Shown: piece by piece, positions 1 to 64,000 of the stretch
Layout of the letters: every line of letters starts with the position of its first letter
Numbering within the stretch: position 1 is the first letter of the stretch
From: an uncultured Actinomycetes bacterium
GTDB lineage: Bacteria; Actinomycetota; Thermoleophilia; Gaiellales; Gaiellaceae
Reading direction: 5' to 3'
DNA length: 64,000 bases
Assembly (NCBI GenBank): GCA_963762085.1
Contig: CAVXJD010000003.1
Coordinates: 64,506-128,505, forward strand
Made by a program: the position numbers and the translations under genes
The notes under the pieces: model-generated
What the model saw: the letters and a program-made list of their open reading frames with translations, nothing else
Database searches by the model: none
What the model was told of the DNA's origin: nothing

Positions 1-292
1 CCACTTCGGCGATCAGCTGGCTGCCGAGGCAGACGCCGAACGTCGGCACACCCGCCTCGAGGAGCTCTCCGATCGCCTTCTTCTCGGGCCGGAGCCATGG
101 GTGCGTCTCCTCCTCGTGCGCGTTCATCGAGCCGCCGAAGATCATGGCCGCGTCGTACTCGGCGACCGGGTGCGAGGGGGGCTGCTCGCCCGCGTAGTTC
201 ACCTGGTGGAGCTCGTGGCCCGCGTCTCGCACGGTCTCGCCGAAGACGCCCGCCTTGGAGTCAGGCCCGTGGACGATGGAGAGAACCCGCAT
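1..292 (-). CDS. type-1 glutamine amidotransferase (GATase1), truncated by window edge
   Basis: My minus-strand translation from the ATG (rc at 290-292) reads MRVLSIVHGPDSKAGVFGE...PTFGVCLGSQLIAEV. It contains the nucleophile-elbow G-x-C-L-G motif. The ORF runs off the window start. Confidence 0.6.
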   Translation of the reverse strand, partial: MRVLSIVHGPDSKAGVFGETVRDAGHELHQVNYAGEQPPSHPVAEYDAAMIFGGSMNAHEEETHPWLRPEKKAIGELLEAGVPTFGVCLGSQLIAEV

Positions 293-297
293 CGCGC

Positions 298-1155
298 CTA
301 GCCTAACGATGCCTCGCGACGCAGCGCGTCGTAGAGCTCCTTCGCGGCGGGGCCGGGAACGCCGTGCCCGAGGGGCCGGCCGTCCAGCTCGACGACAGGC
401 ATGACCTCCCGGATCGACGAGGATGTGAACGCCTCCTCGGAGCCCGCCAGGTGCTCGAGGGAAAACGCACCTTCCCGGACCTCGTAGTCGAGCTTGCCCG
501 CCTCCACGATTAGCGTTGCCCGCGTGACGCCGGCGAGGATGCCGAGCTCGAGGGCCGGCGTATAGAGGACGCGTTCGCGCCGCCACCAGACGTTCGTCAC
601 AGGGCCTTCGAGCACGACGTTGCCGCTCGCCAGGAAGACCGCGTCGTCGGCACCCCTCCGGCGCGCTTCGGCCTCTGCGGCCATGTTGACGGCGTAGCTC
701 GTCGACTTCACTCCGCCGAGGAGCCACGGGGCGACGGCACGAAGGTCGGCCTCGAGGCCAAGCGGCAGCGAGATCATCCTGATGCCCTCCAGCCGGCGCT
801 CCTCGAGGTCTTCCGGAATCGAGCTCACGAGCGCGAGCCCCGTGCTCTCCCCGAGGCCCTCCCGCCCGGCCGTCCAGTAGAGCCGCAGGGCGCAATCGGG
901 GACACCGGCCTCTGCCAGGGCGGCGGCGGCGAGGGAGTGGCACTCCTCGCGGTCGACTTCCGGCAGCCCGATGCGGGCTGCCGAGCCGGCGAGGCGATCG
1001 AGATGCTCGTCCAGCTTGAAAGGGCGGCCGTTGTAGACCCGCGTCGTCTCGAAGGCCGCACGTCCCCGGATCAGACCCTCGTCGTCCGCATGGAGGACGG
1101 GCTCTTCCGGATCGACAACGCCGCGGCCTCGGACCGCGAGGGCGAGCAATGTCAT
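298..1155 (-). CDS. pabC: class IV aminotransferase fold, likely aminodeoxychorismate lyase
   Basis: 285-aa ORF. Its N-terminus (GLIRGRAAFETTRVYNGRPFKLDEHLDRL) is typical of PabC/IlvE class IV enzymes. Its start overlaps the stop of the upstream chorismate-binding enzyme gene by 4 nt. Confidence 0.55.
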   Translation of the reverse strand: MTLLALAVRGRGVVDPEEPVLHADDEGLIRGRAAFETTRVYNGRPFKLDEHLDRLAGSAARIGLPEVDREECHSLAAAALAEAGVPDCALRLYWTAGREGLGESTGLALVSSIPEDLEERRLEGIRMISLPLGLEADLRAVAPWLLGGVKSTSYAVNMAAEAEARRRGADDAVFLASGNVVLEGPVTNVWWRRERVLYTPALELGILAGVTRATLIVEAGKLDYEVREGAFSLEHLAGSEEAFTSSSIREVMPVVELDGRPLGHGVPGPAAKELYDALRREASLG

Positions 1156-2204
1156 ACGAGCGCCGGCTCGGGCAACGGCGCGCCGATCGCTGCTAGGAGT
1201 GGGCGCGCCTTCACCCAGGACTCCTCGATCTCGGCCTCAGTCTCCGAGTCCCAGACGATGCCTCCGCCCACCCAGAGATGGATTCGGCCTTCAGCGATTG
1301 CGAACGTCCGGATCGTCAGTGCCAGGTCAAAGTCGCCGTTCGGGTAGATCCGGCCGATCGCTCCCATCGACGCCCCGCGCCCGACCGGCTCGAGCCGTGC
1401 AATCTGATCGACTGCAGCGATCTTCGGCGCACCCGTGATCGAGCCGCCCGGGAAGGTCGCCGCAAGGATCTCCGCAAGCCCGACGCCTTCTCGCAGGCGG
1501 CCCTCGACCGTCGAAACGAGGTGCGAGACGCCCGCGAGTCGGTGCTCTACGAGCAGCTCCGGCCAGCGAATGCTCCCGGGCTCGCAGACACGCGAGAGGT
1601 CGTTTCGCTCCAGGTCGACGATCATGACGTGCTCCGCTGTGTCCTTCTCGGATCCGGCGAGCTCGCCTGCGGCACCGAGCGGGCGCGTCCCCTTGATCGG
1701 CTTCGTCCACAGGCGGCGCCCGCGCCGGGCGAGGAAGAGCTCGGGGGAGGCCGACACGATCGCCCACCCGCCGCCCAAGAGCGGCTTGCCGTGGAGCGGT
1801 GCGAGCGGCGCCAGCCGGGCAGCCAGTCCTTCTGGATCCCCGTCGAAAGACGCAGAGAGATGCTGGACGAGATTCACCTGGTAGACGTCTCCGCGGGCAA
1901 TCGCATCCTGCACCGCCTCGATCGCCGCTGCGTAGCCGGCGTCGGTCCACGAGCGGCGCCAGGCACCGATGCGGAAGCCTCTTGTCCCGTCGCGCCGCTC
2001 GGTCCGAGGCAGGATTCTGCAGGCGGCGAGCGGAAGCCGGCACGGCTCGACCGGCAGGGGCGGAGTCGCATCGCGTCGGAGAACCTGCGAGAGCCCGTAG
2101 CCGAGGAACACGTCCGCGACCTGATCACCGCCGAAGAACTCGCGGTCCCGAAGGTAATCCTCCACCCGGGCGAAGGCGTCCTGCGCGTCCCAGAGCTCGA
2201 GCAC
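1152..2204 (-). CDS. pabB: chorismate-binding enzyme, aminodeoxychorismate synthase component I-like
   Basis: 350-aa ORF with a GTG start. The C-terminal signature FPGGSITGAPKIAAVDQIARLEPVGRGASMGAIG is the chorismate-binding family motif. The gene is operonic with the class IV aminotransferase. Confidence 0.7.
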   Translation of the reverse strand: MLELWDAQDAFARVEDYLRDREFFGGDQVADVFLGYGLSQVLRRDATPPLPVEPCRLPLAACRILPRTERRDGTRGFRIGAWRRSWTDAGYAAAIEAVQDAIARGDVYQVNLVQHLSASFDGDPEGLAARLAPLAPLHGKPLLGGGWAIVSASPELFLARRGRRLWTKPIKGTRPLGAAGELAGSEKDTAEHVMIVDLERNDLSRVCEPGSIRWPELLVEHRLAGVSHLVSTVEGRLREGVGLAEILAATFPGGSITGAPKIAAVDQIARLEPVGRGASMGAIGRIYPNGDFDLALTIRTFAIAEGRIHLWVGGGIVWDSETEAEIEESWVKARPLLAAIGAPLPEPALV

Positions 2205-2264
2205 GGCTCTACGCTAGTAGAAGAGCGCCACGGTGCGGTCCACGGCCGCTCGTAGAATCCTTGC

Positions 2265-3083
2265 GTGGACGGGCGGCCGATCGGCATCTTCGACTCCGGC
2301 GTGGGCGGGCTCACCGTTCTCCACGAGTGTCTCGTCACGATGCCTCACGAAGACTTCGTCTATCTCGGCGACGGCGCGCGGTGCCCGTACGGCCCGCGCC
2401 CGGCCGACGAGATTCGCCGCTTCGCGCTCGAGATCGCCTCCTACCTCGAGCGCTGCGACGTCAAGCTGATCGTCGACGCCTGCAACACCGCCACGGCGGC
2501 CGCGCTCCCGCTGCTTCAGGAGGAGCTCTCCGTCCCGGTTGTCGGCGTCCTGGCCCCGGAGGCGCACGCGGCCGTCCAGGCGACCCGGAACCGGAAGATC
2601 GGCGTTCTTGCAACCGCCGCGACCGTGGAGAGCGGGCGCTACGCGGCGACCATCCGGGCGCTCGATGCAGGCACGTCGGTCGTCTCGGTCGCCTGTCCGA
2701 AGCTCGTCCCCATGATCGAAGCCGGCGCTGTCGACGAAGGCCTGCATGCGGCCGTCCGCGAGTACGCAGCCCCGCTGCGAGATGCCGGGGTGGACACGGT
2801 GATCCTCGGCTGCACCCACTATCCGCTGATCCGTCCGGTGTTCGAGCGCGTCTTCGGGCGCGGCGCGGCGCTCATCTTCTCCGCGGACGAGACCGCGCGA
2901 GAGGTTGCCGAGACGCTGGCCCGGCGGGGTGTTGCCAACGACGTCTCGCGCGAGGGTGCGTGCCGGTTCCTGACGACGGGCTCGCCTGAGGAGTTCCGCG
3001 CGCTCGGCGAGCGCTTTCTGCAGCTTCCGATCGCGGCCGTCGAGCAGATTGCGGTCAGCGAGCTCGAGCTCGCCGCAGCATGA
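2265..3083 (+). CDS. murI: glutamate racemase
   Basis: 272 aa. Contains IGIFDSGVGGLTVLHE and a second catalytic Cys region, VILGCTHYPL. Confidence 0.9.
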   Translation: MDGRPIGIFDSGVGGLTVLHECLVTMPHEDFVYLGDGARCPYGPRPADEIRRFALEIASYLERCDVKLIVDACNTATAAALPLLQEELSVPVVGVLAPEAHAAVQATRNRKIGVLATAATVESGRYAATIRALDAGTSVVSVACPKLVPMIEAGAVDEGLHAAVREYAAPLRDAGVDTVILGCTHYPLIRPVFERVFGRGAALIFSADETAREVAETLARRGVANDVSREGACRFLTTGSPEEFRALGERFLQLPIAAVEQIAVSELELAAA

Positions 3084-3197
3084 CCGTCCCTCGCCTTCGG
3101 CTCGCTCCCGCGGAGGAAACCATGTTTCCCCCGCGAGCCCCCTTCTTACAGTCCAACGTGGAGGAACCTCCCGGTTCCCCCACACCCCCTCCACACG

Positions 3198-3224
3198 CTC
3201 ATAGGCCAAAGGTTGGCCTATGAG
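3198..3224 (+). promoter_or_regulatory. perfect 12-bp inverted repeat enclosing the rph start codon
   Basis: CTCATAGGCCAA-AGG-TTGGCCTATGAG. The ATG at 3220-3222 lies in the right arm. Confidence 0.4.
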
Positions 3225-3915
3225 CCGCGAAGGCCGTGGCCATGACGAGCTTCGCCCGGTCGCGATCGACACGGGCTTCCTCGAGCAGGCAGATGGCTCG
3301 GCCCTGATCTCCTTCGGCCGCACGCGCGTGCTGTGCGCGGCCTCGATCGAGGACAGCGTCCCGCGGTGGCTCGCCGGCAGCGGGCGGGGGTGGCTCACCG
3401 CCGAGTACGGGATGCTTCCGGCGTCGACCGGCCAGCGCATCCGCCGAGAGGCCAGCGAGGGAAAGCAGAAGGGCCGCACGATCGAGATCCAGCGGCTGAT
3501 CGGGCGCTCGCTGCGGGCTGCCTACGACATGCAGACGCTCGGTGAGCGGACCGTCTGGCTGGACTGTGACGTGATCGAGGCCGACGGAGGGACCCGGACC
3601 GCGGCGATCAGCGGCGCCTGGGTCGCGCTCGCTCGTGCGGCGGCGAAGCGTGGGCTGCCGGCTCCGGCCGACGTGGTTAGCGCGGTCTCGGTCGGGATCG
3701 TGGGCGGCGAGCCGTTGCTCGACCTCGATTACAGTGAAGACTCGACCGCGGAGGTCGACATGAACGTGGTCATGACCGGCGATGGGCGGCTGATCGAGGT
3801 GCAGGCGACGGCGGAGCAGGTGCCCTTCGAGCGGGCCCAGCTCGACGAGCTGCTCGGGCTCGCCGCCAAGGGAATCGACGAGATCGCGGTCGTCCAGCGA
3901 GAAACGGCGGCGTGA
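3220..3915 (+). CDS. rph: ribonuclease PH
   Basis: 231 aa. [40 protein letters not shown] is typical of RNase PH. The conserved rph-rdgB neighbourhood is present. Confidence 0.9.
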
Positions 3916-4601
3916 ACGTGACCCCGGACATCTCGGACTGGGAGATTGCACTCCGGCTCGTGCTCGCCGCGGGTCTCTCCGGGCTCGTCGGCCTCGAGCG
4001 AGAGCTCCGCGAGCGCGCAGCCGGCCTGCGGACGCACATGCTGGTCGGGCTCGGCTCGGCACTCTTCACCGTCGTTTCCGCCTACGCCTGGGGAGACTTC
4101 GTCTTCGACCGCTCGCAGGGGACCGTGTTCGACCCGACGCGAATCGCAGCGCAGATCGTGACCGGCATCGGGTTTCTCGGAGCCGGCGCCATCATCCGCC
4201 AGGGGCTCTCGGTCCGCGGGCTCACGACCGCGGCGGGGCTCTGGGTCGTGGCCGCGATCGGAATGGCAGTCGGTGCCGGGTTCTACCTACCGGCCCTGGT
4301 CACGACCGGCCTTGTGCTGTTGGGGCTCGGCCCCTTCCGGTGGTTCGAGGGCTCACTCGGGCGGTTCCGTCGGGAGGGGCGTGTCCTCGAGGTCGACCTC
4401 GCCCCTGAGCAGCCCATCTCGGGGGTGCTCGCGGTGCTCGAAGGGCGGCGCAGCCGCGTTGACAACGTCGAGCTCGAGGACGAGGAGGACAGCCGCAAGC
4501 TTCGGATCGAGCTCGACCTCCCCTTCGGCGGCAGTGGGCGGGACGTCATCGAGGAGCTTTCCGCGCTCGATGAGGTGATCGGCGTCCGCTGGAGGCAGTG
4601 A
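3912..4601 (+). CDS. MgtC/SapB family membrane protein
   Basis: 229 aa. The N-terminal MgtC signature is [42 protein letters not shown] start with a GTGA overlap onto the rph stop. Confidence 0.8.
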
Positions 4602-5191
4602 GGCTCGTCCTCGCCTCCCGGAACCCGCACAAGGCGCGGGAGCTCCGCGTGATCGTTCCCAGCTGGGAGGTCGAGCCGCTCGAGACGGAACGGGAGCCCC
4701 CTCCGGAGACGGGGTCGACATACGCCGAGAACGCGTGGGCAAAGGCTCGGTTCGGCCGGGAGGTTCTCACCCGGGACGATGTCTGGGTGCTGGGCGAGGA
4801 CTCGGGGCTCGAGGTGGATGCGCTCGACGGGGTGCCGGGCGTTCTCTCGGCCCGCTACAGCGGTGAGGGAGCGACGGACGAGGCGAACCTGCAAAAGCTC
4901 CTAGACGAGCTCGCGGGGCAGGCGACGGACCGGCAGGCACGGTACGTCTGCGAGCTGGTGGGCATCGGGCCGGGCAGCGCCGAGATCAGGGCGACCGGCG
5001 AGCTCAGAGGCCGGATCGCCGAGGCGCCCTCCGGCTCGGAGGGCTTCGGTTACGACCCCGTGTTCGTGCCGGAAGGAGAAAAACGCACGGTGGCCGAGCT
5101 CGGCGACGCCTGGAAGGCCGAACACAGCCATCGCTCGCAGGCCGCGCGAGCCCTCGCACGGGCCTTGGAAGGCACCTCCCTGGTGGAGTAA
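4598..5191 (+). CDS. rdgB: non-canonical purine NTP pyrophosphatase (RdgB/HAM1)
   Basis: 197 aa. Contains [17 protein letters not shown] and FGYDPVFVP motifs. GTGA overlap with the upstream gene. Confidence 0.85.
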   Translation: MRLVLASRNPHKARELRVIVPSWEVEPLETEREPPPETGSTYAENAWAKARFGREVLTRDDVWVLGEDSGLEVDALDGVPGVLSARYSGEGATDEANLQKLLDELAGQATDRQARYVCELVGIGPGSAEIRATGELRGRIAEAPSGSEGFGYDPVFVPEGEKRTVAELGDAWKAEHSHRSQAARALARALEGTSLVE

Positions 5192-5200
5192 GGTGCGCCG

Positions 5201-5623
5201 GTGTCGCTCTTCTCACACGACACGAAGGCCGAGGCGCTCGGGCGCGTCCCGCTTTTTTCGGGCCTGTCGAAGAAGGAGCTGACTCAGCTCGCGAAGATCA
5301 CGGAGGACCTCGAGGTCCCTGCCGGCAAGGTGCTCTGCCGCGAGGGCGAGACCGCACACGAGTTCTTCGCGATCGTCGAGGGCGAGGTCGAGGTCACGCG
5401 TGGGGGCCAGGTGATCGCGACCCTCGGGCCGGGCGACTTCTTCGGTGAGATCGGGCTCTTCGAGCACATCCCACGAACGGCGACCGTGACGGCGAAGACC
5501 GCGCTCCGGTTCTTCGTGCTCCACAGCCAGGCCTTCTGGACCTTGCTCGACCACGAGCCGGACGTTCAGGCGAGCATCCTCCGCGCGCTTGCGAAGCGCG
5601 TCCTTGCGGATTCGACGATCTAG
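5201..5623 (+). CDS. stand-alone cyclic-nucleotide-binding domain protein
   Basis: 140 aa with a GTG start. CAP-effector-type motif GDFFGEIGLFEHIPRTATVTA. No output domain. Confidence 0.75.
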   Translation: MSLFSHDTKAEALGRVPLFSGLSKKELTQLAKITEDLEVPAGKVLCREGETAHEFFAIVEGEVEVTRGGQVIATLGPGDFFGEIGLFEHIPRTATVTAKTALRFFVLHSQAFWTLLDHEPDVQASILRALAKRVLADSTI

Positions 5624-5638
5624 CGCCTCGCGACTGGG

Positions 5639-6451
5639 CTAGGCGAGTCCGACCGGCGGCTCGTCGGTCCGCGCGCGAGCACGTGCTACCCACCAGTTGA
5701 TCTCGGCGCCCATGACGAGGATGTTCGCCATCACATAGAGCCAGAAGAGAAGCAGGACGAGCCCTCCGAAGGCCTGGAGGGTCACGAGCCCCTCCGTTAC
5801 GCGCACGAACAGCGGCAGAATCTGAAAGCTCGCCTGGAGGAGGACGGCCGCGAAGATGGCGCCCGGGAGCGTCTCGCGCCAGGTGAGTGCCTCGTTGGTG
5901 AGGATCCGGTAGACGCTCCACGCGAACCCGAGCACGAGCAGCGTCGAAACGGCAATGCCATAGACGTACGCGAGCACCGGCCCGATGTAGGTCGTGTCCT
6001 TCGCGAGCTCGACGCCGAACGAGCTGACGATGAGGGCCACGAACAGCATCACGAGGGCGGTGGCCGTCAGCAGCAGGACGAGGAGCTTCTGGTGGACGAA
6101 GGAGCGGTTCGGGAGTCCATAGACGATGTTGAAAGCGGACTCGAGCACGCTGAAAAACCCGAGCGCGCTCCAGAGGAGGCCTACTCCTCCGATGATGCCC
6201 ACCGTGCCGGCGCTCTCGCGGATCGAGTCGACGACGGAGAGGAGACGCTCGACCGAGCTCTGAGGGAAGGCGCGCTGGAGCTGCTCGATCAGGTAGCTCG
6301 ACTCGTTCTGCTCGCCGGTCAGCGCGACGAGTGAGAGCGCGAGGAAGAGGAGGGGGACGAACGCGAGCAAAGCGAAGTACGCGACCATCGCGGCGAGGTG
6401 CGTTCCACGGTCCCGCAGGAACTTCCCCAGGATCGCCGAGATGGCGCGCAT
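5639..6451 (-). CDS. YihY/BrkB family membrane protein
   Basis: 270 aa and polytopic. The N-terminus FLRDRGTHLAAMVAYFALLAFVPLLFL is characteristic of the family. Confidence 0.75.
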   Translation of the reverse strand: MRAISAILGKFLRDRGTHLAAMVAYFALLAFVPLLFLALSLVALTGEQNESSYLIEQLQRAFPQSSVERLLSVVDSIRESAGTVGIIGGVGLLWSALGFFSVLESAFNIVYGLPNRSFVHQKLLVLLLTATALVMLFVALIVSSFGVELAKDTTYIGPVLAYVYGIAVSTLLVLGFAWSVYRILTNEALTWRETLPGAIFAAVLLQASFQILPLFVRVTEGLVTLQAFGGLVLLLFWLYVMANILVMGAEINWWVARARARTDEPPVGLA

Positions 6452-6494
6452 CGCCCGAGTCTAGGAGCGATGGAGGCTGTGGTAGGTTGGCCGC

Positions 6495-6908
6495 ATGGAC
6501 GCCGCACAGGCGCTCGCCGACCTGACAGAGATCTCGACCCAGATTCAGGCGGCGCTGATTGCGGACGAGAAGGGGGCGGTTCTCGCGTCCACGTTCGCCG
6601 ATGACGCGACGGCCGGCGAGGTCGCGCGGTCTGCGCTCGAGCTCCTCGCTGCGGCCGAGGACACGGGTCGGGATGGGACCGTCAGCCTGACGCAGGTCCT
6701 GGCCGCCGCGGGTGCCGGTTCCGTCTTCGTGGTGCGCGGGGACGCCCGGATCGCCATCGCGATCACGGGCCCCGAGCCGACGGTCGGGCTCGTCTTCTAC
6801 GACCTGAAGACCTGCCTTCGGCTCTCCGCAGCTGAGCAGCCAGAGAAGCCCGCGAAGTCCAAGCGCTCCACCCGAAGCAAGGCAGAGGAGCAGAGCGTCG
6901 ATGCGTAG
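6495..6908 (+). CDS. hypothetical protein, Roadblock/LC7 (MglB-like) fold suspected
   Basis: 137 aa with high GC3. The size and pattern (IQAALIADEKGAVLAS...VFVVRGDARIAIAITGPEPTVGLVFYDL) resemble Roadblock/LC7. The tail is Lys/Ser/Glu-rich. Confidence 0.45.
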   Translation: MDAAQALADLTEISTQIQAALIADEKGAVLASTFADDATAGEVARSALELLAAAEDTGRDGTVSLTQVLAAAGAGSVFVVRGDARIAIAITGPEPTVGLVFYDLKTCLRLSAAEQPEKPAKSKRSTRSKAEEQSVDA

Positions 6909-7104
6909 GGCTGTTCGGTGGGGCGTCGTGGCTGTGGGATCGGCCGCCGGCCTTGCGCTCTGGCGGCGGTCGTCGAGCAAGGGCCGCGAGCGGGTCGAGC
7001 TGTATTACTCGGACGGCTCGATGGTGTCGTTCCCGGAGGACTCGACCGAGGCCGCGAGGCTCATCCCGCTCGCGCGTCAAGTTCTCATCAGCGCACGCCG
7101 GTGA
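6901..7104 (+). CDS. small protein with one N-terminal hydrophobic helix
   Basis: 67 aa with high GC3. Its start overlaps the upstream stop (ATGCGTAG). Its stop overlaps the pyrE GTG (GTGA). Confidence 0.4.
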   Translation: MRRAVRWGVVAVGSAAGLALWRRSSSKGRERVELYYSDGSMVSFPEDSTEAARLIPLARQVLISARR

Positions 7105-7643
7105 CGGACGCAGAGCTCGCGCAGAGAATCCGCGAGCGCGCGTATCTCGAGGGCGACTTCGTTCTGCGCTCGGGCCGCCGCTCCCGCTACTACCTGGACA
7201 AGTACCGGTTCGAGACCGACCCGGAGCTCTTGCGGGAGCTCGGCGAGCGGATTGCAGCTTTTGTGGCTACGAGCTCCGAGCGGCCCGACCGGCTGGCCGG
7301 CCCCGAGCTCGGCGCCGTCGCGCTCGCCGCCTCTGCCTCGCTCGCATCCGGGCTTCCCTTCCTGATCGTTCGAAACGGCGCGAAGGGATACGGGACCGAC
7401 CGGGTGCTCGAGGGTGTCTTCGAGCCCGGCGAGCGGGTCTGCCTCGTCGAAGACGTCGTGACCACCGGGGGCGCCGCGGTCAAGGCCGTCGATGAGCTCC
7501 GGGCGGCAGGTCTGGAGTGCCGAACGGCGGTCTGCGTGGTGGATCGGGAGGAGGGTGGAGTGGACGCTCTCGCCCGTCAGGCCGTCCGGCTGACGCCGCT
7601 CTTTCGCGCCAGTGAGATCGTTGCGGCCGAAAAAGGCCCGTAA
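7101..7643 (+). CDS. pyrE: orotate phosphoribosyltransferase
   Basis: The in-frame GTG at 7101 gives VTDAELAQRIRERAYLEGDFVLRSGRRSRYYLDKY. PRPP-binding motif CLVEDVVTTGG. The upstream part of the 241-aa track ORF is not PyrE-like. Confidence 0.85.
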   Translation: MTDAELAQRIRERAYLEGDFVLRSGRRSRYYLDKYRFETDPELLRELGERIAAFVATSSERPDRLAGPELGAVALAASASLASGLPFLIVRNGAKGYGTDRVLEGVFEPGERVCLVEDVVTTGGAAVKAVDELRAAGLECRTAVCVVDREEGGVDALARQAVRLTPLFRASEIVAAEKGP

Positions 7644-7653
7644 ACCCGCATCA

Positions 7654-7682
7654 TTGCGTGAAATCGCGGCCCCTGTTAGTCT
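7654..7682 (+). promoter_or_regulatory. candidate sigma-70-type promoter for hup
   Basis: TTGCGT (7654-7659), a 17-nt spacer, then TAGTCT (7677-7682), about 45 nt upstream of the hup GTG. Confidence 0.4.
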
Positions 7683-7725
7683 GGTGCCGCTTCACCACGG
7701 ACCCAAGACGGAGGAGGAGAGCGCA

Positions 7726-8004
7726 GTGACGAAATCCGAGTTTGTCGAGAAGGTGGCCTCCAAGGCTGACCTTTCGAAGCGCGATGCCGCCAAGGCGGTA
7801 GACGCCTTCCTCGACTCGGTTCAGGAGACCCTCGTGAGCGGTGAGGCTGTGTCGTTCACCGGTTTCGGCAAGTTCTCGCCGCAGCGGCGGAACGAGCGCC
7901 AGGGTGTGAACCCCCGCACGGGAGAGAAGGTCACGATCCAGGCAGCGACGGTCCCGAAGTTCTCAGCAGGCAGCGGGCTGAAGAGCGCCCTTCGCAACAC
8001 CTAG
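7726..8004 (+). CDS. hup: DNA-binding protein HU
   Basis: GTG at 7726 is preceded by GGAGGAGGAG. The product VTKSEFVEKVASKADLSKRDAAKAVDAFLDSV...GFGKFSPQRRNERQGVNPRTGEKV is classic HU/IHF. Confidence 0.9.
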   Translation: MTKSEFVEKVASKADLSKRDAAKAVDAFLDSVQETLVSGEAVSFTGFGKFSPQRRNERQGVNPRTGEKVTIQAATVPKFSAGSGLKSALRNT

Positions 8005-8030
8005 AAGGCTCGACCCTCCAACGTTCCGAC

Positions 8031-8060
8031 GAGGGCCGCCGCGAGGCGGCCCTCTGACTT
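8031..8060. terminator. hairpin between convergent hup and VOC genes
   Basis: GAGGGCCGCC-GCGA-GGCGGCCCTC is a 10-bp GC stem with a tetraloop. It is followed by TGACTTT, so the U-tract is weak. Confidence 0.5.
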
Positions 8061-8483
8061 TCAGGGCGTGAGGTGCACGGCGCCGTCGTCGTCGAGCGTC
8101 CACCTTGGGTTATGCGCGATCTCCCACGGGTGGCCGTCGGGGTCGGTGAAAGCGCCCGAGTAGCCGCCCCAGAACGTGGCCTCCGGTCTACGAGTAACGG
8201 CCGCCCCCCCAGCCTCGGCCTCGGCGACGACCGCATCGACTTCCCCCGGGGAGCGCACGTTGTGAGCGAGCGTGATCCCGCCCCAGCCGCCCGTGTCGTC
8301 GACCCCGGAGTCGGCGGCAAGCGCCTCGCGGTCCCAGAGGGAGACGACGAGGCCCCCGGCCTGGAAGAAGACGACGTCATCGTCGGGCGCCGCCCGCGTC
8401 GACCAGCCGAGCGCCTCGTAGAACTCCCGGGCACGGGCCAGGTCGCGCACGCCGAGCGTCACCACGCTGACTCGCTGCTCCAT
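8061..8483 (-). CDS. VOC (glyoxalase/bleomycin-resistance) family protein
   Basis: 140 aa. Contains VSVVTLGVRDLARAREFYEALGW and DPDGHPWEIAHNP. Confidence 0.8.
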   Translation of the reverse strand: MEQRVSVVTLGVRDLARAREFYEALGWSTRAAPDDDVVFFQAGGLVVSLWDREALAADSGVDDTGGWGGITLAHNVRSPGEVDAVVAEAEAGGAAVTRRPEATFWGGYSGAFTDPDGHPWEIAHNPRWTLDDDGAVHLTP

Positions 8484-8520
8484 GCCGGAAGCCTGTCACG
8501 GCCAGGAGTGGAGTTGAAGG

Positions 8521-8534
8521 CGAACATATGTTCG
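8521..8534. promoter_or_regulatory. LexA SOS box (Cheo-type)
   Basis: CGAACATATGTTCG is a perfect GAAC-N4-GTTC palindrome. It lies 15 nt upstream of the exonuclease/GIY-YIG gene. A TAGGAT -10-like hexamer sits at 8537-8542. Confidence 0.7.
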
Positions 8535-8548
8535 TCTAGGATCGACCC

Positions 8549-10249
8549 ATGCAGCTCAGGCTCGATGCCGCCGACAGGCTCGTGGAGCTGGTCGAGGAAC
8601 GGGGCGGCGTCCTCCCGGTCGAGGAGGCGGCCCGGTCGCTCTTCGCCCTCTCGCGGGCACCGGCCGGGCTGGCGCGCGATCTGCTCGCGGACATCGTCGG
8701 CGCAGACTCCCGCCTCGACTGGAGTGGCCGCTCGGTCGGGCTCGCCGGCTCGCAGCTCCCGGCGCTCCCTCTCGAGGCAGCCACGTACGTGGTGGTCGAC
8801 CTCGAGACGACCGGTCTCGCCCCGGGTCGCGCGCGCATTTGCGAGATAGGCGCCGTTCGGGTTCGCGGCCTCGAGCTCGCAGCGGCGTTCGAGAGCCTCG
8901 TCGATCCGGCCGTCGCTCTGCCCGCGAGCATCACGGCGTTGACGGGCCTCTCCGACGCAGACCTCCAGGGAGCGCCGTCGCCCGGGGCCGCGGTCGCCCG
9001 TTTCCTCGACTTCGCCGGCGACTGCGTGCTCGTGGCCCACAATGCGCGGTTCGACGTCGGCTTCCTGAATCACGAGGTCGAGCGCTTGTACGGACGGCGG
9101 CTCGGCTTGCCCGTCCTGGACACCGTCTGGCTGGCGCGGCGGCTGCTCGCGGGTCGAGCCGGACGCGCGAGCCTCGCGTCCCTGGCGTATTTCTTCGGCA
9201 CCTCGACGGAGCCCTGTCACCGGGCGTTGCCCGACGCACGGGCGACGGGCGAGATCCTCGTCCATCTCCTGGGGCTCGCCCAGGAGCGCGGAGCGCGCTC
9301 GGTTGCAGACGTCCTCGAGCTGGCGGCGCCTCGAGCGCGCCGCGTGCACGCGAAGCGCGGGCTCGCTTTCGGGACCCCCGAGCGCCCGGGCGTCTACGTC
9401 TTCCGCGATGTGCACGGACAGGCGCTCTACGTGGGTCGCGCCCGGAACCTCCGGGCCCGGCTTCGCTCCTATTTCCGTTCGGAGAGGCAGCGTCCCGCGG
9501 TCGAGGCGGCCCTCGCAGCGCTCGACCGGATCGAATGGACCATCCTCGGGTCGGAGCTCGAGGCCGGCCTCGAGGAGCTGCGGCTGATCCGCGAGCTCCG
9601 GCCACCGGCCAACGCCCGGAGCGCTCGGCCGGACCGTTACGTCTACCTTCGCCGGCGGGGCGGCACGATGGTGGTCACGTCGCGGCCGGGCGAGCTCGGC
9701 CCGATCCGGAGCCGGCGCCGCGCCGAGCGGGCCGCGCGAGCGCTGGCAGGAAGCTCGGAGGAGGAGCTCGCGCTGATCCGGTCCGGTGGCGCGTTGCCGC
9801 GTCTCCGGGCTCGCCTGCGCGACCTGTCCGAGTCGCTGCGTTACGAGGAGGCGGCGAAGCTGCGTGACCGCATCAAGGGACTCGAGGAGGTAGTGCGCGA
9901 TCTGAGGACGCTTGATCGGCTCCGCTCGCTGGGCGCGTGCCTGGTCGTCCCGGCCCAGGAGCAGGGCTCACTGCGGGGCGTCTTCGTTGCCGGGGGGAAG
10001 GTCGCCTGCGTGCGGACGTTCCCGGCCGCTGGGGCTGCAGCAGTTCTCGAAGTGCGTGCCGGGCTCGCGATCGCCCGGGCGGCGCAGGCTGACGGGACGA
10101 CGTTCGACGCCGAGGCTGCCGACGAGCTTCTCCTCATCGGCTCCTTCCTGCGCCGGCCGCCGCCCGAGCTTTCGGTTTCAACCCTCGACGAAGAGGCGAT
10201 TCTTGCTGTGTGTGCAGGAAAGGGTCGTCTTTGGGCAGGTGTAGCCTAA
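8549..10249 (+). CDS. DEDD 3'-5' exonuclease fused to a GIY-YIG/UVR nuclease (Cho/UvrC-like)
   Basis: 566 aa. Exo motifs VVVDLETTG and AHNARFD. GIY-YIG block PGVYVFRDVHGQALYVGRARNLRARLRSY. UVR-like YEEAAKLRDRI. Confidence 0.8.
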   Translation: MQLRLDAADRLVELVEERGGVLPVEEAARSLFALSRAPAGLARDLLADIVGADSRLDWSGRSVGLAGSQLPALPLEAATYVVVDLETTGLAPGRARICEIGAVRVRGLELAAAFESLVDPAVALPASITALTGLSDADLQGAPSPGAAVARFLDFAGDCVLVAHNARFDVGFLNHEVERLYGRRLGLPVLDTVWLARRLLAGRAGRASLASLAYFFGTSTEPCHRALPDARATGEILVHLLGLAQERGARSVADVLELAAPRARRVHAKRGLAFGTPERPGVYVFRDVHGQALYVGRARNLRARLRSYFRSERQRPAVEAALAALDRIEWTILGSELEAGLEELRLIRELRPPANARSARPDRYVYLRRRGGTMVVTSRPGELGPIRSRRRAERAARALAGSSEEELALIRSGGALPRLRARLRDLSESLRYEEAAKLRDRIKGLEEVVRDLRTLDRLRSLGACLVVPAQEQGSLRGVFVAGGKVACVRTFPAAGAAAVLEVRAGLAIARAAQADGTTFDAEAADELLLIGSFLRRPPPELSVSTLDEEAILAVCAGKGRLWAGVA

Positions 10250-10258
10250 GCTCCGTTC

Positions 10259-11191
10259 ATGAGGCAGGAGCTCGAGGCCGCCGCCACGATCTCGGCGGGA
10301 GCATTCGCTGACCGGGTCGCGGAGGCGGTGGAGCGGAAACGGAGCCAGCTTCTCGTGGGGCTCGACCCGCGTGCAGAGCTCCTGCCGGTCGAGCTTCGGG
10401 CTGGCGCCCATGCCGGCCGGGCGGCGGCGGCTGACGCCTGTGCCCGGTTCTGTACGGGACTCGTGGACGCGGTTTGCCCGTACGTCGTCGGGGTGAAGGT
10501 TCAACTGGCTTTTTTCGAAGCCCTCGGCGCCGACGGGGCACGAGCCTTCGAGGACGTTTGCGCCTATGCGCGCACCGCCGGGCTGATCGTGATCGCGGAC
10601 GGGAAGCGGGGCGACATCGGCTCGACGGCACGAGCGTACGCGGATGCGTACCTCGAAGCGCACGAGGACGGTTCCGCTCCGGCGGTCGATGCGCTCACCG
10701 TGAACCCCTATCTCGGGAGCGACTCCGTCGAGCCGCTGATCGCGGCGTGCCGGCGCTCCGGCACCGGCATCTTCTGTCTCGTCCACACGTCGAACTCCGG
10801 GAGCGTCGACGTCCAGGACCTCGCGACTTCCGACGGCCGGCGGGTCTGGCATCACCTCGCCGAGCTGGTCGATCAGTGGGGCGCGGAGCTCGTCGGAGAC
10901 AGAGGAATCTCGAGCGTCGGCGCGGTAGTCGGCGCGACCTACCCCAGGGCGGTCGGGGAGGCGAGGCGCCTGATGCCGAAAGCCATCCTGCTCCTGCCCG
11001 GGATCGGTGCTCAGGGGGCCACACCCGCGGACGTGGCTCGGGCGTTCACGAGCGGGCCATCCAGTGCGCTCGTGCCGGTCTCCCGCTCGATCATCTACGC
11101 ATTTCGGGTCGACGGGGCGGACTGGCGGAAGGCGGCCGCGGCCGAGGCTGCGCGCTTGCGGCGGGAGGTCTGGGGGGTAGCCGGGTGGTAG
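10259..11191 (+). CDS. pyrF: orotidine 5'-phosphate decarboxylase, long (type 2) form
   Basis: 310 aa. Contains VKVQLAFFEALG and ADGKRGDIGSTARAYA motifs. Confidence 0.85.
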   Translation: MRQELEAAATISAGAFADRVAEAVERKRSQLLVGLDPRAELLPVELRAGAHAGRAAAADACARFCTGLVDAVCPYVVGVKVQLAFFEALGADGARAFEDVCAYARTAGLIVIADGKRGDIGSTARAYADAYLEAHEDGSAPAVDALTVNPYLGSDSVEPLIAACRRSGTGIFCLVHTSNSGSVDVQDLATSDGRRVWHHLAELVDQWGAELVGDRGISSVGAVVGATYPRAVGEARRLMPKAILLLPGIGAQGATPADVARAFTSGPSSALVPVSRSIIYAFRVDGADWRKAAAAEAARLRREVWGVAGW

Positions 11192-11541
11192 ACCCCGACC
11201 AGCTCCGCGATTGGGGCCCGCGTCTGCTTGCGCCGCTCGCCTTCTTCGTGGCAGCGACGGTGCTCGTGCTCGTCGTCCATCGCGCTCTGAACGCTGACAG
11301 CGGCGCGACCCCGACCCCGGCGCCCAGGGTCACTGAGCCCGGGACGAGCGTGACCCAGCCCGCGACGAGCACCAGGGACGAGGCCCCTCCCGCGAAGAAG
11401 AAGTTCTACCGCGTGCAACCCGGCGACACCCTTGATGCGATCGCGGCGCGCTTCAAGACGACGACTGCGGACCTGATCACGCTCAACCCCGAGATCGACC
11501 CGTTGTCACTGAGCGTGGGCCAGCGAATAAGAATCCGTTAA
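11185..11541 (+). CDS. membrane-anchored LysM domain protein
   Basis: The in-frame GTG at 11185 overlaps the pyrF stop. One TM helix is followed by a C-terminal LysM domain, YRVQPGDTLDAIAARFKTTTADLITLNPEI...GQRIRI. Confidence 0.75.
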   Translation: MVDPDQLRDWGPRLLAPLAFFVAATVLVLVVHRALNADSGATPTPAPRVTEPGTSVTQPATSTRDEAPPAKKKFYRVQPGDTLDAIAARFKTTTADLITLNPEIDPLSLSVGQRIRIR

Positions 11542-11548
11542 CCGACCT

Positions 11549-11609
11549 CTAAGAGAGCTTGTCGAAACGCAGCAGTGCCGTCGAGCGGCGATTCAACAAT
11601 CTCCCCTAG
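11549..11609 (+). repeat. 61-bp short member of the CTAG-bounded palindromic repeat family
   Basis: CTAAGAGAGCTTGTCGAAACGCAGCAGTGCCGTCG...CGATTCAACAATCTCCCCTAG. It shares both termini with the 168/170-bp copies at 44598 and 54729. Confidence 0.7.
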
Positions 11610-11935
11610 CCGTCGCGGGAGAGCTCGCGCCGTCGCTGCTCGGCACGGACTTTCTTGGCCGCGTGGACACCGGCAAGCGCGATCGTCATGAATGGGTTCC
11701 CGAGGGTGCGGGCACGGACCATGCCCACCTCGACGCGCCGCTCCCGGCGAGGGATTCTGAGGTGGCGCGGCGGACTGTCCAGAGGAACGACACGTTCCCG
11801 GCCCTTCCTCTCTTCGCCCGTCCAGACAAAGAATCGCGTCGGACGCAGATCGAAGCCGCCGAGTGACCCGATCTGCACCTCGAACGAGCGCTCGACCCCG
11901 CGGACGCGCACGGGCTTTGTCTCCTCGGACCCCAT
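11606..11935 (-). CDS. hypothetical protein
   Basis: 109 aa with high GC3. It is the only sizeable ORF in the gap. I recognise no family. Confidence 0.35.
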   Translation of the reverse strand: MGSEETKPVRVRGVERSFEVQIGSLGGFDLRPTRFFVWTGEERKGRERVVPLDSPPRHLRIPRRERRVEVGMVRARTLGNPFMTIALAGVHAAKKVRAEQRRRELSRDG

Positions 11936-11962
11936 CGCCGACCCATTCTAGTCCCCGCTAGA

Positions 11963-13111
11963 TTGGCCACCGTGCGCCGCCGGTTAGTGCTCGTCCTCGT
12001 CGCTCTGGCGGTCGCGACACCCGCCGAGGCGGCCGTCGATACACCATCGTCGAGCGCCCGCGCGGTGCTCGTCGCGACCGGGGCTGGAGAGGTGCTCTAC
12101 GAGCGGAGCGCGGAACGGGAACTCCCGATGGCGAGTATCACGAAGCTGATGACCGCGATCGTGGTGCTCGAGCGCAAGCGGCCCGGTGACCTGATGACCG
12201 TTCGCGAGACCGCTGCGGGAGTGGGCGAGTCGAGCGTGCACCTTCTGGTCGGCGAGAAGCTGAGTGTCCGCGACCTTCTCGCCGCGGCGCTGATCCAGAG
12301 CGCGAACGACGCCGCCTTTGCGCTGGCGGCCGGCACGGCAGGCAGCGTCTCGGAATTCGTCGGGCTCATGAACGTGAAGGCGCGGCAGCTCGGTCTCACG
12401 CACACGCACTTCGTCCGCCCTGACGGCCTCGATGTCCCGGGCCACTACTCCTCCGCCCGGGACGTCCTGAAGCTCGCGCGGGTGGCGATGAAGAAGCCGC
12501 TCGTGCGGCGCCTCGTGGCCATGCAGAGCGCCACGATCGCGGGGGGCCGCTCCCTGTTCTCCTGGAACGACCTGCTCGGTCGCTACCCGGGGCTGATCGG
12601 GGTCAAGACGGGCCACACCGACGCCGCCGGCTGGTGCGAGGTTGCGGCAGCACGGCGCGACGGAGTCACGATCTACACGGTCGTCCTCGGCAGCCCGACC
12701 CGTGCACAGCGGAACGCCGACCTCGCACGTCTGCTGGCCTGGGGCCAGGACTTCTTCGGCCGCCTTCAGGTCGTCTCAACCGGCCACACATACGCGACGT
12801 CGGCGATCAGGCTCGAAGAAGATCGGCTACCGCTCGTCGCGGCCCGCCCGATGCGCGCGGTCGTCCGCGTCGACCAGCCCCTCGTTGAGACCGTCGTCGC
12901 CCCCGCGCTCGTGGCGGGGCCCGTGGAGGCCGGTGCGAGCCTCGGCGAGGTACGGGTCGAGCAGAAGGGGCGGATCATCGCCAGGGTGCCGCTCGTTGCG
13001 GCCCGAAAAGTCGAGGAGCCGGGGTTAGGCCACAAGCTGTCCTGGTACTCTGGGCGAACGCTCGACGAGGCCAGCGACCTGCTCGAGACGGTCTTCGGGA
13101 GCATCTTATGA
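11963..13111 (+). CDS. serine-type D-Ala-D-Ala carboxypeptidase (PBP5/S11-like)
   Basis: 382 aa with a signal-like N-terminus. Motifs SITK, SAND and KTGHT are present. The start is TTG 11963 or the in-frame GTG 11972. Confidence 0.85.
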   Translation: MATVRRRLVLVLVALAVATPAEAAVDTPSSSARAVLVATGAGEVLYERSAERELPMASITKLMTAIVVLERKRPGDLMTVRETAAGVGESSVHLLVGEKLSVRDLLAAALIQSANDAAFALAAGTAGSVSEFVGLMNVKARQLGLTHTHFVRPDGLDVPGHYSSARDVLKLARVAMKKPLVRRLVAMQSATIAGGRSLFSWNDLLGRYPGLIGVKTGHTDAAGWCEVAAARRDGVTIYTVVLGSPTRAQRNADLARLLAWGQDFFGRLQVVSTGHTYATSAIRLEEDRLPLVAARPMRAVVRVDQPLVETVVAPALVAGPVEAGASLGEVRVEQKGRIIARVPLVAARKVEEPGLGHKLSWYSGRTLDEASDLLETVFGSIL

Positions 13112-14067
13112 TTGTCACCGTCACGCTCAATGCGGCCATGGACCGAACGCTGTCCGTGCCGAACCTGCAGCTTGGCCAGCGCCACCGCGCCAGCCTCAGC
13201 TTCGCGAGCTCCGGCGGCAAGGGAATCAACATTGCGCGGGCGCTGAAGCGGCTCGGCGTCCCCGTCGTGGCGACGGGCCTCGCCGGCGGCCGGAACGGCA
13301 CGCTGATCGTCGAGGACCTGACGAGCGAGGGCATCCTCAACGACTTCGTGCGGATCCGAGGCGACTCGCGGACGTCCCTCGCGGTGCTCGACCCGATCTC
13401 GGGCGCCCACACCGAGATCAACGAGTGGGGGCCGGAGGTCGACGAGAGCGAGCTCGAGATCCTGCGGGAGAAGCTCGACTACCTGACGAGCGGGGCCGAG
13501 TTCGTCGTGCTCGCCGGCTCGCTCCCCCGCGGTGTCGACCCCGGGTTCTACGGCGATCTGATCAGAGACCTGAACCGTAAGCACGTCCTCTCCGTTCTCG
13601 ACTGCGACGGTGAGCCCCTGCGGCTCGGGGTCGAGGCCGAGCCCTACCTCGTCTCACCCAACATGACCGAGGCGGAGCCGCTCGTCGGACACGAGTTCAC
13701 GGATCCTGAGGATCTCGTGACCGGGCTCGACGAGATCGCCGAGCTCGGGGCTCGAAACGTCGTCCTGACGGTGCCTGACGGCTGTTACGCCCTGCTGCGG
13801 GAGGACCGCAGCGAGCACCGGCTGCGTGGTCGGGCGCCGATTCTGGAAGCCGTCTCTGCCGTCGGTGCGGGGGACGTCCTGCTCGCGGCCTTCATCGCAG
13901 CCCGTGCGGCGGGCCGTCCGCTCGAGGATGCGGTGCGGAGCGCCGTCGCGGCCGGAGCAGCCTCGGTCCTCGAAGCCGGAGCCGGGCGGTTCGACCCCCG
14001 GGAGGCGAGTCGCCTCGCGGGCCTGGTCGAGGTCGACCAGCTCGACCCAGTCGGCCAGGACGCCTAG
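13108..14067 (+). CDS. PfkB-family sugar-phosphate kinase (1-phosphofructokinase-like)
   Basis: 319 aa. Contains MIVTVTLNAAMDRT and the C-terminal VGAGDVLLAAF signature. Confidence 0.8.
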   Translation: MIVTVTLNAAMDRTLSVPNLQLGQRHRASLSFASSGGKGINIARALKRLGVPVVATGLAGGRNGTLIVEDLTSEGILNDFVRIRGDSRTSLAVLDPISGAHTEINEWGPEVDESELEILREKLDYLTSGAEFVVLAGSLPRGVDPGFYGDLIRDLNRKHVLSVLDCDGEPLRLGVEAEPYLVSPNMTEAEPLVGHEFTDPEDLVTGLDEIAELGARNVVLTVPDGCYALLREDRSEHRLRGRAPILEAVSAVGAGDVLLAAFIAARAAGRPLEDAVRSAVAAGAASVLEAGAGRFDPREASRLAGLVEVDQLDPVGQDA

Positions 14068-14127
14068 CTTAAGCCTGCCGGGCCGTCTGGCGAGGCTGGT
14101 AGGATCGTGTCACTTGAGAGGCGATAG

Positions 14128-15711
<1,584 letters not shown>

Positions 15712-15718
15712 CGGACTG

Positions 15719-17293
15719 ATGGGCCAGGTCCTTCCGATTCCGGAGCCGCCCGTCGAGGAGCGGCCTGTCCTGGTCGTCGACATGGGTGGCCAGTACTCGC
15801 AGCTGATCGCTCGCAGGGTGCGTGAGTGCCGGGTCTATTCGGAGCTTGTGCCCCACACGATGTCCGTGGACGCGATGCGCGCCCGCCGCCCGCTCGGCCT
15901 GATCCTCTCCGGTGGGCCCGCGTCGGTGTACGCGGACGATGCGCCCCAGCTCGATCCGGGAATCTACGAGCTTGGCGTGCCGATGCTGGGCATCTGCTAC
16001 GGCATGCAGCTGATCGCACACCAGCTGGACGGTGAGGTCGATCGCACCGACCGGGCAGAGTTCGGACGCTCGGAGCTCAAGGCGGAGGCAGGAAGCGCCC
16101 TCTTCGAAGGGCTCCCGTCCGAGCAGGCCTGCTGGATGAGCCACCGGGACTCGGTGGTCGCGCCTCCGTCAGGCTCGCGCGTAACCGCATCCTCGCCCTC
16201 AGCGCCGATTGCCGCGTTCGAGGCGCCCGACCGCGGCCTCTACGGCGTCCAGTTTCACCCCGAGGTCGTGCACACGCCGCACGGCATGGACATCCTCAAG
16301 AACTTCCTCTTCCGCGTCGCGGACGCTCCGCCGGTCTGGACGCCGACGGCCGTGATCGAGGAGGAAACCGCCCGCATCCGCTCCCAGGTGGGAAGCGACC
16401 GCGTGCTCTGCGCGCTGTCGGGGGGAGTCGACTCGGCGGTGGCGGCGCTCCTCGTTCACCGGGCGGTCGGAGAGCAGCTGACCTGCGTCTTCGTCGACCA
16501 CGGGTTGCTTCGTAAGGACGAGGCGATCCAGGTCGTCGAGACCTTCGAGCGCCACTTTCAGGTGCCGCTCGTGCACGTCGATGCCCGCGAGCGGTTCCTC
16601 GCGAGGCTCGAAGGCGTCACCGATCCGGAGGAAAAACGGAAGCGGATCGGCGAGGAGTTCATCCGCGTCTTCGAGGAGGAGTCGCGGCGGCTCGGCACGA
16701 TCCGCCACCTCGTCCAGGGAACGCTCTATTCCGACGTGATCGAGTCGGGCGGCTCGGGAGACGGCGTCGCCGCGACGATCAAGTCGCACCACAACGTGGG
16801 TGGCCTACCGGAGGAGATGGACTTTGAGCTCGTCGAGCCCCTGCGCATGCTCTTCAAGGACGAGGTGCGTCGGGTCGGCGAGGAGCTGGGTCTTCCTGAC
16901 GGAATGGTCTGGCGCCAGCCGTTTCCCGGCCCCGGGCTGGCGATCCGCATCATCGGCGAGGTGACGGAAGAGCGGCTCGAGCTGGTCCGGGAGGCGGACG
17001 CCGTCCTCCAGGAAGAGATCCGCCGCGCGGGGCTGTACAAGGATCTCTGGCAGAGCTTCTGCGTCCTACCTGCGGTCCGCTCGGTTGGCGTGCAGGGTGA
17101 CGGCCGCACCTACGCCTATCCGATTGTGATCCGAGCCGTCACGTCCGACGACGCCATGACCGCCGACTGGGCCAGGCTCCCGTACGACCTGCTCGAGACG
17201 ATCTCGAGCCGGATCATCAACGAGATCCCAGGCATCAACCGCGTGGCACTTGATCTGTCGTCCAAGCCGCCGGCGACGATCGAATGGGAGTAA
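15719..17293 (+). CDS. guaA: GMP synthase (glutamine-hydrolysing)
   Basis: 524 aa. GATase domain (GICYGMQL), ATP-PPase P-loop SGGVDSAV, and the C-terminal dimerisation domain ending PPATIEWE. Confidence 0.95.
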
Positions 17294-17306
17294 CCAGCCT
17301 CTCCGA

Positions 17307-17630
17307 CTAGTCTGCCTGGTCGACGGCTTCTTCGGCCGCCTCGCCGTGCTCGACGATGTCTCCGGGCTTGAAGAGGACCTTTTCGAGGGCGACGTGCCAC
17401 TTCTCGTTGCGGCGGATGAGGAACTCCAGATCCATCGCGAAATGCTTGAACTCCTCCTGCTGCGCGTTCTCCATGATCGCGCGCGCCTCTGCGTCCTGCT
17501 CGAGTGCGAGGCGCTGCTCATACCAGCCGATCGCCTCTGCCTCCTCGATTAGCGAGGTGCACATGCGCGCAAACGTTCTGGTCTCATCCGGCAGCTCGGC
17601 CGCCGGTTCGTGGTACTGCTCGAATCCCAC
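17307..17630 (-). CDS. encapsulated-ferritin-like (EncFtn family) ferroxidase, without targeting tail
   Basis: 107 aa. HEPAAELPDETRTFARMCTSLIEEAEAIGWYEQR...NAQQEEFKHFAMDLEFLIRRNEKW matches the EncFtn di-iron ligand pattern (E...ExxH). The acidic C-terminus lacks a GSL-type localisation peptide. Confidence 0.65.
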   Translation of the reverse strand: MGFEQYHEPAAELPDETRTFARMCTSLIEEAEAIGWYEQRLALEQDAEARAIMENAQQEEFKHFAMDLEFLIRRNEKWHVALEKVLFKPGDIVEHGEAAEEAVDQAD

Positions 17631-17642
17631 CTGAGCCCCTTT

Positions 17643-17909
17643 CTAGTCGGCGTGAAACCCCCGGAGCCCCTCAGGCTCCTCCTCGACGGTATCGACCCGG
17701 TCCACGCGTGCGGCCGGCGGCCCTTCGCCCGCGACTGCGAGGAGCCGCTCGACCGCGTCCGGTTCGCCCTCGAAAACCGCTTCCAGGGTTCCATTGGGCT
17801 TGTTCTCGGCCCACCCCGCGACGCTCTCCTGCACCGCATGATGGGCGAGCGTGGAGCGGAAGAAGACTCCCTGGACGCGCCCGTGGACAACGACCCGGCG
17901 CCGGATCAC
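17643..17909 (-). CDS. acyP: acylphosphatase
   Basis: The in-frame GTG at 17909 gives an 88-aa protein, VIRRRVVVHGRVQGVFFRS...GWAENKPNGTLEAVFEG. GTGA overlap with the upstream MFS gene. The rest of the 331-aa track ORF is artefact. Confidence 0.85.
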   Translation of the reverse strand: MIRRRVVVHGRVQGVFFRSTLAHHAVQESVAGWAENKPNGTLEAVFEGEPDAVERLLAVAGEGPPAARVDRVDTVEEEPEGLRGFHAD

Positions 17910-19036
17910 GCTTCGCGCCCCGCGTACCGTGGGAACCAGGGCAGGAGCAGCAGAGCGACCAGAAGCGTGAGCCCGGCGGCGAGGTAGAACGGGGCGCGTG
18001 TGTCGAAGTCGAAGAGAGGGATGTAGATGAGCGGTGCGATCGCGACCCCGGCGAACTTGAAAGCGCTGTAGACGGAGGTCGCCCCGGCCCGGTTGCCGGG
18101 GAAGGACTCGACTGTGATCGTGTTCAGTCCGGCCCACGCGAATGCCGATGCACAGCCGACTGCGAGGTAGACGAGCGCGAGGCTCCACGCCGTGGGAGCG
18201 TAGGCAAGCCCGAGGACTCCGGCGGCGCAGGCAAGCGCGCCCGCGAACGCCGTCCGGGGCCGCCCGAGCCGGTCGACCGCAGATCCTGCGTATCGGCCGA
18301 AAGCGATCGCGCCGACGCCGTACCCGGCGGCGACGAGGCCCAGGAGTCCCGATCCGAGCCCGAACTCCCGGTCGGCGACGAGCACGACTACGAACCCGAT
18401 CGCTGTGAACCCGAGGTAGCCGAGCATCGCCTTGGCTGCGAGGAGCGCGATCCAGCGGTTTGCCAGGGATCGCAAGCTGCCTTCCCCGCGCGCGTCTTCC
18501 TCGATTGCCCCGAGTGACCGGCGCGGGAGCGCCAGCACAGCCGAGACGACTGCCACGAGGACAAAGGCGAGGCGCCACGACACCTCGCCCAGGGCGCCGC
18601 CGATCGCGGGTGCAAACGTCACTCCCGCAGCCTGCCACGCCGCGAACGTTCCCACGCTTCGGCCCAGCACCTCGGGTGCAACGACCTCCGTGAGCGCCGC
18701 GAGGAGGATGGGGGAGAGGAACGCGTTGGCCGCCCCCATGAGGGCCCGGCCGGCGAGAAACACCCAGATCGACGGGGAGAACGCACAGACGAGGGCCGCG
18801 CAGCCGTAGACGAGGTAGCCGGTCCGGACGACCCGCCGCGGCCCCAGCCGGTTCGCGAGCGTCCCTGACACGAGCTGAAGGACGGCGAACGGCACCATGT
18901 ACACGGTGATCGCGCCGGCGACGAGCGCGAGCGACGTGTTCAGGCCCTCGGCCACGTTCGGGATCAACGCGATCAGCATCGCGCCTCCGAACGGGCCCAG
19001 GAACCCGCCCGTGTAGAGGGGTAAGGTCAGCCGCAC
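17906..19036 (-). CDS. MFS transporter
   Basis: 376 aa, about 12 TM segments, with an MFS-like loop motif. Confidence 0.8.
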   Translation of the reverse strand: MRLTLPLYTGGFLGPFGGAMLIALIPNVAEGLNTSLALVAGAITVYMVPFAVLQLVSGTLANRLGPRRVVRTGYLVYGCAALVCAFSPSIWVFLAGRALMGAANAFLSPILLAALTEVVAPEVLGRSVGTFAAWQAAGVTFAPAIGGALGEVSWRLAFVLVAVVSAVLALPRRSLGAIEEDARGEGSLRSLANRWIALLAAKAMLGYLGFTAIGFVVVLVADREFGLGSGLLGLVAAGYGVGAIAFGRYAGSAVDRLGRPRTAFAGALACAAGVLGLAYAPTAWSLALVYLAVGCASAFAWAGLNTITVESFPGNRAGATSVYSAFKFAGVAIAPLIYIPLFDFDTRAPFYLAAGLTLLVALLLLPWFPRYAGREA

Positions 19037-19057
19037 GCGCCTAGGCTACGCAGGACC

Positions 19058-19594
19058 GTGGTGGAGGCTCTGGCCAAGGCGCAGATCGGAGAGACGTTCA
19101 ACTTCTACCGCCGCGGTCCCGGCGCGGGCGTTCGCCGAGCGCGGCTCGCGGACTATCTCGAGCTGCACGCCGACGCACCCCTTCTCCTCGTCGCCGAGGC
19201 GCCGGGCTTTCGCGGCACGCGGATCAGCGGCATCCCGCTCACCTCGGAGCGCCAACTCTCGGGGACCGGCCCAGCCGAGGCGACCGCGACGATCGTGCAC
19301 CGCGTCCTCGCCGAGCTCGGGCTCCTGCAGTCCGTGCTTCTCTGGAACGTCGTCCCGACGCATCCACACCTGCCATGGAAGCCGGCCTCGAACCGACGCC
19401 CGACGCGCGCCGAGGTCGAGGCCTCACGCCCCTTCCTCGACGCGCTTGCCCATGGCCGCCGTGTCCTGGCGGTTGGACGAGTCGCCGAGTCGGCCCTCGG
19501 GATGCCGGGCGTCAGGCACCCCTCGCACGGTGGCGCCATCGCGTTCCGGGCGGGGCTGATGAAATACGCCCGTGAGCTCGGTCTCGGCCGGTAG
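19058..19594 (+). CDS. uracil-DNA glycosylase superfamily protein
   Basis: 178 aa. Motif LLLVAEAPGFRGTRISGIPLTS resembles the family 4/5 GEAPG motif. A C-terminal HPSHG-type motif is present. Confidence 0.7.
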   Translation: MVEALAKAQIGETFNFYRRGPGAGVRRARLADYLELHADAPLLLVAEAPGFRGTRISGIPLTSERQLSGTGPAEATATIVHRVLAELGLLQSVLLWNVVPTHPHLPWKPASNRRPTRAEVEASRPFLDALAHGRRVLAVGRVAESALGMPGVRHPSHGGAIAFRAGLMKYARELGLGR

Positions 19595-20828
19595 CGCGGC
19601 CCCTCCCGTCACCAGGAATACGATCCTCCTCGCCGCGTCGCTTGCGACCGTCTCCGGCATGCTGCAGCTCGGGGCGGCAATCGCGACGATCACCTTCGTC
19701 CTCGTCACGGGCGTCGACGCCCTGCTGGGGCTCGGTCCCGCGATCCTCCTGTCCAGCGGCGCGGTCGCCGCGCTTTTCGCCGGGCGCGCCATGGACCGGC
19801 TCGGCCGGATCCCGGTCCTGGCGGCGGGCTACGCCGCGGGCCTGGCCGGCTCCGGTCTGATCGCCCTCGCCGCGCACGCGGAGTCGTCGTTCGCGCTGAT
19901 TCCCGGCCTGGCGATGGTCGGAGCATTCGCCGGAGTTGCGAACCTGACCCGGACCGCGGCAGGCGACATGTATCCGCCCGAGCGCCGCGCGCGCGGGATC
20001 TCGTTCGTCCTCTTCGGCTCCGTGTTCGGAGCGATCCTCGGGCCGGCGGTGTTTGCACCGCTTTTCGCAGGACGTGACCTCGAGGCGGAGTCGCTCGTCG
20101 TGCCGTGGCTCGCCGGCGGCGGCTTCCTCGTCGTCGGGCTTGCCCTCGTCCTCGCAGTCCGCCCGGATCCGAAGCGGATCGCCGAGCTGCTCGGAACGTC
20201 GCGCGGCACCCCGACCCCGGCCGCTGCCGCACCGCTCTCGGAGATCCTCCGGCGCCCGGGGGTACTTCCTGCGCTCCTGGCCGCGCTGGCGAGCTTCGGC
20301 GTCATGGTCAGCGTCATGAACCTGACCGGCTACGTCGTCGTGACCGAGCACGGGCACGAACAGCAGGACGTCTTCCCGATCATCGGGGCGCACGTCGCGG
20401 GGATGTATGCGCTCGTGCTCTTCGTGGGACCGGTGATCGACAGGATCGGACGCACCCAGGCACTCGTGGGCGGGCTCACGATCATGGCGCTTTCCTGCGT
20501 GCCGCTGGCCTGGGTTGGGAGCGTCGGCGTCACCGCGGTGCTCCTCTTCGGGCTCGGGCTCGGGTGGAACCTCTCCTTCGTGGCTGCCACCGCGCAGCTC
20601 GCCGACCTTACGTCCCCGGTCGAGCGGGGAACCCTGCTCGGCTTCAGCGATCTCCTGTCCGGGATCCTCGGGGCCTCGCTGGCCCTGCTCGGAGGCTTCG
20701 CGCTCGAGGCGCTCGGGGTCGTCGCGCTCGCAGCCGGAGCGACCGTGATCGCGCTCGCTCCCATCACGCTCATCGTGCGCCGCCGGATGCGGCAAGACCC
20801 CGCTCTTGCTACCATCTCCGACCGCTGA
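19572..20828 (+). CDS. MFS transporter
   Basis: 418 aa and polytopic. Contains the MFS motif GRAMDRLGR. Confidence 0.8.
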
Positions 20829-20853
20829 GGCGGACCCGCGTCCGCCCTTTTCT
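20829..20853 (+). terminator. rho-independent terminator
   Basis: GGCGGAC-CCGC-GTCCGCC followed by CTTTTCT, immediately after the MFS stop. Confidence 0.7.
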
Positions 20854-20856
20854 GCG

Positions 20857-21288
20857 ATGAAGACCTGGAACGCGAAAGCGCATGAGATCGAGCGACGCTG
20901 GTACGTCGTGGACGCCGAGGGCGAGACCCTGGGCAGGTTGGCGACCCGCATTGCCGACACGCTCCGCGGCAAGCGAAAGCCCGAGTTCACGCCCCACGTG
21001 GACACCGGGGACTTCGTCGTCGTCGTGAACGCCGAAAAGATCTCCGTGACCGGCAACAAGCTTCAGCAAAAGCGCTACTACCGTCACTCGGGGTATCCGG
21101 GCGGCCTGCGCTCGCGAACGCTCGCGGAGCAGCTCGACCGGCGCCCCACGGAGGTCATCCGGAAGGCCGTCAAGGGCATGCTCCCCCGCAACCGGCTCGC
21201 GAACCGCCAGATCACCAAGCTCAAGGTCTACGCGGGGCCGGACCATCCGCACGAGGCCCAGGATCCACAACCCTTGCCCGAGTCGTGA
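20857..21288 (+). CDS. rplM: 50S ribosomal protein L13
   Basis: ATG at 20857. [61 protein letters not shown]. Confidence 0.95.
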
Positions 21289-21680
21289 GCCAGCTCGCGC
21301 AGTATCAGGGCACGGGGAAGCGCAAGACCTCGGTCGCCCGAGTCATCCTGCGTCCGGGCGACGGCCAGACGTGGATCAACGGTCGCACGCTCGAGGAGTA
21401 CTTTCCGCGGCAGGTGCTTCGTACCGTGGCCACGATGCCGCTCCGCACCGCCGGTGTCGAAGGGACGTTCGACATCCGAGCGAGACTCCACGGGGGCGGG
21501 CCGGCAGGACAGGCGGGCGCGCTTCGGCACGGAATCGCCCGGGCGCTGATCGAGGCCGACCCCGAGCTTCGCACCGTCCTGAAGCGCGAGGGGTTCCTGA
21601 CGCGCGACGCTCGCATCGTCGAGCGCAAGAAGGCCGGGCTTCGCAAAGCCCGCAAGCGCCCGCAGTTCTCGAAACGTTAG
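21285..21680 (+). CDS. rpsI: 30S ribosomal protein S9
   Basis: 131 aa with the C-terminus [21 protein letters not shown]-type overlap with rplM. Confidence 0.95.
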
Positions 21681-21684
21681 ACCC

Positions 21685-22323
21685 CTAGAGCCGGTCGCGG
21701 ATCGCGTCGAGGTCCGGGTCGCTCGCAGCCCGTTCGCGTAGCTCCGGGTTCAGCTCGAGCGCGCGCTGAACGTGCGCGACGGCCGCGTCGTGGTCGCCGG
21801 CGAGTGCCTCGAAGCAGCCGAGGTTGTAGAGCAGGCTCGGGTTGTCCGGGTGGTCGGCCATGCCGTCCGCCAGCATCTGGGCAGCCTTGTCGTACTCGCC
21901 CGCCTCGACATGCGGTCCGGCGGCGAACCAGAGCTCCCAGGCGGAAGGGTGGAAAGCCTCGTCGCGCGGACCCCCCATCGCGAGGACGGTGGACTTCGGC
22001 TCCTTCGCGACCGCGTAGCGCCTGACGGCGGGTTCACGGATGAAAATCAGGGTGCCCTCGGGAGCATCCACCTCCTCGTTTCCGAGCGAGAAGGTCGCAT
22101 GGCCTGACGCGACGTAGTAGAGCTCCTCATGATCGCCGCCGCCGCTCCCGAGCTCATCATGATCCTCGACCAGTTCGTCCCCGGCGTTCTCCGCTGTGTA
22201 AGCGTTGACACCGAAGGCGCCGATGTCGAAGCGCCGGCGGATGGGCCGCCAGACGAGGGTCCCGTTGATCGGGATGGCGTCTAGCTCCGAGAGGTGAGCG
22301 GTATCGAAAGGCTTCGCGTCCAT
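21685..22323 (-). CDS. cupin domain protein with C-terminal TPR-like repeats
   Basis: The ATG at 22323 gives 212 aa. The cupin core is HDELGSGGGDHEELYYVASGHATF. The TPR-like tail is NLGCFEALAGDHDAAVAHVQRALELNP. Confidence 0.6.
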   Translation of the reverse strand: MDAKPFDTAHLSELDAIPINGTLVWRPIRRRFDIGAFGVNAYTAENAGDELVEDHDELGSGGGDHEELYYVASGHATFSLGNEEVDAPEGTLIFIREPAVRRYAVAKEPKSTVLAMGGPRDEAFHPSAWELWFAAGPHVEAGEYDKAAQMLADGMADHPDNPSLLYNLGCFEALAGDHDAAVAHVQRALELNPELRERAASDPDLDAIRDRL

Positions 22324-22361
22324 GGCACGGAAGTCTTCCACACGGCTACCGTTGCGCGGTC

Positions 22362-23624
22362 GTGCGCCGCTATTTCGGAACGGACGGTGTCCGCGGGGTC
22401 TTCGGTGAAGAGTTGACCGAGGACCTCGTCGAGCGACTCGGTCTCGCGTTCGCAATGTGGACGGAAGGAAAGCCGGTGCTGATCGGTCGCGACACCCGGG
22501 GTTCCGGGCCCGCGCTCGAGAGCGCTCTTGCGCGAGGGCTCGCGACGGGCGGCTCCGACTCGATTCTCGGCGGCATCCTCCCGACGCCTGCGGTCGCCCT
22601 GCTCGCGGAGAGCTCCGGCGCGGTCGTCTCCGCGTCCCACAACCCGGCGGAGTACAACGGCATCAAGCTCTTCGGGCCAGGCGGCTCGAAGCTCGAAGAC
22701 GAAGAAGAGGAGGCGATTGAGGCGCTGCTCGACGCTGCGCCCGTGGGCGGCGGCCAGATCCGGGAAGTCGAGGGTCTCGGCGAGCGCTACGTCGATCTCG
22801 TGTGTGAGCGCTTCGGCGCGCCACTCGACAGGCTTCAGCTCTGTGTGGATTGTGCGAACGGGGCCATGTACGAGGTTGCTCCGCGAGCGCTGGAGCGGCT
22901 CGGCGGGGACGTCACGGTGATCGCCGCGGCGCCCGATGGCACGAACATCAACGCCGGCTGTGGCGCCACCGACCTCGGCTTGCTCTCGAATACGGTCGAG
23001 TCGGGGGACTTCGACCTGGGCGTTGCCTTTGACGGCGACGGCGATCGGCTGCTGGCCGTCGACGCGTCGGGGAATCCCGTCGACGGTGACGGCATCCTCG
23101 CCGTGCTTGCCCTCAGTCTCGGCGTCGACCTCGTGGCGGTGACGTCGATGACCAACCTCGGCTTCCATCGCCTCATGTCAGACCACGACATTCGCGTGGT
23201 CACGACCGACGTGGGCGACCGTTATGTGCTCGAAGCCCTCCGGGCAGAGGGCGGCGTCCTCGGAGGCGAGCAGTCGGGCCACGTCCTCTACCTGGACGGA
23301 CACGTGACCGGCGACGGCCTCGTGGCGGCGATCCTCTTGTTGCGTGCAGTCGCCGAGAGCGGCAAGCCGCTCGCCGAGCTCGTGGCGCCGCTGGCTCGCT
23401 TTCCCCAGGCAAAGCGTGACGTCAGGGTGACCCGGAAGGAGCTCTCGCCTGCCGTCCAGGAAGCGGTGAGGCAGGCGAACGCAGATCTCAACCATGGCCG
23501 AGTGCTCGTGCGGCCTTCGGGAACCGAGCCGGTCGTCCGCATCCTCGTGGAGGCGGAAAACGAGTCCGATGCGGAAAAGCTCTGTGATACCATCGCGGCC
23601 CTCGTAAACCAGGAGCTCGGCTGA
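22362..23624 (+). CDS. glmM: phosphoglucosamine mutase
   Basis: 420 aa. RYFGTDGVRG and the phosphoserine loop SASHNPAEYNGIK. Confidence 0.9.
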   Translation: MRRYFGTDGVRGVFGEELTEDLVERLGLAFAMWTEGKPVLIGRDTRGSGPALESALARGLATGGSDSILGGILPTPAVALLAESSGAVVSASHNPAEYNGIKLFGPGGSKLEDEEEEAIEALLDAAPVGGGQIREVEGLGERYVDLVCERFGAPLDRLQLCVDCANGAMYEVAPRALERLGGDVTVIAAAPDGTNINAGCGATDLGLLSNTVESGDFDLGVAFDGDGDRLLAVDASGNPVDGDGILAVLALSLGVDLVAVTSMTNLGFHRLMSDHDIRVVTTDVGDRYVLEALRAEGGVLGGEQSGHVLYLDGHVTGDGLVAAILLLRAVAESGKPLAELVAPLARFPQAKRDVRVTRKELSPAVQEAVRQANADLNHGRVLVRPSGTEPVVRILVEAENESDAEKLCDTIAALVNQELG

Positions 23625-23712
23625 CCGCCGGGCTTCAGTTTTCAGGCGGTATTTGCAGGGGAAAAAGCGGTACCAAGTAACAACCCGACGACGGGGAAGG
23701 GAGGCGGCTTCA

Positions 23713-25536
23713 GTGTGCGGAATTATCGGATACGTAGGCTCGAGAGCCGCCAAGGAGCTCCTTCTCAGCGGCCTGGAGCGGCTCGAGTATCGAGGGTATG
23801 ACTCCGCCGGGCTCTGTCTCATCGAGGACGAAGGCCTCGACTTCGTTCGGGCGGTTGGCAATCTCGACCACCTGAAGGCGGCTGCCGGGCCGAATGGCTC
23901 GGTGTCGACGACCGGCGTCGGCCACACCCGCTGGGCGACGCACGGACGGGTCTCCGAGGAGAACGCACACCCGCTCGAGGGCTGTGTGCCGGGCGAGCTC
24001 GCGCTCGTCCTGAATGGGATCGTCGAGAACTTCGTCGAGCTCCGCGCGTCGCTGCTCGCCGACGACCACACGTTCACGTCGGAGACCGACGCCGAGGTCG
24101 TCGCGCACCTGGTCGAGCGTCACTACCAGGGCGATCTCGTCGAGGCCGTGCGAGCCGCCTATTCCGATCTGGAAGGTCACTTCGCCTTCGTCGTCATCCA
24201 CAGCGCGCATCCCGGCCTGCTCGTGGGCGCGAGGCTTCAGTGCCCGTTGGTGGTCGGCCTCTCCGACGGTGAGACCTTCCTCGCGTCGTCGATCGCAGCC
24301 TTCCAGCGCGAGACCCACCGCGTGCAGCTGATCGAGGACGGCGAGGTCGTCGCGATCACGCCCGAGGGCGCCATCTTCTTCTCGGCCGACGAGGGCATTC
24401 GCAGCCGCGACGAGCTCCTGGTCGACTGGGACGACGAATCGGTGGAGAAGCAGGGCTACGAGAGCTTCATGTTGAAGGAGATCTACGAGCAGCCCTGCGC
24501 CGTGGAGCGAACGATCGAGGAGTACCTGCCGAGCGGTTCGTTCGAGCTCGACCTTGCGCTCACCGACCTCGAGGTCCAGAACCTCCGGCGCGTCGTCGTC
24601 CTCGCCTGCGGCACCGCTTACCACGCAGGCGTGGTCGGGCGCTATGTGATCGAGGAATGGGCTCGACTCCCGTGCGAGCCTGACATCGCGAGCGAGTGGC
24701 GCTACCGGCACCCGGTCCTGACCAAGGACACGCTCGTGATCGGCATCTCCCAGTCTGGCGAGACCGCGGACACGATCGCCGCCATGGCCCGTGCCCGCGA
24801 GTCGGGCGCGCGAACGGTCGCCGTCACGAACCTCCAGGGGACGCAGATCACCCGAGAGGTCGAGAAGGTTCTCTACACGAGGGCGGGGCTGGAGATGGGC
24901 GTCGCCGCCTCGAAGACTTTCACCGCCCAGCTCGCCGTCATGTTCCTCGTGGCGCTGAAGCTCGCCCAGCTCCGGCGCACGCTTCCCGACGACGAGATCG
25001 CCGGCCTGCTCGAGGAGGTCTGTGCGCTGCCCGACAAGATGCGCACCTACCTGAACGCGGACCATCCAATCGAGGAGATCGCGCAGCGCCACCACGATAA
25101 GCCCTTCTTCCTCTACCTCGGTCGTCACATCGGCTTGCCGGTAGCGCTCGAGGGGGCCCTGAAGCTGAAGGAGATCTCGTACATCCCGACGGAGGCGTAC
25201 TCGGCGGGCGAGATGAAGCACGGCCCGATCGCGCTTCTCGATGCGTCGACGCCGGTCGTCTGCATCGCCACCGACTCCCACGTGTACGACAAAGTCGTCT
25301 CGAACATCCAGGAGGTGCGGGCGCGGGGAGCGCAGGTGATCGCGATCGCCACCGACGGGAACGAGGACATCCAGCACCATGCCGACGACGTCATCTACGT
25401 GCCGCGCTCCCACCCGTTCCTGCAGGCCGCGCTCGCCGTCATCCCACTGCAGCTGCTCGCGTACCGGATCGCCCGCATCCGCGGCATGAACGTCGATCAG
25501 CCGCGGAACCTCGCGAAGACCGTCACCGTCGAGTAG
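23713..25536 (+). CDS. glmS: glutamine-fructose-6-phosphate aminotransferase
   Basis: The GTG at 23713 follows GGGAAGGGAGG and gives the N-terminal nucleophile CGIIGYVG. Two SIS domains are present. The C-terminus is NLAKTVTVE. Confidence 0.95.
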   Translation: MCGIIGYVGSRAAKELLLSGLERLEYRGYDSAGLCLIEDEGLDFVRAVGNLDHLKAAAGPNGSVSTTGVGHTRWATHGRVSEENAHPLEGCVPGELALVLNGIVENFVELRASLLADDHTFTSETDAEVVAHLVERHYQGDLVEAVRAAYSDLEGHFAFVVIHSAHPGLLVGARLQCPLVVGLSDGETFLASSIAAFQRETHRVQLIEDGEVVAITPEGAIFFSADEGIRSRDELLVDWDDESVEKQGYESFMLKEIYEQPCAVERTIEEYLPSGSFELDLALTDLEVQNLRRVVVLACGTAYHAGVVGRYVIEEWARLPCEPDIASEWRYRHPVLTKDTLVIGISQSGETADTIAAMARARESGARTVAVTNLQGTQITREVEKVLYTRAGLEMGVAASKTFTAQLAVMFLVALKLAQLRRTLPDDEIAGLLEEVCALPDKMRTYLNADHPIEEIAQRHHDKPFFLYLGRHIGLPVALEGALKLKEISYIPTEAYSAGEMKHGPIALLDASTPVVCIATDSHVYDKVVSNIQEVRARGAQVIAIATDGNEDIQHHADDVIYVPRSHPFLQAALAVIPLQLLAYRIARIRGMNVDQPRNLAKTVTVE

Positions 25537-25600
25537 AGAAGCTTGCCCTCGGGACGGCATCGGTCTTAGGATCGTGCCGTTCCGACCTAGGGAGGCCGGC

Positions 25601-25852
25601 TTGCCGCTTTACATGGACGTGCACACCATGGAGGGAGGAGTCTCGGCAGACGATGTCGCCGGGGCGCACGCGAAAGACATCGAGCACCAGCACGAACACG
25701 GCGTGGATTTCAAGCAGTACTGGGTCGACGAGAAGCAGGGGAAGATCTTCTGCCTCGTCGAGGCGCCCAACGCTGACGCCGCGGTGACCGTCCATCGCGA
25801 GGCACACGGTCTCGTCCCAGACGAGATCTACGAGGTCAGGGAAGGCAGCTAG
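25601..25852 (+). CDS. DUF4242-like small protein (SCO4226-type)
   Basis: The TTG at 25601 follows GGGAGG and gives (M)PLYMDVHTMEGGVSADDVAGAHAKD...FCLVEAPNADAAVTVHREAHG. The ATG at 25613 is an alternative start. Confidence 0.6.
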   Translation: MPLYMDVHTMEGGVSADDVAGAHAKDIEHQHEHGVDFKQYWVDEKQGKIFCLVEAPNADAAVTVHREAHGLVPDEIYEVREGS

Positions 25853-25857
25853 AGCCG

Positions 25858-26280
25858 CTACTCGTCCGCGGGCGGCCGGCGCAACCGCTTCCGCGTGGAC
25901 TGCTGGCGCTTGTCCTCCAGGCGCCGCTCGCGGGCAGCTTTGCCCGGGCGGGTGGGTCGGCGCTTGCGCTCGACCTTGAGGCCGTCTCGAATCGCGTCCG
26001 CCAGCCGGCCGAGTGCCAGCTCGCGGTTTCGCCACTGGCTGCGCTCATCCTGGGCGACCGCGCGGACAACCGGCCCGCGCTTGCCGTGGAGCCGAAGCTT
26101 CTGGGCCGGGCTAAGGGTCTGGGAGGCCTCGACGTCGAAGATGGCCTCAACACGCGTCTCGGTCTTCTGTGCGTGCTGGCCGCCGGGCCCGCTCGAACGG
26201 GAGGTGCGAAGCTCGACCTCCCCGAGCGGGATCTCAAGTCGTGGCGTCACCTGAATAGACTCGCCTGCGATGGCGGCCAT
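25858..26280 (-). CDS. arfB: alternative ribosome-rescue factor ArfB (peptidyl-tRNA hydrolase, RF-1 domain)
   Basis: The ATG at 26280 gives 140 aa. Contains RSSGPGGQHAQKTETRVE (GGQ motif) and a basic C-terminal tail. Confidence 0.8.
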   Translation of the reverse strand: MAAIAGESIQVTPRLEIPLGEVELRTSRSSGPGGQHAQKTETRVEAIFDVEASQTLSPAQKLRLHGKRGPVVRAVAQDERSQWRNRELALGRLADAIRDGLKVERKRRPTRPGKAARERRLEDKRQQSTRKRLRRPPADE

Positions 26281-27050
26281 TCTCGTCGACATCGACGGTG
26301 TCCTGCACGTCTCCGGCGCGCCGATTCCCGGCGCAGCCGAAGGCATCGAGTGCCTGCGGGCCGATGGTCATGTCCTGCGCTTCGTCACGAACAACACGAC
26401 GAGGGCGCGGGCGCGCCTGGCGGAGGAGCTCCGCGCGATCGGAGTCCCGATCGGGGAGGACGAGATCGAGACGACCCCGCTCGCCGCGGGCAAGCTGCTG
26501 GCCGGGGAGCGGGTTCTCGCCCTCGTCATGGCCGCGATCCGTTCCGACCTGGAGCTGAACGCCACGCTCGTCGACTCGGACGCCGACGTCGTGCTCCTCG
26601 GTGGCGCCGACGAGACCGAGGAGACACAGCGTGTCTTCTCGTATTCGAATCTGAGCCGGGCATTCGCCGAGCTCGAAAACGGTGCCCGCCTCGTTTGCCT
26701 GCACCGGAACCGCTGGTGGCAGACCTCTCAAGGGACCGCTCCTCGATGCGGGGGCATTCGTCGCAGGGCTCGAGTACTCGGCGGGCGTTGAGGCCGAGGT
26801 GGTGGGGAAGCCGACGCGTGCCTATTTCGAGGCTGCTCTGGGCGAGCTGGGCGCGAATCCCGAAGACGCGGTCATGGTCGGCGACGACATCGAAGCGGAC
26901 ATCGGCGGCGCGAAAGCACTTGCCATGCGCGCGGTGCTCGTCCGCACTGGGAAGTTCCGGGAGGACTCGCTCGCAGCTTCAGAGCACAAGCCGGACGCCG
27001 TCCTCGACTCGATCGCCGACCTTCCGGCCTGGCTGGCGGAGGCGGCATGA
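26270..27050 (+). pseudogene. HAD-superfamily subfamily IIA hydrolase with an apparent +1 frameshift
   Basis: The N-terminal half is in frame 26270 (MAAILVDIDGVLH...LVCLHRNRWWQTS). The C-terminal half is in frame 26682 (GPLLDAGAFVAGLEY...GKPTRAYFE...MVGDDIEADIGGAK). The junction is near 26726-26735. Confidence 0.7.
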
Positions 27051-27409
27051 GGATCGGCATCGACCTGATCGAGATCGCCCGCGTCGAGCGCTCGCTCGTC
27101 CGCTACGAGGCATTCCGCGAACGGGTCTTCACGGAGGAGGAGCGCCGTTACTGCGACTCGCGGCCGAATCCCGCCCAGCACTATGCGGCCCGCTTCGCCG
27201 GTAAGGAGGCGGTCGGAAAGGCGCTCGGCTGCGGCGTCCGTTTCACCTGGCGGGAGATCGAGATCGCAGGCCGACCTAAGCCCGGTGTCCGTCTCTCGGG
27301 CTGGACGAAGGGCTGGGCCGAGCGCGTGCGGGCGGGCGAGATCGATCTCTCCATGACCCACTCGAGGGACCTTGCTGCAGCGATCTGCGTCGTCGGCGAT
27401 GTGGACTGA
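27047..27409 (+). CDS. acpS: holo-[acyl-carrier-protein] synthase
   Basis: 120 aa. MRIGIDLIEIARV...FAGKEAVGKALG...ISMTHSRDLAAA. Confidence 0.9.
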   Translation: MRIGIDLIEIARVERSLVRYEAFRERVFTEEERRYCDSRPNPAQHYAARFAGKEAVGKALGCGVRFTWREIEIAGRPKPGVRLSGWTKGWAERVRAGEIDLSMTHSRDLAAAICVVGDVD

Positions 27410-28904
27410 GCCCCTCTACACCGCCGCCGAGATGCGGGCGGCGGAGGAGGCATTCGAGGGCACGACGCTCGAGTTGATGGAGCGCGCGGGTGCCGCCGCC
27501 GCCGCGGTGGCGCTACGGCGGTTCGCCGCCGCGGAGCGCTTCACCGTCTGGTGTGGCACGGGTGCGAATGGAGGCGACGGGTTCGTCGTCGCCCGGATCC
27601 TTCACGAAGCCGGGCGCGCGGTCGAGGTCGTTCTCGCTGGGGCGGAGGATAAGGTGAAGGGAGATGCTGCGGCGAACCTGGCGCGCGTCAAAGAGCTCGG
27701 GATCCGGTTCGCCGAGACCGGGAGGAGCGCCGACCTGGTCGTCGACGCGCTCTTCGGGACGGGCTTTCGCGGCTCCCCACGAGCGGAGGCTGCGCGCCAC
27801 ATCGAGGAGATCAACTCGCTCGACGCCTCGGTGCTCTCGTTGGACGTCCCATCCGGTGTCGACGCCTCGACCGGGGAAGTGGGCGGCCCCGCGGTTCAGG
27901 CTGACGCCACGGTCACCTTCCACGCGCTAAAGGTGGGGCTTGCGGTCGCGCCCGGGCGGTTTTGCGCGGGCGAGGTCGAAGTGGCGGACATCGGCCTTAC
28001 CCTCGCCGACACCCGGCACGCGCGGGTTAGGGAGGCGATCCTGGACGTCGTTCCTCGTCGGAAGCCGACAGACAACAAGTACACGGCCGGATCGGTCCTG
28101 GTCGTCGGCGGTTCGACGGGTTACACGGGGGCGCCCTCCCTGACCGCCGAGGCAACGATGCGGGCAGGAGCGGGGATCGTCACCGTCTGCGTGCCCGCGC
28201 CCAGCAACCTCGTGTTGGAGGTGAGACTTCTGGAGGCGATGTCGCGCCCCTGCCCTGCCGACAGCGAAGGCCGGATGACCGCCGAGGCTGCGGACACCAT
28301 CCTGGAGGCGGCCAAGCGTGCCGGCGCGGTCGCGATCGGCCCCGGTCTAGGGCGGAGCGACGGCACGCGCGAGCTCGTCCGGATCCTTCTCGACCGGCTG
28401 GACGTGCCAGTCGTGCTCGACGCAGACGGGCTCTGGGCACTAACGGGGCACCTGGAGTGGGTTTTCTCACGGGACGCGGGGACGGTGCTGACGCCGCATG
28501 CGGGCGAGCTGGGGCGCCTCCTTGGCCGAACGTCGGACTGGGTGTCTGCACACCGCCTGGACGCCGTCCAGGGCGGCGCGGACGACGTCGGCGCGACCGT
28601 GCTCCTGAAGGGTGCAGATGCGCTCGTCGCCGCGCCGGGTCGAGGCGTCCTCGTCTGCGACCTCGGGAACCCGGGCCTGGCGACGGCAGGCACGGGAGAC
28701 GTCCTCACCGGCATCGTCGCCGCCTTTCTGGCCAAGGGGATGAAGCCGACCGAGGCTGCGGCGGCGGCCGTCGCCGCCGGAGGGGTCGCGGCAGGCCTGG
28801 CTGCGCAGAGCGAGGGAACCGCCGGGATGCTCGCCCGCGACCTCGTCGGAGCGCTCTCGCCGGCGCTCTCCTCCAGGGTTGAATCGAACCGTGACGCCGA
28901 CTAG
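27399..28904 (+). CDS. nnr: bifunctional NAD(P)H-hydrate repair enzyme (epimerase/dehydratase, YjeF)
   Basis: The ATG at 27399 overlaps acpS by 11 nt. The N-terminal YjeF-N domain contains GNGGDGFVVAR. The C-terminal carbohydrate-kinase-like domain contains GTGDVLTG. Confidence 0.85.
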   Translation: MWTEPLYTAAEMRAAEEAFEGTTLELMERAGAAAAAVALRRFAAAERFTVWCGTGANGGDGFVVARILHEAGRAVEVVLAGAEDKVKGDAAANLARVKELGIRFAETGRSADLVVDALFGTGFRGSPRAEAARHIEEINSLDASVLSLDVPSGVDASTGEVGGPAVQADATVTFHALKVGLAVAPGRFCAGEVEVADIGLTLADTRHARVREAILDVVPRRKPTDNKYTAGSVLVVGGSTGYTGAPSLTAEATMRAGAGIVTVCVPAPSNLVLEVRLLEAMSRPCPADSEGRMTAEAADTILEAAKRAGAVAIGPGLGRSDGTRELVRILLDRLDVPVVLDADGLWALTGHLEWVFSRDAGTVLTPHAGELGRLLGRTSDWVSAHRLDAVQGGADDVGATVLLKGADALVAAPGRGVLVCDLGNPGLATAGTGDVLTGIVAAFLAKGMKPTEAAAAAVAAGGVAAGLAAQSEGTAGMLARDLVGALSPALSSRVESNRDAD

Positions 28905-29805
28905 ATTGGAGCTCGTGCTTCCCCGGGCTTTCGTCTTCGCGGCCCTGATCGCGCTCGTGGTTGCCGGCGCAGCTTCAGCGGCGTTTCCGGGCCGGAACGG
29001 GAAGATCGCCTACACCCGCAGCACAGACCTCGCACTCCACTACGACGTCTTCACGATGCGCTCCGACGGGACGGTCAAGAGGAACATCACGTCGAGTGCC
29101 ACGGACGAGTTCGACCCGGCCTGGTCGGCGGACGGGAAGCGGTTTGCATATGTGCGCGGCGCCGGCGGGAACTTCGACGTCTTCACGATGGAAGCCAACG
29201 GCAGCAACCGAATCAGAGTCGCCTTTGGTGCCGGGGTTCAGTGGGAGCCCGCCTGGGCTCCCGACGGCACCAAGGTCGTGTTCGCGAGCGATGCCGACGG
29301 CGACTTCGAGATCTGCGTCGTCGAACTCAGCACAGGCATTGTCACGCAGCTGACGACGAACAGTGCCTCCGACGGCCAGCCGGTCTGGTCGAAGCAGGGC
29401 AGGATCGCTTTCGCCAGCAACTCGGACGGCGACTTCGAGCTCTACACGATGAAGCCCGACGGGAGCGATCTCCGCCAGGTCACCCACAACCTCGTTTCGG
29501 ATACGGCGCCGAACTGGGCTCCGGGCGGCGTGCGGCTCGCGTTTGCCCGCAGGGTTGGCGCGAGGAGCGAGATCTATGTCATCAAGGCGGATGGCACCCA
29601 AGTGCACCGTCTGACGAGGAATCAGAAGACGGATTCCGCGCCGGCCTGGTCGCCGAACGGGAGGAAAATCGCTTTCCAGCGCCAGTGGGAAAACACCGAC
29701 CTGAGTGGTCGAATCTGGACGATGCTGAGGGACGGGACGATTCAGCGCCCTCGGACGCCTCGTTCCTCTGACGCGAAGCAACCCGACTGGCAACCGCTCC
29801 CCTAG
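28879..29805 (+). CDS. secreted TolB-like beta-propeller (PD40 repeat) protein
   Basis: 308 aa with a signal/TM N-terminus. Repeated units follow the pattern G-x-I-A-F/Y...D-x-x-P-x-W-S-P-D-G. The start is uncertain (TTG 28879 or GTG 28891). Confidence 0.7.
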   Translation: MNRTVTPTRLELVLPRAFVFAALIALVVAGAASAAFPGRNGKIAYTRSTDLALHYDVFTMRSDGTVKRNITSSATDEFDPAWSADGKRFAYVRGAGGNFDVFTMEANGSNRIRVAFGAGVQWEPAWAPDGTKVVFASDADGDFEICVVELSTGIVTQLTTNSASDGQPVWSKQGRIAFASNSDGDFELYTMKPDGSDLRQVTHNLVSDTAPNWAPGGVRLAFARRVGARSEIYVIKADGTQVHRLTRNQKTDSAPAWSPNGRKIAFQRQWENTDLSGRIWTMLRDGTIQRPRTPRSSDAKQPDWQPLP

Positions 29806-29840
29806 GGACGCGCCCGGCCTCGCCACTATCGTTCGGCGCG

Positions 29841-30869
29841 ATGCGCCGGTCGGAGATCATCATCGACCTCGCGGCGCTGCGGCGGAACGTGCGGCGGCTC
29901 CGCGAAGCGGCCGGGGACGCTGAGCTCTGGGCTGTCGTCAAGGCCGATGCCTATGGGCACGGGGCCGAGGACGTGGCCGGCGCGGCTCTCGACGCCGGTG
30001 CTGATGCTCTCTGCGTCGCGACCCTGAGCGAGGGCGAGGCTCTCCGTCGCCTACATCCGGAGGTTCGGATCCTCGTCATGGGACCGCTTGAAATAGGAGA
30101 GGACGATGCGGCCCGCCGAAGCCGTCTCGAGGTGACCGCGCATCGCCGCGACTTTCCTCGTGGGCTTCCGGTGCATCTCAAAGTAGATACCGGCATGGGT
30201 CGCTGGGGCATGTCTCCAGAGGACGCGCTAGCGGCTACACGAGAGGGCGTCGTCGGCCTCATGAGCCACCTTGCGACTGCGGACGAGGAAGACGAGAGCT
30301 TCGCGCGCGAGCAACTCGAGCGGTTCCGCGAGCTGGCCGTCCAGTTCGACGGCGTCGTGCATCACGTCGCCAATAGCGCCGCAGCGCTCCGCTTCCCGGA
30401 GGCCCGCTACGACGCCGTTCGCTGTGGCGTGGCTCTCTACGGGCTCTCGCCCTTCGGCGACGATCCTGCCACCCACGGTCTCGAGCCGGTACTCGCATGG
30501 CGGAGTCACGTCGCCCTGGCGAAGACCCTGGCCCCGGGGGAGAGCACGGGCTACGGACGCCGCTTCGTTGCCGAGCAATCGGCCCGGATCGGGATCGTGC
30601 CGGTGGGGTACGGAGACGGCTTTCGGCGTGGCCTGACCGGGACGGAGGTGCTGGTGGACGGTTCCCGGCGCCAGGTCGTCGGGACGATCTCGATGGACGC
30701 GCTCGCGGTCGAGCTCGGCGACGAGCCCGAAGGAGCCGAGGTGACGCTGATCGGGGACGGCATTCTCGTCGAGGAGCACGCCAGGCGACTGGGGACGATC
30801 AACTACGAGGTCACCTGCGGCATCCGTTCGGCACCCGAGCGAGCGGTGAGGCGGACCGTCGATGGATGA
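29841..30869 (+). CDS. alr: alanine racemase
   Basis: 342 aa. PLP-lysine motif AVVKADAYGHGA. Confidence 0.9.
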   Translation: MRRSEIIIDLAALRRNVRRLREAAGDAELWAVVKADAYGHGAEDVAGAALDAGADALCVATLSEGEALRRLHPEVRILVMGPLEIGEDDAARRSRLEVTAHRRDFPRGLPVHLKVDTGMGRWGMSPEDALAATREGVVGLMSHLATADEEDESFAREQLERFRELAVQFDGVVHHVANSAAALRFPEARYDAVRCGVALYGLSPFGDDPATHGLEPVLAWRSHVALAKTLAPGESTGYGRRFVAEQSARIGIVPVGYGDGFRRGLTGTEVLVDGSRRQVVGTISMDALAVELGDEPEGAEVTLIGDGILVEEHARRLGTINYEVTCGIRSAPERAVRRTVDG

Positions 30870-31887
30870 GCGGCTCCTCGAAGCGGTGGGAGCTGAGGAG
30901 GCCTACATCGTCGGTGGAGCCGTGCGGGATGAGCTGCTCGGACGCCCCGTCATCGATCTTGACATCGCATGCCCGGCGCCGGCGAAAGCCGCGCGCTCCT
31001 ACGCGGGCCTCGCCGGAGGCGCCGTCTTTCCACTCTCCGACCGCCACGGCGCCTGGCGAGTGGCGTTCCGGGATGGCCGCACGGTTGACTTCACGCCCCT
31101 CCCCGACGGCATCGAGGCGGATCTCGGAACGCGCGACTTCACGTTCAACGCGATCGCGATTCCGCTCGCCGGCGGAGAGCCGGTCGATCCCCACGACGGC
31201 CGCGGCGACCTCGACGCGCGAGTTCTCCGCGCAGTTTCGCCAAACATCTTTGCCGACGATCCAATTCGCCTTCTGCGCGCCGCCAGGCTCGAAGACGAGC
31301 TCGGAGTGCGTCTCGACGATGAGACCGAGCGCCTCGTGCGCGCTCACAGGGAGCTAGTGGCCAGCCCTGCCGGGGAGCGCATCCTGGGCGAGCTGGCGCG
31401 TCTCTCGCATGAAGGCTTCAGGCGGCTGGACGCCTTGGGTCTCCTGGCGCCGCTCGGGGGCTCCCTGGAGAGGCTCGACCGCGCCGAGGGCGTCAACACC
31501 GCAGGATTTCCTCTCGTTTGCGTCTTCGGCCCGGCGCTCGAGGGCTATCCCATCTCGAATCGTCTCCGGCGCCAGGCCCGCACGGTGCTTCGAGCCGAAT
31601 TGCCGTCCGACGGATCCGCTCGCTCGCTCCACCGATTCCGACGGGCCACGGAGCCCTGGAGCCACGAGGCTCTGGCCTACCTGGGCGCCCGCGACCTGCT
31701 GGCCGCGCTCGAGGAATCGCGTGCCTCGGATCCACCGGAGCCCCTCCTGCGGGGGGACGAGCTCGGGTTGGCGCCCGGGCCAGACGTGGGCCGGCTGCTC
31801 GAGCTGATCGCCGAGGAGCGCGCGGCCGGGACGATCTCGACGCGCGAGGAGGCTCTCGACCTGGTGCGTCGCGATCGCGGCACATGA
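30862..31887 (+). CDS. cca: tRNA nucleotidyltransferase (CCA-adding)/poly(A) polymerase family
   Basis: 341 aa. Head-domain motif GGAVRDELLGRPVIDLDIA...RDFTFNA. Confidence 0.75.
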   Translation: MDERLLEAVGAEEAYIVGGAVRDELLGRPVIDLDIACPAPAKAARSYAGLAGGAVFPLSDRHGAWRVAFRDGRTVDFTPLPDGIEADLGTRDFTFNAIAIPLAGGEPVDPHDGRGDLDARVLRAVSPNIFADDPIRLLRAARLEDELGVRLDDETERLVRAHRELVASPAGERILGELARLSHEGFRRLDALGLLAPLGGSLERLDRAEGVNTAGFPLVCVFGPALEGYPISNRLRRQARTVLRAELPSDGSARSLHRFRRATEPWSHEALAYLGARDLLAALEESRASDPPEPLLRGDELGLAPGPDVGRLLELIAEERAAGTISTREEALDLVRRDRGT

Positions 31888-32654
31888 GCAGCGACGATCC
31901 GCTTCAGCGCCGGTTCGCGGCGAGCGCCCCGCTCATGGCCGAGCAGACCGCGAGCGAAGCGGACGAGCTCGGCGATCGCCTCGCCCGGTTCGTCGGCTTG
32001 GTTGGCACCGAGCGCGTCCTGGACGCCGGCACGGGAACCGGCACTCTGGCGCTCGGGCTTGCCACGCACACGTGCAAGGTCGTCGCGGTCGATCTCGTGC
32101 CGGAGCTTCTCGCGGAGGCGCGACTGCTCGCGCGAGGCCGGCAGAACATCTCCTTCGTCCAGGCCGACGTGCTCGCGTTGCCGTTCGAGCAGGGGACCTT
32201 CGACCTTGCGGCCAGCTCGCGAACGCTCCACCACGTCGCCCGGCCTGAGCTCCTGCTCTCGGAGCTCGCTCGCGTGACACGGCCCGGCGGCCGGGTCCTC
32301 CTGATCGATCAGCTGGCCTCGTCCGACCCCCTCGAAGGCATGGCGCACGACCGGATCGAGCGACTCCGGGATCCTTCGCACACGCGGACGCTCTCCGACC
32401 AGGACATCCGGGGCCTGCTCGACGCGAACTCACTCGTTCTCCGCCGGTTCGAGACCTCCCGTGAGGAGCGTAATCTGGACCGCTTCCTGGACCTCGGCGC
32501 CTGCCATGGCGCGCCTCGGGAGGCGGTTCTACGGGAGGTCGAGCGCCTGGTCGAAAAAGGAGATCGGGCGGGCGTCGACCTGCGCCGCACGGCGGAGGGC
32601 TACGGGCTGACGGTCACCGTGGGCTCTTATCTGGCGGCGAAGCCCGCCGGCTGA
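31884..32654 (+). CDS. class I SAM-dependent methyltransferase
   Basis: The ATG at 31884 has an ATGA overlap with cca. Motif I is VLDAGTGTGTLA. The N-terminal part of the 378-aa track ORF is artefact. Confidence 0.8.
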   Translation: MSSDDPLQRRFAASAPLMAEQTASEADELGDRLARFVGLVGTERVLDAGTGTGTLALGLATHTCKVVAVDLVPELLAEARLLARGRQNISFVQADVLALPFEQGTFDLAASSRTLHHVARPELLLSELARVTRPGGRVLLIDQLASSDPLEGMAHDRIERLRDPSHTRTLSDQDIRGLLDANSLVLRRFETSREERNLDRFLDLGACHGAPREAVLREVERLVEKGDRAGVDLRRTAEGYGLTVTVGSYLAAKPAG

Positions 32655-33793
32655 TGCCGCTTCTGTACGACGCCGTCGGGTTCGGGATGTGGGCGTATTC
32701 GCGCTCGGCCTTCCGGGTTCGTACGCTCGGGCGGCAGCACCTCGATCTCCAGCCGGGCACCGTGCTCGTCTGCGCGCACCGCCGTGAGTCGGACGTGCCG
32801 CTCGTCTGCCCGTCGATCTACTTCGGGCCGGGTGGGCTCATAACGGATAGGTCGCAGCGCATGAGCTTCGCGGCACGGGAGGACATGTTCTCGCCGGGAT
32901 TCTTCGCGGGTTTTCCGCCCGGCCTCCCGGTCTGGCTCCGCCGTCTTCTCTTCCCGGTTGGCATCGACCCGTACCTGCGCGGCCTGACGCTCTTTCCGAT
33001 CCGTAGTGCGACGGTGATCCGGCTCGAGGAGGTTTTTCGCCGGCTCCCGGAGCTCGAGCTCGCTGACGCGTTGCCGCGCGAGGACCTCGAAGCCCTTAGG
33101 CTCCGTGCGCGCGACGTGAGCCTGCCGGAACCGCACGTCGCGCGCGAAGCCGTGCGAGGAGAGTTCGCCGACCTCCTGTGGCGGTCGCATACCCGGGCCG
33201 AGCTCGACGTTCCGGCTCTCGAGCCCGTCTGGTCGCAGCGGGCGACGGACGCCGTGCGGGACTTCCGCGATCTCGTCGATGTCGTCTCGCGTGGGGCAGT
33301 CCTCCTGATCTTTCCGGAGGGCCGCCCTTCGCCCGGCGGCGAGATCGGCCCACTTCAGCGAGGTCTCTCGGCCCTCGTCCGCCGGGGCAAGCCGAAGTTC
33401 CTGCAACCGATCGGCCTTGCCTACGATCCGCTCGTTCGTGGCCGCACCCGTGCTCTCGTCTCATTCGGGGAGCCGCTCGATCCACCCGAGGCCGCGCTCG
33501 AGGAAACGGTGCTCTCGGCTCTGCGTCTTGCGATGCCCCTCACCTGCGGCCAGGTGGTCGCCGCGTGGATCCGCTCGGGCCGGCACGGATCGGCAGGCGC
33601 CGCGCTCGAGGCGGAGGTCGAGCGCGCCGTCACCGAGGGCAGGAACGTCGATCCGGATCTACTCGAGCCCGGGAAGCGAAGGCGGAGACTCCGCCACGCG
33701 CTCGCATCCGCGGACGCCTCGCCTGACGACGATCCAGTCCTCGCCTTCCTCGCGCGGGAGCTCGAGAGCGCCCGCGCCCGATCGTCGAGCTAG
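32654..33793 (+). CDS. lysophospholipid (PlsC-type) acyltransferase family protein
   Basis: 379 aa. HxxxxD block CAHRRESDVP and FPEGRPS block. Confidence 0.7.
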   Translation: MPLLYDAVGFGMWAYSRSAFRVRTLGRQHLDLQPGTVLVCAHRRESDVPLVCPSIYFGPGGLITDRSQRMSFAAREDMFSPGFFAGFPPGLPVWLRRLLFPVGIDPYLRGLTLFPIRSATVIRLEEVFRRLPELELADALPREDLEALRLRARDVSLPEPHVAREAVRGEFADLLWRSHTRAELDVPALEPVWSQRATDAVRDFRDLVDVVSRGAVLLIFPEGRPSPGGEIGPLQRGLSALVRRGKPKFLQPIGLAYDPLVRGRTRALVSFGEPLDPPEAALEETVLSALRLAMPLTCGQVVAAWIRSGRHGSAGAALEAEVERAVTEGRNVDPDLLEPGKRRRRLRHALASADASPDDDPVLAFLARELESARARSSS

Positions 33794-34827
33794 GCAGCCT
33801 CGGCGCCGCGCCCGCGGAACAGGCGCGGAAGGGCCGGACGAACGAGTAGCGCGCCGAGCACGGTGACGGGAAGAACGGTGAGCGCGTGCATGGTCAGGAC
33901 GTAGGCGGTGGCCGAGTGCTCCGGCACGTCGATGCCCCGCGCTGCAACGAGCGTCAGGTAGTCGAAGCTGCCGATTCCTGCCGCAGTCGCAGGCACCGCC
34001 AGCGCCAGGTTCCCGATTCCCTCGAGGAGGAAGTAGCCGCCCGTCTCGAGCTCGAGATGGAAGGCGCGTCCGACGATCGCATACATCGCCACGTCAGCCA
34101 GCCACATCGCGGCCGAGGCCCCGAACACGGCCAGCACGCGCCGCAGGTTCGTGAAGCCCCCGAGGCCCTCGACGAAGTTCGCTGCCGATCGTGCGACGCG
34201 GGTATGCCACCGCGGCGGCAGACGTTTGGTTGCCCGCCAGACGACGCGTTCGGCCCGATTCGGGTCGCGCGCAGCGAGCGCGACGAGCACGACGCCGAGC
34301 GCGGTCCCGGCCGAGAGGGCGATCCCCGTAAGCAGCAGCGCCCCGCCCTGGCCCAGGAGGATGGCTCCGAGGACGATCCAGGCTGCGAGCACGACGCCGT
34401 CGAGAAGTCGCTCGGCGAACAGCGTTCCCGCGGTCACGAACGCCGGAATACGCGCCAGCTCGCGCATCGACTCGATTCGGATCAGGTCACCGCCGCGTGC
34501 AGGGAGGATGTTGTTGGCCCCGCGTCCGACGCAGACGGAGGAAAAGAGCGCCCGTAACGAGACGCGGTAGCCGGCGCCGTCGAGAAGGATGCGCCAGCGC
34601 AAGGCCATGAAGACGATGTTCACGAGGACGAGGCCGAGCGCCCCGAGGATCGTCAGGCCGGGAAGATCGCGGATCTGGCGCCACGCCTGCCCGAGATCGA
34701 CTTCCCTGAGAAAGAGGATCAGGAAGGCCGCGGTGGCAGCAGACCCAATCGCGAGGCGTAGGACTTTGCGCTTCACAGCCGCAAGGTATCGCCTGCGTCC
34801 CCGGATCGGCGAGAATCCGCCGTCCAT
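33790..34827 (-). CDS. UPF0104/LPG-synthase-TM-like flippase-type membrane protein
   Basis: Polytopic. LILFLREVDLGQAWRQI...NIVFMALRWRILL is typical of the family. The start is uncertain (ATG 34827 or GTG 34776). Confidence 0.65.
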   Translation of the reverse strand: MDGGFSPIRGRRRYLAAVKRKVLRLAIGSAATAAFLILFLREVDLGQAWRQIRDLPGLTILGALGLVLVNIVFMALRWRILLDGAGYRVSLRALFSSVCVGRGANNILPARGGDLIRIESMRELARIPAFVTAGTLFAERLLDGVVLAAWIVLGAILLGQGGALLLTGIALSAGTALGVVLVALAARDPNRAERVVWRATKRLPPRWHTRVARSAANFVEGLGGFTNLRRVLAVFGASAAMWLADVAMYAIVGRAFHLELETGGYFLLEGIGNLALAVPATAAGIGSFDYLTLVAARGIDVPEHSATAYVLTMHALTVLPVTVLGALLVRPALPRLFRGRGAEAA

Positions 34828-35530
34828 GGGCGCACGGAGCACCCGGGCTCGAGCCTTCTCCGGACGGCGTGAGGTCGCGATCGGACTCGGCATGTACGCC
34901 GTCTACCTGCTCGTCCGCACCGCGGTCGTGAACGAAAGCGGCCGCGCCCGGGCCCGCCGGAACGCAGAGCGGATCGTGGCCGCGGAGCGGCGGCTCGGGA
35001 TCCATGTCGAGCCAGACCTCCAGCGGGTGCTGCTGCCGCGAACCCGCCTGATCGCCGTGCTGAACGTCGCGTATGCCGTCGCCAACGTCGGGCTCACCGT
35101 CGGGTGGCTCGCGCGGCTCTTCCTCCGGCGCCGTCCCGAGTTCCATCGCCTGCGGCGTGCGGCCGTGCTGACGACAATCGGTGCGCAGCCCGTCTTTCTG
35201 CTGTTCCCGACGGCGCCGCCACGGACGCTCGACGACTTCGTGGACACGATTGCAGAGGTGAGCGGCTTCGATCTCGACTCTGGCCTGGTCGCCAAGCTCT
35301 ACGACCCGATTGCCGCGATGCCGTCGATCCACGTGGCCTACGCAGTGGTCACCGCGACCGGAATCGCCGAGACCAGCCGCAGCCCGCTCGCGCGGGGCCT
35401 GGCGCCCGCCTATCCGCCGCTCGTGGCCCTCACGGTGCTCGCGACGGCGAACCACTACGTCTTCGACGTCCTCGCCGGCGCGGCGCTCGGCGTCGCGGGC
35501 CTGCGCCTAGCCCGCGAGCTCGACGGCTAG
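34826..35530 (+). CDS. PAP2-superfamily membrane phosphatase/phosphotransferase-like protein
   Basis: The in-frame ATG at 34826 gives about 234 aa. Polytopic, with a C-terminal PSIHVAYA...ANHYVFDVLAGA pattern like PAP2_3 proteins. Confidence 0.55.
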   Translation: MGARSTRARAFSGRREVAIGLGMYAVYLLVRTAVVNESGRARARRNAERIVAAERRLGIHVEPDLQRVLLPRTRLIAVLNVAYAVANVGLTVGWLARLFLRRRPEFHRLRRAAVLTTIGAQPVFLLFPTAPPRTLDDFVDTIAEVSGFDLDSGLVAKLYDPIAAMPSIHVAYAVVTATGIAETSRSPLARGLAPAYPPLVALTVLATANHYVFDVLAGAALGVAGLRLARELDG

Positions 35531-36573
35531 GCGACGTTCTCGATCGCGGCCGAGTCTTCTTCCTCGAGCAGGTCGAGGACGGCCTCCTCGATCGCGCCCT
35601 GCGTCGAGGGCTCCCCGAACCGGCTCTCGTCGCCCAAGCGCTCCAGGGCGCCGCCGATCGTGAACCCGTCCTCGAACCGATCGAAGACGCGAGGGTCGAT
35701 GTACGAGGCGCGGCAGACCGCGGGCGTATTGCCGAGGTAGTGCGAGACCTCCTTGATCGCTCTCGTGATCGCGCGCTTGCGAGCCGTCGGCGTGCCGGCT
35801 GCCCGGCCGGAAACGGCGAGCCCGACGGCCGCGAGCACGGTGGCGCTCCAGGTCCGGAAGTCCTTGGCGGAGAAGTCCGCCCCCGTGACCTCCTTGATGT
35901 AGGCGTTGATGTCCGCGGAGCGGACGTCGACCCAGCGGCCGTTTGGCTTGTAGGCGAGGAGCTCACGGCCGCTCCGCCTGCGCTTCAGCTGGCTGATGAC
36001 CTCGCAGACGTCCGGGTCGACGATCGACTGGATTTGCTGCTTCCCGCCTTTCGCCTCGTAGTCGAACGTGATCAGGCCACCTTCGCCGACCGTCACGTGA
36101 CGCTTCTGCATCGTCGCGAGCCCGTAGGTCTGATTCTGTTCGGCGTAGTCCTCGCCGCCGATCCTGAAGAAGCCCCGGTCGAGGAGCCGGACGGCGCAGG
36201 CGAGCACACGCTCGCGCGGCATCCCGCTCAGCTTGACGTGCTTCGCCGCGACGACGCGGACCTGCGGGAGCGCCCTGGCGAACGCGAGCATCTCGTCGAA
36301 CTTCTCCTGGTCTCGCCGCTGGCGCCACTTGTCGTGGTAGCGGTATTGCCTGCGGCCGGCGATGTCCGTGCCGATCGCCTGGATGTGGCCGTTCGGGTAG
36401 GGACAGATCCAGACGTCGGTCCACGCGGGAGGAATCACGAGCTCGCGGATCCGCCGGAGCACCTCCGGGTCCTCGACGCGCTCGCCGAGCTCGTCGAGGT
36501 ACTCGAAGCCACGGCCGCGCCGCCGGCGCGTGATCCCCGGGCCGGAGCAAACGGCGCGTCGCAGTCTGGACAT
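35527..36573 (-). CDS. DNA topoisomerase IB (poxvirus-like bacterial TopIB)
   Basis: The ATG at 36573 gives 348 aa. Contains PPAWTDVWICPYPNGHIQAIGTDIAGRRQYRYH, DFRTWSATV and the catalytic-Tyr region CRASYIDPRV. The upstream 300 codons of the 650-aa track ORF are artefact. Confidence 0.8.
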   Translation of the reverse strand: MSRLRRAVCSGPGITRRRRGRGFEYLDELGERVEDPEVLRRIRELVIPPAWTDVWICPYPNGHIQAIGTDIAGRRQYRYHDKWRQRRDQEKFDEMLAFARALPQVRVVAAKHVKLSGMPRERVLACAVRLLDRGFFRIGGEDYAEQNQTYGLATMQKRHVTVGEGGLITFDYEAKGGKQQIQSIVDPDVCEVISQLKRRRSGRELLAYKPNGRWVDVRSADINAYIKEVTGADFSAKDFRTWSATVLAAVGLAVSGRAAGTPTARKRAITRAIKEVSHYLGNTPAVCRASYIDPRVFDRFEDGFTIGGALERLGDESRFGEPSTQGAIEEAVLDLLEEEDSAAIENVA

Positions 36574-36614
36574 AGGCAGCGGAATGTTCCCCACCGCTGC
36601 ACTGCTCAACCCCG

Positions 36615-37370
36615 CTAGGCCTCCCGGGACCCCCTGCCGGGGCCGCGCCGGATGCCGAGCTTGGTCACCAACCCGGGGACAAGGCCCTCCGCGGCGGCAG
36701 CGATTCGGAGGAAGCCGGGCACGAAGATCTCGCCGCGGCCGCGATCCAGGGCTTCCAGGGTGGCGTCTGCGACCCGCTCGGGCGAGATCACGAGCCGGCG
36801 GGAGAGCCGTCCGGCGAGCAGGCGCGCCTGCGGGAACCCCTCGGTCTCGACCGGCCCGGGGTTCACGCTCAGGACTCTGATCCCGCGCGGGACGAGCTCG
36901 GCTGCGATATTCCGTGAGAACGCGAGCTGTGCGTGCTTGGCAGCCGTGTAGGGCCCGTAGGCTCCGATTGGAATCGTCCCGGCCACGGAGGCGATGTTCA
37001 CGACTGCAGCCGGGCGCCCCCGCTCGAGGAGCGGCGCGAACGCCCTGACGCACCAGACGCCGGCCAGGTAGTTCGTGTTGGTGACGGCCTCGACCCGCTC
37101 GGCCTCGAGCTCCAGGAAGGTGCCCCGGGCGCGAATCCCGGCATTGTTGACCAGGAGCCGGATCGCCTCGTGCCGCTCTCCAACGCGCGCGGCGAGATCG
37201 TCCACCTGCGTCCGGTCCGCGACGTCGCACGTCTCGAACTCGCCGCCCACCTCCGCGGCGACGCGCTCCAGCCGCTCCCGTCCGCGGGCGACCAGAACGC
37301 ACCGCCATTCGCGCTCGGCCAGGCGCCGCGCGAGGGCCGCGCCGATACCGCTCGATCCACCCGTGATCAT
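36615..37370 (-). CDS. SDR-family oxidoreductase
   Basis: 251 aa. Contains TGGSSGIG, NNAG and YTAAK motifs. Confidence 0.85.
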   Translation of the reverse strand: MITGGSSGIGAALARRLAEREWRCVLVARGRERLERVAAEVGGEFETCDVADRTQVDDLAARVGERHEAIRLLVNNAGIRARGTFLELEAERVEAVTNTNYLAGVWCVRAFAPLLERGRPAAVVNIASVAGTIPIGAYGPYTAAKHAQLAFSRNIAAELVPRGIRVLSVNPGPVETEGFPQARLLAGRLSRRLVISPERVADATLEALDRGRGEIFVPGFLRIAAAAEGLVPGLVTKLGIRRGPGRGSREA

Positions 37371-37406
37371 CGCGACCGGAATGCGCGAAGCGTAGACTGC
37401 GGCGCC

Positions 37407-38186
37407 GTGACTCAGGACTTTCAGGGGAAGCGGGGACTCGTCCTCGGCGTCGCGAATCGCCGCTCGATCGCGTGGGCAATCGCCCAGCGACTGGCGGCCG
37501 GCGGCGCGCAGCTCGCCTTCACCTATCAGGGTGAGCGCATCGAGAAAGGCGTACGCGAGCTGGCCGATTCAGTCGAGAGCCCGCTCGTGACGGAGTGCGA
37601 CGTCCGCTCGGACGACGAGGTTGCCCGCGTCCTCGGGGAGGTCGGCGAGGCCTTTGGCGGGGAGCTCGATCTGCTCGTCCACTCGGTCGCCTTCGCCGAC
37701 GCGCGCGATCTCGAGGGGCGCTTCACCGACACCCCGCGTGATCGTTTCTGGCTTGCGCTCGATGTCTCGGCCTACTCGCTCGTGGCCGCCGCCCGCGCCG
37801 CCGAGCCGCTCATGGAGGCGGCCGGAGGCGGGTCGATCCTGACCATGACGTACCTGGGCGGCGAACGGGCCGTGCCGCACTACAACGTCATGGGCGTCGC
37901 GAAAGCGGCTCTGGACGCCTCGGTTCGCTACCTGGCCTGGGAGCTGGGCGAGAAGCAGATCCGCGTGAACGCTGTCTCGGCGGGCCCGGTCCGCACGCTG
38001 GCTGCCCGGTCGATCGCAGGCTTTCCCACCATGGAGGCGATCGTCGAGGAACGGTCTCCGCTCCGCCGGAACATCGAGGCGGACGACGTGGGCTCCGCTG
38101 CGGCCTACCTCCTTTCGGACGAGGCCAAGAACGTCAGCGGGACGACGCTCTACGTCGACGGTGGCTACCACGCCATGGGCATGTAG
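37407..38186 (+). CDS. fabI: enoyl-[acyl-carrier-protein] reductase (NADH)
   Basis: The GTG at 37407 gives 259 aa. Contains GKRGLVLGVANRRSIAWAIA and YNVMGVAKAALDASVRYLA. Confidence 0.9.
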   Translation: MTQDFQGKRGLVLGVANRRSIAWAIAQRLAAGGAQLAFTYQGERIEKGVRELADSVESPLVTECDVRSDDEVARVLGEVGEAFGGELDLLVHSVAFADARDLEGRFTDTPRDRFWLALDVSAYSLVAAARAAEPLMEAAGGGSILTMTYLGGERAVPHYNVMGVAKAALDASVRYLAWELGEKQIRVNAVSAGPVRTLAARSIAGFPTMEAIVEERSPLRRNIEADDVGSAAAYLLSDEAKNVSGTTLYVDGGYHAMGM

Positions 38187-38208
38187 CCCAACGGCGGAGC
38201 GCGGGCGG

Positions 38209-39159
38209 TTAAGACCAGCCGTCGCCGGAGTCGGCGACGAGTGGCCTTGCCGGCGCGCTCTCCTCGCGGTGCCGAAGCATTCCCTGCACCTGCCCGACAT
38301 AGGCTGACAGCTCCGATTCCTTCTGGGTGAGCCGCTCGTCGAGGTCGCGCAGGCGGGCATCCTCGTTTTCGAGCCGGTCTTCACGAGCCTGCGTGTCGGC
38401 TTCGAGTCGAGCCAGCCGTTCGTCCAACTCGGCCTCGCGCGTGTCGAGATCGGCCAGGCGTTCGCGGGCCGTCTCCTCGGCCTGGGAAAGACGCCGCTCC
38501 TGGGTTTGCACGCGGGCCCGGCCGGCCTCGGCAAACGTTTCGGCGCTTGCCGCCTCCGCCTCACGCTCGCGCAGTTCCAATTCCCGCCGGGCCAGCAAGG
38601 CGGCCAGCGCTTCGACGTCCTCGCGCTTGGCCCTGAAGTCCTCGATCTGCTGCACGGTTGCCTCGCGACCCAGCACGGCTTCCTCGCGGTGGGCGAGTGC
38701 TCTCTCACGGTCGGAGAGCTCGCGCGAAAGTGCGTCGAGCTCGGAGGTGGCGCGCGACCGCTCATTTTCGCTTTCTCTGAAGGAGTCGAGCTCACGGGCC
38801 AGCCGGTCGAGCTCCAGTCGTTCTGCCTCCTGCGTCGCGACCCGCTCGCGGAGGAGTGCGAGCTCCTGCGCTTGCTCCGCAACCTCGCGCTGTTTGTCGG
38901 CGATCTGGTCGTCGCTCCGAGCCAGCTCGGCAAGCAATCTGTCGATCTCGTCCTGATCGGGACCGCCGGCTCCGAGTCCTCCCAGGCGCCGTTCGAGCTG
39001 CTCCGTGCGTGCCTCTGCGGCAGCGACCTCTGCAGTGCGCGCATCGAGGGTCGCCAGCAGCTCGGCGAGCTGCTCATGGCGCTGGTCCGCCATGTCGTCC
39101 ACGATCTCGCTCGCGTTGCGGAGGAAGAAATCCTCCATCCGATCCCAGAACCTGAGCAT
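38209..39159 (-). CDS. long coiled-coil protein, function unknown
   Basis: 316 aa. Almost entirely heptad-like E/R/L/A-rich sequence. It is the last gene of the minus-strand operon that starts at 42807. Confidence 0.55.
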   Translation of the reverse strand: MLRFWDRMEDFFLRNASEIVDDMADQRHEQLAELLATLDARTAEVAAAEARTEQLERRLGGLGAGGPDQDEIDRLLAELARSDDQIADKQREVAEQAQELALLRERVATQEAERLELDRLARELDSFRESENERSRATSELDALSRELSDRERALAHREEAVLGREATVQQIEDFRAKREDVEALAALLARRELELREREAEAASAETFAEAGRARVQTQERRLSQAEETARERLADLDTREAELDERLARLEADTQAREDRLENEDARLRDLDERLTQKESELSAYVGQVQGMLRHREESAPARPLVADSGDGWS

Positions 39160-39230
39160 GTCCCGCGGTCATCGGCACCTGTCGAGGCTGGCTGAACCTC
39201 AATACCAGGGAAAACGCCGCCAGACTCGTG

Positions 39231-41213
39231 TCAGTGCCACGGAAAGCTGATCCGTGAGAGCATCACCCCGTACGGCGGGTCGGTCTCGTAGATGCCCGGA
39301 ATCTCGACGATCAACGGATGCCAGCGCTCGCCCGTGAGACGAACCCGAATCGTGCCGCTCTTTGCGACCGAGAACCGCCGCTCACGTCGCCCATCGAGCC
39401 AGAGCGTCGCCGTCGTCGGACGGGCAGCGGCGAAGTCGAGCGTCAGGAGGCCCGGGCCCCACACCCAGAATGGTGCCTGGGGCTCGCTGGTTCGCCGATC
39501 GATCCAGCCACGGCAGAAATAGGGCTTCTCTCGTGCCGGCTCGCCGAAGGGGTTCGACAGGTTCGCGCGGCCGTTCGGTTCGAGCAGCGTGACGGCGCCA
39601 TCCCGGACCTCCGGCAAATAGCCGGCCGCGAGCGCCCCCCGCCACGCGAACCATCCGCCTGCGACGCCGCTCCGAAAGAGTCCGCGGTGAAACAGGAGCT
39701 GCTCAACACCCAGCGCATCGAGCCGGTCGCGGTCCCCGTCGAGCCAGACGCCGCAGGACAGTCGCCCGAAGCGGTAGTAGAAGTCGAAGGCCGGCTCCGG
39801 CGCCAGGGTCGAGTAGCCGGTCGGTCTCTCGCGCCTTGCTTGGAGTGTGTAGAGGTCGTACACCGATCCTTCCTGCCGGCCCGGCTCGAACGGCGGCACC
39901 TCGAGGATCCGGCCGGGGGAGGAGCGGCGGGCGGCGGCGTAGGCGTCGTTCGAGCCGTCGGCCGGGGTCGGGGCGAAGGGCATCACCGTGAGATCGGCGG
40001 CCACGAGCAGAAAGGCAGCCGCACCGGCCAAAGCTTGTCGCCTCGAGACGCGCTCGAGGAGCGCCGCGAGCGCGAAGGCCGCGAGCGCCGCCAACGCCAG
40101 GTCCGCGATCGGCATGAACCGCCCGGGGACGCGGACGCTCTGGAGCGGCGGCACGATCGATCGAAGCGGAGCGTAGAGCGGCAGGTTCGTTCCGAAGGCG
40201 ATCAGGATGGGAACGACCGCCGCGAGCCCGAGCAGGATCCCGAGGCCACGACGGGCTTGCAGGAGCACCACCAGCCCTACGACAGCGAGCGCGAGGGTCA
40301 GCCAGCCGAGATAGACGAGCTCCTCGCTCGGGGCGGTGTGGAAACGGTTCAGGAAGTCGAGCGCCTCCGCCGAGTAGGCATCCACATTCGAGAGGGATCG
40401 CCGCTCCGCAAGCCTCGAGCCTTCGACCACGGTGTAGCGGAGGGCGAGCCCGACCGCAGCGGTGGCGACGACGCCCCCGGCCACCCAGACGGCGGGCAGC
40501 GGGCGGTAACGCACGCCGGCGTAGGCCGCGACGAACGGGAGCGTCCCAAGGGCGAGATGGAGCTGACCGGAGAGCGGGAACGACACGAGCGCGACGGCCG
40601 CGAGGACTCCCCACGCATGCGCATGCCTCCGTGTCCGTGCCGCGCGCGCCCGCTCGACTGCCAGGAGGCTGAGCGGAAGGACGATCGCGACCCAGCCGAG
40701 CAGATGGTCGGCACTCTGGGCAAGCCGGTAAGGGGCGATTGCGAACGCGAGCCCGCCCACGAGTGCGGGCACGAACGTGAGATCGAGTGCGCGGAGCCAG
40801 GCGTAGGCAAGGAGGCCGCCCGCGACCACTGTGGCCAGGAGCAACAGATTCCATGCGATCACGGGCCCGAAAAGAGCCTCGAGCGGCCAGAAGGGGAGGC
40901 CGAAGGGCCAGCCGCCGAGCGCGACCTGAGGCTCGACCAGCGGCTGAAAGCTGTACGGATCCCGCCAGGGTGCGTCCCAGGCCGCGAGCTGGTAGCCGAG
41001 GAGCCAGAAGCGGTAGACGACCTGGCCGTGATCTCCGGCCGCCGTCTCTCCGTATCCTTCGGCGCCGCCCGCGAGGTAGGCCGACCCGAACGAGGTGAGG
41101 CCGGGCCAGGCGGAGACCAGCGCAGCTGCGGTGTAGAGGAGTGCTACGAGGCCGAGCGGGCCGAAGCCAGGAGCTCGTCGAAATCGGGGAGCTCGTCGAC
41201 CTCGTAGCGCCAT
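39231..41213 (-). CDS. large polytopic membrane protein, GT-C-like glycosyltransferase suspected
   Basis: 660 aa. About 12 TM helices are followed by a soluble C-terminal domain of about 200 aa. The architecture resembles YfhO or dolichyl-phosphate-mannose-type transferases. No motif is confirmed. Confidence 0.55.
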   Translation of the reverse strand: MALRGRRAPRFRRAPGFGPLGLVALLYTAAALVSAWPGLTSFGSAYLAGGAEGYGETAAGDHGQVVYRFWLLGYQLAAWDAPWRDPYSFQPLVEPQVALGGWPFGLPFWPLEALFGPVIAWNLLLLATVVAGGLLAYAWLRALDLTFVPALVGGLAFAIAPYRLAQSADHLLGWVAIVLPLSLLAVERARAARTRRHAHAWGVLAAVALVSFPLSGQLHLALGTLPFVAAYAGVRYRPLPAVWVAGGVVATAAVGLALRYTVVEGSRLAERRSLSNVDAYSAEALDFLNRFHTAPSEELVYLGWLTLALAVVGLVVLLQARRGLGILLGLAAVVPILIAFGTNLPLYAPLRSIVPPLQSVRVPGRFMPIADLALAALAAFALAALLERVSRRQALAGAAAFLLVAADLTVMPFAPTPADGSNDAYAAARRSSPGRILEVPPFEPGRQEGSVYDLYTLQARRERPTGYSTLAPEPAFDFYYRFGRLSCGVWLDGDRDRLDALGVEQLLFHRGLFRSGVAGGWFAWRGALAAGYLPEVRDGAVTLLEPNGRANLSNPFGEPAREKPYFCRGWIDRRTSEPQAPFWVWGPGLLTLDFAAARPTTATLWLDGRRERRFSVAKSGTIRVRLTGERWHPLIVEIPGIYETDPPYGVMLSRISFPWH

Positions 41214-41608
41214 GCAGCGAGGATCATGCCGTCTCCGTCGAGCAGGAAGGCGGATCGCTCGGACACCCGCTCGAGGCCGCGGTAGTTGAAAGCGTTGTCG
41301 AACGCGTCGACAGCGTGGCCGTTCCAGTCGGAGAGCAGGGGGACGTTGATGTCGAGCGCCTCGCGCCAGGCGCGGTGCGACCAGGGACTGTCCCGCGAGA
41401 TCCCGAAGACCGACGTGCCCGCCGCTTCGAATTCGGCTCTCCTGTCACGCAGGAGGACGAGCTCGTCAGTTCAGGTGCTCGACCAGTCGAAGAGATAGAA
41501 GAGGAGCAGGACTCGCTCTCCCTCGGCCGGAAGGTCTCGAAGCCGGACACGCTCGTTCGTCGCGAGCCAAACCTCCACGTCGCGTGGGCGCTCCCCTGCG
41601 GAAATCAC
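41144..41608 (-). CDS. AhpE-like 1-Cys-type peroxiredoxin with selenocysteine (in-frame UGA at 41471-41473)
   Basis: My translation from GTG 41608 reads VISAGERPRDVEVWLATNERVRLRDLPAEGERVLLLFYLFDWSST-U-TDELVLLRDRRAEFEAAGTSVFGISRDSPWSHRAWREALDINVPLLSDWNGHAVDAFDNAF...ELLASARSAS. Read-through of the TGA keeps an AhpC/TSA-like sequence to a TAG at 41144. U occupies the Pxxx(T/S)xxC peroxidatic position. Confidence 0.75.
41439..41455 (-). promoter_or_regulatory. candidate SECIS stem-loop for the peroxiredoxin UGA
   Basis: On the mRNA, CUCCUG-CGUGA-CAGGAG starts 15 nt after the UGA. GCU/AGC pairing is possible around a 4-nt bulge. Confidence 0.4.
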
Positions 41609-42807
41609 GCCGTTACCGGCGGGCCGACTTGCTCCGTCACGTCGGCGATCTCGCTGACGACCTCGGCCAGGTCGCGATTCGCGTTCCAGACGCGGAGCTG
41701 GCGGTCGGCTCCGTTCCCGCGCTCCAGGATCTGGCGTATCCCTTCCAGCTCGCGCTCGGAGCCGAGCTCGCGTGCGTGCGGCTCGATGTCGCGGAGGGTG
41801 CGCCGCACGAGCTGCGCGACGGGGACGCGGTTCCTGCGACCGGTTGCGAGGTCCATGACGGGCGCTTCGAGGCCGTAGCGCGCGGCGAGCCACTTGTTCT
41901 CGGTCACCAGGATTCGATGGTAGGAAGGAAGCTCGTGGCCGGCGTCGTAGCGCTCGGAGTAGAGCTTGACAATGCCCTGGATGTAGGCGGCCAGGGCGAC
42001 CGCCTCCTCGACGCGCGTGACCGCGTCCATGATCCGCACCTCCACGGTGCCGAAGCGCGGGTGGAGCCTCACGTCCCACCAAATGTGGGTGTAGTCGGCG
42101 ATGCAGCCCGTCTTTTCGAGTTGACCCACCACTTCGGCGAAGTCCGCATAATCCCGGAAGCGGGGCGGGGGGCCCGAACGCGGGAACGCGGCGAAGATCA
42201 TCTGGCGGCTCGAGGAGAGGCCCGTCGGCTCTCCGCGCCAGAAGGGCGAGTTGCCCGAGAGCGCGAGGAGATCCGTCAAGTGGACGAGGAGGGCGCTCTG
42301 GATTTTGATCGCCTTCTCCGGGTCGTCGATCCCGACATGAACGTGCATCCCGAAGATGAGCTCTCGCCGTGCCACGTACTGGAGCTGGTCCACGAGGTTT
42401 CGGTAGCGGTCGCGGGCCGTGATCCGTTGGCGTTCGAAGAGGCTAAAGGGATGGGTGCCGGCCGAGCCGACTCGAAGGCCTCGCGTCCGACCGATCTCCG
42501 TCACGTGTGCCCGCAGCTTGCGGAGCTCCGTGTCGACCTCAGGGACGGTCTTGCAGACGGGCGTTGCGATCTCGAGGACGGACTGCATGAGCTCAGGCGC
42601 GATGCGCTTTTCGAACTCGCTGCCCGCTGTGGCGCTCAGGATCGTGTCGACGTGCTGAACGAGATCGAACGTTTCGGTGTCGAGCAGCATGTACTCCTCC
42701 TCGACACCGAGGGTGTACGGGTCGCTCTTGCCGAAGTTGTGGTCGAGCACGCTGCCACCCTCGGCGAAGCTCTTACCGGTGATCGTGGCGGGATAGATCT
42801 GCTTCAC
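41605..42807 (-). CDS. carboxylate-amine ligase, glutamate-cysteine ligase family 2 (YbdK-type)
   Basis: 400 aa. Contains TLGVEEEYMLLD and HVHVGIDD motifs. Its stop overlaps the peroxiredoxin GTG (GTGA). Confidence 0.85.
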   Translation of the reverse strand: MKQIYPATITGKSFAEGGSVLDHNFGKSDPYTLGVEEEYMLLDTETFDLVQHVDTILSATAGSEFEKRIAPELMQSVLEIATPVCKTVPEVDTELRKLRAHVTEIGRTRGLRVGSAGTHPFSLFERQRITARDRYRNLVDQLQYVARRELIFGMHVHVGIDDPEKAIKIQSALLVHLTDLLALSGNSPFWRGEPTGLSSSRQMIFAAFPRSGPPPRFRDYADFAEVVGQLEKTGCIADYTHIWWDVRLHPRFGTVEVRIMDAVTRVEEAVALAAYIQGIVKLYSERYDAGHELPSYHRILVTENKWLAARYGLEAPVMDLATGRRNRVPVAQLVRRTLRDIEPHARELGSERELEGIRQILERGNGADRQLRVWNANRDLAEVVSEIADVTEQVGPPVTA

Positions 42808-42847
42808 GGCCTTGACTGTATCCCGCTCGTGCGGCCGAATCGACCGC

Positions 42848-43240
42848 TCAGGTCTCGTGCGACAGAACGGCGTCGGCTTCGATCTCCACGAGCCAGCGTG
42901 GATCCACGAGCTCTTTGACGGTCAGCGTCGTGTTCGCTGGGCGGATGTCGGAGAACGCCTCGCCGTGCGCGCGCCCGACTTCCTCGAAGTCTTCCGTCCG
43001 TACGAGATAGACGCGCGTTCGCACGACGTCCGCCAGCGAGCCGCCCGCCTCCTGCAGAGCCCGCTCGACGATTTCGAGACAACGCTTTGCCTGCGAGTAG
43101 GCGTCAGGAGGAGGATCGCTGCCGTCCGCCATGATCGGGGCGCAGCCGGCGATCCAGACCTGGGTTCCGACCTGGACCGCACGCGAATAGCCGACCACGG
43201 GCTCGTAGGGCGATCCGGAGGAGATCAGACGCCTGTGCAA
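42848..43240 (-). CDS. RidA/YjgF family protein
   Basis: 130 aa. Contains PVVGYSRAVQVGTQVWIAG and RPANTTLTVKELVDPRWLVEIEADA. Confidence 0.85.
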   Translation of the reverse strand: MHRRLISSGSPYEPVVGYSRAVQVGTQVWIAGCAPIMADGSDPPPDAYSQAKRCLEIVERALQEAGGSLADVVRTRVYLVRTEDFEEVGRAHGEAFSDIRPANTTLTVKELVDPRWLVEIEADAVLSHET

Positions 43241-43261
43241 GCGCGTCTAGTATCGCTTTCC

Positions 43262-44074
43262 GTGCCGCCGCTTGCCGCTATCGACGAGTGGGGTGCCGGG
43301 CACGCGGCGGCCGGGGTCGTTCGGGGCGGCCGAGTGGTCGCGACGCACGGCGAGCGAGAGCACGTCTTTCGCTGGGCGTCGATCACGAAGCTTCTGACAG
43401 CAAGCGCGGTCCTCGTGGCGGCGGAGGAGGGCATCGTCGACTTCGACGAGCCGGCCGGCCCGGAGGGCTCCACGATTCGACATCTGCTCGCGCATGCGTC
43501 CGGCTTGCCGTTCGAGGGTCTCGATCCGATTGCCCGCCCGGGCGAGAGGCGGATTTATTCCAACACGGGCTACGAGGTCCTCGGCGCCTTCGTCGTCGAA
43601 CGTGCCGAGATGGCCTTCGCTGACTATCTCCGAGAAGCAATCCTGGCGCCCCTCGCAATGAACGCGACCCGGCTGCAAGGGTCACCGGCTTCGGAATGTC
43701 ATGGACCGCTTGACGACTTGCTTCTCTTCGCGCGGGAGCTCCAGGCGCCGTCGTTCGTCGCGCCGGAGACGTTCCAGGAAGCGACGCAGACGGCGTTCCC
43801 CGGGCTCGTCGGGGTGCTCCCGGGGTTCGGGCGACAGGATCCGATGGACTGGGGTCTCGGGTTCGAGTTGAAGGACGCGAAGAGCCCGCATTGGACGGGG
43901 ACTCGAAACTCGCCCCGGACCTTCGGCCACTTTGGCGGTTCCGGGACCTTTCTGTGGGTCGATCCGGAACCCGGCCTCGCGACCGCATGCCTCACCGACC
44001 GGGAGTTCGGCGAGTGGGCGCTCGAGGCATGGCCTGCCCTGTCGGACGCGGTGCTGTCGGATTCTGGTGCCTAG
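43262..44074 (+). CDS. serine hydrolase (beta-lactamase/class C-like family)
   Basis: The in-frame GTG at 43262 gives 270 aa. SITK and YSNTGY motifs are present. The first 150 codons of the track ORF overlap the RidA gene and are artefact. Confidence 0.8.
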   Translation: MPPLAAIDEWGAGHAAAGVVRGGRVVATHGEREHVFRWASITKLLTASAVLVAAEEGIVDFDEPAGPEGSTIRHLLAHASGLPFEGLDPIARPGERRIYSNTGYEVLGAFVVERAEMAFADYLREAILAPLAMNATRLQGSPASECHGPLDDLLLFARELQAPSFVAPETFQEATQTAFPGLVGVLPGFGRQDPMDWGLGFELKDAKSPHWTGTRNSPRTFGHFGGSGTFLWVDPEPGLATACLTDREFGEWALEAWPALSDAVLSDSGA

Positions 44075-44436
44075 TCCGTGAAGAGCGGGCGGACGATCTC
44101 GTCGAAGGTCTCCCGGTCGCAGCTCGCGACGACGGCGGGCGTCATGCCCCTGACGGTCGCCGTTCGCGGCACGTCCATGACCAGTCCGACCTCGCCGAAG
44201 TAGTCGCCGGGGCGGAGGAGGTTTCGCTGGCCGCGCTCGGCCTGGGAGACGCTGAGGAGGCCGGAAAGGACGACGTAGAAGCGATCACCCGGCTCCCCTT
44301 CGGCGACGACCTGCTGTCCCGGGCCGACGGCGTGGCGCTCCATGCGCTCGCCAAGCTTCGCGAGCGTTTCGCCCGGGAGCCCCGCCAGAAGCTCGACCCG
44401 CGCAAGCTCGTGCGCGGTCGCGGACTGGTGCCTCAC
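44071..44436 (-). CDS. stand-alone cyclic-nucleotide-binding domain protein
   Basis: 121 aa with a GTG start. Contains GDYFGEVGLVMDVPRTATVRG. Confidence 0.75.
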   Translation of the reverse strand: MRHQSATAHELARVELLAGLPGETLAKLGERMERHAVGPGQQVVAEGEPGDRFYVVLSGLLSVSQAERGQRNLLRPGDYFGEVGLVMDVPRTATVRGMTPAVVASCDRETFDEIVRPLFTD

Positions 44437-44597
44437 TCGTCGGGTTGGGAACCTGGCGAGGCGACGCCATCCGGGTCTTCAGGTCCCGGTCCGCGTTGCG
44501 CCTCCTCTTCCCGGCGTCGCTCGAGGGAGGAGTTCTCTTCCTCTTCGCTCGGGGCCGGACCCTCGGCGTTCGGCTCGATCTCGCTCATGGATTCATT

Positions 44598-44765
44598 CTA
44601 GGAGGGTTTGACGAAACGCAGCAGTGCCGTCGGGCCGCGCTGCTCGCCCCGATGCTGCGTCCTCAGTCGCTTCGATAGCGCTGCTATCGGCGCTCTCTCC
44701 GTCCTTACTCTGGGAGAACGACCAGCGCACCCCGACGACGACGACGTTTCACCGATCCCTCCTAG
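44598..44765 (+). repeat. 168-bp CTAG-bounded palindromic MITE-like repeat
   Basis: The termini CTAGGAGGGTTTGACGAAACG...CGTTTCACCGATCCCTCCTAG are inverted repeats. The central hairpin is CGATAGC-GCT-GCTATCG. A second copy is at 54729-54898. Confidence 0.8.
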
Positions 44766-44805
44766 TGACGGAGCCGAGCCGGCCCAGCCTGGATAACGTG
44801 CGCGC

Positions 44806-45309
44806 GTGGGCGAGCTCGACGGCTGGAAACACTGTCCGCGCTGCGGGTCGGACCTGCGCTCGGAACCCGGCTCGGTGCGCTGCGACTCATGCGGGCTCGT
44901 CGCCTACGCGAAGCCTGCGCCGGCCATCTGCGGGCTTGTCGTCGACGACGAAGGACGGGTCCTCCTCGGCCGGCGAGCGCACGAGCCGGCGGCGGGGCGC
45001 TGGGACATCCTGGGGGGCTTCATGAACGAGGACGAGCAGCCACTCGAGACGCTCAGGCGCGAGCTGCGGGAGGAAACGGGGCTTGACGTCGAGCCCGGCG
45101 TGTTCGTCGGCGTCGTCGCCGACAGCTACGGAGACGAGGGCAACGCCACGCTCAACCTGTGCTGGACGGCCACGATCGTTTCCGGCTACGCGGCACCCTC
45201 CGACGATGTCTCCGAGCTCCGCTGGTTCGAGCCGGACGAGCTCCCCGGCGACGAGGAGCTCGCCTTCTCGAATACGGCAGAGCTGCTGCGCGCCTGGCAA
45301 AACAGCTAG
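44806..45309 (+). CDS. NUDIX hydrolase with N-terminal zinc ribbon (NudC-like)
   Basis: 167 aa. Zinc ribbon CPRCGS...CDSCG. Nudix box GGFMNEDEQPLETLRRELREETGL. Confidence 0.85.
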   Translation: MGELDGWKHCPRCGSDLRSEPGSVRCDSCGLVAYAKPAPAICGLVVDDEGRVLLGRRAHEPAAGRWDILGGFMNEDEQPLETLRRELREETGLDVEPGVFVGVVADSYGDEGNATLNLCWTATIVSGYAAPSDDVSELRWFEPDELPGDEELAFSNTAELLRAWQNS

Positions 45310-45544
45310 CTAGGCCAGGAAGAGCAGCAAAATGGGCCAGACGGCCCATTGTCGCTCCCGGCTCCGCTGCCGATGATCGGATCATCGTGAGCGATTCGCA
45401 CGTGCACCGCATCGACGATTTCCTCCACGAGGAGTGGATCGATGTCTGGGCGGGCGAAGTAGTCGCTCAGGTTGAGGACTACCTCGCCAAGCACGCGGCG
45501 TTCCACGCCTTTCTCGAAGACGGTTCCGGCACCGCCGGAGCGGT

Positions 45545-45865
45545 CTAGACCTCGGCGAGACCCAGATTCCGCTCGAGCATGCCCTTGGGCTGGGCGCCCA
45601 CGGCGGCCGCGGCCGGCTTGCCGTCGCGGAAGATGATGATCGTGGGAATGCTCATGACGCCGTAGCGCTGCGCGAGGGCAGGCTGCTCGTCGATGTTCAC
45701 TTTTGCGATCCGAAGCTCACCGGATCGCTCCTCGGCGATCTGATCCAGGACCGGAGCGACGGCATGGCACGGGCCACACCACTCCGCCCAGAAGTCCACC
45801 ACGACCGGCTGCTCGCTCTCGAGCACCTCGGCTTCGAATGTCGTCTCTGTCACTTCAGTAGTCAT
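45545..45865 (-). CDS. trxA: thioredoxin
   Basis: 106 aa. Contains VVVDFWAEWCGPCH. An AAAGGAGA ribosome-binding site lies upstream. Confidence 0.95.
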   Translation of the reverse strand: MTTEVTETTFEAEVLESEQPVVVDFWAEWCGPCHAVAPVLDQIAEERSGELRIAKVNIDEQPALAQRYGVMSIPTIIIFRDGKPAAAAVGAQPKGMLERNLGLAEV

Positions 45866-46021
45866 TGTTCTCCTTTGGATTTTGGGGCCGGCCGCGAGCC
45901 ACCCTCCGGCTTCAGCCTATTCCCGCTTTGCGCACGGGTGCTGCGCAGCTTGTGTCTAAAGCGTTAAACGACGAGGCGGATCAGGAAAATCCCGCTGCGG
46001 ACCGGCCACTAGACTGGCCTC

Positions 46022-49000
46022 ATGGCGCCCGAGTCCGTCTTCACGCCGCTCCCAGCTGTCCCTGACCACCCCGCCCTGGAGCGGGAGCTCCTCGCCTGGT
46101 GGGAGGACGCGGACATCTTCGAGAAGCTCAGAGCCCAAAATGCCGAGGGCCCTGCCTGGAGCTTCATCGATGGCCCCGTCACGGCCAACAATCCGATGGG
46201 CGTGCACCATGCGTGGGGCCGGACGCTCAAGGACGTCTTCCAGCGCTACAAGGCGTTGAACGGCTTCGATCAGCGCTACCAGAACGGCTTCGACTGTCAG
46301 GGGCTCTGGGTCGAGGTCGAAGTCGAGAAGGCTCTCGGCCTGAACTCGAAGCGTGAGATCGAGGAATACGGCCTCGCCGAGTTCGCCCGTCGCTGTCGCG
46401 AGCGCGTCGCCGAGTTCTCGGACGTGCAGACCAGTCAATCGATCAGGCTCGGCCAATGGATGGACTGGGAGAACGACTACTACACCTTCTCAGACACGAA
46501 CATCAGCTACATCTGGGGTTTCCTGAAGAGCATCCACGAGCGCGGCTGGCTCTATCAGGGCCACCGCTCGATGGTGTGGTGCCCGCGCTGCGGCACGTCC
46601 CTCTCCCAGCACGAGCTGATCGACTCGTACCGCGACATCACCCACCCGTCGCTCTACGTCCGGTTCCCGATCAAGGATCGAGAGGACGAGGCGCTCGTCG
46701 TCTGGACAACCACTCCGTGGACGCTTCCCGCGAACGTGGCGGCAGCGGTGCATCCCGACGCGCGCTACGCCCGGGTCGAGACTTCGGCCGGGATCGAGAT
46801 CGTCGCCGAGGCGCTCGTTGACGCGGTCCCGCTGGCCGGCGAGGTCCGGGACACGGTCGTGGGGTCGGAGCTCGTCGGGCTCGAGTACGAGGGCCCGTTC
46901 GACGAGCTCGAACCCCAGCAGGAAGTCGTCCACCGGGTGATCCCGTGGGAGGAGGTCTCCCTGGAGGAGGGAACGGGAATCGTCCACATCGCGCCGGGTG
47001 CCGGGACTGAGGACTTCGAGCTCGCGCGGATTCACGACCTGCCCGTGCTTGCCCCGATCGACGAGTCAGGCCGGTTCTACCCGGAATACGGCTGGCTGCA
47101 CGGTCGCTCCACGGACGAGACCGTGGGCCAGATCATCGGTGACCTGGGCGAGCGCGGTCGGCTCCTCGAAGCCGGCGAGATCACCCACCGCTATCCCGTT
47201 TGCTGGCGCTGCTCCACACCGCTCGTCTTTCGAATCGTCGACGAGTGGTTCATCTCCGCGGACGAGATTCGGCCCAAGATGCTCGCTGCGAATGCCACCG
47301 TTCGCTGGACGCCCGAGTTCTACTCGAGGCGGATGGACGACTGGCTTCGCAACATGGGCGATTGGTGCATCTCGCGGAAGCGCTACTTCGGGCTGCCGCT
47401 CCCCTTCTACCGTTGCGACGACTGCAACGTGATGAATGTGATCGGCTCCGAAGAGGAGCTGCGGGATCGCGCTGTGAGCGGACTCGACCAGCTCGAGGAG
47501 CTGCACCGGCCCTGGGTGGACGAGGTGACGATTGCCTGCGAGGGGTGCGGCTCCGAGCTTCGGCGTCTCCCGGAAGTCGGTGACGCGTGGCTCGACGCCG
47601 GCATCGTGCCGTTCTCGACGCTCGGCTGGCAGAACTCGGAGTACATCGAGGGTGGATACGCGACGGGCGCCGCCCGCGGGCTCACGGGGGCTGACCTTCC
47701 AGACCACGCGTACTGGGAGACGTGGTTCCCGGCCGACTGGGTCTCTGAGTCCCGCGAGCAGATTCGGCTCTGGTTCTACTCCCAGCTCTTCATGTCGGTC
47801 GCGCTCGTGGGCGAGGCGCCGTACCGGCAGGTTCTTGCGTACGAGCGGGTCACCGATGAGACCGGTCGTGCCATGCACAAGTCCTGGGGGAACGCGATCG
47901 AGCTGAACGAGGCACTCGACCGGATGGGCGCTGATGTGATGCGTTGGCTGTACTGCTCCCAGGTCCCCAGCCAGAACCTCAATTTCGGTTTCGGTCTCGC
48001 CCGGGAGGTGAAGCGCGAGCTTCTCACCTTCTGGAACTCGGTCAGCTTCCTGATTCTCTACGCGAACGTCGAGGGGTGGAGTCCGGACGCGAAGCTCCTC
48101 GAATCGGGGCCGCCGAGGGACGATTTGGCCCAGCTCGATCGGTGGCTTCTCGCCCGCGTCCAGCAGCTGGTCGCCGAAGCCAATGACGGCTTCGAGCGTT
48201 TCTGGACGCCGGCCGTCACGAAGGCGTTCACGTCCTTCATGCGGGATCTCTCCGACTGGTACGTCCGGCGTAGCCGCCCGCGCTTCTGGCACGGAGAGGA
48301 GGCTGCGCTCGAAACCCTGTGGTACGCAATCGTGCAGTCGCTCCGCACGATCGCGCCGCTGATGCCGTTTCTGTCGGACCACCTTTGGCGGAACCTCGTT
48401 GCAGGCCCCTGCGACAACGCCCCCGAGAGCATCTTTCTGGCCGGCTGGCCCGAGGTGGCATCAGATCTCGAAAACGACGCGCTGCTGGTCGAGGTGGAGG
48501 AGGTTCGCCGCGTCGTCGGTCTCGGCCATTCCGCGCGCCAGCAAGCGGGTCGAAAGGTGCGCCAGCCGCTTCGCCGAATGGTCGTCGAGGGCGCGAACGC
48601 GTCCACGCCCCATTCGGACGAGATCAAGGCCGAGCTACGCGTGAAGGAGCTCGAGTTCGGACCGGTCGAAGGCACCTATCTGCGCGTGAAGCCGAACCTC
48701 CCGGTCCTGGGGCCCCGGCTCGGGAAGGAGCTCGCGACGATCCGTGCCGAGCTCCAGGAAGGCCGATTCGAGGACCTCGGAGGAGGGCGCTTCCGCGTTG
48801 CGGGTCACGAGCTCGCGCCGGACGAGGTCTTCGTCGAAAGGTTGGCGCCCGACGGCTGGGCGTTTGCATCGGATGACGGTCTCGCGGTTGCCCTCGATAC
48901 GCGCCTCGACCCGGAGCTCGAGCTCGAGGGACGCGTACTCGACCTCATACACGCGATCCAGCTAATGCGAAAAGAAGCGGGGCTCGAGGTGACAGACAGG

Positions 49001-49120
49001 ATCGTCTTGACCCTCCCCGGGAACGGGGACGACGTGCTCCAGCACGCGGACTGGATCAAGCAGGAGACCCTCGCCACCCGGATCGAGCAGGGCGAGGAGC
49101 TCGGTATCTCCAAGGCGTAG
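46022..49120 (+). CDS. ileS: isoleucine-tRNA ligase
   Basis: 1032 aa class I synthetase with an editing domain. HIGH-like NPMGVHHAWGR and a KMSKS-like HKSWGN are present. Confidence 0.95.
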   Translation: MAPESVFTPLPAVPDHPALERELLAWWEDADIFEKLRAQNAEGPAWSFIDGPVTANNPMGVHHAWGRTLKDVFQRYKALNGFDQRYQNGFDCQGLWVEVEVEKALGLNSKREIEEYGLAEFARRCRERVAEFSDVQTSQSIRLGQWMDWENDYYTFSDTNISYIWGFLKSIHERGWLYQGHRSMVWCPRCGTSLSQHELIDSYRDITHPSLYVRFPIKDREDEALVVWTTTPWTLPANVAAAVHPDARYARVETSAGIEIVAEALVDAVPLAGEVRDTVVGSELVGLEYEGPFDELEPQQEVVHRVIPWEEVSLEEGTGIVHIAPGAGTEDFELARIHDLPVLAPIDESGRFYPEYGWLHGRSTDETVGQIIGDLGERGRLLEAGEITHRYPVCWRCSTPLVFRIVDEWFISADEIRPKMLAANATVRWTPEFYSRRMDDWLRNMGDWCISRKRYFGLPLPFYRCDDCNVMNVIGSEEELRDRAVSGLDQLEELHRPWVDEVTIACEGCGSELRRLPEVGDAWLDAGIVPFSTLGWQNSEYIEGGYATGAARGLTGADLPDHAYWETWFPADWVSESREQIRLWFYSQLFMSVALVGEAPYRQVLAYERVTDETGRAMHKSWGNAIELNEALDRMGADVMRWLYCSQVPSQNLNFGFGLAREVKRELLTFWNSVSFLILYANVEGWSPDAKLLESGPPRDDLAQLDRWLLARVQQLVAEANDGFERFWTPAVTKAFTSFMRDLSDWYVRRSRPRFWHGEEAALETLWYAIVQSLRTIAPLMPFLSDHLWRNLVAGPCDNAPESIFLAGWPEVASDLENDALLVEVEEVRRVVGLGHSARQQAGRKVRQPLRRMVVEGANASTPHSDEIKAELRVKELEFGPVEGTYLRVKPNLPVLGPRLGKELATIRAELQEGRFEDLGGGRFRVAGHELAPDEVFVERLAPDGWAFASDDGLAVALDTRLDPELELEGRVLDLIHAIQLMRKEAGLEVTDRIVLTLPGNGDDVLQHADWIKQETLATRIEQGEELGISKA

Positions 49121-49127
49121 GCCTCGG

Positions 49128-50069
49128 CTAGGCCGCCGTTCTCGGACCGAGCTCGGCCGGGAGCTTGAAGACCACGCTCTCGTCCTCGCCGGTCGCCGTC
49201 TCGATCTCGACGTCGCCGCGCTCTCGAAACCAGGCGACGACGCGGCGGACGAGTGCTTCCGGCGCCGAGGCGCCGCAGGTGATTCCGACCGTCTCGGCGC
49301 CGAGGAGCCAGCTTTCGTCGATCGCGAACTCGTCCTCGATCAGATGCGCCTCGACCGCCGCGCCGAGTGCGACCTCGACCAGGCGCTTCGAGTTCGAGCT
49401 GTCTTCCGACCCGATCACGAGCAGGAGGTCGACCCGCTCGAGGATACGCTTGACTGCGCGCTGGCGGTTCGTTGTCGCGTAGCAGATGTCCTCACGCTTC
49501 GGAGCTTCGATGCCAGGGAAGCGTGCGCGGAGGACGCCAATGATCGCCTCCGTCTCGTCGACGGACAGCGTCGTCTGGGTGATGTAGGCGAGCGGTCGGC
49601 CTCGCGGGGGCTGGAAGCGACGAGCCTGGTCGACGTTCTCGACGAGGACGATTGCGTCGGGTGCTTCCCCGAACGTGCCCTCGACTTCGTCGTGGCCGGC
49701 GTGGCCGATCAGGACGATGGTGTAGCCACGGGAGGCGAAGCGTCGTGCCTCCACGTGCACCTTCGCGACGAGAGGGCACGTAGCGTCGATCGTTCTGAGG
49801 CCGAGCCTCCGGGCATTTGCGCGGACTGCGGGCGAGACACCGTGGGCCGAGAAGATGACCTCGGCTCCGGTCGGGACGTCCTCCTCGGTGTCGACGAAGA
49901 TCGCGCCGCGCTCCTCGAGCTCGCGAACGACGTGCGTATTGTGGACGATCCGCCTGCGAACGTAGACCGGGGCTCCACGCAGGCGAAGCGCCTGCTCGAC
50001 CGTCTCGATTGCTCGTTCGACCCCGGCGCAGTATCCGCGCGGGGTCGCAAGAAGGATCCGCTTGACCAC
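49128..50069 (-). CDS. ispH: 4-hydroxy-3-methylbut-2-enyl diphosphate reductase
   Basis: 313 aa with a GTG start. Contains RGYCAGVERAI, IVHNTHVV and DATCPLV. Confidence 0.95.
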   Translation of the reverse strand: MVKRILLATPRGYCAGVERAIETVEQALRLRGAPVYVRRRIVHNTHVVRELEERGAIFVDTEEDVPTGAEVIFSAHGVSPAVRANARRLGLRTIDATCPLVAKVHVEARRFASRGYTIVLIGHAGHDEVEGTFGEAPDAIVLVENVDQARRFQPPRGRPLAYITQTTLSVDETEAIIGVLRARFPGIEAPKREDICYATTNRQRAVKRILERVDLLLVIGSEDSSNSKRLVEVALGAAVEAHLIEDEFAIDESWLLGAETVGITCGASAPEALVRRVVAWFRERGDVEIETATGEDESVVFKLPAELGPRTAA

Positions 50070-50300
50070 CGGCGGCCACTGTAATCAGGGGCCTGTTCAG
50101 CTCGGGTTAAGGAAGGCCCGCCACTCGGGGGGGTAGTGCAGCGGGCCTTCCAGAATGCGCACCGCGGCGTTCATAGCCAGGACACCAACCACGGTCGCAT
50201 CGCCCAGTAACGGCACCGTATCCAGCGGGCTTCCAGCTGCCAATAGGCCTATCGGCCCATCTTCGCAAGGCATGCGACCCGGCTTGTCAGTAAGGAAATC

Positions 50301-53300
50301 GTGGACGGAGGCTCTTCGACCGCCCTATCATCAGGGTGCCCAGTGACGAACGAGACGACGACGTTGCTCATCAATACGGTGCCGCTTCTCGTTGCCGCGG
50401 CGCTGTATCTCGCGCTGTCCGCGCTCCTGTTCCGCTCCTTGCTCGGAGCTGGACGGCGGCCGACAGCGCCTGGCTTTGCGCTGTGGCTGCTCTTTACGGT
50501 CGTCGGTGTGACCTCGGCCGTGCTCGGGGCCGCGAAGCTTGGCGACTCCGAGCCGCTCGCGTCCTCCAGCCCCTGGCCCGCGTTTGTCCTAACGCTGCTC
50601 GGCCTGGTGCCTGCCGCTCTCCTCCTGGCGCGGCACGACCGCAGGCTGCTCGTCGATCCCGCGGAGCGAGTGCGGGTGGCTGAAGAGGCCGCAAGCGAGC
50701 GGGAGCGCGAGGCGGGGGCGATGTCGCGGCTCTCGAGCGCACTTTCGCGCTCGCTGAGCGCGAAAGACGCAGCCGAGAACCTGTTCGACGAGCTGGAGCA
50801 CTCGCTCGGGATCGAAGCGTCGATGCTCGCCGTCGTTGACGACACGGAGCGCCGCGCGACGGGGTTTGCGGCCCGGGGCGCCGACGAGGACTGGTGGAGG
50901 GGGATCGAGATCGACCTCGTCGAGGATCCGGGCGGGATCGCAACCGTGGCGCGCGAGCGGGCAGCGTTTGCCGTCTACGACGTCGAGGCTGCACCGCACG
51001 TGAGCCGTGCCCTCGACACGGTGCCGGCGAAGAGCGCCGCCTTCATGCCACTGGTCTCCGAGGGCAGGCTCACGGGCGTGCTCGTTGTGGCCGTCTTCTC
51101 GGAGCGGCGTTTCTTCACGGCGGGCGAGCTCGAGCTCTTCCAGCGGCTTGCCAACGAGACGGCGCTGGCCCTCGGCAGCAGCAGATCCTCCGAGGCGCTG
51201 GGCGCCGCGCTCGAACGCGAACGCCTGGTCGCCTCGATTTCGCGCCAGGTCCGTTCCGAGCTCGACCTGGACGACGTGCTGGCAGTCGCCGTGAGAGAGA
51301 CCGCGCGGGCGCTCAAAGTCTCCCGCTGCTTCATTCGCCTTGCCGAGCCGAGCGGCGCGATGCCTATCCATTCGGAATGGACGGCGCCCGGTCACGATCC
51401 GGTCGGCGGTGTTGCGGCGCGCTTGCCGGCGTCGAACCTGGCGGCCCGAGAGCGGCGCACGGTCGCGATCGCGGACGTCGAGTCGGCCGCCGAGTTGGAC
51501 GACCCGAGTCTCGGCAGCCGCAAGGCGCTGGTCGGGCTCGGAACGAAGGCCGTGCTCGCCACGCCAATCCAGGTCTTCGACGACGTGATCGGCGTCTTCG
51601 CACTCCACCGCCCGGAGGTCGGCCGCTGGACCGAGGGCGAGGTCGCGCTTGCCGAATCCGTTGCCGGAGAGGCGGGGCTCGCGATCCACACGGCCCGCCT
51701 GCTCCGCGAGGAAGGACGGCGGGTCGACCGCCAATCGGCCCTGCTGAAGGCGGCACAGGTGGTGACGAGCGATCTTCGGTTTACCTCGGTGGTGCAGAGG
51801 CTGGTCGAGGAGGTCGCCGAGTTGCTCGGCGCCGATGCAGCCGATTGCTGGATTCTCGAGCCTCACCGCGACTCGCTCCGTTGTCGCGCCGTCTTCGGGC
51901 TGCCGCAGGAGGCCGTCGACCGGAGAATTCCCGCGGCGGGCACACAAAAGGCGGCGATCGAGCTTGGAAAGCCCGTGCTGACCCGCAACTTCCGCGAGAC
52001 CGAGGACCCTGCGCCCAGCACGTATTACTCGGAGTTCGAGGACGTGATGGTCGCTCCGATCACATGGCTCGGCGAGGTGCGGGGCGTACTCGGGGTCTGC
52101 TCAGCGGAAGCCGGAAGGTTTGGAGAGCCGGATCTCGAGCTCCTCGATGCCTATGCCCGTTTCGCCTCGCTCGCCTTCCACAATGCGGAGAGCTTCGAGG
52201 AGCGTGAGCGGCAGGCACAGATCCAGCAGGGCTTCTATCGGATCGCCGAGGCGCTGGGGTCGCCGCTCTCGCTCGACGAGACCGTTACGGCGCTGGCCCA
52301 GGCGGCTACCGAAGCACTGGGCGGCATCGCGGCGTTCGTCTTGCGACCGGCCGGCGGCAAACTCGTTCTCGCCGGCTCCTATGATGTCCACGACGAGGTC
52401 GAGGCGGCTCTTCGCCATGGCATCCAGGACCACGAAGCGCCGCTCGCTGCGGCCACCCGAGAAGGGCGGCTCATTACCTCGAGCACTCTCACCGATGACG
52501 AGCGCTTCGACAGCCGGTGGAGGGACCTTCTAGCGGCCAACAGCGCGTCCGCGCTGCTTGCAGCGTCGGTTGAGGGCACGAGCGGTGACCCGGGCTCTGT
52601 CGTCGTTCTCTTCGGGGAGGAACGGGCCTTCACGGACGACGACCTTGCCCTGGCGGGCCACCTCAGCCGCGCGGCGCGAGGTGCGCTGGAGCGCAGCGAG
52701 TTGTTCGAGACCGAACGGCGTGGGCGCAGGCTCTCGCAGCGACTCGCAGCCATCGGCGCCCGCGTCGTTACCGTGCTGGATCCCTCGATCGTCCTCGAAG
52801 AGGTCGTCCGCGAGGCGCCCATCCTCCTCGATGCTGACGCAGCGACTGTGAGGCTCCTCGACGGCGAAGAGCTCGTCATCCGCGCGGCCTCGGGCGTGAA
52901 GGGTGATAGCGCGCACGATCTGGTCGGAACTCGCGCACTCGTGGGGACCGGCCTCCTCGGGGATGCAGTCCAGTCGCGCACCGCCTCGATGGTCGACGAC
53001 GTCGGCGCGCGGCCCGATCTCGGAGATGGAGACCCCCTCCTCGATCGTGAGATGGCGGCGTGTATCGCGGTTCCAATGATCGCCCACGGAGGCGGCCTGC
53101 ACGGGGTACTTTCGGTCTATACGGCACGGCCGAGAGCATGGCGCGAGGAGGAGGGGCAGGCGCTTTCCGCGCTGGCCGCCGTGGCATCCGCCGGTCTGTC
53201 GAACGCGGAGCTCTACCAGCGCGTCGCAGAGGAGAAGGAGCGCTCGAACGCGATCCTCCTCAACATCGCGGACGGAATCGTGGCTGTGGACCGCGAGGAA

Positions 53301-54293
53301 CGAGTCGTCCTCTGGAACGCCATGGCCGAACGGATTACCGGCGTCCCGGCGGCAGAAGCGCTCGGTAGGCGGATTCCCGAGGTCCTCCGGCGCGATCTCG
53401 CCGGGGCGGCGCGTGGGCCCGGGAGAGAAGAGCCGATCACGATCAGCAGAGGCGGCAAGGACGTGTTCCTGTCGCTGACGGAGGCCGTGATGCTCGACTC
53501 GGCCGGCGCCGTCGGGGGCCGCATCTTCGCCTTCCGAGATGTCTCGGGTGAGCGCGTGGTCGACCAGATGAAATCGGACTTCGTCGCAACCGTGTCGCAC
53601 GAGCTCCGGACCCCGCTCACCTCGATCTACGGGTTCGCCGAGACACTCCTCCGGAGCGACGTCGCGTTCGGGGACGAGGAGCGGGCGACTTTCCTCGGCT
53701 ACATCGCCTCGGAGTCGGAGCGCCTGATCGGGATCGTCGACGACCTGCTGAGCGTCGCGCGCCTCGAGGCCGGCACGCTCGGCCTGGCGCTGTCGCCGGT
53801 CGACGTGGCCGAGGTGCTTGGGTCGGTAGGCGGGCGCGCTCAGGAGCACATCGACGGCTCCCATCGGCTGGAGATCGACGCTCCCGAAGGCGGGCTCTAC
53901 GCGGAGGCGGACGGGGAGAAGCTGGCTCAGATCCTCCTGCATCTGGTCGACAACGCCGTCAAGTACTCGCCCGAAGGAGGAACGATCACGCTTGCCGGAC
54001 GCAGGAAATCCGATGCCATCGAAGTCAGGGTCAGCGACGAGGGCATCGGGATCCCTCTCGACGACCAGAGCAGGATCTTCACGAAGTTCTATCGGGCAGG
54101 GACAGCTCCGCTGACGGGCGCCCACGGCACCGGGCTCGGTCTCTTTCTCGTGCGCGGCCTCCTGGCGGCAATGCACGGGCGCATTGCCGTCGAGTCGGTC
54201 GAGGGGGAGGGGTCGACGTTCGTCTTCGAGCTCCCTGTCTCGAAGAGGGCCCCCCGGGGTAGAGAAGCCCAGGTGGAACCGGCACGCTCATGA
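50301..54293 (+). CDS. membrane-anchored multi-GAF/PAS sensor histidine kinase
   Basis: 1330 aa. N-terminal TM helices are followed by several GAF-like repeats, a PAS-like segment, the H-box SHELRTPLTSI, and an HATPase domain (DNAVKYSP, DEGIGIP, GTGLGL). GTG 50343 is an alternative start. Confidence 0.9.
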   Translation: MDGGSSTALSSGCPVTNETTTLLINTVPLLVAAALYLALSALLFRSLLGAGRRPTAPGFALWLLFTVVGVTSAVLGAAKLGDSEPLASSSPWPAFVLTLLGLVPAALLLARHDRRLLVDPAERVRVAEEAASEREREAGAMSRLSSALSRSLSAKDAAENLFDELEHSLGIEASMLAVVDDTERRATGFAARGADEDWWRGIEIDLVEDPGGIATVARERAAFAVYDVEAAPHVSRALDTVPAKSAAFMPLVSEGRLTGVLVVAVFSERRFFTAGELELFQRLANETALALGSSRSSEALGAALERERLVASISRQVRSELDLDDVLAVAVRETARALKVSRCFIRLAEPSGAMPIHSEWTAPGHDPVGGVAARLPASNLAARERRTVAIADVESAAELDDPSLGSRKALVGLGTKAVLATPIQVFDDVIGVFALHRPEVGRWTEGEVALAESVAGEAGLAIHTARLLREEGRRVDRQSALLKAAQVVTSDLRFTSVVQRLVEEVAELLGADAADCWILEPHRDSLRCRAVFGLPQEAVDRRIPAAGTQKAAIELGKPVLTRNFRETEDPAPSTYYSEFEDVMVAPITWLGEVRGVLGVCSAEAGRFGEPDLELLDAYARFASLAFHNAESFEERERQAQIQQGFYRIAEALGSPLSLDETVTALAQAATEALGGIAAFVLRPAGGKLVLAGSYDVHDEVEAALRHGIQDHEAPLAAATREGRLITSSTLTDDERFDSRWRDLLAANSASALLAASVEGTSGDPGSVVVLFGEERAFTDDDLALAGHLSRAARGALERSELFETERRGRRLSQRLAAIGARVVTVLDPSIVLEEVVREAPILLDADAATVRLLDGEELVIRAASGVKGDSAHDLVGTRALVGTGLLGDAVQSRTASMVDDVGARPDLGDGDPLLDREMAACIAVPMIAHGGGLHGVLSVYTARPRAWREEEGQALSALAAVASAGLSNAELYQRVAEEKERSNAILLNIADGIVAVDREERVVLWNAMAERITGVPAAEALGRRIPEVLRRDLAGAARGPGREEPITISRGGKDVFLSLTEAVMLDSAGAVGGRIFAFRDVSGERVVDQMKSDFVATVSHELRTPLTSIYGFAETLLRSDVAFGDEERATFLGYIASESERLIGIVDDLLSVARLEAGTLGLALSPVDVAEVLGSVGGRAQEHIDGSHRLEIDAPEGGLYAEADGEKLAQILLHLVDNAVKYSPEGGTITLAGRRKSDAIEVRVSDEGIGIPLDDQSRIFTKFYRAGTAPLTGAHGTGLGLFLVRGLLAAMHGRIAVESVEGEGSTFVFELPVSKRAPRGREAQVEPARS

Positions 54294-54724
54294 CGAAGGT
54301 TCTGATCATCGACGACGAGGCGCCGATCCGGCTGCTGTGCAGGGTGAATCTCGAGGCGGAAGGCATGGAAGTGGTCGAGGCACCCGACGGGCCGACCGGA
54401 CTGGAAGTCGTCGAGCGGGAACGGCCTGATGCGATCCTCCTCGACGTGATGATGCCGGGCCTCGACGGATGGTCGGTGGCCGAGCGGTTGCTGGAGAAGG
54501 AGGACACACGCGAGATCCCGATCGTCTTCCTGACCGCGCGAGCGGATCTTCGTGACCGCGCACGCGGCATGGATCTCGGCGGCCTCGACTACATCACGAA
54601 GCCGTTCAATCCCGTGGATCTTGCCTCGCTCGTCGAGGAAGTGGTCTCGGCTGTGGCCCGCGGAGAGCGGGAGCAGCTCCGCTCCGAAAAGATCGCAGAG
54701 CTCCGCGTCCTTTTCGAGGTCTAG
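54290..54724 (+). CDS. single-domain response regulator (receiver only)
   Basis: 144 aa. Contains VLIIDDE, LLDVMMPGLDG and ITKPF. ATGA overlap with the kinase gene. Confidence 0.9.
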   Translation: MTKVLIIDDEAPIRLLCRVNLEAEGMEVVEAPDGPTGLEVVERERPDAILLDVMMPGLDGWSVAERLLEKEDTREIPIVFLTARADLRDRARGMDLGGLDYITKPFNPVDLASLVEEVVSAVARGEREQLRSEKIAELRVLFEV

Positions 54725-54728
54725 TCCG

Positions 54729-54898
54729 CTAGTAGGAGGCCTCGGCGAAACGAGCGCTGGCCGTCAGGCCGCGCTGCTCGCCCAGGCCGCGTCCTCAGTC
54801 GCACCGATAGCGCTGCTATCGGCACTCCCTGCGTCCTTGCCTCGCAACGACCATCGCACCCCGACGGCGAGCGGCGTTCCACCAATCCCTCCAACTAG
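54729..54898 (+). repeat. 170-bp CTAG-bounded palindromic MITE-like repeat
   Basis: CTAGTAGGAGGCCTCGGCGAAACG...CGTTCCACCAATCCCTCCAACTAG. It shares identical 12-19-nt blocks with the copy at 44598 (GGCCGCGCTGCTCGCCC, GCGTCCTCAGTCGC, CGATAGCGCTGCTATCGGC, CGCACCCCGACG). Confidence 0.8.
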
Positions 54899-55860
54899 CG
54901 GGGGCCGCTCTCGGCTTCTGCGCCCGTCGGTTCGACTTCGCGTGCCGTCTGGGCAAGGACGATGCCGGCGAGCACGAGGAGCGAGCCCGCGATCTGCTGT
55001 CCCGTGAGCTCCTCCCCCAGCCATGCGTATGCGACTGCGGCGGCAAGAACGGGCTCGAGCATCGCGACGATGATCGTGCGGGTCGGCGAGATGTGGTGGA
55101 GCGCGGTCACGATCAGGACGAAAGGCACGACAGTGCCGAGAACGACCACGTATCCGAGCAAGAGCCAGACGGGCGCCGAGAAACCGTCGAGACGACCCAG
55201 GAGCGATGCACTCGCCTCGACGCTTCCGGCGGGAAAGCTCCACCACGGTTGCACGATGGCCCAGAAGATGCTTGCGAAGAGGAACCCGAAGGCGAGGAGC
55301 GAGGTTGCGTCACGGCCTCCACGGAGGCTTCGGTCGGCCATGATGATGTAGAGCGCGTAGGCGACCGCGGCCGCGAGGCACGCGAGGACGCCCGTCGTGC
55401 TGAGAGTCACGCCGCTCCAGAGGTCGACGACGAGCGATAGCCCGGCCAGGCTCAGCGCGATCGCGGCCCAGAGCCGGCGCCGCACCGGCTCGTGGACGAA
55501 GAACCGCGCGTAGAGAGCAACGAGGATTGGAGCGATGTACTCGATCACGAGCGCGATACCGATGTTGAGCCGGCTCAGCGCCACGAAGTAGAAGAACTGG
55601 ACGAGGGCCAGGCCCAAGATCCCGAAGACGGCGAGGAACGCGAGCTCCCGCCGGCTCGTCCGCAGGGACGCGGGACGCAGGAGGGCGACTGTGGCCAGGA
55701 GAATGACTGCGGAGCCAGTCGCCCTCACTTCGGACAGGCGTAGCGCCGAGAGACCGGCCGAGTCGAGCACGATCTTCGAGACAGTCGCGTTGACCGACCA
55801 GAGCAGGACGGCAGTCCAGACAAGGACGTACCCGACGAGTGGGCGGCGTGTTCGGGCCAG
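54895..55860 (-). CDS. EamA/DMT-family transporter; the start is probably non-canonical CTG
   Basis: The track ORF starts at GTG 55770. The in-frame upstream sequence, (CTG)ARTRRPLVGYVLVWTAVLLWSVNATVSKI, encodes the expected first EamA helix and follows a TAG directly. No ATG, GTG or TTG is available there. Confidence 0.6.
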   Translation of the reverse strand: MARTRRPLVGYVLVWTAVLLWSVNATVSKIVLDSAGLSALRLSEVRATGSAVILLATVALLRPASLRTSRRELAFLAVFGILGLALVQFFYFVALSRLNIGIALVIEYIAPILVALYARFFVHEPVRRRLWAAIALSLAGLSLVVDLWSGVTLSTTGVLACLAAAVAYALYIIMADRSLRGGRDATSLLAFGFLFASIFWAIVQPWWSFPAGSVEASASLLGRLDGFSAPVWLLLGYVVVLGTVVPFVLIVTALHHISPTRTIIVAMLEPVLAAAVAYAWLGEELTGQQIAGSLLVLAGIVLAQTAREVEPTGAEAESGPR

Positions 55861-55917
55861 CTCGCGAGGCTAACCGAGGAACGATCGAACCGTGGCGCGG
55901 TCTACACTTCCCGTCAG

Positions 55918-55991
55918 CGGGACGTGGCGCAGCCTGGTAGCGCACCTGCTTTGGGAGCAGGGGGTCGCGAGTTCAAATCTCGCCGTCCCGA
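55918..55991 (+). tRNA. tRNA-Pro (anticodon UGG)
   Basis: Hand-folded cloverleaf. Acceptor CGGGACG/CGTCCCG, D stem GCGC/GCGC, anticodon stem CCTGC/GCAGG with loop TTTGGGA, T arm GCGAG-TTCAAAT-CTCGC, discriminator A. No CCA is encoded. Confidence 0.9.
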
Positions 55992-55999
55992 TAAGAAAA

Positions 56000-56021
56000 G
56001 GCCCTGGAAGCAGGGCCTTTT
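56000..56021. terminator. bidirectional rho-independent terminator
   Basis: GAAAA-GGCCCTG-GAAG-CAGGGCC-TTTT. It lies between the tRNA-Pro 3' end and the 3' end of the minus-strand gene at 56067. Confidence 0.75.
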
Positions 56022-56066
56022 CCGTCACTTGTTAGCTCGTCGGTGCCAACGCGAACCGGCGTCGCG

Positions 56067-57242
56067 TCAGACGTCCCCGTCCGGCACGATCCCCCGGCTG
56101 AAGCTTTCCACCTGTTCAGGGGTAAACGGCGGGCGGGAAAGCTGCTCGCTCAGGTGGAAGGCACAGAACATGTGGACGATGTAGTGCATCCGCTGCTGGA
56201 GATCCGACCAGTCGTGCGCGCCGCAGTCGTCGAGAGCCGGCGCAACCGGTTCAAACCGTGCCAGCAGCTCGACCAGATCCGTGTCGGCGGGCTCGTCGAG
56301 CGCCTCCGGGTACGCGTCGGCCAGGTGCGTCCCGAGGGCCAGCACCCGCTCCGGCAGCGACATGACCATGAACGACTCCGTGATCACTTCGCGTGCGAGC
56401 CTGCTCGCGCTTCGCTGCACGCCTCCCGCCACGACACCCACAACGACGGCGGCCGGTCGCCGGACAACAGGCCACCAGCGGCCTGCTGACGGGAAGAGAG
56501 CCTCGAGGGCGCGGCGCCCCAGATCCTTCTGTGTGGCGTAGGCGGCGTCGAGGGCCTCGCGAATCTGCGGCTGCAGGCGCGTCTGCTCGTGGAAGCCGAT
56601 TTCGAGGTTCGCGAGGACGGCGAGCTCGGTGCGCGCCTTCGGGTCGTGCTCGCGCTGCCGCCGCTCATAGCGGACGAACGCCCGGCGCAAGTAGCGCTGC
56701 CCCTCGGGTGGGTCACCGGGCTGCAGTCGGGCGAGGAAGCGCTGGAAGGAAGGAGACTCGGCCACGTCAGGCGGGCACTCATGGAGATAGCGCGCGAACT
56801 GGAGTCCGATCTCCTCGAACACCTTCAGGTTCCCGCGTGCGACGGCGTCGCTGGCACACTCGAACGCGTCGAACGGTGTGTGCAGCGCAGCCGTCAGGCG
56901 CCCCATCCGCGACTCGCGCTCAAACAGGCCGTGGCGTAGGAGCCGACGCCACAACGTCGCAATCGGATGCAGCAGCCAGCGGTCCTGGCCGAGCTTGCGG
57001 CTGAAGTGCTCGACTAGATCCTCACCGCGGATCGTCCGCCCCGCCTGGCGCGAGGCCCACGTGGCGTACGTGCACCAGTTCGCGCCCTCGCCGCTTCGTT
57101 CCGTGAACGCCGCCGCGAGACGCGAGTAGCAGTAGGTGATCTCGAGGTTTCGGATGATCGGGTTCGCGATCGCGACGATCCGCCGGACATCGTCCGCACT
57201 CGGTATCTGCGTCGATCGGTTCGAATCGGGTCTCACGGCCAT
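56067..57242 (-). CDS. hypothetical all-alpha protein, unknown family
   Basis: 391 aa with high GC3. Has conserved-looking blocks (NLEITYCYSRLAAAF, GANWCTYATWASRQAGRTIRGEDL). I cannot assign a family. Confidence 0.6.
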   Translation of the reverse strand: MAVRPDSNRSTQIPSADDVRRIVAIANPIIRNLEITYCYSRLAAAFTERSGEGANWCTYATWASRQAGRTIRGEDLVEHFSRKLGQDRWLLHPIATLWRRLLRHGLFERESRMGRLTAALHTPFDAFECASDAVARGNLKVFEEIGLQFARYLHECPPDVAESPSFQRFLARLQPGDPPEGQRYLRRAFVRYERRQREHDPKARTELAVLANLEIGFHEQTRLQPQIREALDAAYATQKDLGRRALEALFPSAGRWWPVVRRPAAVVVGVVAGGVQRSASRLAREVITESFMVMSLPERVLALGTHLADAYPEALDEPADTDLVELLARFEPVAPALDDCGAHDWSDLQQRMHYIVHMFCAFHLSEQLSRPPFTPEQVESFSRGIVPDGDV

Positions 57243-57324
57243 AGCGTCTCACGGAGCGCAGACCTGTCGCCTGGCCGGTGCGATACCCACGAGAAGTCGC
57301 TCGTCGGCGAGTAGTCTCCCGCCG

Positions 57325-58083
57325 GTGAGCGAGCCCCATGCCGATGTCGTCGAGGAGGGCCGCCGGCTCGTCACCCTCGCGCTGCAGGAAAACCTGCCGC
57401 TTCGTCTTCTGGGGGGTGTCGCGATCAGGCTCCGCGGCCCCGAGACAGGACATTCGGCGCTCGAGCGCTCCTACGCGGATCTCGACTTCGCAGCCGGAAA
57501 GGGCTCGTCCAGGAAAGCGGCGTCCTTCTTCGAGGTGGCGGGCTACGTTCCGGATGTCGCCTTCAACACCCTCCAGGGAAGCGAGCGCTTGCTCTTCTGG
57601 GACGGCGCCAACCGGCGGCAGGTGGACGTGTTCGTCGGCGCGTTCTCGATGTCCCACAAGATTCCGCTCGCGGACCGCCTCGAGCTCGAGCCGGTCTCGG
57701 TTCCGCTCGCTGAGCTCCTCCTGACGAAGCTCCAGATCGCCGAGCTGAACGAGAAGGACGTGCGAGACACGCTGGCGCTCCTCCTCGAGCACCCGGTCGG
57801 AGACGAGGACGGCGACACCGTCAACGCCGCCCGTGTCGCGGCGCTTTGCGCCGCGGACTGGGGGCTCTGGCGCACCATCACCGGGAATCTGGAGGCAACG
57901 CTCGCCCGCCTGGATGCCTATGCCCTGTCGGCGGACGAGCAGCGCCTCGTGGCTGACCGGGCACGGGCGCTTCTCGACCGCATCGAGGCGGAGCCAAAGT
58001 CTCGCGCCTGGCGCCTTCGCGCGCGCATCGGGGAGCGAAAGCGGTGGTACGAGCTACCGGAAGAGGTTGCCGGCGGGCCCTAG
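57325..58083 (+). CDS. nucleotidyltransferase-fold protein (MNT/AbiEii-like minimal NTase)
   Basis: The in-frame GTG at 57325 gives 252 aa. LRLLGGVAIRL...SYADLDFAA fits the G-[GS]-x(9-13)-D-x-D NTase signature. The C-terminal half is helical. Confidence 0.5.
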   Translation: MSEPHADVVEEGRRLVTLALQENLPLRLLGGVAIRLRGPETGHSALERSYADLDFAAGKGSSRKAASFFEVAGYVPDVAFNTLQGSERLLFWDGANRRQVDVFVGAFSMSHKIPLADRLELEPVSVPLAELLLTKLQIAELNEKDVRDTLALLLEHPVGDEDGDTVNAARVAALCAADWGLWRTITGNLEATLARLDAYALSADEQRLVADRARALLDRIEAEPKSRAWRLRARIGERKRWYELPEEVAGGP

Positions 58084-58097
58084 GGGCGAGTCGAGCG

Positions 58098-58141
58098 GTT
58101 GCAAGCACCGCTGCCGCGTTGCAATACTTGCGTCGGTGCAA
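58098..58141 (+). promoter_or_regulatory. three GTTGCAA/GGTGCAA repeats, candidate IclR operator
   Basis: GTTGCAA at 58098 and 58118, and GGTGCAA at 58135, which overlaps the iclR GTG. TTGCAA is itself palindromic. A GCAA-TAC-TTGC inverted repeat lies at 58121-58131. Confidence 0.3.
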
Positions 58142-58813
58142 TCCGCAGACAAGGCACTCGCGATCCTCGCAGCCTTCACCGAAGCGCGGCCCGAGCTCGG
58201 TGCGACCGAACTCGCTGGGGAGCTCGGGATGCACAAGAGCACCGTCTCGCGGCTTCTTGCAACGCTCGAGGCGCGCGGTCTCGTGCGCCGCGCCGGCGAT
58301 CGCTTTCTTCCCGGGCCGGAGCTGGCGCGACTCGGGTCCCTGGCCGCCAGAGGCCTGGCGCTTCTCCCCACCGCGCGCGATCCGCTCGCGCGTCTTGCAG
58401 ACGAGACCTCGGAGACGGTGAACCTCGCGATCCGGGAAGGCGATCGCGTCCTGAACGTGTACCAGGTCGAGACCTCCCACTTCGTCGGAGTGAAGGACTG
58501 GACCGGTCGAACGACACCGCTCGGCACGACCGCGAACGGCAAGGTGCTGCTCGCCTTCGGTGATGGCGGCGCTTCCACGGAGCTCGAAAGCATTCGTGGC
58601 TGCGGCTATGCGACGGCGGTGGAGGAGCTCGAGCCGGGCCTGAACTCCGCGGCCGCGCCGGTCTTCGATTGCACTGGCACTTGTGTGGCGGCGGTCTCGG
58701 TTGCAGGCCCGTCGTATCGCGTGACCGAAGAGCGGCTCGCAGATCTCGGCCGTGCATGCGTGGTGGCCGCGGACGAGATTTCTGCGGGCCTCGGGCACCG
58801 GAGAGCTGCTTGA
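58136..58813 (+). CDS. IclR-family transcriptional regulator
   Basis: The GTG at 58136 gives 225 aa. The HTH is VQSADKALAILAAF...LGATELAGELGMHKSTVSRLLATLE. The C-terminus is an IclR effector domain. Confidence 0.85.
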   Translation: MQSADKALAILAAFTEARPELGATELAGELGMHKSTVSRLLATLEARGLVRRAGDRFLPGPELARLGSLAARGLALLPTARDPLARLADETSETVNLAIREGDRVLNVYQVETSHFVGVKDWTGRTTPLGTTANGKVLLAFGDGGASTELESIRGCGYATAVEELEPGLNSAAAPVFDCTGTCVAAVSVAGPSYRVTEERLADLGRACVVAADEISAGLGHRRAA

Positions 58814-60030
58814 TGGCTTGGGAGGTGCGCACGTTCGGTCCGGGCGTGCTCGCGCCCGACGCCGCACGGATCGAGGGCTTGGCGCGCGCCGAGGCTGCAC
58901 TCGCCGGTGTCGACGTCGCGGTCGTCGAGCCGGGCGAGCCGGTGCGGGTCACGCACGTTCTTGATGCCGTCGAGCCACGGATCCGCCCTGACGGTCGCAA
59001 GGCATTTCCGACCGAGGATCGAGCGGGCGAGGGCGTGACGAATCGGATTAGCGACGTTGTTGTCCTTTCCTGCCTCGATTTCCCGGGAGAGGAACGTCCG
59101 CTGCACGAGCAGGAGTCGGTCGTCGATCTCGCAGGCCCGGCCGCCGAACTGACCCCTTTCGGCTCGATGCGTAACGTCGTCCTGACCTTCCGTCCCGGCG
59201 ACGATGCAGATCACCGAGCCATCGACAGCGCAGTTCGGCGTGCGACGCTTTGCGCGGCCGAGCTCCTGGCCGAGCCCACCCTGAGCGCCGAGCCGATCCA
59301 CACGCACACGTTCGCGCTCGAGCCGGCGGACGACGATTCGCTTCCGTCCATCGCGGCGCTCGTGCAACTGTCTGATCTCGGCCAGCTCTACCAGCTCTAC
59401 CTCTACGGAACCCCGGTCGGCGAGAGCGGTCTCCCGAAGCTCGTCGATCCGGCGGAGGTGATGGACGGAGCCGTGACTGCGGGCGAGTACCACTGGGCCG
59501 CGATGCGCAACCCGACCTACTTCTTCCAGCTCAACTCACTGATACGAACTCTCTACCGCGAGCACGGTAAGCGCCTGCGCTTCGCGGGCGTCGTACTCAT
59601 GCGGGGGTACGAGCAGTCGGCGGATGACAAGCAGCGCGCCGCGGACGCGGCTGCGCGTGTCGCGGTCGGACTGGGCGTCGACGGAGTCGTGATCACGACC
59701 GATGCCGGCGGCAACAGCCACACCGACACCATGCTCACGTGCCGAGCCTGCGAGAACGCGGGCGTGAAGACATCGGTGATCGTCTGCGAGGAGACCGATT
59801 TAGAAGCGACCGGGCCGATCCTGACCGATTGGGTCCCTGAGGCCGACTGCATCGTCTCGACGGGGAACGTCGAGCAGCTCGCTCCGGCCTGGAAGCCCGA
59901 GCGAGTGCTGGGCGGCGATCACCTTCTCGACGGCACGCCTGCTGCCGAAGCGGGACCGATCCCGGTTCGCAACTATCTTGGCGCTACTAACCAGATGGGC
60001 CAGCTCGACCTCGGAGCGACGTCATGGTGA
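58813..60030 (+). CDS. glycine/sarcosine/betaine reductase component B alpha/beta proprotein-like (GrdE/GrdG/GrdI family)
   Basis: The in-frame ATG at 58813 overlaps the iclR stop (TGATG) and gives 405 aa. Family assignment rests on overall resemblance and on position immediately upstream of grdB. Substrate type is not assignable. Confidence 0.65.
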   Translation: MAWEVRTFGPGVLAPDAARIEGLARAEAALAGVDVAVVEPGEPVRVTHVLDAVEPRIRPDGRKAFPTEDRAGEGVTNRISDVVVLSCLDFPGEERPLHEQESVVDLAGPAAELTPFGSMRNVVLTFRPGDDADHRAIDSAVRRATLCAAELLAEPTLSAEPIHTHTFALEPADDDSLPSIAALVQLSDLGQLYQLYLYGTPVGESGLPKLVDPAEVMDGAVTAGEYHWAAMRNPTYFFQLNSLIRTLYREHGKRLRFAGVVLMRGYEQSADDKQRAADAAARVAVGLGVDGVVITTDAGGNSHTDTMLTCRACENAGVKTSVIVCEETDLEATGPILTDWVPEADCIVSTGNVEQLAPAWKPERVLGGDHLLDGTPAAEAGPIPVRNYLGATNQMGQLDLGATSW

Positions 60031-61301
60031 GGGCCGTCCACTACCTGAATCAGTTCTTCGCGGGGCTCGGCGGCGAGGAGGCCGCGGGCACCGAGCCGAC
60101 TCGTCTCGACGGCCCGGTCGGGCCTGGCAAGGGACTTGCCGCGGCCCTCGAGGGGATCGAGATCGTCTCGACTGTCGCGTGCGGCGACGACTACTTCGGC
60201 GAGCACGAGGAAACCGTACTCGGGCAGCTCTTCGAGTTGATCGAGCGTGACCGGCCCGACTTGCTGGTCGCCGGCCCTGCGTTCGGGTCCGGGCGGTACG
60301 GCTATGCCTGCGCTCGTGTCGCGGCCGAAGCGAGCAGGCGTGGGATCCCTGGGCTTGCGGCGATGCACGAGGAGAATCCGGGTGTTGCAGCAGCAGCGGG
60401 CAAAGTGCTGATCGTCCCCACGGCCGTAAACGTGACAGGCATGCGTGACGCGCTACCGCGGATCGCCTCTCTCGCGAGCGCGGTGGCGAGCGGCCGCGAG
60501 CTGGGCCCACCCGAAGAGGAGGGTTACCTCCCGCGGGGGCTCCGACGAAACCGGCACCACGGTGCGACGGGCGCCGAGCGAGCTGTGGACCTCCTCCTCG
60601 CGAAGCTGAACGGCGAGACGCGCTCCGAGGTCGGAGGGGCGTTCGACCTGGTCGATCCCCCGGCACGCGTGGGCGATCTCTCGCAGGCTCTCATCGCCCT
60701 GGTGACCGAAGCGGGGTGTGTTCCTCAGGGAAATCCTGATCGGTTGCCAAGTGTGCGCGCCCAGGCGTGGCTGCGATATTCGCTCGCCGGCGAGACGCGA
60801 CTCGAGGCTGGTGAGTACGAGAGCGTGCACGGCGGCTTCGACGTCGCCCGAGCGAACGAGGATCCGAACAGGCTCGTTCCGCTCGACACGGTGAGCGGCC
60901 TCGTCGACGAGGGCCGGATCGGCCGGCTGCATGAGTTCTTCTACACGACGACCGGGAATGGCACCCCCGTTTCAATCTCGACCGGATTCGGCCGTGAAAT
61001 CGCGCGAGAGTTGCGTGACGCCGGCGTTGAAGCCGTTCTCCTGTCGGGGACCTGAGGGACGGGCACGCGCTGCGGGGCAGTGCTCGCGAAGGAGATCGAA
61101 CGGGAGGGGATACCGACAGTGTTCGTGACCTCCCTGCCGACGATCTCGACGATGATCGGCGTCAACCGAACCCTTCGCGGCCCCGCGATCACTCATCCGT
61201 TCGGTCTCGACGAGGAGGAGCGACGCCAGATCGTCGAGCGAGCGCTCGAGATGCTCGAGACAGACGTCGAGCCGACCACGGTCTGGGAGGTTGCTTCGTG
61301 A
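60024..61301 (+). CDS. grdB: reductase complex selenoprotein B (GrdB family), Sec at in-frame UGA 61053-61055
   Basis: Track ORFs 60024..61055 and 61080..61301 are in the same frame. Read-through gives ...AVLLSGT-U-GTGTRCGAVLAKEIEREGIPTVFVTSLP..., the GrdB U-G-T-x-T-R-C-G-A motif. Total length is 425 aa. Confidence 0.85.
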
Positions 61302-61452
61302 GGATCAAGGGACTGAGGGTCGTTGTTCTTGACGCGCGTGTATCTCGGGTCCCGACCCGCCCCCCTGCTCACGCGCAAGCGTACTGCCCGAAAGCACTCG
61401 CGTGGCACACCGACTGTGCCACTGGCGTCACGAAAGTTGAGCCGCGAATCAC

Positions 61453-62784
61453 GTGAGTGGCGCCGCAATTCACGGGTGCTCGCTCGTGCTCGCCCACGCC
61501 CCTGACCTCGTGCAGCACGGGTCGAAGCCGGCGCGCGAGATCGCGGCGACGCAGGACGGCTTGCTAGCTCGAATCAACGTGGCCCTCCGCACGTACGACG
61601 AGGCCCTCGCCTACGCGCCGAACCAGGCGTTCGTCGGAAACCTCCGCCCCGAGGAGCTCTGGGAGGTCGAACGGCCTCGCTGGCGTCACCCCGTCAAGCC
61701 GAGCCGGAAGGGCCCGTACGGCGTCATCGTCGGCGAGGAAGAGCTCTACCGACGCATGGCCGAGGCGGACGTGTTCCAGCTCTTTCGCCTGAACGGCGAG
61801 GAGGCGGGAGACGGGGCTCTGCCGCTCGCGCTGCGCGGCCGGCTCGCCGGCTCGATGCTTCGCGCCCACGAGCTCGACGAGAGCCTCTCGGCCAGCGTGC
61901 TGCTCGAGAATCTCGCCTGCAAGACGACCGGGGCTCTAGCCCTCGAGCACCTCCTGAGCCAGACCGGCTTCCCTGCCGAAGAGGTCGACTATGCGCTCGG
62001 CTGCGGTGAGGAAGCTGTCGGGGATCGTTACCAGCGCGGTGGCGGAAACCTCGGGAAGGCGATCGCGGAGCAGGCCGGGTGCACGAATGCGTCCGGCGCA
62101 GACGTCAAGGCGTTCTGCGCGGGGCCGGTTCACGCAATCGTCGTTGCCGCATCGCTCGTCTCGGCGGGAGTCTTCAGCCACGTCGCCGTGGTCGCAGGCG
62201 GTTCGCTCGCGAAGCTCGGAATGAAGTTCTCGGGCGCCCTGAAGCATGACGTCCCGGTCCTCGAGGACGTTCTTGCTGGGCTTGCAATCCTGGTCGGCCC
62301 GCCAGGGGGCGGCGCTCCCGTCGTTCGGCTCGATGCCGTGGGGCGTCACAGAATCGGCTCCGGTTCGGCTCAGCAGGCCGTCCTCGAAGATCTCGTCGTC
62401 GAGCCTCTGAGTCGGCTGCGCCGCGGCATACTCGACGTCGACCGCTACGCAACGGAGCTCCACGACCCGGAGATCACTGAGCCGGCCGGCGCCGGGAACG
62501 TCCCGAGCCGGAACTACAAGCTGATCGGAGCGCTTGCGGTCAAGCGCGGGGAGCTTCCGCGAGACGAGCTCGACGGCTTCGAACGCCTGCGCGGGCTCCC
62601 CGGATACTCGCCGACCCAGGGACACGTCGCTTCTGCGGTCCCGTACCTCCCGCATGCGCTGAAGGCACTCCGAGCGGGTGATCTCGGCTCTGCGATGCTG
62701 GTCGCGAAGGGCTCGTTGTTCCTCGGTCGCATGACCGAGCTGGCTGACGGGATGTCCGTTCTGCTCGAACCCGGAAAGGAGTGA
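61453..62784 (+). CDS. grdC: reductase complex component C beta subunit-like (GrdC family, thiolase-like fold)
   Basis: 443 aa with a GTG start. Contains LVLAHAPDLVQHG, YAPNQAFVGN, RGGGNLGKAIAEQAGC, VVAGGSLAKLGMK, PAGAGNVPSRNYK, PTQGH and KGSLFLGRMT blocks. Confidence 0.8.
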   Translation: MSGAAIHGCSLVLAHAPDLVQHGSKPAREIAATQDGLLARINVALRTYDEALAYAPNQAFVGNLRPEELWEVERPRWRHPVKPSRKGPYGVIVGEEELYRRMAEADVFQLFRLNGEEAGDGALPLALRGRLAGSMLRAHELDESLSASVLLENLACKTTGALALEHLLSQTGFPAEEVDYALGCGEEAVGDRYQRGGGNLGKAIAEQAGCTNASGADVKAFCAGPVHAIVVAASLVSAGVFSHVAVVAGGSLAKLGMKFSGALKHDVPVLEDVLAGLAILVGPPGGGAPVVRLDAVGRHRIGSGSAQQAVLEDLVVEPLSRLRRGILDVDRYATELHDPEITEPAGAGNVPSRNYKLIGALAVKRGELPRDELDGFERLRGLPGYSPTQGHVASAVPYLPHALKALRAGDLGSAMLVAKGSLFLGRMTELADGMSVLLEPGKE

Positions 62785-62787
62785 TCG

Positions 62788-63114
62788 ATGGTCGAAGCAA
62801 CGCCGGAGACGTTCAAGGATCTGACACGGGAGGGAAGCGTCCTCGTCGACTTCTGGGGGCCGCGTTGTCAGCCGTGTCTGCAGATGATGCCGACCGTGGA
62901 GAAGCTCGAGCAGGAATCGGCGGGCGCCGTCAAGGTGGTGAAGGTGAACGCGACCGAGAATCGAGACGTATGTCGCGAGCTCCGCGTTTTCGGCCTGCCG
63001 ACGTACGTTCTTCTGCGCGACGGCGAGGAACTCGAGCGCCTCTCGGGGGACGTGTCCAAGGAGGACATCGAGAAGGCGTTCGCAACGCTCGGGAACGGAG
63101 GTGAGGCAGCATGA
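62788..63114 (+). CDS. thioredoxin-family protein with CQPC active site
   Basis: 108 aa. Contains [16 protein letters not shown]. An AAAGGAG ribosome-binding site is present. The stop overlaps the grdA ATG (ATGA). Confidence 0.85.
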
Positions 63115-63575
63115 AGCTCGAGGGAAAGAAAGTGATCGCGCTGGGTGAGCGGGACGGTGTCCCGGGCCCGGCCATCGCCGATGCAGTCAGGTCGGCCGGC
63201 GCTGAGGTCGTCTTCGTCGAGACGGAGTGCTTCGTCTGAACGGCGGCAGGCGCCATGGACCCCGAGAACCAGGACCGCATCAAGAGCCTGGTCGACGAGC
63301 ACGGGGCCGACGACCTGGTGGTGGTGCTCGGAGCCGCTGACCTCGAGTCGCTCGAAGTCACGGCCGAGACGGTCACTGTCGGAGATCCGGCCTACGTGGG
63401 TCCGCTGGCAGGAGTTCAGTTGGGACTCCCCGTTGTTCACATCCTCGAAGAGGACATCAAGGATCAGATCGACCCTCAGGTCTACGAGGATCAGGTCGGG
63501 CTGCTCGAGATGACGCTCGACGTCGAGCAGGTGCGTGAGGCGGTGAAGAGCTTCCCGGGCCGGGACGGCGCCTGA
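63111..63575 (+). CDS. grdA: reductase complex selenoprotein A, Sec at in-frame UGA 63237-63239
   Basis: From ATG 63111: [54 protein letters not shown]...[14 protein letters not shown]... This is the canonical C-F-V-U-T-A-A-G-A-M-D motif with U at codon 43. The track shows only the part downstream of the UGA. Confidence 0.9.
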
Positions 63576-63590
63576 GCCGCCCAGCCAGGT

Positions 63591-64000
63591 TCAAGCATGC
63601 TCCTCCTCCGCCAGGAAGCGGAGTACGTACACGGCGAAGATCCCGAAGAAGACGATCGCCTCGCTCGCGGCCATGATTACTCCGGCGATCTGCTGGTCAG
63701 TGAGCGGGCCAAGCCCCCATAGCCGTGGAGCCGACTCGTAGAACGAGTAGATAGGACTTGGAAGCAGGGCGAGCAGAAGGCCGACCGGACTGTTCAGCAA
63801 GAACGCGGCGAAGAGATAGGCAGCTTTGGCGCCGTTCGGAAGGTCGTGTGGCCGCGACTGGAACACCGGCCACCAAAGACAGCAGCCGGCCAGGAAGTAC
63901 GTCAGGTGCTCGAGCCGAAGAAGTGGGGGGTTGATGAGGGCGGCCTCGTACGGCCCCGGCACGTGCCACACCGCGTAGGTCAGCACCCAGAGGGGCAACG
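63591..64000 (-). CDS. cytochrome c oxidase assembly factor CtaG-like membrane protein (Caa3_CtaG family), 5' end outside the window
   Basis: Polytopic C-terminal fragment. HVPGPYEAALINPPLLRLEHLTYFLAGCCLWWPV resembles Caa3_CtaG proteins. The ORF is open to the window end. Confidence 0.6.
   Translation of the reverse strand, partial: LPLWVLTYAVWHVPGPYEAALINPPLLRLEHLTYFLAGCCLWWPVFQSRPHDLPNGAKAAYLFAAFLLNSPVGLLLALLPSPIYSFYESAPRLWGLGPLTDQQIAGVIMAASEAIVFFGIFAVYVLRFLAEEEHA

Follow-up and report, generated by a model that had tools for sequence, protein, structure and literature searches.

In this study, we found that the frame 41608..41144 on the minus strand of a 64-kb window (the whole stretch of DNA that was analysed) is very probably the gene of a compact single-domain peroxiredoxin, in which selenocysteine (Sec) would be inserted at the UGA codon 41473..41471 as the peroxidatic residue. 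The gene is real and unannotated. The type of enzyme is already known, and conservation of the version described here extends over a large group of actinobacteria from soil. Comparison of the sequences revealed a conserved UGA, pairing of Cys and Sec at this codon, constraint at the RNA level, and constraint on the coding region downstream of the codon. The coordinates of the gene, its parts and its neighbors are listed in Table 1.

Table 1. Features of the Sec peroxiredoxin locus, in positions of the window
Feature	Position	Strand	Description
Sec peroxiredoxin, complete CDS (proposed)	41144..41608	(-)	154 residues; Sec would be residue 46; TAG stop 41144-41146
GTG start codon	41606..41608	(-)	overlaps the TGA stop of the upstream ligase (41605-41607) as GTGA
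UGA, probably read as selenocysteine	41471..41473	(-)	peroxidatic position of the (S/T)xxC motif
Putative SECIS stem-loop	41436..41458	(-)	6-bp stem and two weaker outer pairs (folding, conservation)
Parts of the hairpin		(-)	5' arm CUCCUG 41455-41450; loop CGUGA 41449-41445; 3' arm CAGGAG 41444-41439
Invariant core TCCTGCGTGACAGG	41441-41454	(-)	14 nt, inside the hairpin
GCS2 / YbdK-family carboxylate-amine (glutamate-cysteine-type) ligase	41605..42807	(-)	upstream, translationally coupled
Large membrane protein ORF	39231..41213	(-)	downstream, same strand, conserved neighbor (ORF list)
RidA/YjgF-family gene	42848..43240	(-)	upstream of the ligase, conserved same-strand block

Translation of the frame showed a single internal TGA and a TAG at the end. 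The read-through product begins with VISAGE, reads LLLFYLFDWSST up to the TGA and TDELVLLRDRR directly after it, and ends with ASARSAS at the TAG. The initial annotation had described an ORF, 41471..42082, that stops at the TGA, and a read-through frame to the TAG at 41144 that encodes 154 amino acids without any cysteine. These points were confirmed: the ORF ends with ...FDWSST in the ORF list, and the translated sequence has 154 residues and zero Cys. Among the Sec forms of the family, no Cys was present in 70 of 77 and one Cys in 7 of 77. The proposed start at GTG 41608, overlapping the ligase stop, was likewise supported by the sequence, the ORF list, and Pfam. For comparison, we used 80 related species-level genomes (Gaiellales/Thermoleophilia MAGs with 55-96% protein identity). 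The peroxiredoxin of the window was collinear with the 80 related loci over residues 1-150 of 154, and the start codon was in the same alignment column in 81 of 81 sequences (GTG in 48, ATG in 32, and TTG in 1).

Codon 46 was TGA in 76 of the 80 related genomes and TGC (Cys) in 4. The Cys form is the one found in locus L047, on the closed MAG chromosome OY970117. The UGA had been assigned to the site of the peroxidatic Cys in the initial annotation. This assignment agrees with the alignment of the UGA to the peroxidatic Cys of solved Bcp/PrxQ structures (phmmer against PDB sequences) and with the Cys homologues that align at the codon, which comprise the 4 TGC genomes and 110 of 116 full-length database proteins. 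The remaining 6 full-length proteins, which are JGI gene calls among the best 120 homologues, showed W in the UGA column. One of these W proteins was examined at the DNA level, and its codon was TGA, which does not encode W under the bacterial code.

The region 3' of the TGA was also under constraint. The pN/pS ratio was 0.60 upstream of the TGA and 0.46 downstream, both below 1, and dN/dS downstream of the TGA was approximately 0.12-0.27 when the window was compared with the closely related loci L001, L002, and L004. These results indicate that purifying selection acts in the same frame 3' of the TGA and thus that this region is coding. A pseudogene, or an error in sequencing or assembly, could produce such a codon if TGC had changed to the nonsense codon TGA in an ordinary peroxiredoxin of the Cys type, since one base separates the two codons and Cys forms of the family are common. 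However, the same TGA is shared by 76 species-level genomes that are independent of each other, at least 120 metagenome contigs carry it as well, purifying selection persists over the 108 codons 3' of the TGA, and a frozen hairpin accompanies the TGA copies specifically. The probability of this explanation is therefore negligible. A single contaminating source was excluded because the TGA copies diverge (55-96% identity).

The initial annotation had also reported a stem-loop, CUCCUG-CGUGA-CAGGAG, that begins 15 nt after the UGA. This stem-loop was found in the sequence and by folding. Its loop CGUGA was located 21 nt past the UGA, and the predicted fold reached approximately 41428-41465. The 14-nt core TCCTGCGTGACAGG was located exactly 16 nt 3' of every TGA copy, including those in the metagenome contigs. 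It was invariant in 77 of 77 TGA sequences, was the sole invariant run of at least 6 nt in the gene, and occurred once in the window versus 0.01 expected by chance. The pattern TGA-N16-TCCTGCGTGACAGG was carried by 78 TGA loci and by 0 of 4 TGC loci. At least 120 metagenome contigs also had it, in each case within the peroxiredoxin gene and in the context ...FDW(S/T)xT-U-TxE....

Synonymous variation was absent from the hairpin. In the TGA sequences, pS was 0.000 at the hairpin codons versus 0.43 elsewhere in the gene. Wherever a TGA sequence has the residues L-L-R-D-R after the UGA (74-77 of 77 sequences), their codons were CTC/CTG/CGT/GAC/AGG, and the two Arg codons among them are rare, CGT and AGG accounting for 7.9% and 5.8% of the Arg codons in window genes. 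The four Cys orthologues had CGC/CGG at the corresponding codons, and the hairpin cannot form there. The freezing of the hairpin at synonymous sites in TGA genes only indicates, at the level of codon comparison, that it is under RNA-level selection.

The stem was then considered pair by pair. Four stem pairs were invariant, pair 20-34 was U-A in 60 sequences and U-G in 7, and pair 18-36 showed G-C to C-G swaps among the TGA sequences. Since the core is invariant, covariation was seen in the outer pairs only. The stability of the hairpin against shuffled G+C-rich sequence was modest (z = -2.1, in a sequence of 68% G+C), and the Cys orthologues gave folds of similar stability with unrelated structures. 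Folding energy is weak evidence at 68% G+C, and the case for a SECIS therefore rests on conservation instead. An Rfam search of the hairpin region returned chance-level matches alone and no match to a bacterial SECIS family. The hairpin is consistent with the bSECISearch consensus, namely a loop 16-37 nt from the UGA and a G in the loop. These SECIS features suggest that the hairpin is a bacterial SECIS and that it would be bound by SelB.

We also considered that translation may terminate at the UGA, with the downstream part made separately or conserved for some other reason and the hairpin acting as a terminator or regulatory element. A downstream-only product of 104 aa (P0112) is called in at least one relative, as such a split would predict. 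In the window, however, the first in-frame start after the TGA is GTG 41266, only 40 codons from the end, and an enzyme whose fold is cut before the catalytic helix, and which lacks the catalytic residue, would have no activity. Conservation in frame also extends to the N-terminal 45 codons and to the start codon, and no U-run follows the hairpin. This makes termination at the UGA extremely unlikely, and insertion of Sec remains the preferred reading.

Translation of the UGA as an amino acid other than Sec would be compatible with the W in 6 of the best 120 database homologues and with the fact that Sec machinery genes were not directly seen in the window. Such translation could come about by reassignment to Trp or Gly, or by hairpin-stimulated near-cognate read-through with Trp or Cys. 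However, homologues encoded without TGA have the catalytic Cys and never Trp or Gly at this position, and the codon is TGA in the DNA of the one W protein examined. Two other genes in the genome, grdA and grdB, have an in-frame TGA. The position of the hairpin and the G-U in its loop also fit a SelB site, as known from the E. coli fdhF SECIS. Reassignment of TGA across the genome was rejected, as TGA acts as the stop of 14 of the 32 high-confidence ORFs in the window. We consider a non-Sec reading of the codon to be improbable, and decoding as Sec to be favored by the evidence.

The use of Sec by the source genome is implied by the two in-frame TGAs. The grdA gene in the same window has its TGA at 63237-63239 and scored 221 bits with NCBIfam NF040748 (cut-off 130). 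The grdB gene has its TGA at 61053-61055 and matched TIGR01918 end-to-end with 410 bits. Both are glycine-reductase selenoprotein genes. None of selA, selB, selC, and selD was present in the 64-kb window, and tblastn with E. coli SelA, SelB, and SelD gave no match in the window and the 80 related loci or in 120 metagenome loci. ARAGORN detected a tRNA-Pro alone in the window and no tRNA, and thus no tRNA-Sec, in 60 related loci; an Rfam search of the window at the gathering threshold returned that tRNA-Pro and nothing else. The related loci covered in the search for Sec machinery amounted to approximately 1.4 Mb. As selA, selB, selD, and tRNA-Sec were found neither in the window nor in these loci, we infer the Sec machinery rather than see it.

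The protein belongs to the AhpC/TSA family. With a query that carried C at the TGA position, Pfam AhpC-TSA (PF00578) matched residues 15-129 across the TGA (E 1.4e-22, 80.4 bits, cut-off 26). The AlphaFold model of the Cys orthologue P0001, which is 65% identical to the window protein, had a pLDDT of 93.8, and Foldseek gave this model a TM of 0.92 to Bcp4 and 0.88 to AhpE. The best matches among PDB sequences by phmmer were archaeal Bcp/PrxQ proteins, aligned end-to-end with E values of 3.7e-17 to 3.4e-15; A. pernix Bcp scored 66 bits and M. tuberculosis AhpE 42.5 bits. The protein had been called AhpE-type in the initial annotation. The family stands and the fold is about equally near AhpE and Bcp4, but the sequence is nearer to archaeal Bcp/PrxQ. 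Its AhpE-like traits are a length of 154 residues (approximately 153 in the AhpE class) and the lack of a resolving Cys, while by sequence AhpE is not its closest relative.

The active-site motif had been given as Pxxx(T/S)xxC. The (T/S)xxC site was found as described, but the Pro is replaced by Leu39. This position was Leu in 190 of the 197 family sequences examined, in Sec and Cys forms alike. The residues S43-S-T-U46, located where helix 2 starts, aligned with S-P-V-C of 2cx3, and the active-site Arg, R118 (in SERSAF), aligned with the Arg of AKRAVF in 2cx3. Ser43, Sec46, and Arg118 were invariant or nearly so in the family. By homology in the fold, the Ser at -3, and R118, the protein is expected to have peroxidase activity. 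As the Pro of the motif is replaced by Leu, this activity could differ from that of textbook peroxiredoxins.

Among known systems, the archaeal Bcp/PrxQ proteins are the nearest by sequence (Aeropyrum pernix 2cx3/4gqf; Sulfolobus solfataricus Bcp1 and Bcp4, 2ywn and 3hjp), and Bcp4 is the nearest by fold. These proteins use Cys, many with a resolving Cys, whereas the window protein is Cys-free and would use Sec. The motif Pro is kept in 2cx3 (FFPAAFSPVC), whereas the window family has FYLFDWSSTU. M. tuberculosis AhpE (Rv2238c) is also actinobacterial, has 153 residues compared to 154, and has its sole catalytic chalcogen at 45 compared to 46, with no resolving Cys. The rmsd to AhpE was approximately 2.1 A for the P0001 model in Foldseek. 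However, AhpE matched the window protein with an E value of 6e-10 and approximately 28% identity, below archaeal Bcp, and it uses Cys. AhpE keeps the motif Pro, which is Leu in the window family.

PrxU of Eubacterium acidaminophilum (NCBIfam NF040737) likewise has Sec in place of the peroxidatic Cys, an in-frame UGA, and a SECIS inside the CDS. It belongs to a longer AhpC/Prx1-type lineage, with a model of 233 positions, whereas the window protein has the size of Bcp/AhpE and comes from high-G+C Actinomycetota. The window protein scored 36.4 bits against the peroxi_PrxU model, far below the cut-off of 270, and is not a member of PrxU. Sec glutathione peroxidases (GPx) are functional analogues with a thioredoxin fold, a single catalytic Sec, and recycling by an external thiol, but they form a separate family with a different catalytic tetrad. 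Among bacterial selenoproteins, Sec peroxiredoxins are an established family, defined by a T/SxxU active site (PMC1794560, PMC5029168). Repeated switching from Cys to Sec has been described in the Prx family (Zhang et al. 2006, PMC1794560; Peng et al. 2016, PMC5029168), and the Sec-Prx of these surveys came mostly from Deltaproteobacteria and Clostridia, both groups of anaerobes (PMC1794560, PMC5029168). The window clade shares with this family the T/SxxU site, the Cys homologues, and the switching between Cys and Sec. Our literature search found no report of selenoproteins in Gaiellales, Gaiella, or Thermoleophilia, and no report of a Sec form of an AhpE/Bcp-sized enzyme.

In the proposed mechanism, SelB-GTP with Sec-tRNA(Sec) would bind the apical part of the hairpin, including the G-U of the loop, and SelB would deliver Sec to the ribosome in place of release factor 2. 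In the reaction with a hydroperoxide, the selenolate would be converted to selenenic acid. Since the protein has no Cys at all, this cycle is expected to run from selenolate to selenenic acid without an internal resolving Cys. Recycling would then depend on a thiol from outside the protein, as it does for AhpE and other 1-Cys enzymes.

The upstream ligase matched Pfam GCS2 (E 1.8e-59) and the NCBIfam carboxylate-amine ligase model NF010039 with 405.5 bits (cut-off 371). In the related genomes, its end was at most 38 nt upstream of the peroxiredoxin start in approximately 39 of 80 loci, and it was within 6 kb in 62 of 80. The translational coupling to this GCS2-type ligase makes a low-molecular-weight thiol of the gamma-glutamylcysteine type a candidate reductant, a speculative proposal that comes from gene order alone. 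It may be taken further, in that the ligase and the Cys-free Sec peroxiredoxin would form a self-contained system like that of glutathione peroxidase in Gaiellales, with the ligase-made thiol of the gamma-glutamylcysteine type directly recycling the selenenic acid. We regard this extension as doubtful. If true, it would be a previously undescribed bacterial pair of selenoperoxidase and thiol, and it would mean that an actinobacterial order among the most abundant in soil needs selenium for its defence against oxidative stress.

The initial annotation had predicted that gene callers would miss or truncate the gene, and this was seen in public databases, where it is truncated, has W at the TGA, or is absent. 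For an entire order of Actinomycetota that are abundant in soil, public protein sets thus lack a strongly conserved selenoprotein gene. With the gene absent, truncated, or given W at its active site, inventories of redox functions and of selenium use in these organisms are incomplete. Searching for the TGA-N16-TCCTGCGTGACAGG signature is a direct way to locate such genes and correct their annotation. Together with grdA and grdB, the peroxiredoxin indicates that Gaiellales are Sec users, which bears on selenium cycling in soil. The known workings of Sec decoding and of peroxiredoxins are unchanged by the finding. Sec and Cys forms are interleaved inside one peroxiredoxin family, which can serve as a natural experiment for asking why Sec is used over Cys at the peroxidatic site.

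The other neighbors of the gene were also conserved. The true start of the downstream membrane protein is probably near 41110, right after the peroxiredoxin stop. This protein gave a weak match to Pfam PTPS_related, with 26.1 bits and below the cut-off of 26.4. Its homologues began 32-120 nt past the peroxiredoxin stop in 58 of 80 loci. The RidA/YjgF gene matched the Rid family model NCBIfam TIGR00004 with an E value of 3.3e-16, below the curated cut-off, and was found upstream in 47 of 80 loci.

The frame 41608..41144 (minus strand) contains a single in-frame TGA (41473..41471) before its terminal TAG (41146..41144), and is translated as VISAGERPRDVEVWLATNERVRLRDLPAEGERVLLLFYLFDWSST, the TGA, and then TDELVLLRDRRAEFEAAG through to a C-terminus of ...DELLASARSAS. 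The mechanical ORF list ends ORF 41471..42082 at this TGA, as the initial annotation had noted. With C put at the TGA position, the translation matched Pfam AhpC-TSA over residues 15-129 (E 1.4e-22; 80.4 bits, cut-off 26 bits), so the proposed AhpC/TSA domain does extend across the UGA. The GTG proposed as the start (41608..41606) was seen in the sequence to overlap the TGA stop of the upstream GCS2-family ligase gene. A start codon was present at the aligned first codon in 81 of 81 sequences (GTG in 48, ATG in 32, and TTG in 1). In the window, the first in-frame start past the TGA is a GTG located 40 codons before the end; because none lies between the two, a separately translated C-terminal piece is implausible.

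A single scan of a collection of species-representative genomes gave 80 loci, all from Gaiellales, Gaiellaceae or Thermoleophilia MAGs, and the whole peroxiredoxin was aligned by tblastn in each, with 55-96% identity. Opposite the window TGA, 76 loci have TGA and four (L006, L008, L047, and L051) have TGC. Among 5.8 billion database sequences, the top full-length proteins were 51-66% identical, and those inspected carried Cys in ...FDWSATCTNEL.... When these best full-length proteins were aligned, the UGA column held Cys in 110 and Trp in 6 of 116, and thus Cys homologues were found where the initial annotation had suggested looking for them. Both halves flanking the TGA are coding. Over every pairing among the 77 TGA sequences, pN/pS was 0.60 in the 45 codons before the TGA and 0.46 in codons 58-156 after it. 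Downstream of the TGA, dN/dS between the window and its close relatives was about 0.16 (L001), 0.12 (L002), and 0.27 (L004).

The six proteins with Trp at the active-site column (FDWSSTWT...) were all JGI-derived (P0015, P0016, P0017, P0043, P0086, and P0109). P0015 was traced to its contig (L083:170-628), where the DNA reads TGA and the bacterial code does not give the stored protein. Therefore, the W in P0015 is a TGA-to-W mistranslation of the Sec codon. The 104-aa entry P0112 is a truncated gene call whose start lies past the TGA, and no full-length Sec version was found among the top database matches, though public genomes include ones whose gene is 91-96% identical. Gene callers do miss it or cut it short, as had been predicted, since its database entries are mistranslated to W, truncated or absent.

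We examined the hairpin reported to start 15 nt past the UGA, and it was seen there both in the sequence and by folding (stem CUCCUG/CAGGAG, loop CGUGA). Its apical loop begins 21 nt past the UGA and contains G-U, which we take to be the expected place, judging by the SECIS of E. coli fdhF and by the bSECISearch consensus. In all 77 TGA sequences, the hairpin codons for L-L-R-D-R were CTC, CTG, CGT, GAC, and AGG, with a synonymous divergence of 0.000 in these five codons versus 0.43 in the remaining gene. Three to five synonymous codons were used at the other invariant Leu and Arg columns, and CGT and AGG are uncommon Arg codons in the window genes (7.9% and 5.8%). The 14-nt core, TCCTGCGTGACAGG, was the only invariant run of at least 6 nt across the whole peroxiredoxin gene, and the window holds a single copy, where 0.01 would be expected. 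An exact match to TGA-N16-TCCTGCGTGACAGG was present in 76 of 76 TGA genomes and in two separately fetched metagenome contigs, and every TGC locus lacked it. In the four Cys orthologues, the residues at this place are similar (L-R-D/E/G-R) but are encoded with CGC/CGG codons, and the stem cannot form. A metagenome pattern scan returned at least 120 matches, and all those listed had the context ...FDW(S/T)xT-U-TxE.... On the 77-sequence alignment, the four inner pairs were invariant, pair 20-34 was U-A in 60 and U-G in 7, pair 19-35 was C-G in 67 of 70, and pair 18-36 was G-C in 47 and C-G in 8. The changes at 18-36 are compensatory, and the two outermost pairs were poorly kept. The folding energy was unimpressive (z = -2.1), as expected at 68% G+C, and was not relied on. 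The strongest result of the analysis is that the hairpin has been selected as an RNA element and goes with the TGA.

No tRNA-Sec, selA, selB or selD was found in the 64-kb window or the fetched related loci. A scan for in-frame TGAs with coding-type composition on both sides revealed a glycine/sarcosine/betaine-reductase (grd) cluster at 58.7-63.6 kb (58669-63575, plus strand) with two further selenoprotein genes. TIGR01918 matched selenoprotein B from end to end, through the TGA; only this generic model passed, and the substrate-specific NCBIfam models (GrdB, GrdF, and GrdH) were far under their cut-offs. Two selenoprotein genes of classical type, 20 kb from the peroxiredoxin gene, give good indirect support for a functional Sec system. 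Genome-wide reassignment of TGA was ruled out because the codon terminates 14 of the 32 confident window ORFs. Selenoprotein B canonically has the motif UxxCxxC, and in the GrdB-like protein this stretch is ...LLSGT-U-GTGTRCG... (61053-61076, plus strand), with Gly at the first Cys position (UxxGxxC). An IclR-type regulator is encoded directly upstream of the cluster, inside ORF 57833-58813, and no component C alpha (grdD) was found between the cluster and the minus-strand CtaG gene (63591-63998). Apparently, no discussion of Grd complexes in Gaiellales exists in the literature searched.

Coordinates of features in the window
Feature	Position	Strand	In-frame TGA	Evidence or remark
GCS2-family ligase	41605..42807	-		Pfam 1.8e-59; NCBIfam carboxylate-amine ligase above cut-off
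Isoleucyl-type class I tRNA synthetase	46013-49120	+		near histidine kinase
ispH/lytB	49128-50084	-		adjoins histidine kinase
Sensor histidine kinase, 1348 residues	50247-54293	+		at least 4 or 5 GAF, PAS, HisKA, HATPase_c
ORF, 391 aa	56067-57242	-		coding-type composition
ORF, 315 aa	57136-58083	+		coding-type composition
Component B alpha-type subunit	58669-60030	+	none	Pfam Gly_reductase 5.9e-78
Selenoprotein B, grdB-like	60024-61301	+	61053-61055	Pfam GRDB 7.9e-116; TIGR01918 410 bits
Component C beta	61453-62784	+	none	NF040746 551 bits (cut-off 450)
Thioredoxin, with WGPRCQPC	62788-63114	+	none	Pfam Thioredoxin
Selenoprotein A, grdA	63111-63575	+	63237-63239, in ...ETECFV-U-TAAGAMD...	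Pfam GRDA 1.8e-65; NF040748 221 bits (cut-off 130)

The initial annotation described a cysteine-free, AhpE-like enzyme. The window translation indeed contains no cysteine, nor do 70 of the 77 Sec forms, and the family conserves the catalytic Ser (-3), Sec, and Arg118. "AhpE-like" fits the size and 1-Cys architecture but is no established subfamily assignment; by sequence, the protein is nearer to Bcp/PrxQ. The best solved-structure matches were archaeal Bcp/PrxQ proteins aligned end to end, led by A. pernix 2cx3 (E 3.7e-17, 66 bits) and followed by 2ywn and then S. solfataricus 3hjp, whereas M. tuberculosis AhpE matched more weakly (E 6e-10, 42.5 bits). The AlphaFold model of P0001, a 65%-identical Cys orthologue (pLDDT 93.8), superposed best on Bcp4 (TM 0.92), with AhpE nearly as good (TM 0.88). 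The Pxxx(T/S)xxC motif proposed at the UGA was correct for the Cys column and the Ser at -3, but its Pro is Leu (FYLFDWSSTU; window 41486-41494, minus strand) in 190 of 197 clade members, Sec and Cys forms included. This Pro is near-universal among peroxiredoxins. No NCBIfam model reached its cut-off for the window peroxiredoxin; PrxU, which has its own model, was rejected because the protein scored 36 bits where that model's cut-off is 270.

We conclude that the sequence observations of the initial annotation are all correct, that its interpretation is supported, and that this is very probably a genuine Sec-encoding peroxiredoxin gene. It is a new clade within an already known kind of selenoprotein, with a remarkably invariant family-specific SECIS and a wide distribution in soil Actinomycetota. 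Bacterial Sec-peroxiredoxins with a T/SxxU site already form a recognised selenoprotein family, with 12 members in 2006 (PMC1794560) and 91 members in 78 organisms by 2016 (PMC5029168). Our literature search, which left the BSepDB tables outside its scope, found no paper on selenoproteins of Gaiella/Thermoleophilia, and none describing an AhpE/Bcp-sized enzyme in a Sec form. Sec and Cys forms were interleaved when 81 genomic and 116 database sequences were placed in a neighbour-joining tree, which, built from a short protein, is not robust. This suggests several independent Sec/Cys switches inside one bacterial order; repeated switches have been described for the Prx selenoprotein family (PMC1794560).

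The gene belongs to a same-strand block, conserved across Gaiellales, of RidA, GCS2 carboxylate-amine ligase, Sec-peroxiredoxin, and membrane protein (window 39231-43240, minus strand; L001-L080), and this linkage is also present for the Cys forms. The ligase lies within 6 kb in 62 of 80 loci, and in about 39 it ends at most 38 nt before the peroxiredoxin start or overlaps it. The large membrane protein (660 aa) follows in 58 loci; it had no NCBIfam match and only a sub-threshold match to Pfam PTPS_related. Because the enzyme is Cys-free and 1-Sec, its recycling must need an external reductant. The catalytic cycle is inferred by homology, and it is gene order only that makes a gamma-glutamylcysteine-type thiol, which the coupled ligase would produce, a candidate reductant.

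Elsewhere in the window, the 391-aa and 315-aa ORFs had no Pfam match at E <= 0.001, and their ends overlap by about 100 nt.

Follow-up and report, generated by a model that had tools for sequence, protein, structure and literature searches.

A selenoprotein operon without grdD, related to glycine and betaine reductases, in a soil actinobacterium

The window (the whole 64-kb stretch of DNA that was analysed) derives from a high-GC soil actinobacterium of the family Gaiellaceae (Thermoleophilia). At 58136–63575 on the forward strand, it contains six genes in the order iclR, a GrdE-type gene, grdB, grdC, a CQPC thioredoxin gene, and grdA. The stop codon of iclR and the ATG start of the GrdE-type gene share nucleotides as TGATG (58813), the GrdE-type gene and grdB share 7 nt, grdC begins after a 151-nt spacer, the thioredoxin gene follows after a 3-nt gap, and thioredoxin gene and grdA overlap as ATGA. 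Genes, junctions, and overlaps were exactly those described in an earlier note on this DNA, as were the high-GC actinobacterial host and an adjoining cytochrome-oxidase assembly gene; this convergent downstream gene is a Caa3_CtaG homologue, judged by annotated relatives. The upstream gene, termed an NTase in the note, had no Pfam match. The operon is kept in many soil MAGs and metagenomes, and its identical gene order was seen again in independent contigs, which argues that the arrangement is not due to chance. The operon is real and related to the glycine and betaine reductases of anaerobes.

The first gene (58136–58813) encodes a 225-aa IclR-family transcriptional regulator with the IclR HTH and C-terminal domains (PF09339 and PF01614), whose best NCBIfam partial matches, BhcR, PcaR, and IclR, were all below cut-off. 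It had been described as fused into the operon, but the gene is overlapped rather than fused, and only part of the clade has it: an iclR gene precedes the operon in the window and in L001–L004, L008, L009, L011–13, L027, and L028, whereas an APC-family permease is found there instead in L010 and L016. In sister Gaiellales loci, the operon is directly preceded by an APC-family permease. Neighbors in sister clades include a class-III aminotransferase, a DAO-type oxidase, and a polyamine-type ABC transporter, which could point to a non-betaine amine substrate. No betaine transporter (including BCCT and Opu) or trimethylamine-handling gene adjoins the operon in the window.

Both selenoprotein genes, grdB and grdA, contain an in-frame TGA. 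The selenoprotein B-type subunit (60024–61301, 425 aa) scored 410 bits against TIGR01918 (cut-off 65), with Sec344 encoded by the TGA at 61053–61055 in the context LLSGT-U-GTGTRCG (motif U-G-T-G-T-R-C). Selenoprotein A (GrdA; 63111–63575, 154 aa; NF040748, 221 bits against a cut-off of 130) shares 53–58% identity with reference GrdA and has the motif C40-F-V-U43, encoded with a TGA at 63237–63239 in the context ETECFV-U-TAAGAMD. Family scans and Sec contexts agree with the earlier reading of a selenoprotein operon of the Grd type in which each Sec codon takes its canonical position. The thioredoxin between grdC and grdA (62788–63114, 108 aa; PF00085) has the sequence WGPRCQPC, with the active site CQPC at 62866–62877. 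Its non-Gly second residue within CxPC resembles the clostridial and enterococcal Grd thioredoxins (CEPC), and CQPC was the commonest active-site form among the surveyed loci.

The grdB SECIS hairpin, a SECIS-like element of 7 bp with the apical loop GGG (61067–61083), begins 15 nt from the U of the UGA. In an RNAalifold analysis of 16 sequences, 99% of its cells were paired; a compensatory change from U-A to C-G occurred in 7 of the 16, next to a change from G-C to G-U, and both variants were present in two sub-clades. The single-sequence fold reached a z-score of only −1.45. For grdA, a search for a conserved SECIS hairpin gave no convincing candidate. The spacer between grdB and grdC (61302–61452) is conserved in an alignment of the closest relatives and contained no Rfam match, consensus promoter, or consensus terminator.

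Selenoprotein B is divergent from all characterized substrate clades. It fell below every NCBIfam substrate-specific cut-off (GrdB, 380 versus 602 bits; GrdF, 413 versus 800; GrdH, 350 versus 775), missed three of the six elements of the published GrdB motif (PMC9751293), and failed the GrdF motif as well. Among the characterized types it is nearest to GrdB and GrdF, with 45% identity to GrdB versus 37% to GrdH.

The alpha-type subunit of protein B (58813–60030, 405 aa; PF09338, 263 bits) is of a non-pyruvoyl "aromatic" type. It shares 32% identity with GrdE and 30% with GrdI, and reached 173 bits on the GrdG model, below both the cut-off of 780 and the 345 of GrdI itself. At the position of the self-cleavage, pyruvoyl-precursor Cys of GrdE, it has Tyr226 (59488–59490) within a GEYHW motif (59482–59496), as aligned against SGN-C-VSAC of Acetoanaerobium noterae GrdE and SGS-F-MPCS of Enterococcus gilvus GrdI; the second Cys of GrdE is replaced by Ala. 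GEYHW was invariant in 103 relatives of the clade. In a set made up of the 121 closest clusters at 50% identity and three reference sequences, the Tyr226 site was occupied by Tyr (68), Phe (19), Cys (7), and other residues including Leu, His, and Asn. GrdI and FarE, too, have no processing cysteines and are not made as proproteins (PMC10838667). Judged by its sequence, the alpha subunit is likewise not the proprotein that the earlier note took it for.

GrdC, the beta subunit of protein C (61453–62784, 443 aa; Cys222 at 62116–62118; NF040746, 551 bits against a cut-off of 450), is of a "type 2 short" form. The shortening had been recognized before, and the alignment traces it to the lack of a ~35-aa internal insert and of the ~40-aa C-terminal tail of grdD-linked GrdC. 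GrdC forms two lineages: the ~40-residue tail was found only in grdD-linked proteins (38–48 aa, versus a median of 10 aa in grdD-less ones), and an NJ tree fully separated 36 grdD-linked from 74 grdD-less sequences with no exceptions.

When the window was searched by tblastn with GrdD, TrxB, and GrdX from the reference loci, no match was obtained even at E ≤ 1, in line with the reported absence of all three genes. Little can be concluded from the absence of trxB and grdX, because trxB is a housekeeping gene and some grdD-less loci do carry it. Among the 80 GTDB loci nearest by GrdC, 77, from more than ten phyla, had no grdD within 10 kb and hold E, B, C, Trx, and A together. In all reference loci grdD immediately follows grdC, and in a GC-biased motif scan of metagenomes, every grdD with enough upstream DNA to be assessed lay after a canonical-type grdC, including on contigs of 62–74% GC. 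The missing grdD is not peculiar to the window; it is a feature of a large, deep GrdC lineage in more than ten phyla, and this layout is not the one-off "trimmed" version that had been proposed. The lineage includes loci whose GrdB or GrdH scores as a true glycine or betaine reductase. In Bacillaceae, grdD-less loci carry GrdI/GrdH-like genes (64% identity; GrdH, 768 bits against a cut-off of 775). Since L015 and other grdD-less loci carry a true Cys-type GrdE, loss of GrdD and loss of the pyruvoyl cofactor are independent traits.

We consider it improbable that the locus is a rearranged canonical Grd system, with grdD (and trxB) elsewhere on the chromosome, GrdC–GrdD forming protein C, and acetyl phosphate as the product. 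Our view covered 64 kb of this genome and 10 kb on either side in relatives, trxB is expected elsewhere anyway, and GrdC exceeds the NCBI equivalog cut-off; yet grdD directly follows grdC in the reference loci and assessable metagenome matches, the 77 loci keep the five other genes but never grdD, and the grdD-less GrdC forms its own clade without the tail of every grdD-linked GrdC. The role of GrdD may be filled by a stand-alone grdD elsewhere, or by PlsX or Pta. A relic operon, decaying or not expressed, whose TGAs act as real stops is hardly credible. TGA was present at both Sec sites in every surveyed locus in which the site was recovered, the protein sequence is conserved on either side of each TGA across phyla, and the alpha subunit and GrdC each have full-length ORFs in over 120 separate clusters at 90% identity; moreover, the gene junctions are translationally coupled and the grdB hairpin is kept by compensatory changes. 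These observations outweigh the lack of a resolved grdA SECIS and of Sec machinery within the window, where no sel gene was found among the larger ORFs scanned elsewhere (housekeeping genes) and no tRNA-Sec was present, tRNA-Pro being the sole tRNA.

An orthodox betaine reductase in an unusual host, converting glycine betaine to trimethylamine and an acetyl unit, is rather unlikely. The reference enzyme of Peptoclostridium (Eubacterium) acidaminophilum and relatives comprises GrdI and GrdH, GrdA, GrdC/GrdD, and TrxA/TrxB, and we took the E. gilvus locus (L005) for comparison. The window shares with it an unprocessed alpha subunit without the pyruvoyl-forming Cys, a Sec-containing beta subunit, GrdA with CxxU, GrdC, and a dedicated CxPC thioredoxin; several JGI annotations name relatives "betaine reductase," and the Bacillaceae loci point the same way. 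Against this function are the low GrdH score and greater proximity to GrdB, the 30% identity to GrdI with half its GrdG-model score, GEYHWAAMRN in place of SGSFMPSSSK, and the lack of a nearby BCCT or Opu transporter. The window also differs from the reference in its Sec motif (U-G-T-C-T-R-C in the reference), in having neither grdD nor the GrdC insert and tail, and in its high-GC actinobacterial host. Glycine reductase, GrdABCDE of Clostridia, Photobacterium, and Desulfovibrio (reference loci A. noterae L006 and Photobacterium L007), has all five protein families in common with the window bar GrdD, the same Sec positions, and the overall logic of thioredoxin-driven reductive C-X cleavage. A true glycine or sarcosine reductase in which the amine is activated otherwise, for example by a carbonyl cofactor from a non-Cys residue, could draw on the proximity of the beta subunit to GrdB and GrdF and on the location of Tyr inside a strictly conserved motif, but is very improbable. 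In the glycine reductase loci, unlike the window, GrdE is a proprotein cleaved at Cys to yield its pyruvoyl group and GrdD follows GrdC; the window beta subunit also lies under the GrdB equivalog cut-off. Against this third reading, the beta subunit fails both the GrdB and the GrdF motif, and the variety of residues at the Tyr position in related clusters, together with Phe in GrdI, argues against a cofactor-forming residue. We know of no precedent for such a reductase.

The reading that we moderately favor is a functional operon under IclR control, encoding a "type 2" enzyme of the glycine/sarcosine/betaine reductase family that works independently of GrdD. Its substrate would best be explained as an X-CH2-COO− compound that is betaine-like or otherwise self-activated. 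The core of GrdC aligns with the KAS III (FabH)/thiolase superfamily around the catalytic Cys (FCAG with Cys222 against AACAGF of KAS III 1mzj), a weak similarity (E ~1e-5 over ~50–110 residues), and GrdC, unlike KAS III, carries additional domains (DUF5940) at its N and C termini; its AlphaFold model was of poor quality. KAS III is acylated on its catalytic Cys by acyl-CoA. In the proposed cycle, a housekeeping thioredoxin reductase, the presumed electron donor, would reduce the CQPC thioredoxin, which would reduce the C-F-V-U site of selenoprotein A. Protein B, formed by the uncleaved alpha and Sec-containing beta subunits, would bind a small X-CH2-COO− substrate. Because Tyr replaces the pyruvoyl-forming Cys, a Schiff base would be impossible, and the substrate should therefore have a leaving group that can depart without being activated, for example a quaternary ammonium (betaine-like), sulfonium, or comparable group, by analogy with GrdI/GrdH and FarE/FarB. 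Sec344 would expel this group, the carboxymethyl would move to Sec43 of GrdA, and GrdC would turn it into an acetyl thioester on the KAS III-like Cys222. With the PlsX-like, acetyl-phosphate-forming GrdD absent, the acetyl would exit by another route, most likely transfer to CoA by reversed thiolase/KAS III chemistry, or alternatively hydrolysis. The substrate class is suggested by one residue and this analogy. The earlier note's observation stood and its interpretation was partly supported; the evidence points toward its proposal that the substrate differs or that the product is freed without forming acetyl phosphate.

A precedent for a Grd-type protein B whose substrate brings a leaving group sufficient in itself is the fluoroacetate reductase FarB/FarE of Cloacibacillus porcorum. 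Neither processing cysteine is present in FarE. The far operon includes a transporter and a radical-SAM gene of its own and, as published, supplies a GrdA/C/D system that is shared (PMC10838667). FarB lacks the CxxC beside Sec, and the window beta subunit (UGTGTRC) is missing the first Cys of that pair. In contrast, the window alpha subunit reached just 81 of the 675 bits required by the FarE model, and the FarB/FarE host is an anaerobic member of Synergistota. The operon belongs to a widespread, unstudied branch of this family that lacks both the GrdD subunit and the pyruvoyl cofactor, and therefore its substrate, and probably also its end product, would differ from those of the textbook enzyme.

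The six co-directional genes described in the earlier note were recovered at 58136–63575 of the window, and re-reading the sequence returned exactly the junctions that it had claimed. All lie on the + strand. The TGA stop of iclR (58136–58813) and the ATG start of the next gene have one A in common; that next gene encodes the 405-aa alpha subunit of protein B (58813–60030; 263 bits against 22 on PF09338) and in turn overlaps grdB (60024–61301) by 7 nt. The latter encodes the beta subunit, a 425-aa selenoprotein B in which the TGA at 61053–61055 is read through (..LLSGT-U-GTGTRCG..). After 151 nt follows grdC (61453–62784, 443 aa), and 3 nt beyond it a gene for a CQPC thioredoxin (62788–63114), joined by an ATGA overlap to grdA (63111–63575), where the TGA at 63237–63239 is read through (..ETECFV-U-TAAGAMD..). 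Independent contigs repeat the order iclR–alpha–B(Sec)–C–trx–A(Sec) and place a convergent Caa3_CtaG gene after it. Gaiellaceae and Gaiellales MAGs and numerous soil metagenomes supply the closest relatives of these proteins; clustered at 90% identity, the alpha subunit has more than 120 distinct groups at 67% identity or above, and GrdC likewise at 77% or above. The closest genome locus, L008 from an "Actinomycetes" MAG, encodes proteins that are 94–98% identical to those of the window, one by one; an exact-sequence look-up of the window GrdC returned no record.

The window has a G+C content of ~68%, and its remaining large ORFs belong to the chromosomal housekeeping set (pabBC, murI, pyrF, guaAB, glmS, fabI, ileS, lytB, and others). 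The earlier claim that grdD, trxB, and grdX are missing from the 64 kb held, since tblastn gave no match to any of them even at E ≤ 1. No sel genes were seen in the window; its only tRNA is a tRNA-Pro, with no tRNA-Sec, and Rfam returned this tRNA-Pro alone, with neither a riboswitch nor a catalogued SECIS. Scanning the operon for consensus promoters and terminators yielded nothing useful. The grdB–grdC spacer (61302–61452, 151 nt) is well conserved among the window, L008, and a further locus, L009, and diverged in the sister Gaiellales loci L010 and L016; it contains a C-rich stretch along with a TTGACG box, has no Rfam match, and may be the site of an internal promoter. Upstream of the operon, two ORFs with strong GC3 bias and no Pfam match (56067–57242 on the − strand and 57136–58083 on the + strand) overlap by ~107 nt at their 5′ ends, as drawn, and stand just past tRNA-Pro (55918–55991), where the loci L001–L004 have glyoxalase and 252-aa genes. 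Five Gaiellaceae loci conserve the + strand ORF, previously labelled an NTase, upstream of the operon. The conserved 315-aa upstream ORF was considered as a component of the system and rejected, as it has no Pfam match and does not adjoin the operon in L010 or L016.

Profile searches identified the Grd core, namely protein A, the beta and alpha subunits of protein B, the beta subunit of protein C, and a thioredoxin. GrdA scored 221 bits against 130 on NF040748 and carries the CFVU motif; the protein B beta subunit scored 410 bits against 65 on TIGR01918, exceeding the broad-subfamily cut-off, and matched PF07355; GrdC reached 551 bits against 450 on NF040746, yet in a form that has neither the C-terminal tail nor the internal insert. 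The operon resembles a Grd system in how it works, and two features that define the canonical complex are missing from it: GrdD and, where glycine or sarcosine is concerned, the pyruvoyl proprotein. None of the substrate-specific models accepted it.

Wherever a GrdB-type or GrdA Sec site was recovered from the surveyed loci, a TGA occupies the Sec position and the protein is conserved on both sides. Single-sequence folds past each UGA had no significance alone. In grdB, a 7-bp hairpin with a G-rich apical loop (61067–61083) lies 15 nt from the U of the UGA; across 16 sequences, 99% of its alignment cells pair, and one pair switches between U-A and C-G while its neighbour switches between G-C and G-U, both states occurring in two sub-clades. 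No convincing conserved hairpin was found in the region past the grdA UGA. The thioredoxin within the operon has a CxPC motif with a non-Gly second residue, CQPC here versus CEPC in reference Grd thioredoxins, and trxB is presumably a housekeeping gene elsewhere. A second, stand-alone thioredoxin homologue lies at 45578–45826 on the − strand, ~13 kb upstream of the operon. In L046, a Syntrophorhabdales MAG locus, the thioredoxin upstream of grdC (4442–4753, + strand) has a TGA for its first active-site Cys (WGPQ-U-VAC), apparently being a selenocysteine thioredoxin encoded within a Grd locus that has no grdD. Two further loci hold two grdA copies each, L007 (Photobacterium sp. DA100; 8974–9896) and L072 (Alkalihalobacillus sp. 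BA299; 8551–9006 and 11806–12264).

As references we used the glycine reductase locus of Acetoanaerobium noterae (grdX-trxB-trxA-grdE-grdA-grdB-grdC-grdD) and the annotated betaine reductase locus of Enterococcus gilvus (trxB-trx-grdA-grdC-grdD-grdI-grdH-BCCT). The Cys at the self-cleavage site of GrdE reportedly turns into a pyruvoyl group (Bednarski et al. 2001, as cited in PMC10838667). Alignment with A. noterae placed this site at ..LSGN-C-VSAC-DKNPTY.., where the window protein reads ..TAGE-Y-HWAA-MRNPTY... Its cleavage Cys is thus replaced by Tyr226 and the second Cys by Ala, so that the alpha subunit, taken for a GrdE-like proprotein in the earlier note, has lost both cysteines and, judged from its sequence, is not a proprotein. 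Wherever the motif region was found, which was in 103 clade members, GEYHW showed no variation. Among 124 aligned sequences, three of them references and 121 full-length sequences representing the nearest clusters at 50% identity, the site residue was Tyr in 68, Phe in 19, and Cys in seven, and most relatives of the substrate-binding subunit are predicted to be unable to make the pyruvoyl cofactor. Like GrdI, the FarE protein is devoid of processing cysteines and hence is no proprotein (PMC10838667). Because GEYHW is invariant, GrdI and FarE provide a precedent, and Tyr and Phe dominate the site, we assign the window protein, on its sequence, to a large, uncharacterised "aromatic-type" radiation. 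A Tyr-derived carbonyl cofactor was considered and judged unlikely, with Phe, Leu, His, and Asn sitting at the same position in related clusters.

We then compared the operon with each characterised reductase. A glycine or sarcosine reductase shares with it the broad GrdB family, yet the window beta subunit scored 380 bits against 602 for glycine reductase GrdB and 413 against 800 for sarcosine reductase GrdF, below both NCBIfam equivalog cut-offs. When the GrdB and GrdF motifs of Nobu et al. 2022 (PMC9751293) were applied, it had GPAFGSGRYG, VHGGFDV, and RLVPLD and failed three of the six GrdB elements, whereas the A. noterae GrdB control passed; both GrdF elements were missing. Beside Sec it reads U-G-T-G-T-R-C rather than U-G-T-C-T-R-C, a feature common to most non-canonical clades. 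The alpha subunit likewise differs from GrdE and GrdG, as the window encodes no Cys-derived pyruvoyl proprotein, and it scored 173 bits on the GrdG model, on which bona fide GrdE scored 668 and GrdI 345. Betaine reductase is closer in one respect, since GrdI is also unprocessed and has no cleavage Cys, but the window has Tyr in GEYHW where GrdI has Phe in SGSFMP, and the beta subunit reached 350 bits against 775 for GrdH, with 37% identity to the E. gilvus protein. For fluoroacetate reductase, the alpha subunit gave 81 bits on the FarE model against a cut-off of 675. D-Proline reductase has no protein A or C, whereas the window has both GrdA and GrdC, and the scores were 24 bits against 700 for PrdA and 78 against 300 for PrdB. 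A PDB search found no relatives of either protein B subunit. Judged by these scores and motifs, neither subunit falls within a characterised substrate clade.

The shortness of GrdC (443 aa), pointed out earlier, was borne out; the protein lacks both an internal insert and the C-terminal tail. Scanning GTDB species genomes with a GrdC alignment gave 585 relatives, of which the 80 most similar loci were kept. No grdD was present within 10 kb in 77 of these, which carry alpha–B–C–(Trx)–A or a permutation; in the other three, all from Bacillota, grdC was followed by grdD. Hosts of the grdD-less loci include Gaiellales/Thermoleophilia, Solirubrobacterales, Acidimicrobiia, and other Actinomycetota, Chloroflexota, Thermodesulfobacteriota, Armatimonadota, Methylomirabilis, Nitrospinota, Burkholderiales, Gemmatimonadales, and Acidobacteriota, with Bacillaceae (Cytobacillus, Lentibacillus) and Desulforhabdus as cultured carriers. 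The B proteins of some of these loci reached the NCBI criteria for glycine reductase (L015, GrdB 631 against 602) or came close to those for betaine reductase (L070, GrdH 768 against 775), and these loci also have Cys-type or Phe-type alpha subunits. A C-terminal tail of ~40 residues (..IKSMIADAMRKLAENL..) was present in every grdD-linked GrdC (38–48 aa, n = 36) and missing from the grdD-less form (median extension 10 aa, n = 74), where four longer tails of 24–88 aa included an in-frame GrdA fusion and apparent read-through artefacts. In a neighbor-joining tree, a single branch parted the 36 grdD-linked from the 74 grdD-less sequences with none misplaced. The window clade is derived further: its GrdC (433–443 aa in total) is also without a 35–40-aa internal insert, a form found only in Actinomycetota, in loci whose alpha subunits read GEYHW or GAYDW. 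In L056 (~9980–11930, Pyrinomonadaceae MAG) and L079 (~10001–11900, Dehalococcoidia), the GrdC frame runs stop-free into GrdA up to the Sec TGA, which suggests natural GrdC–GrdA fusions; these would fit a direct GrdC–GrdA interaction in grdD-less systems.

As the converse test, we scanned a metagenome collection for the GrdD active-site motif GMGCTGP[IV] in G/C-ending codons. About 70 of 90 matches were true grdD, including contigs of 62–74% GC, and grdD stood straight after a canonical-type grdC wherever upstream DNA sufficed; no stand-alone grdD was seen among scanned contigs with enough flanking DNA. A protein-database search with high-GC GrdD, confirmed as PF02504, gave only Bacillota-type matches among the top 120. 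Both samples were selected, one by likeness to the window GrdC and one by the GrdD motif, and cover 10-kb flanks or contigs; within them, the absence of grdD appears as a lineage trait of GrdC. Public databases already name these MAG proteins "glycine/sarcosine/betaine reductase" subunits. Full-text literature searches turned up no account of Grd in Gaiellales or Thermoleophilia, and none of grdD-less systems or of the two GrdC lineages; in the one broad phylogeny found, sequences without the GrdB motif had been filtered out (PMC9751293).

The genes flanking related loci offer some hints about the substrate. Directly upstream of the alpha gene, where the window has iclR, L010 (5324–7186) and L016 (3146–4807) encode APC-superfamily permeases (AA_permease_2) that are 78–80% identical to each other and unmatched by any homologue in the window. 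In other, more distant Actinomycetota, loci combining a Tyr-type alpha subunit with short GrdC (L011–L014, L019, L024, L026–L028, L030, L036, L052, L063, and L071) are repeatedly flanked by genes for a class-III aminotransferase, a DAO-type FAD oxidoreductase/amine oxidase, and a polyamine-type ABC transporter (SBP_bac_8), as well as SDR, enolase-superfamily, SMP-30-like, and GntR proteins, which might represent an amine-catabolic neighbourhood. Together, the permease and amine-related neighbours point to a small molecule that is imported, either an amino-acid or an amine derivative, and that need not be glycine betaine.

In the established scheme, linked with the names of Andreesen, Arkowitz and Abeles, and Kohlstock et al., protein C converts Se-carboxymethyl-GrdA to an enzyme-bound acetyl thioester, which the PlsX-like GrdD (PF02504) frees as acetyl phosphate. 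In GrdC, the invariant Cys222 of FCAG lines up with the catalytic Cys on which KAS III accepts the acyl group; an AlphaFold2 model of GrdC built on a shallow alignment (≥77% identity) had a pLDDT of 51, too poor for a fold search. Since the lack of GrdD is a lineage trait, the most plausible exit of the acetyl group from GrdC would be transfer to CoA, reversing KAS III/thiolase chemistry, or hydrolysis. Because the pyruvoyl group is missing, the substrate would be one needing no Schiff-base activation, as with betaine (GrdI) and fluoroacetate (FarE), and a cationic head group would be a good fit for the Tyr-His-Trp cluster. We put forward, as a conjecture that we ourselves rate as improbable, that the type-2 protein C, GrdC alone, gives acetyl to CoA and not to phosphate, so that Grd would be a non-fermentative route from a betaine-like acetate derivative to acetyl-CoA, with the Tyr/Phe-type alpha subunits as new specificities. 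If this were true, an ATP-yielding fermentative module would become an oxygen-independent, thioredoxin/NADPH-driven route in respiring soil Actinomycetota, taking an onium- or otherwise activated acetate derivative straight to acetyl-CoA, and the Tyr/Phe-type alpha subunits (87 of the 124 aligned sequences) would form a large family of new substrate specificities.

In textbooks, Grd systems appear as the selenoenzymes of Stickland fermentation in anaerobes and of the reductive glycine pathway, and they yield energy through the acetyl phosphate that GrdD makes. Our survey indicates that protein C has a second, deep lineage, never accompanied by GrdD and distributed over Actinomycetota, Chloroflexota, Thermodesulfobacteriota, Bacillaceae, Burkholderiales, Gemmatimonadales, and others. 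The interest of this variant lies chiefly in its being widespread and in altering which product and energy yield may be assumed. For abundant soil lineages, reading metagenomes as glycine reductase leading to acetyl phosphate and ATP may be wrong, and so may the reading of betaine reductase leading to trimethylamine. The lineage also represents an untapped reservoir of selenium-dependent enzymes cleaving C–N, C–S, or C–X bonds. The cultured carriers make the protein C question directly testable, and selenium use by the common soil Gaiellaceae gains a concrete target.
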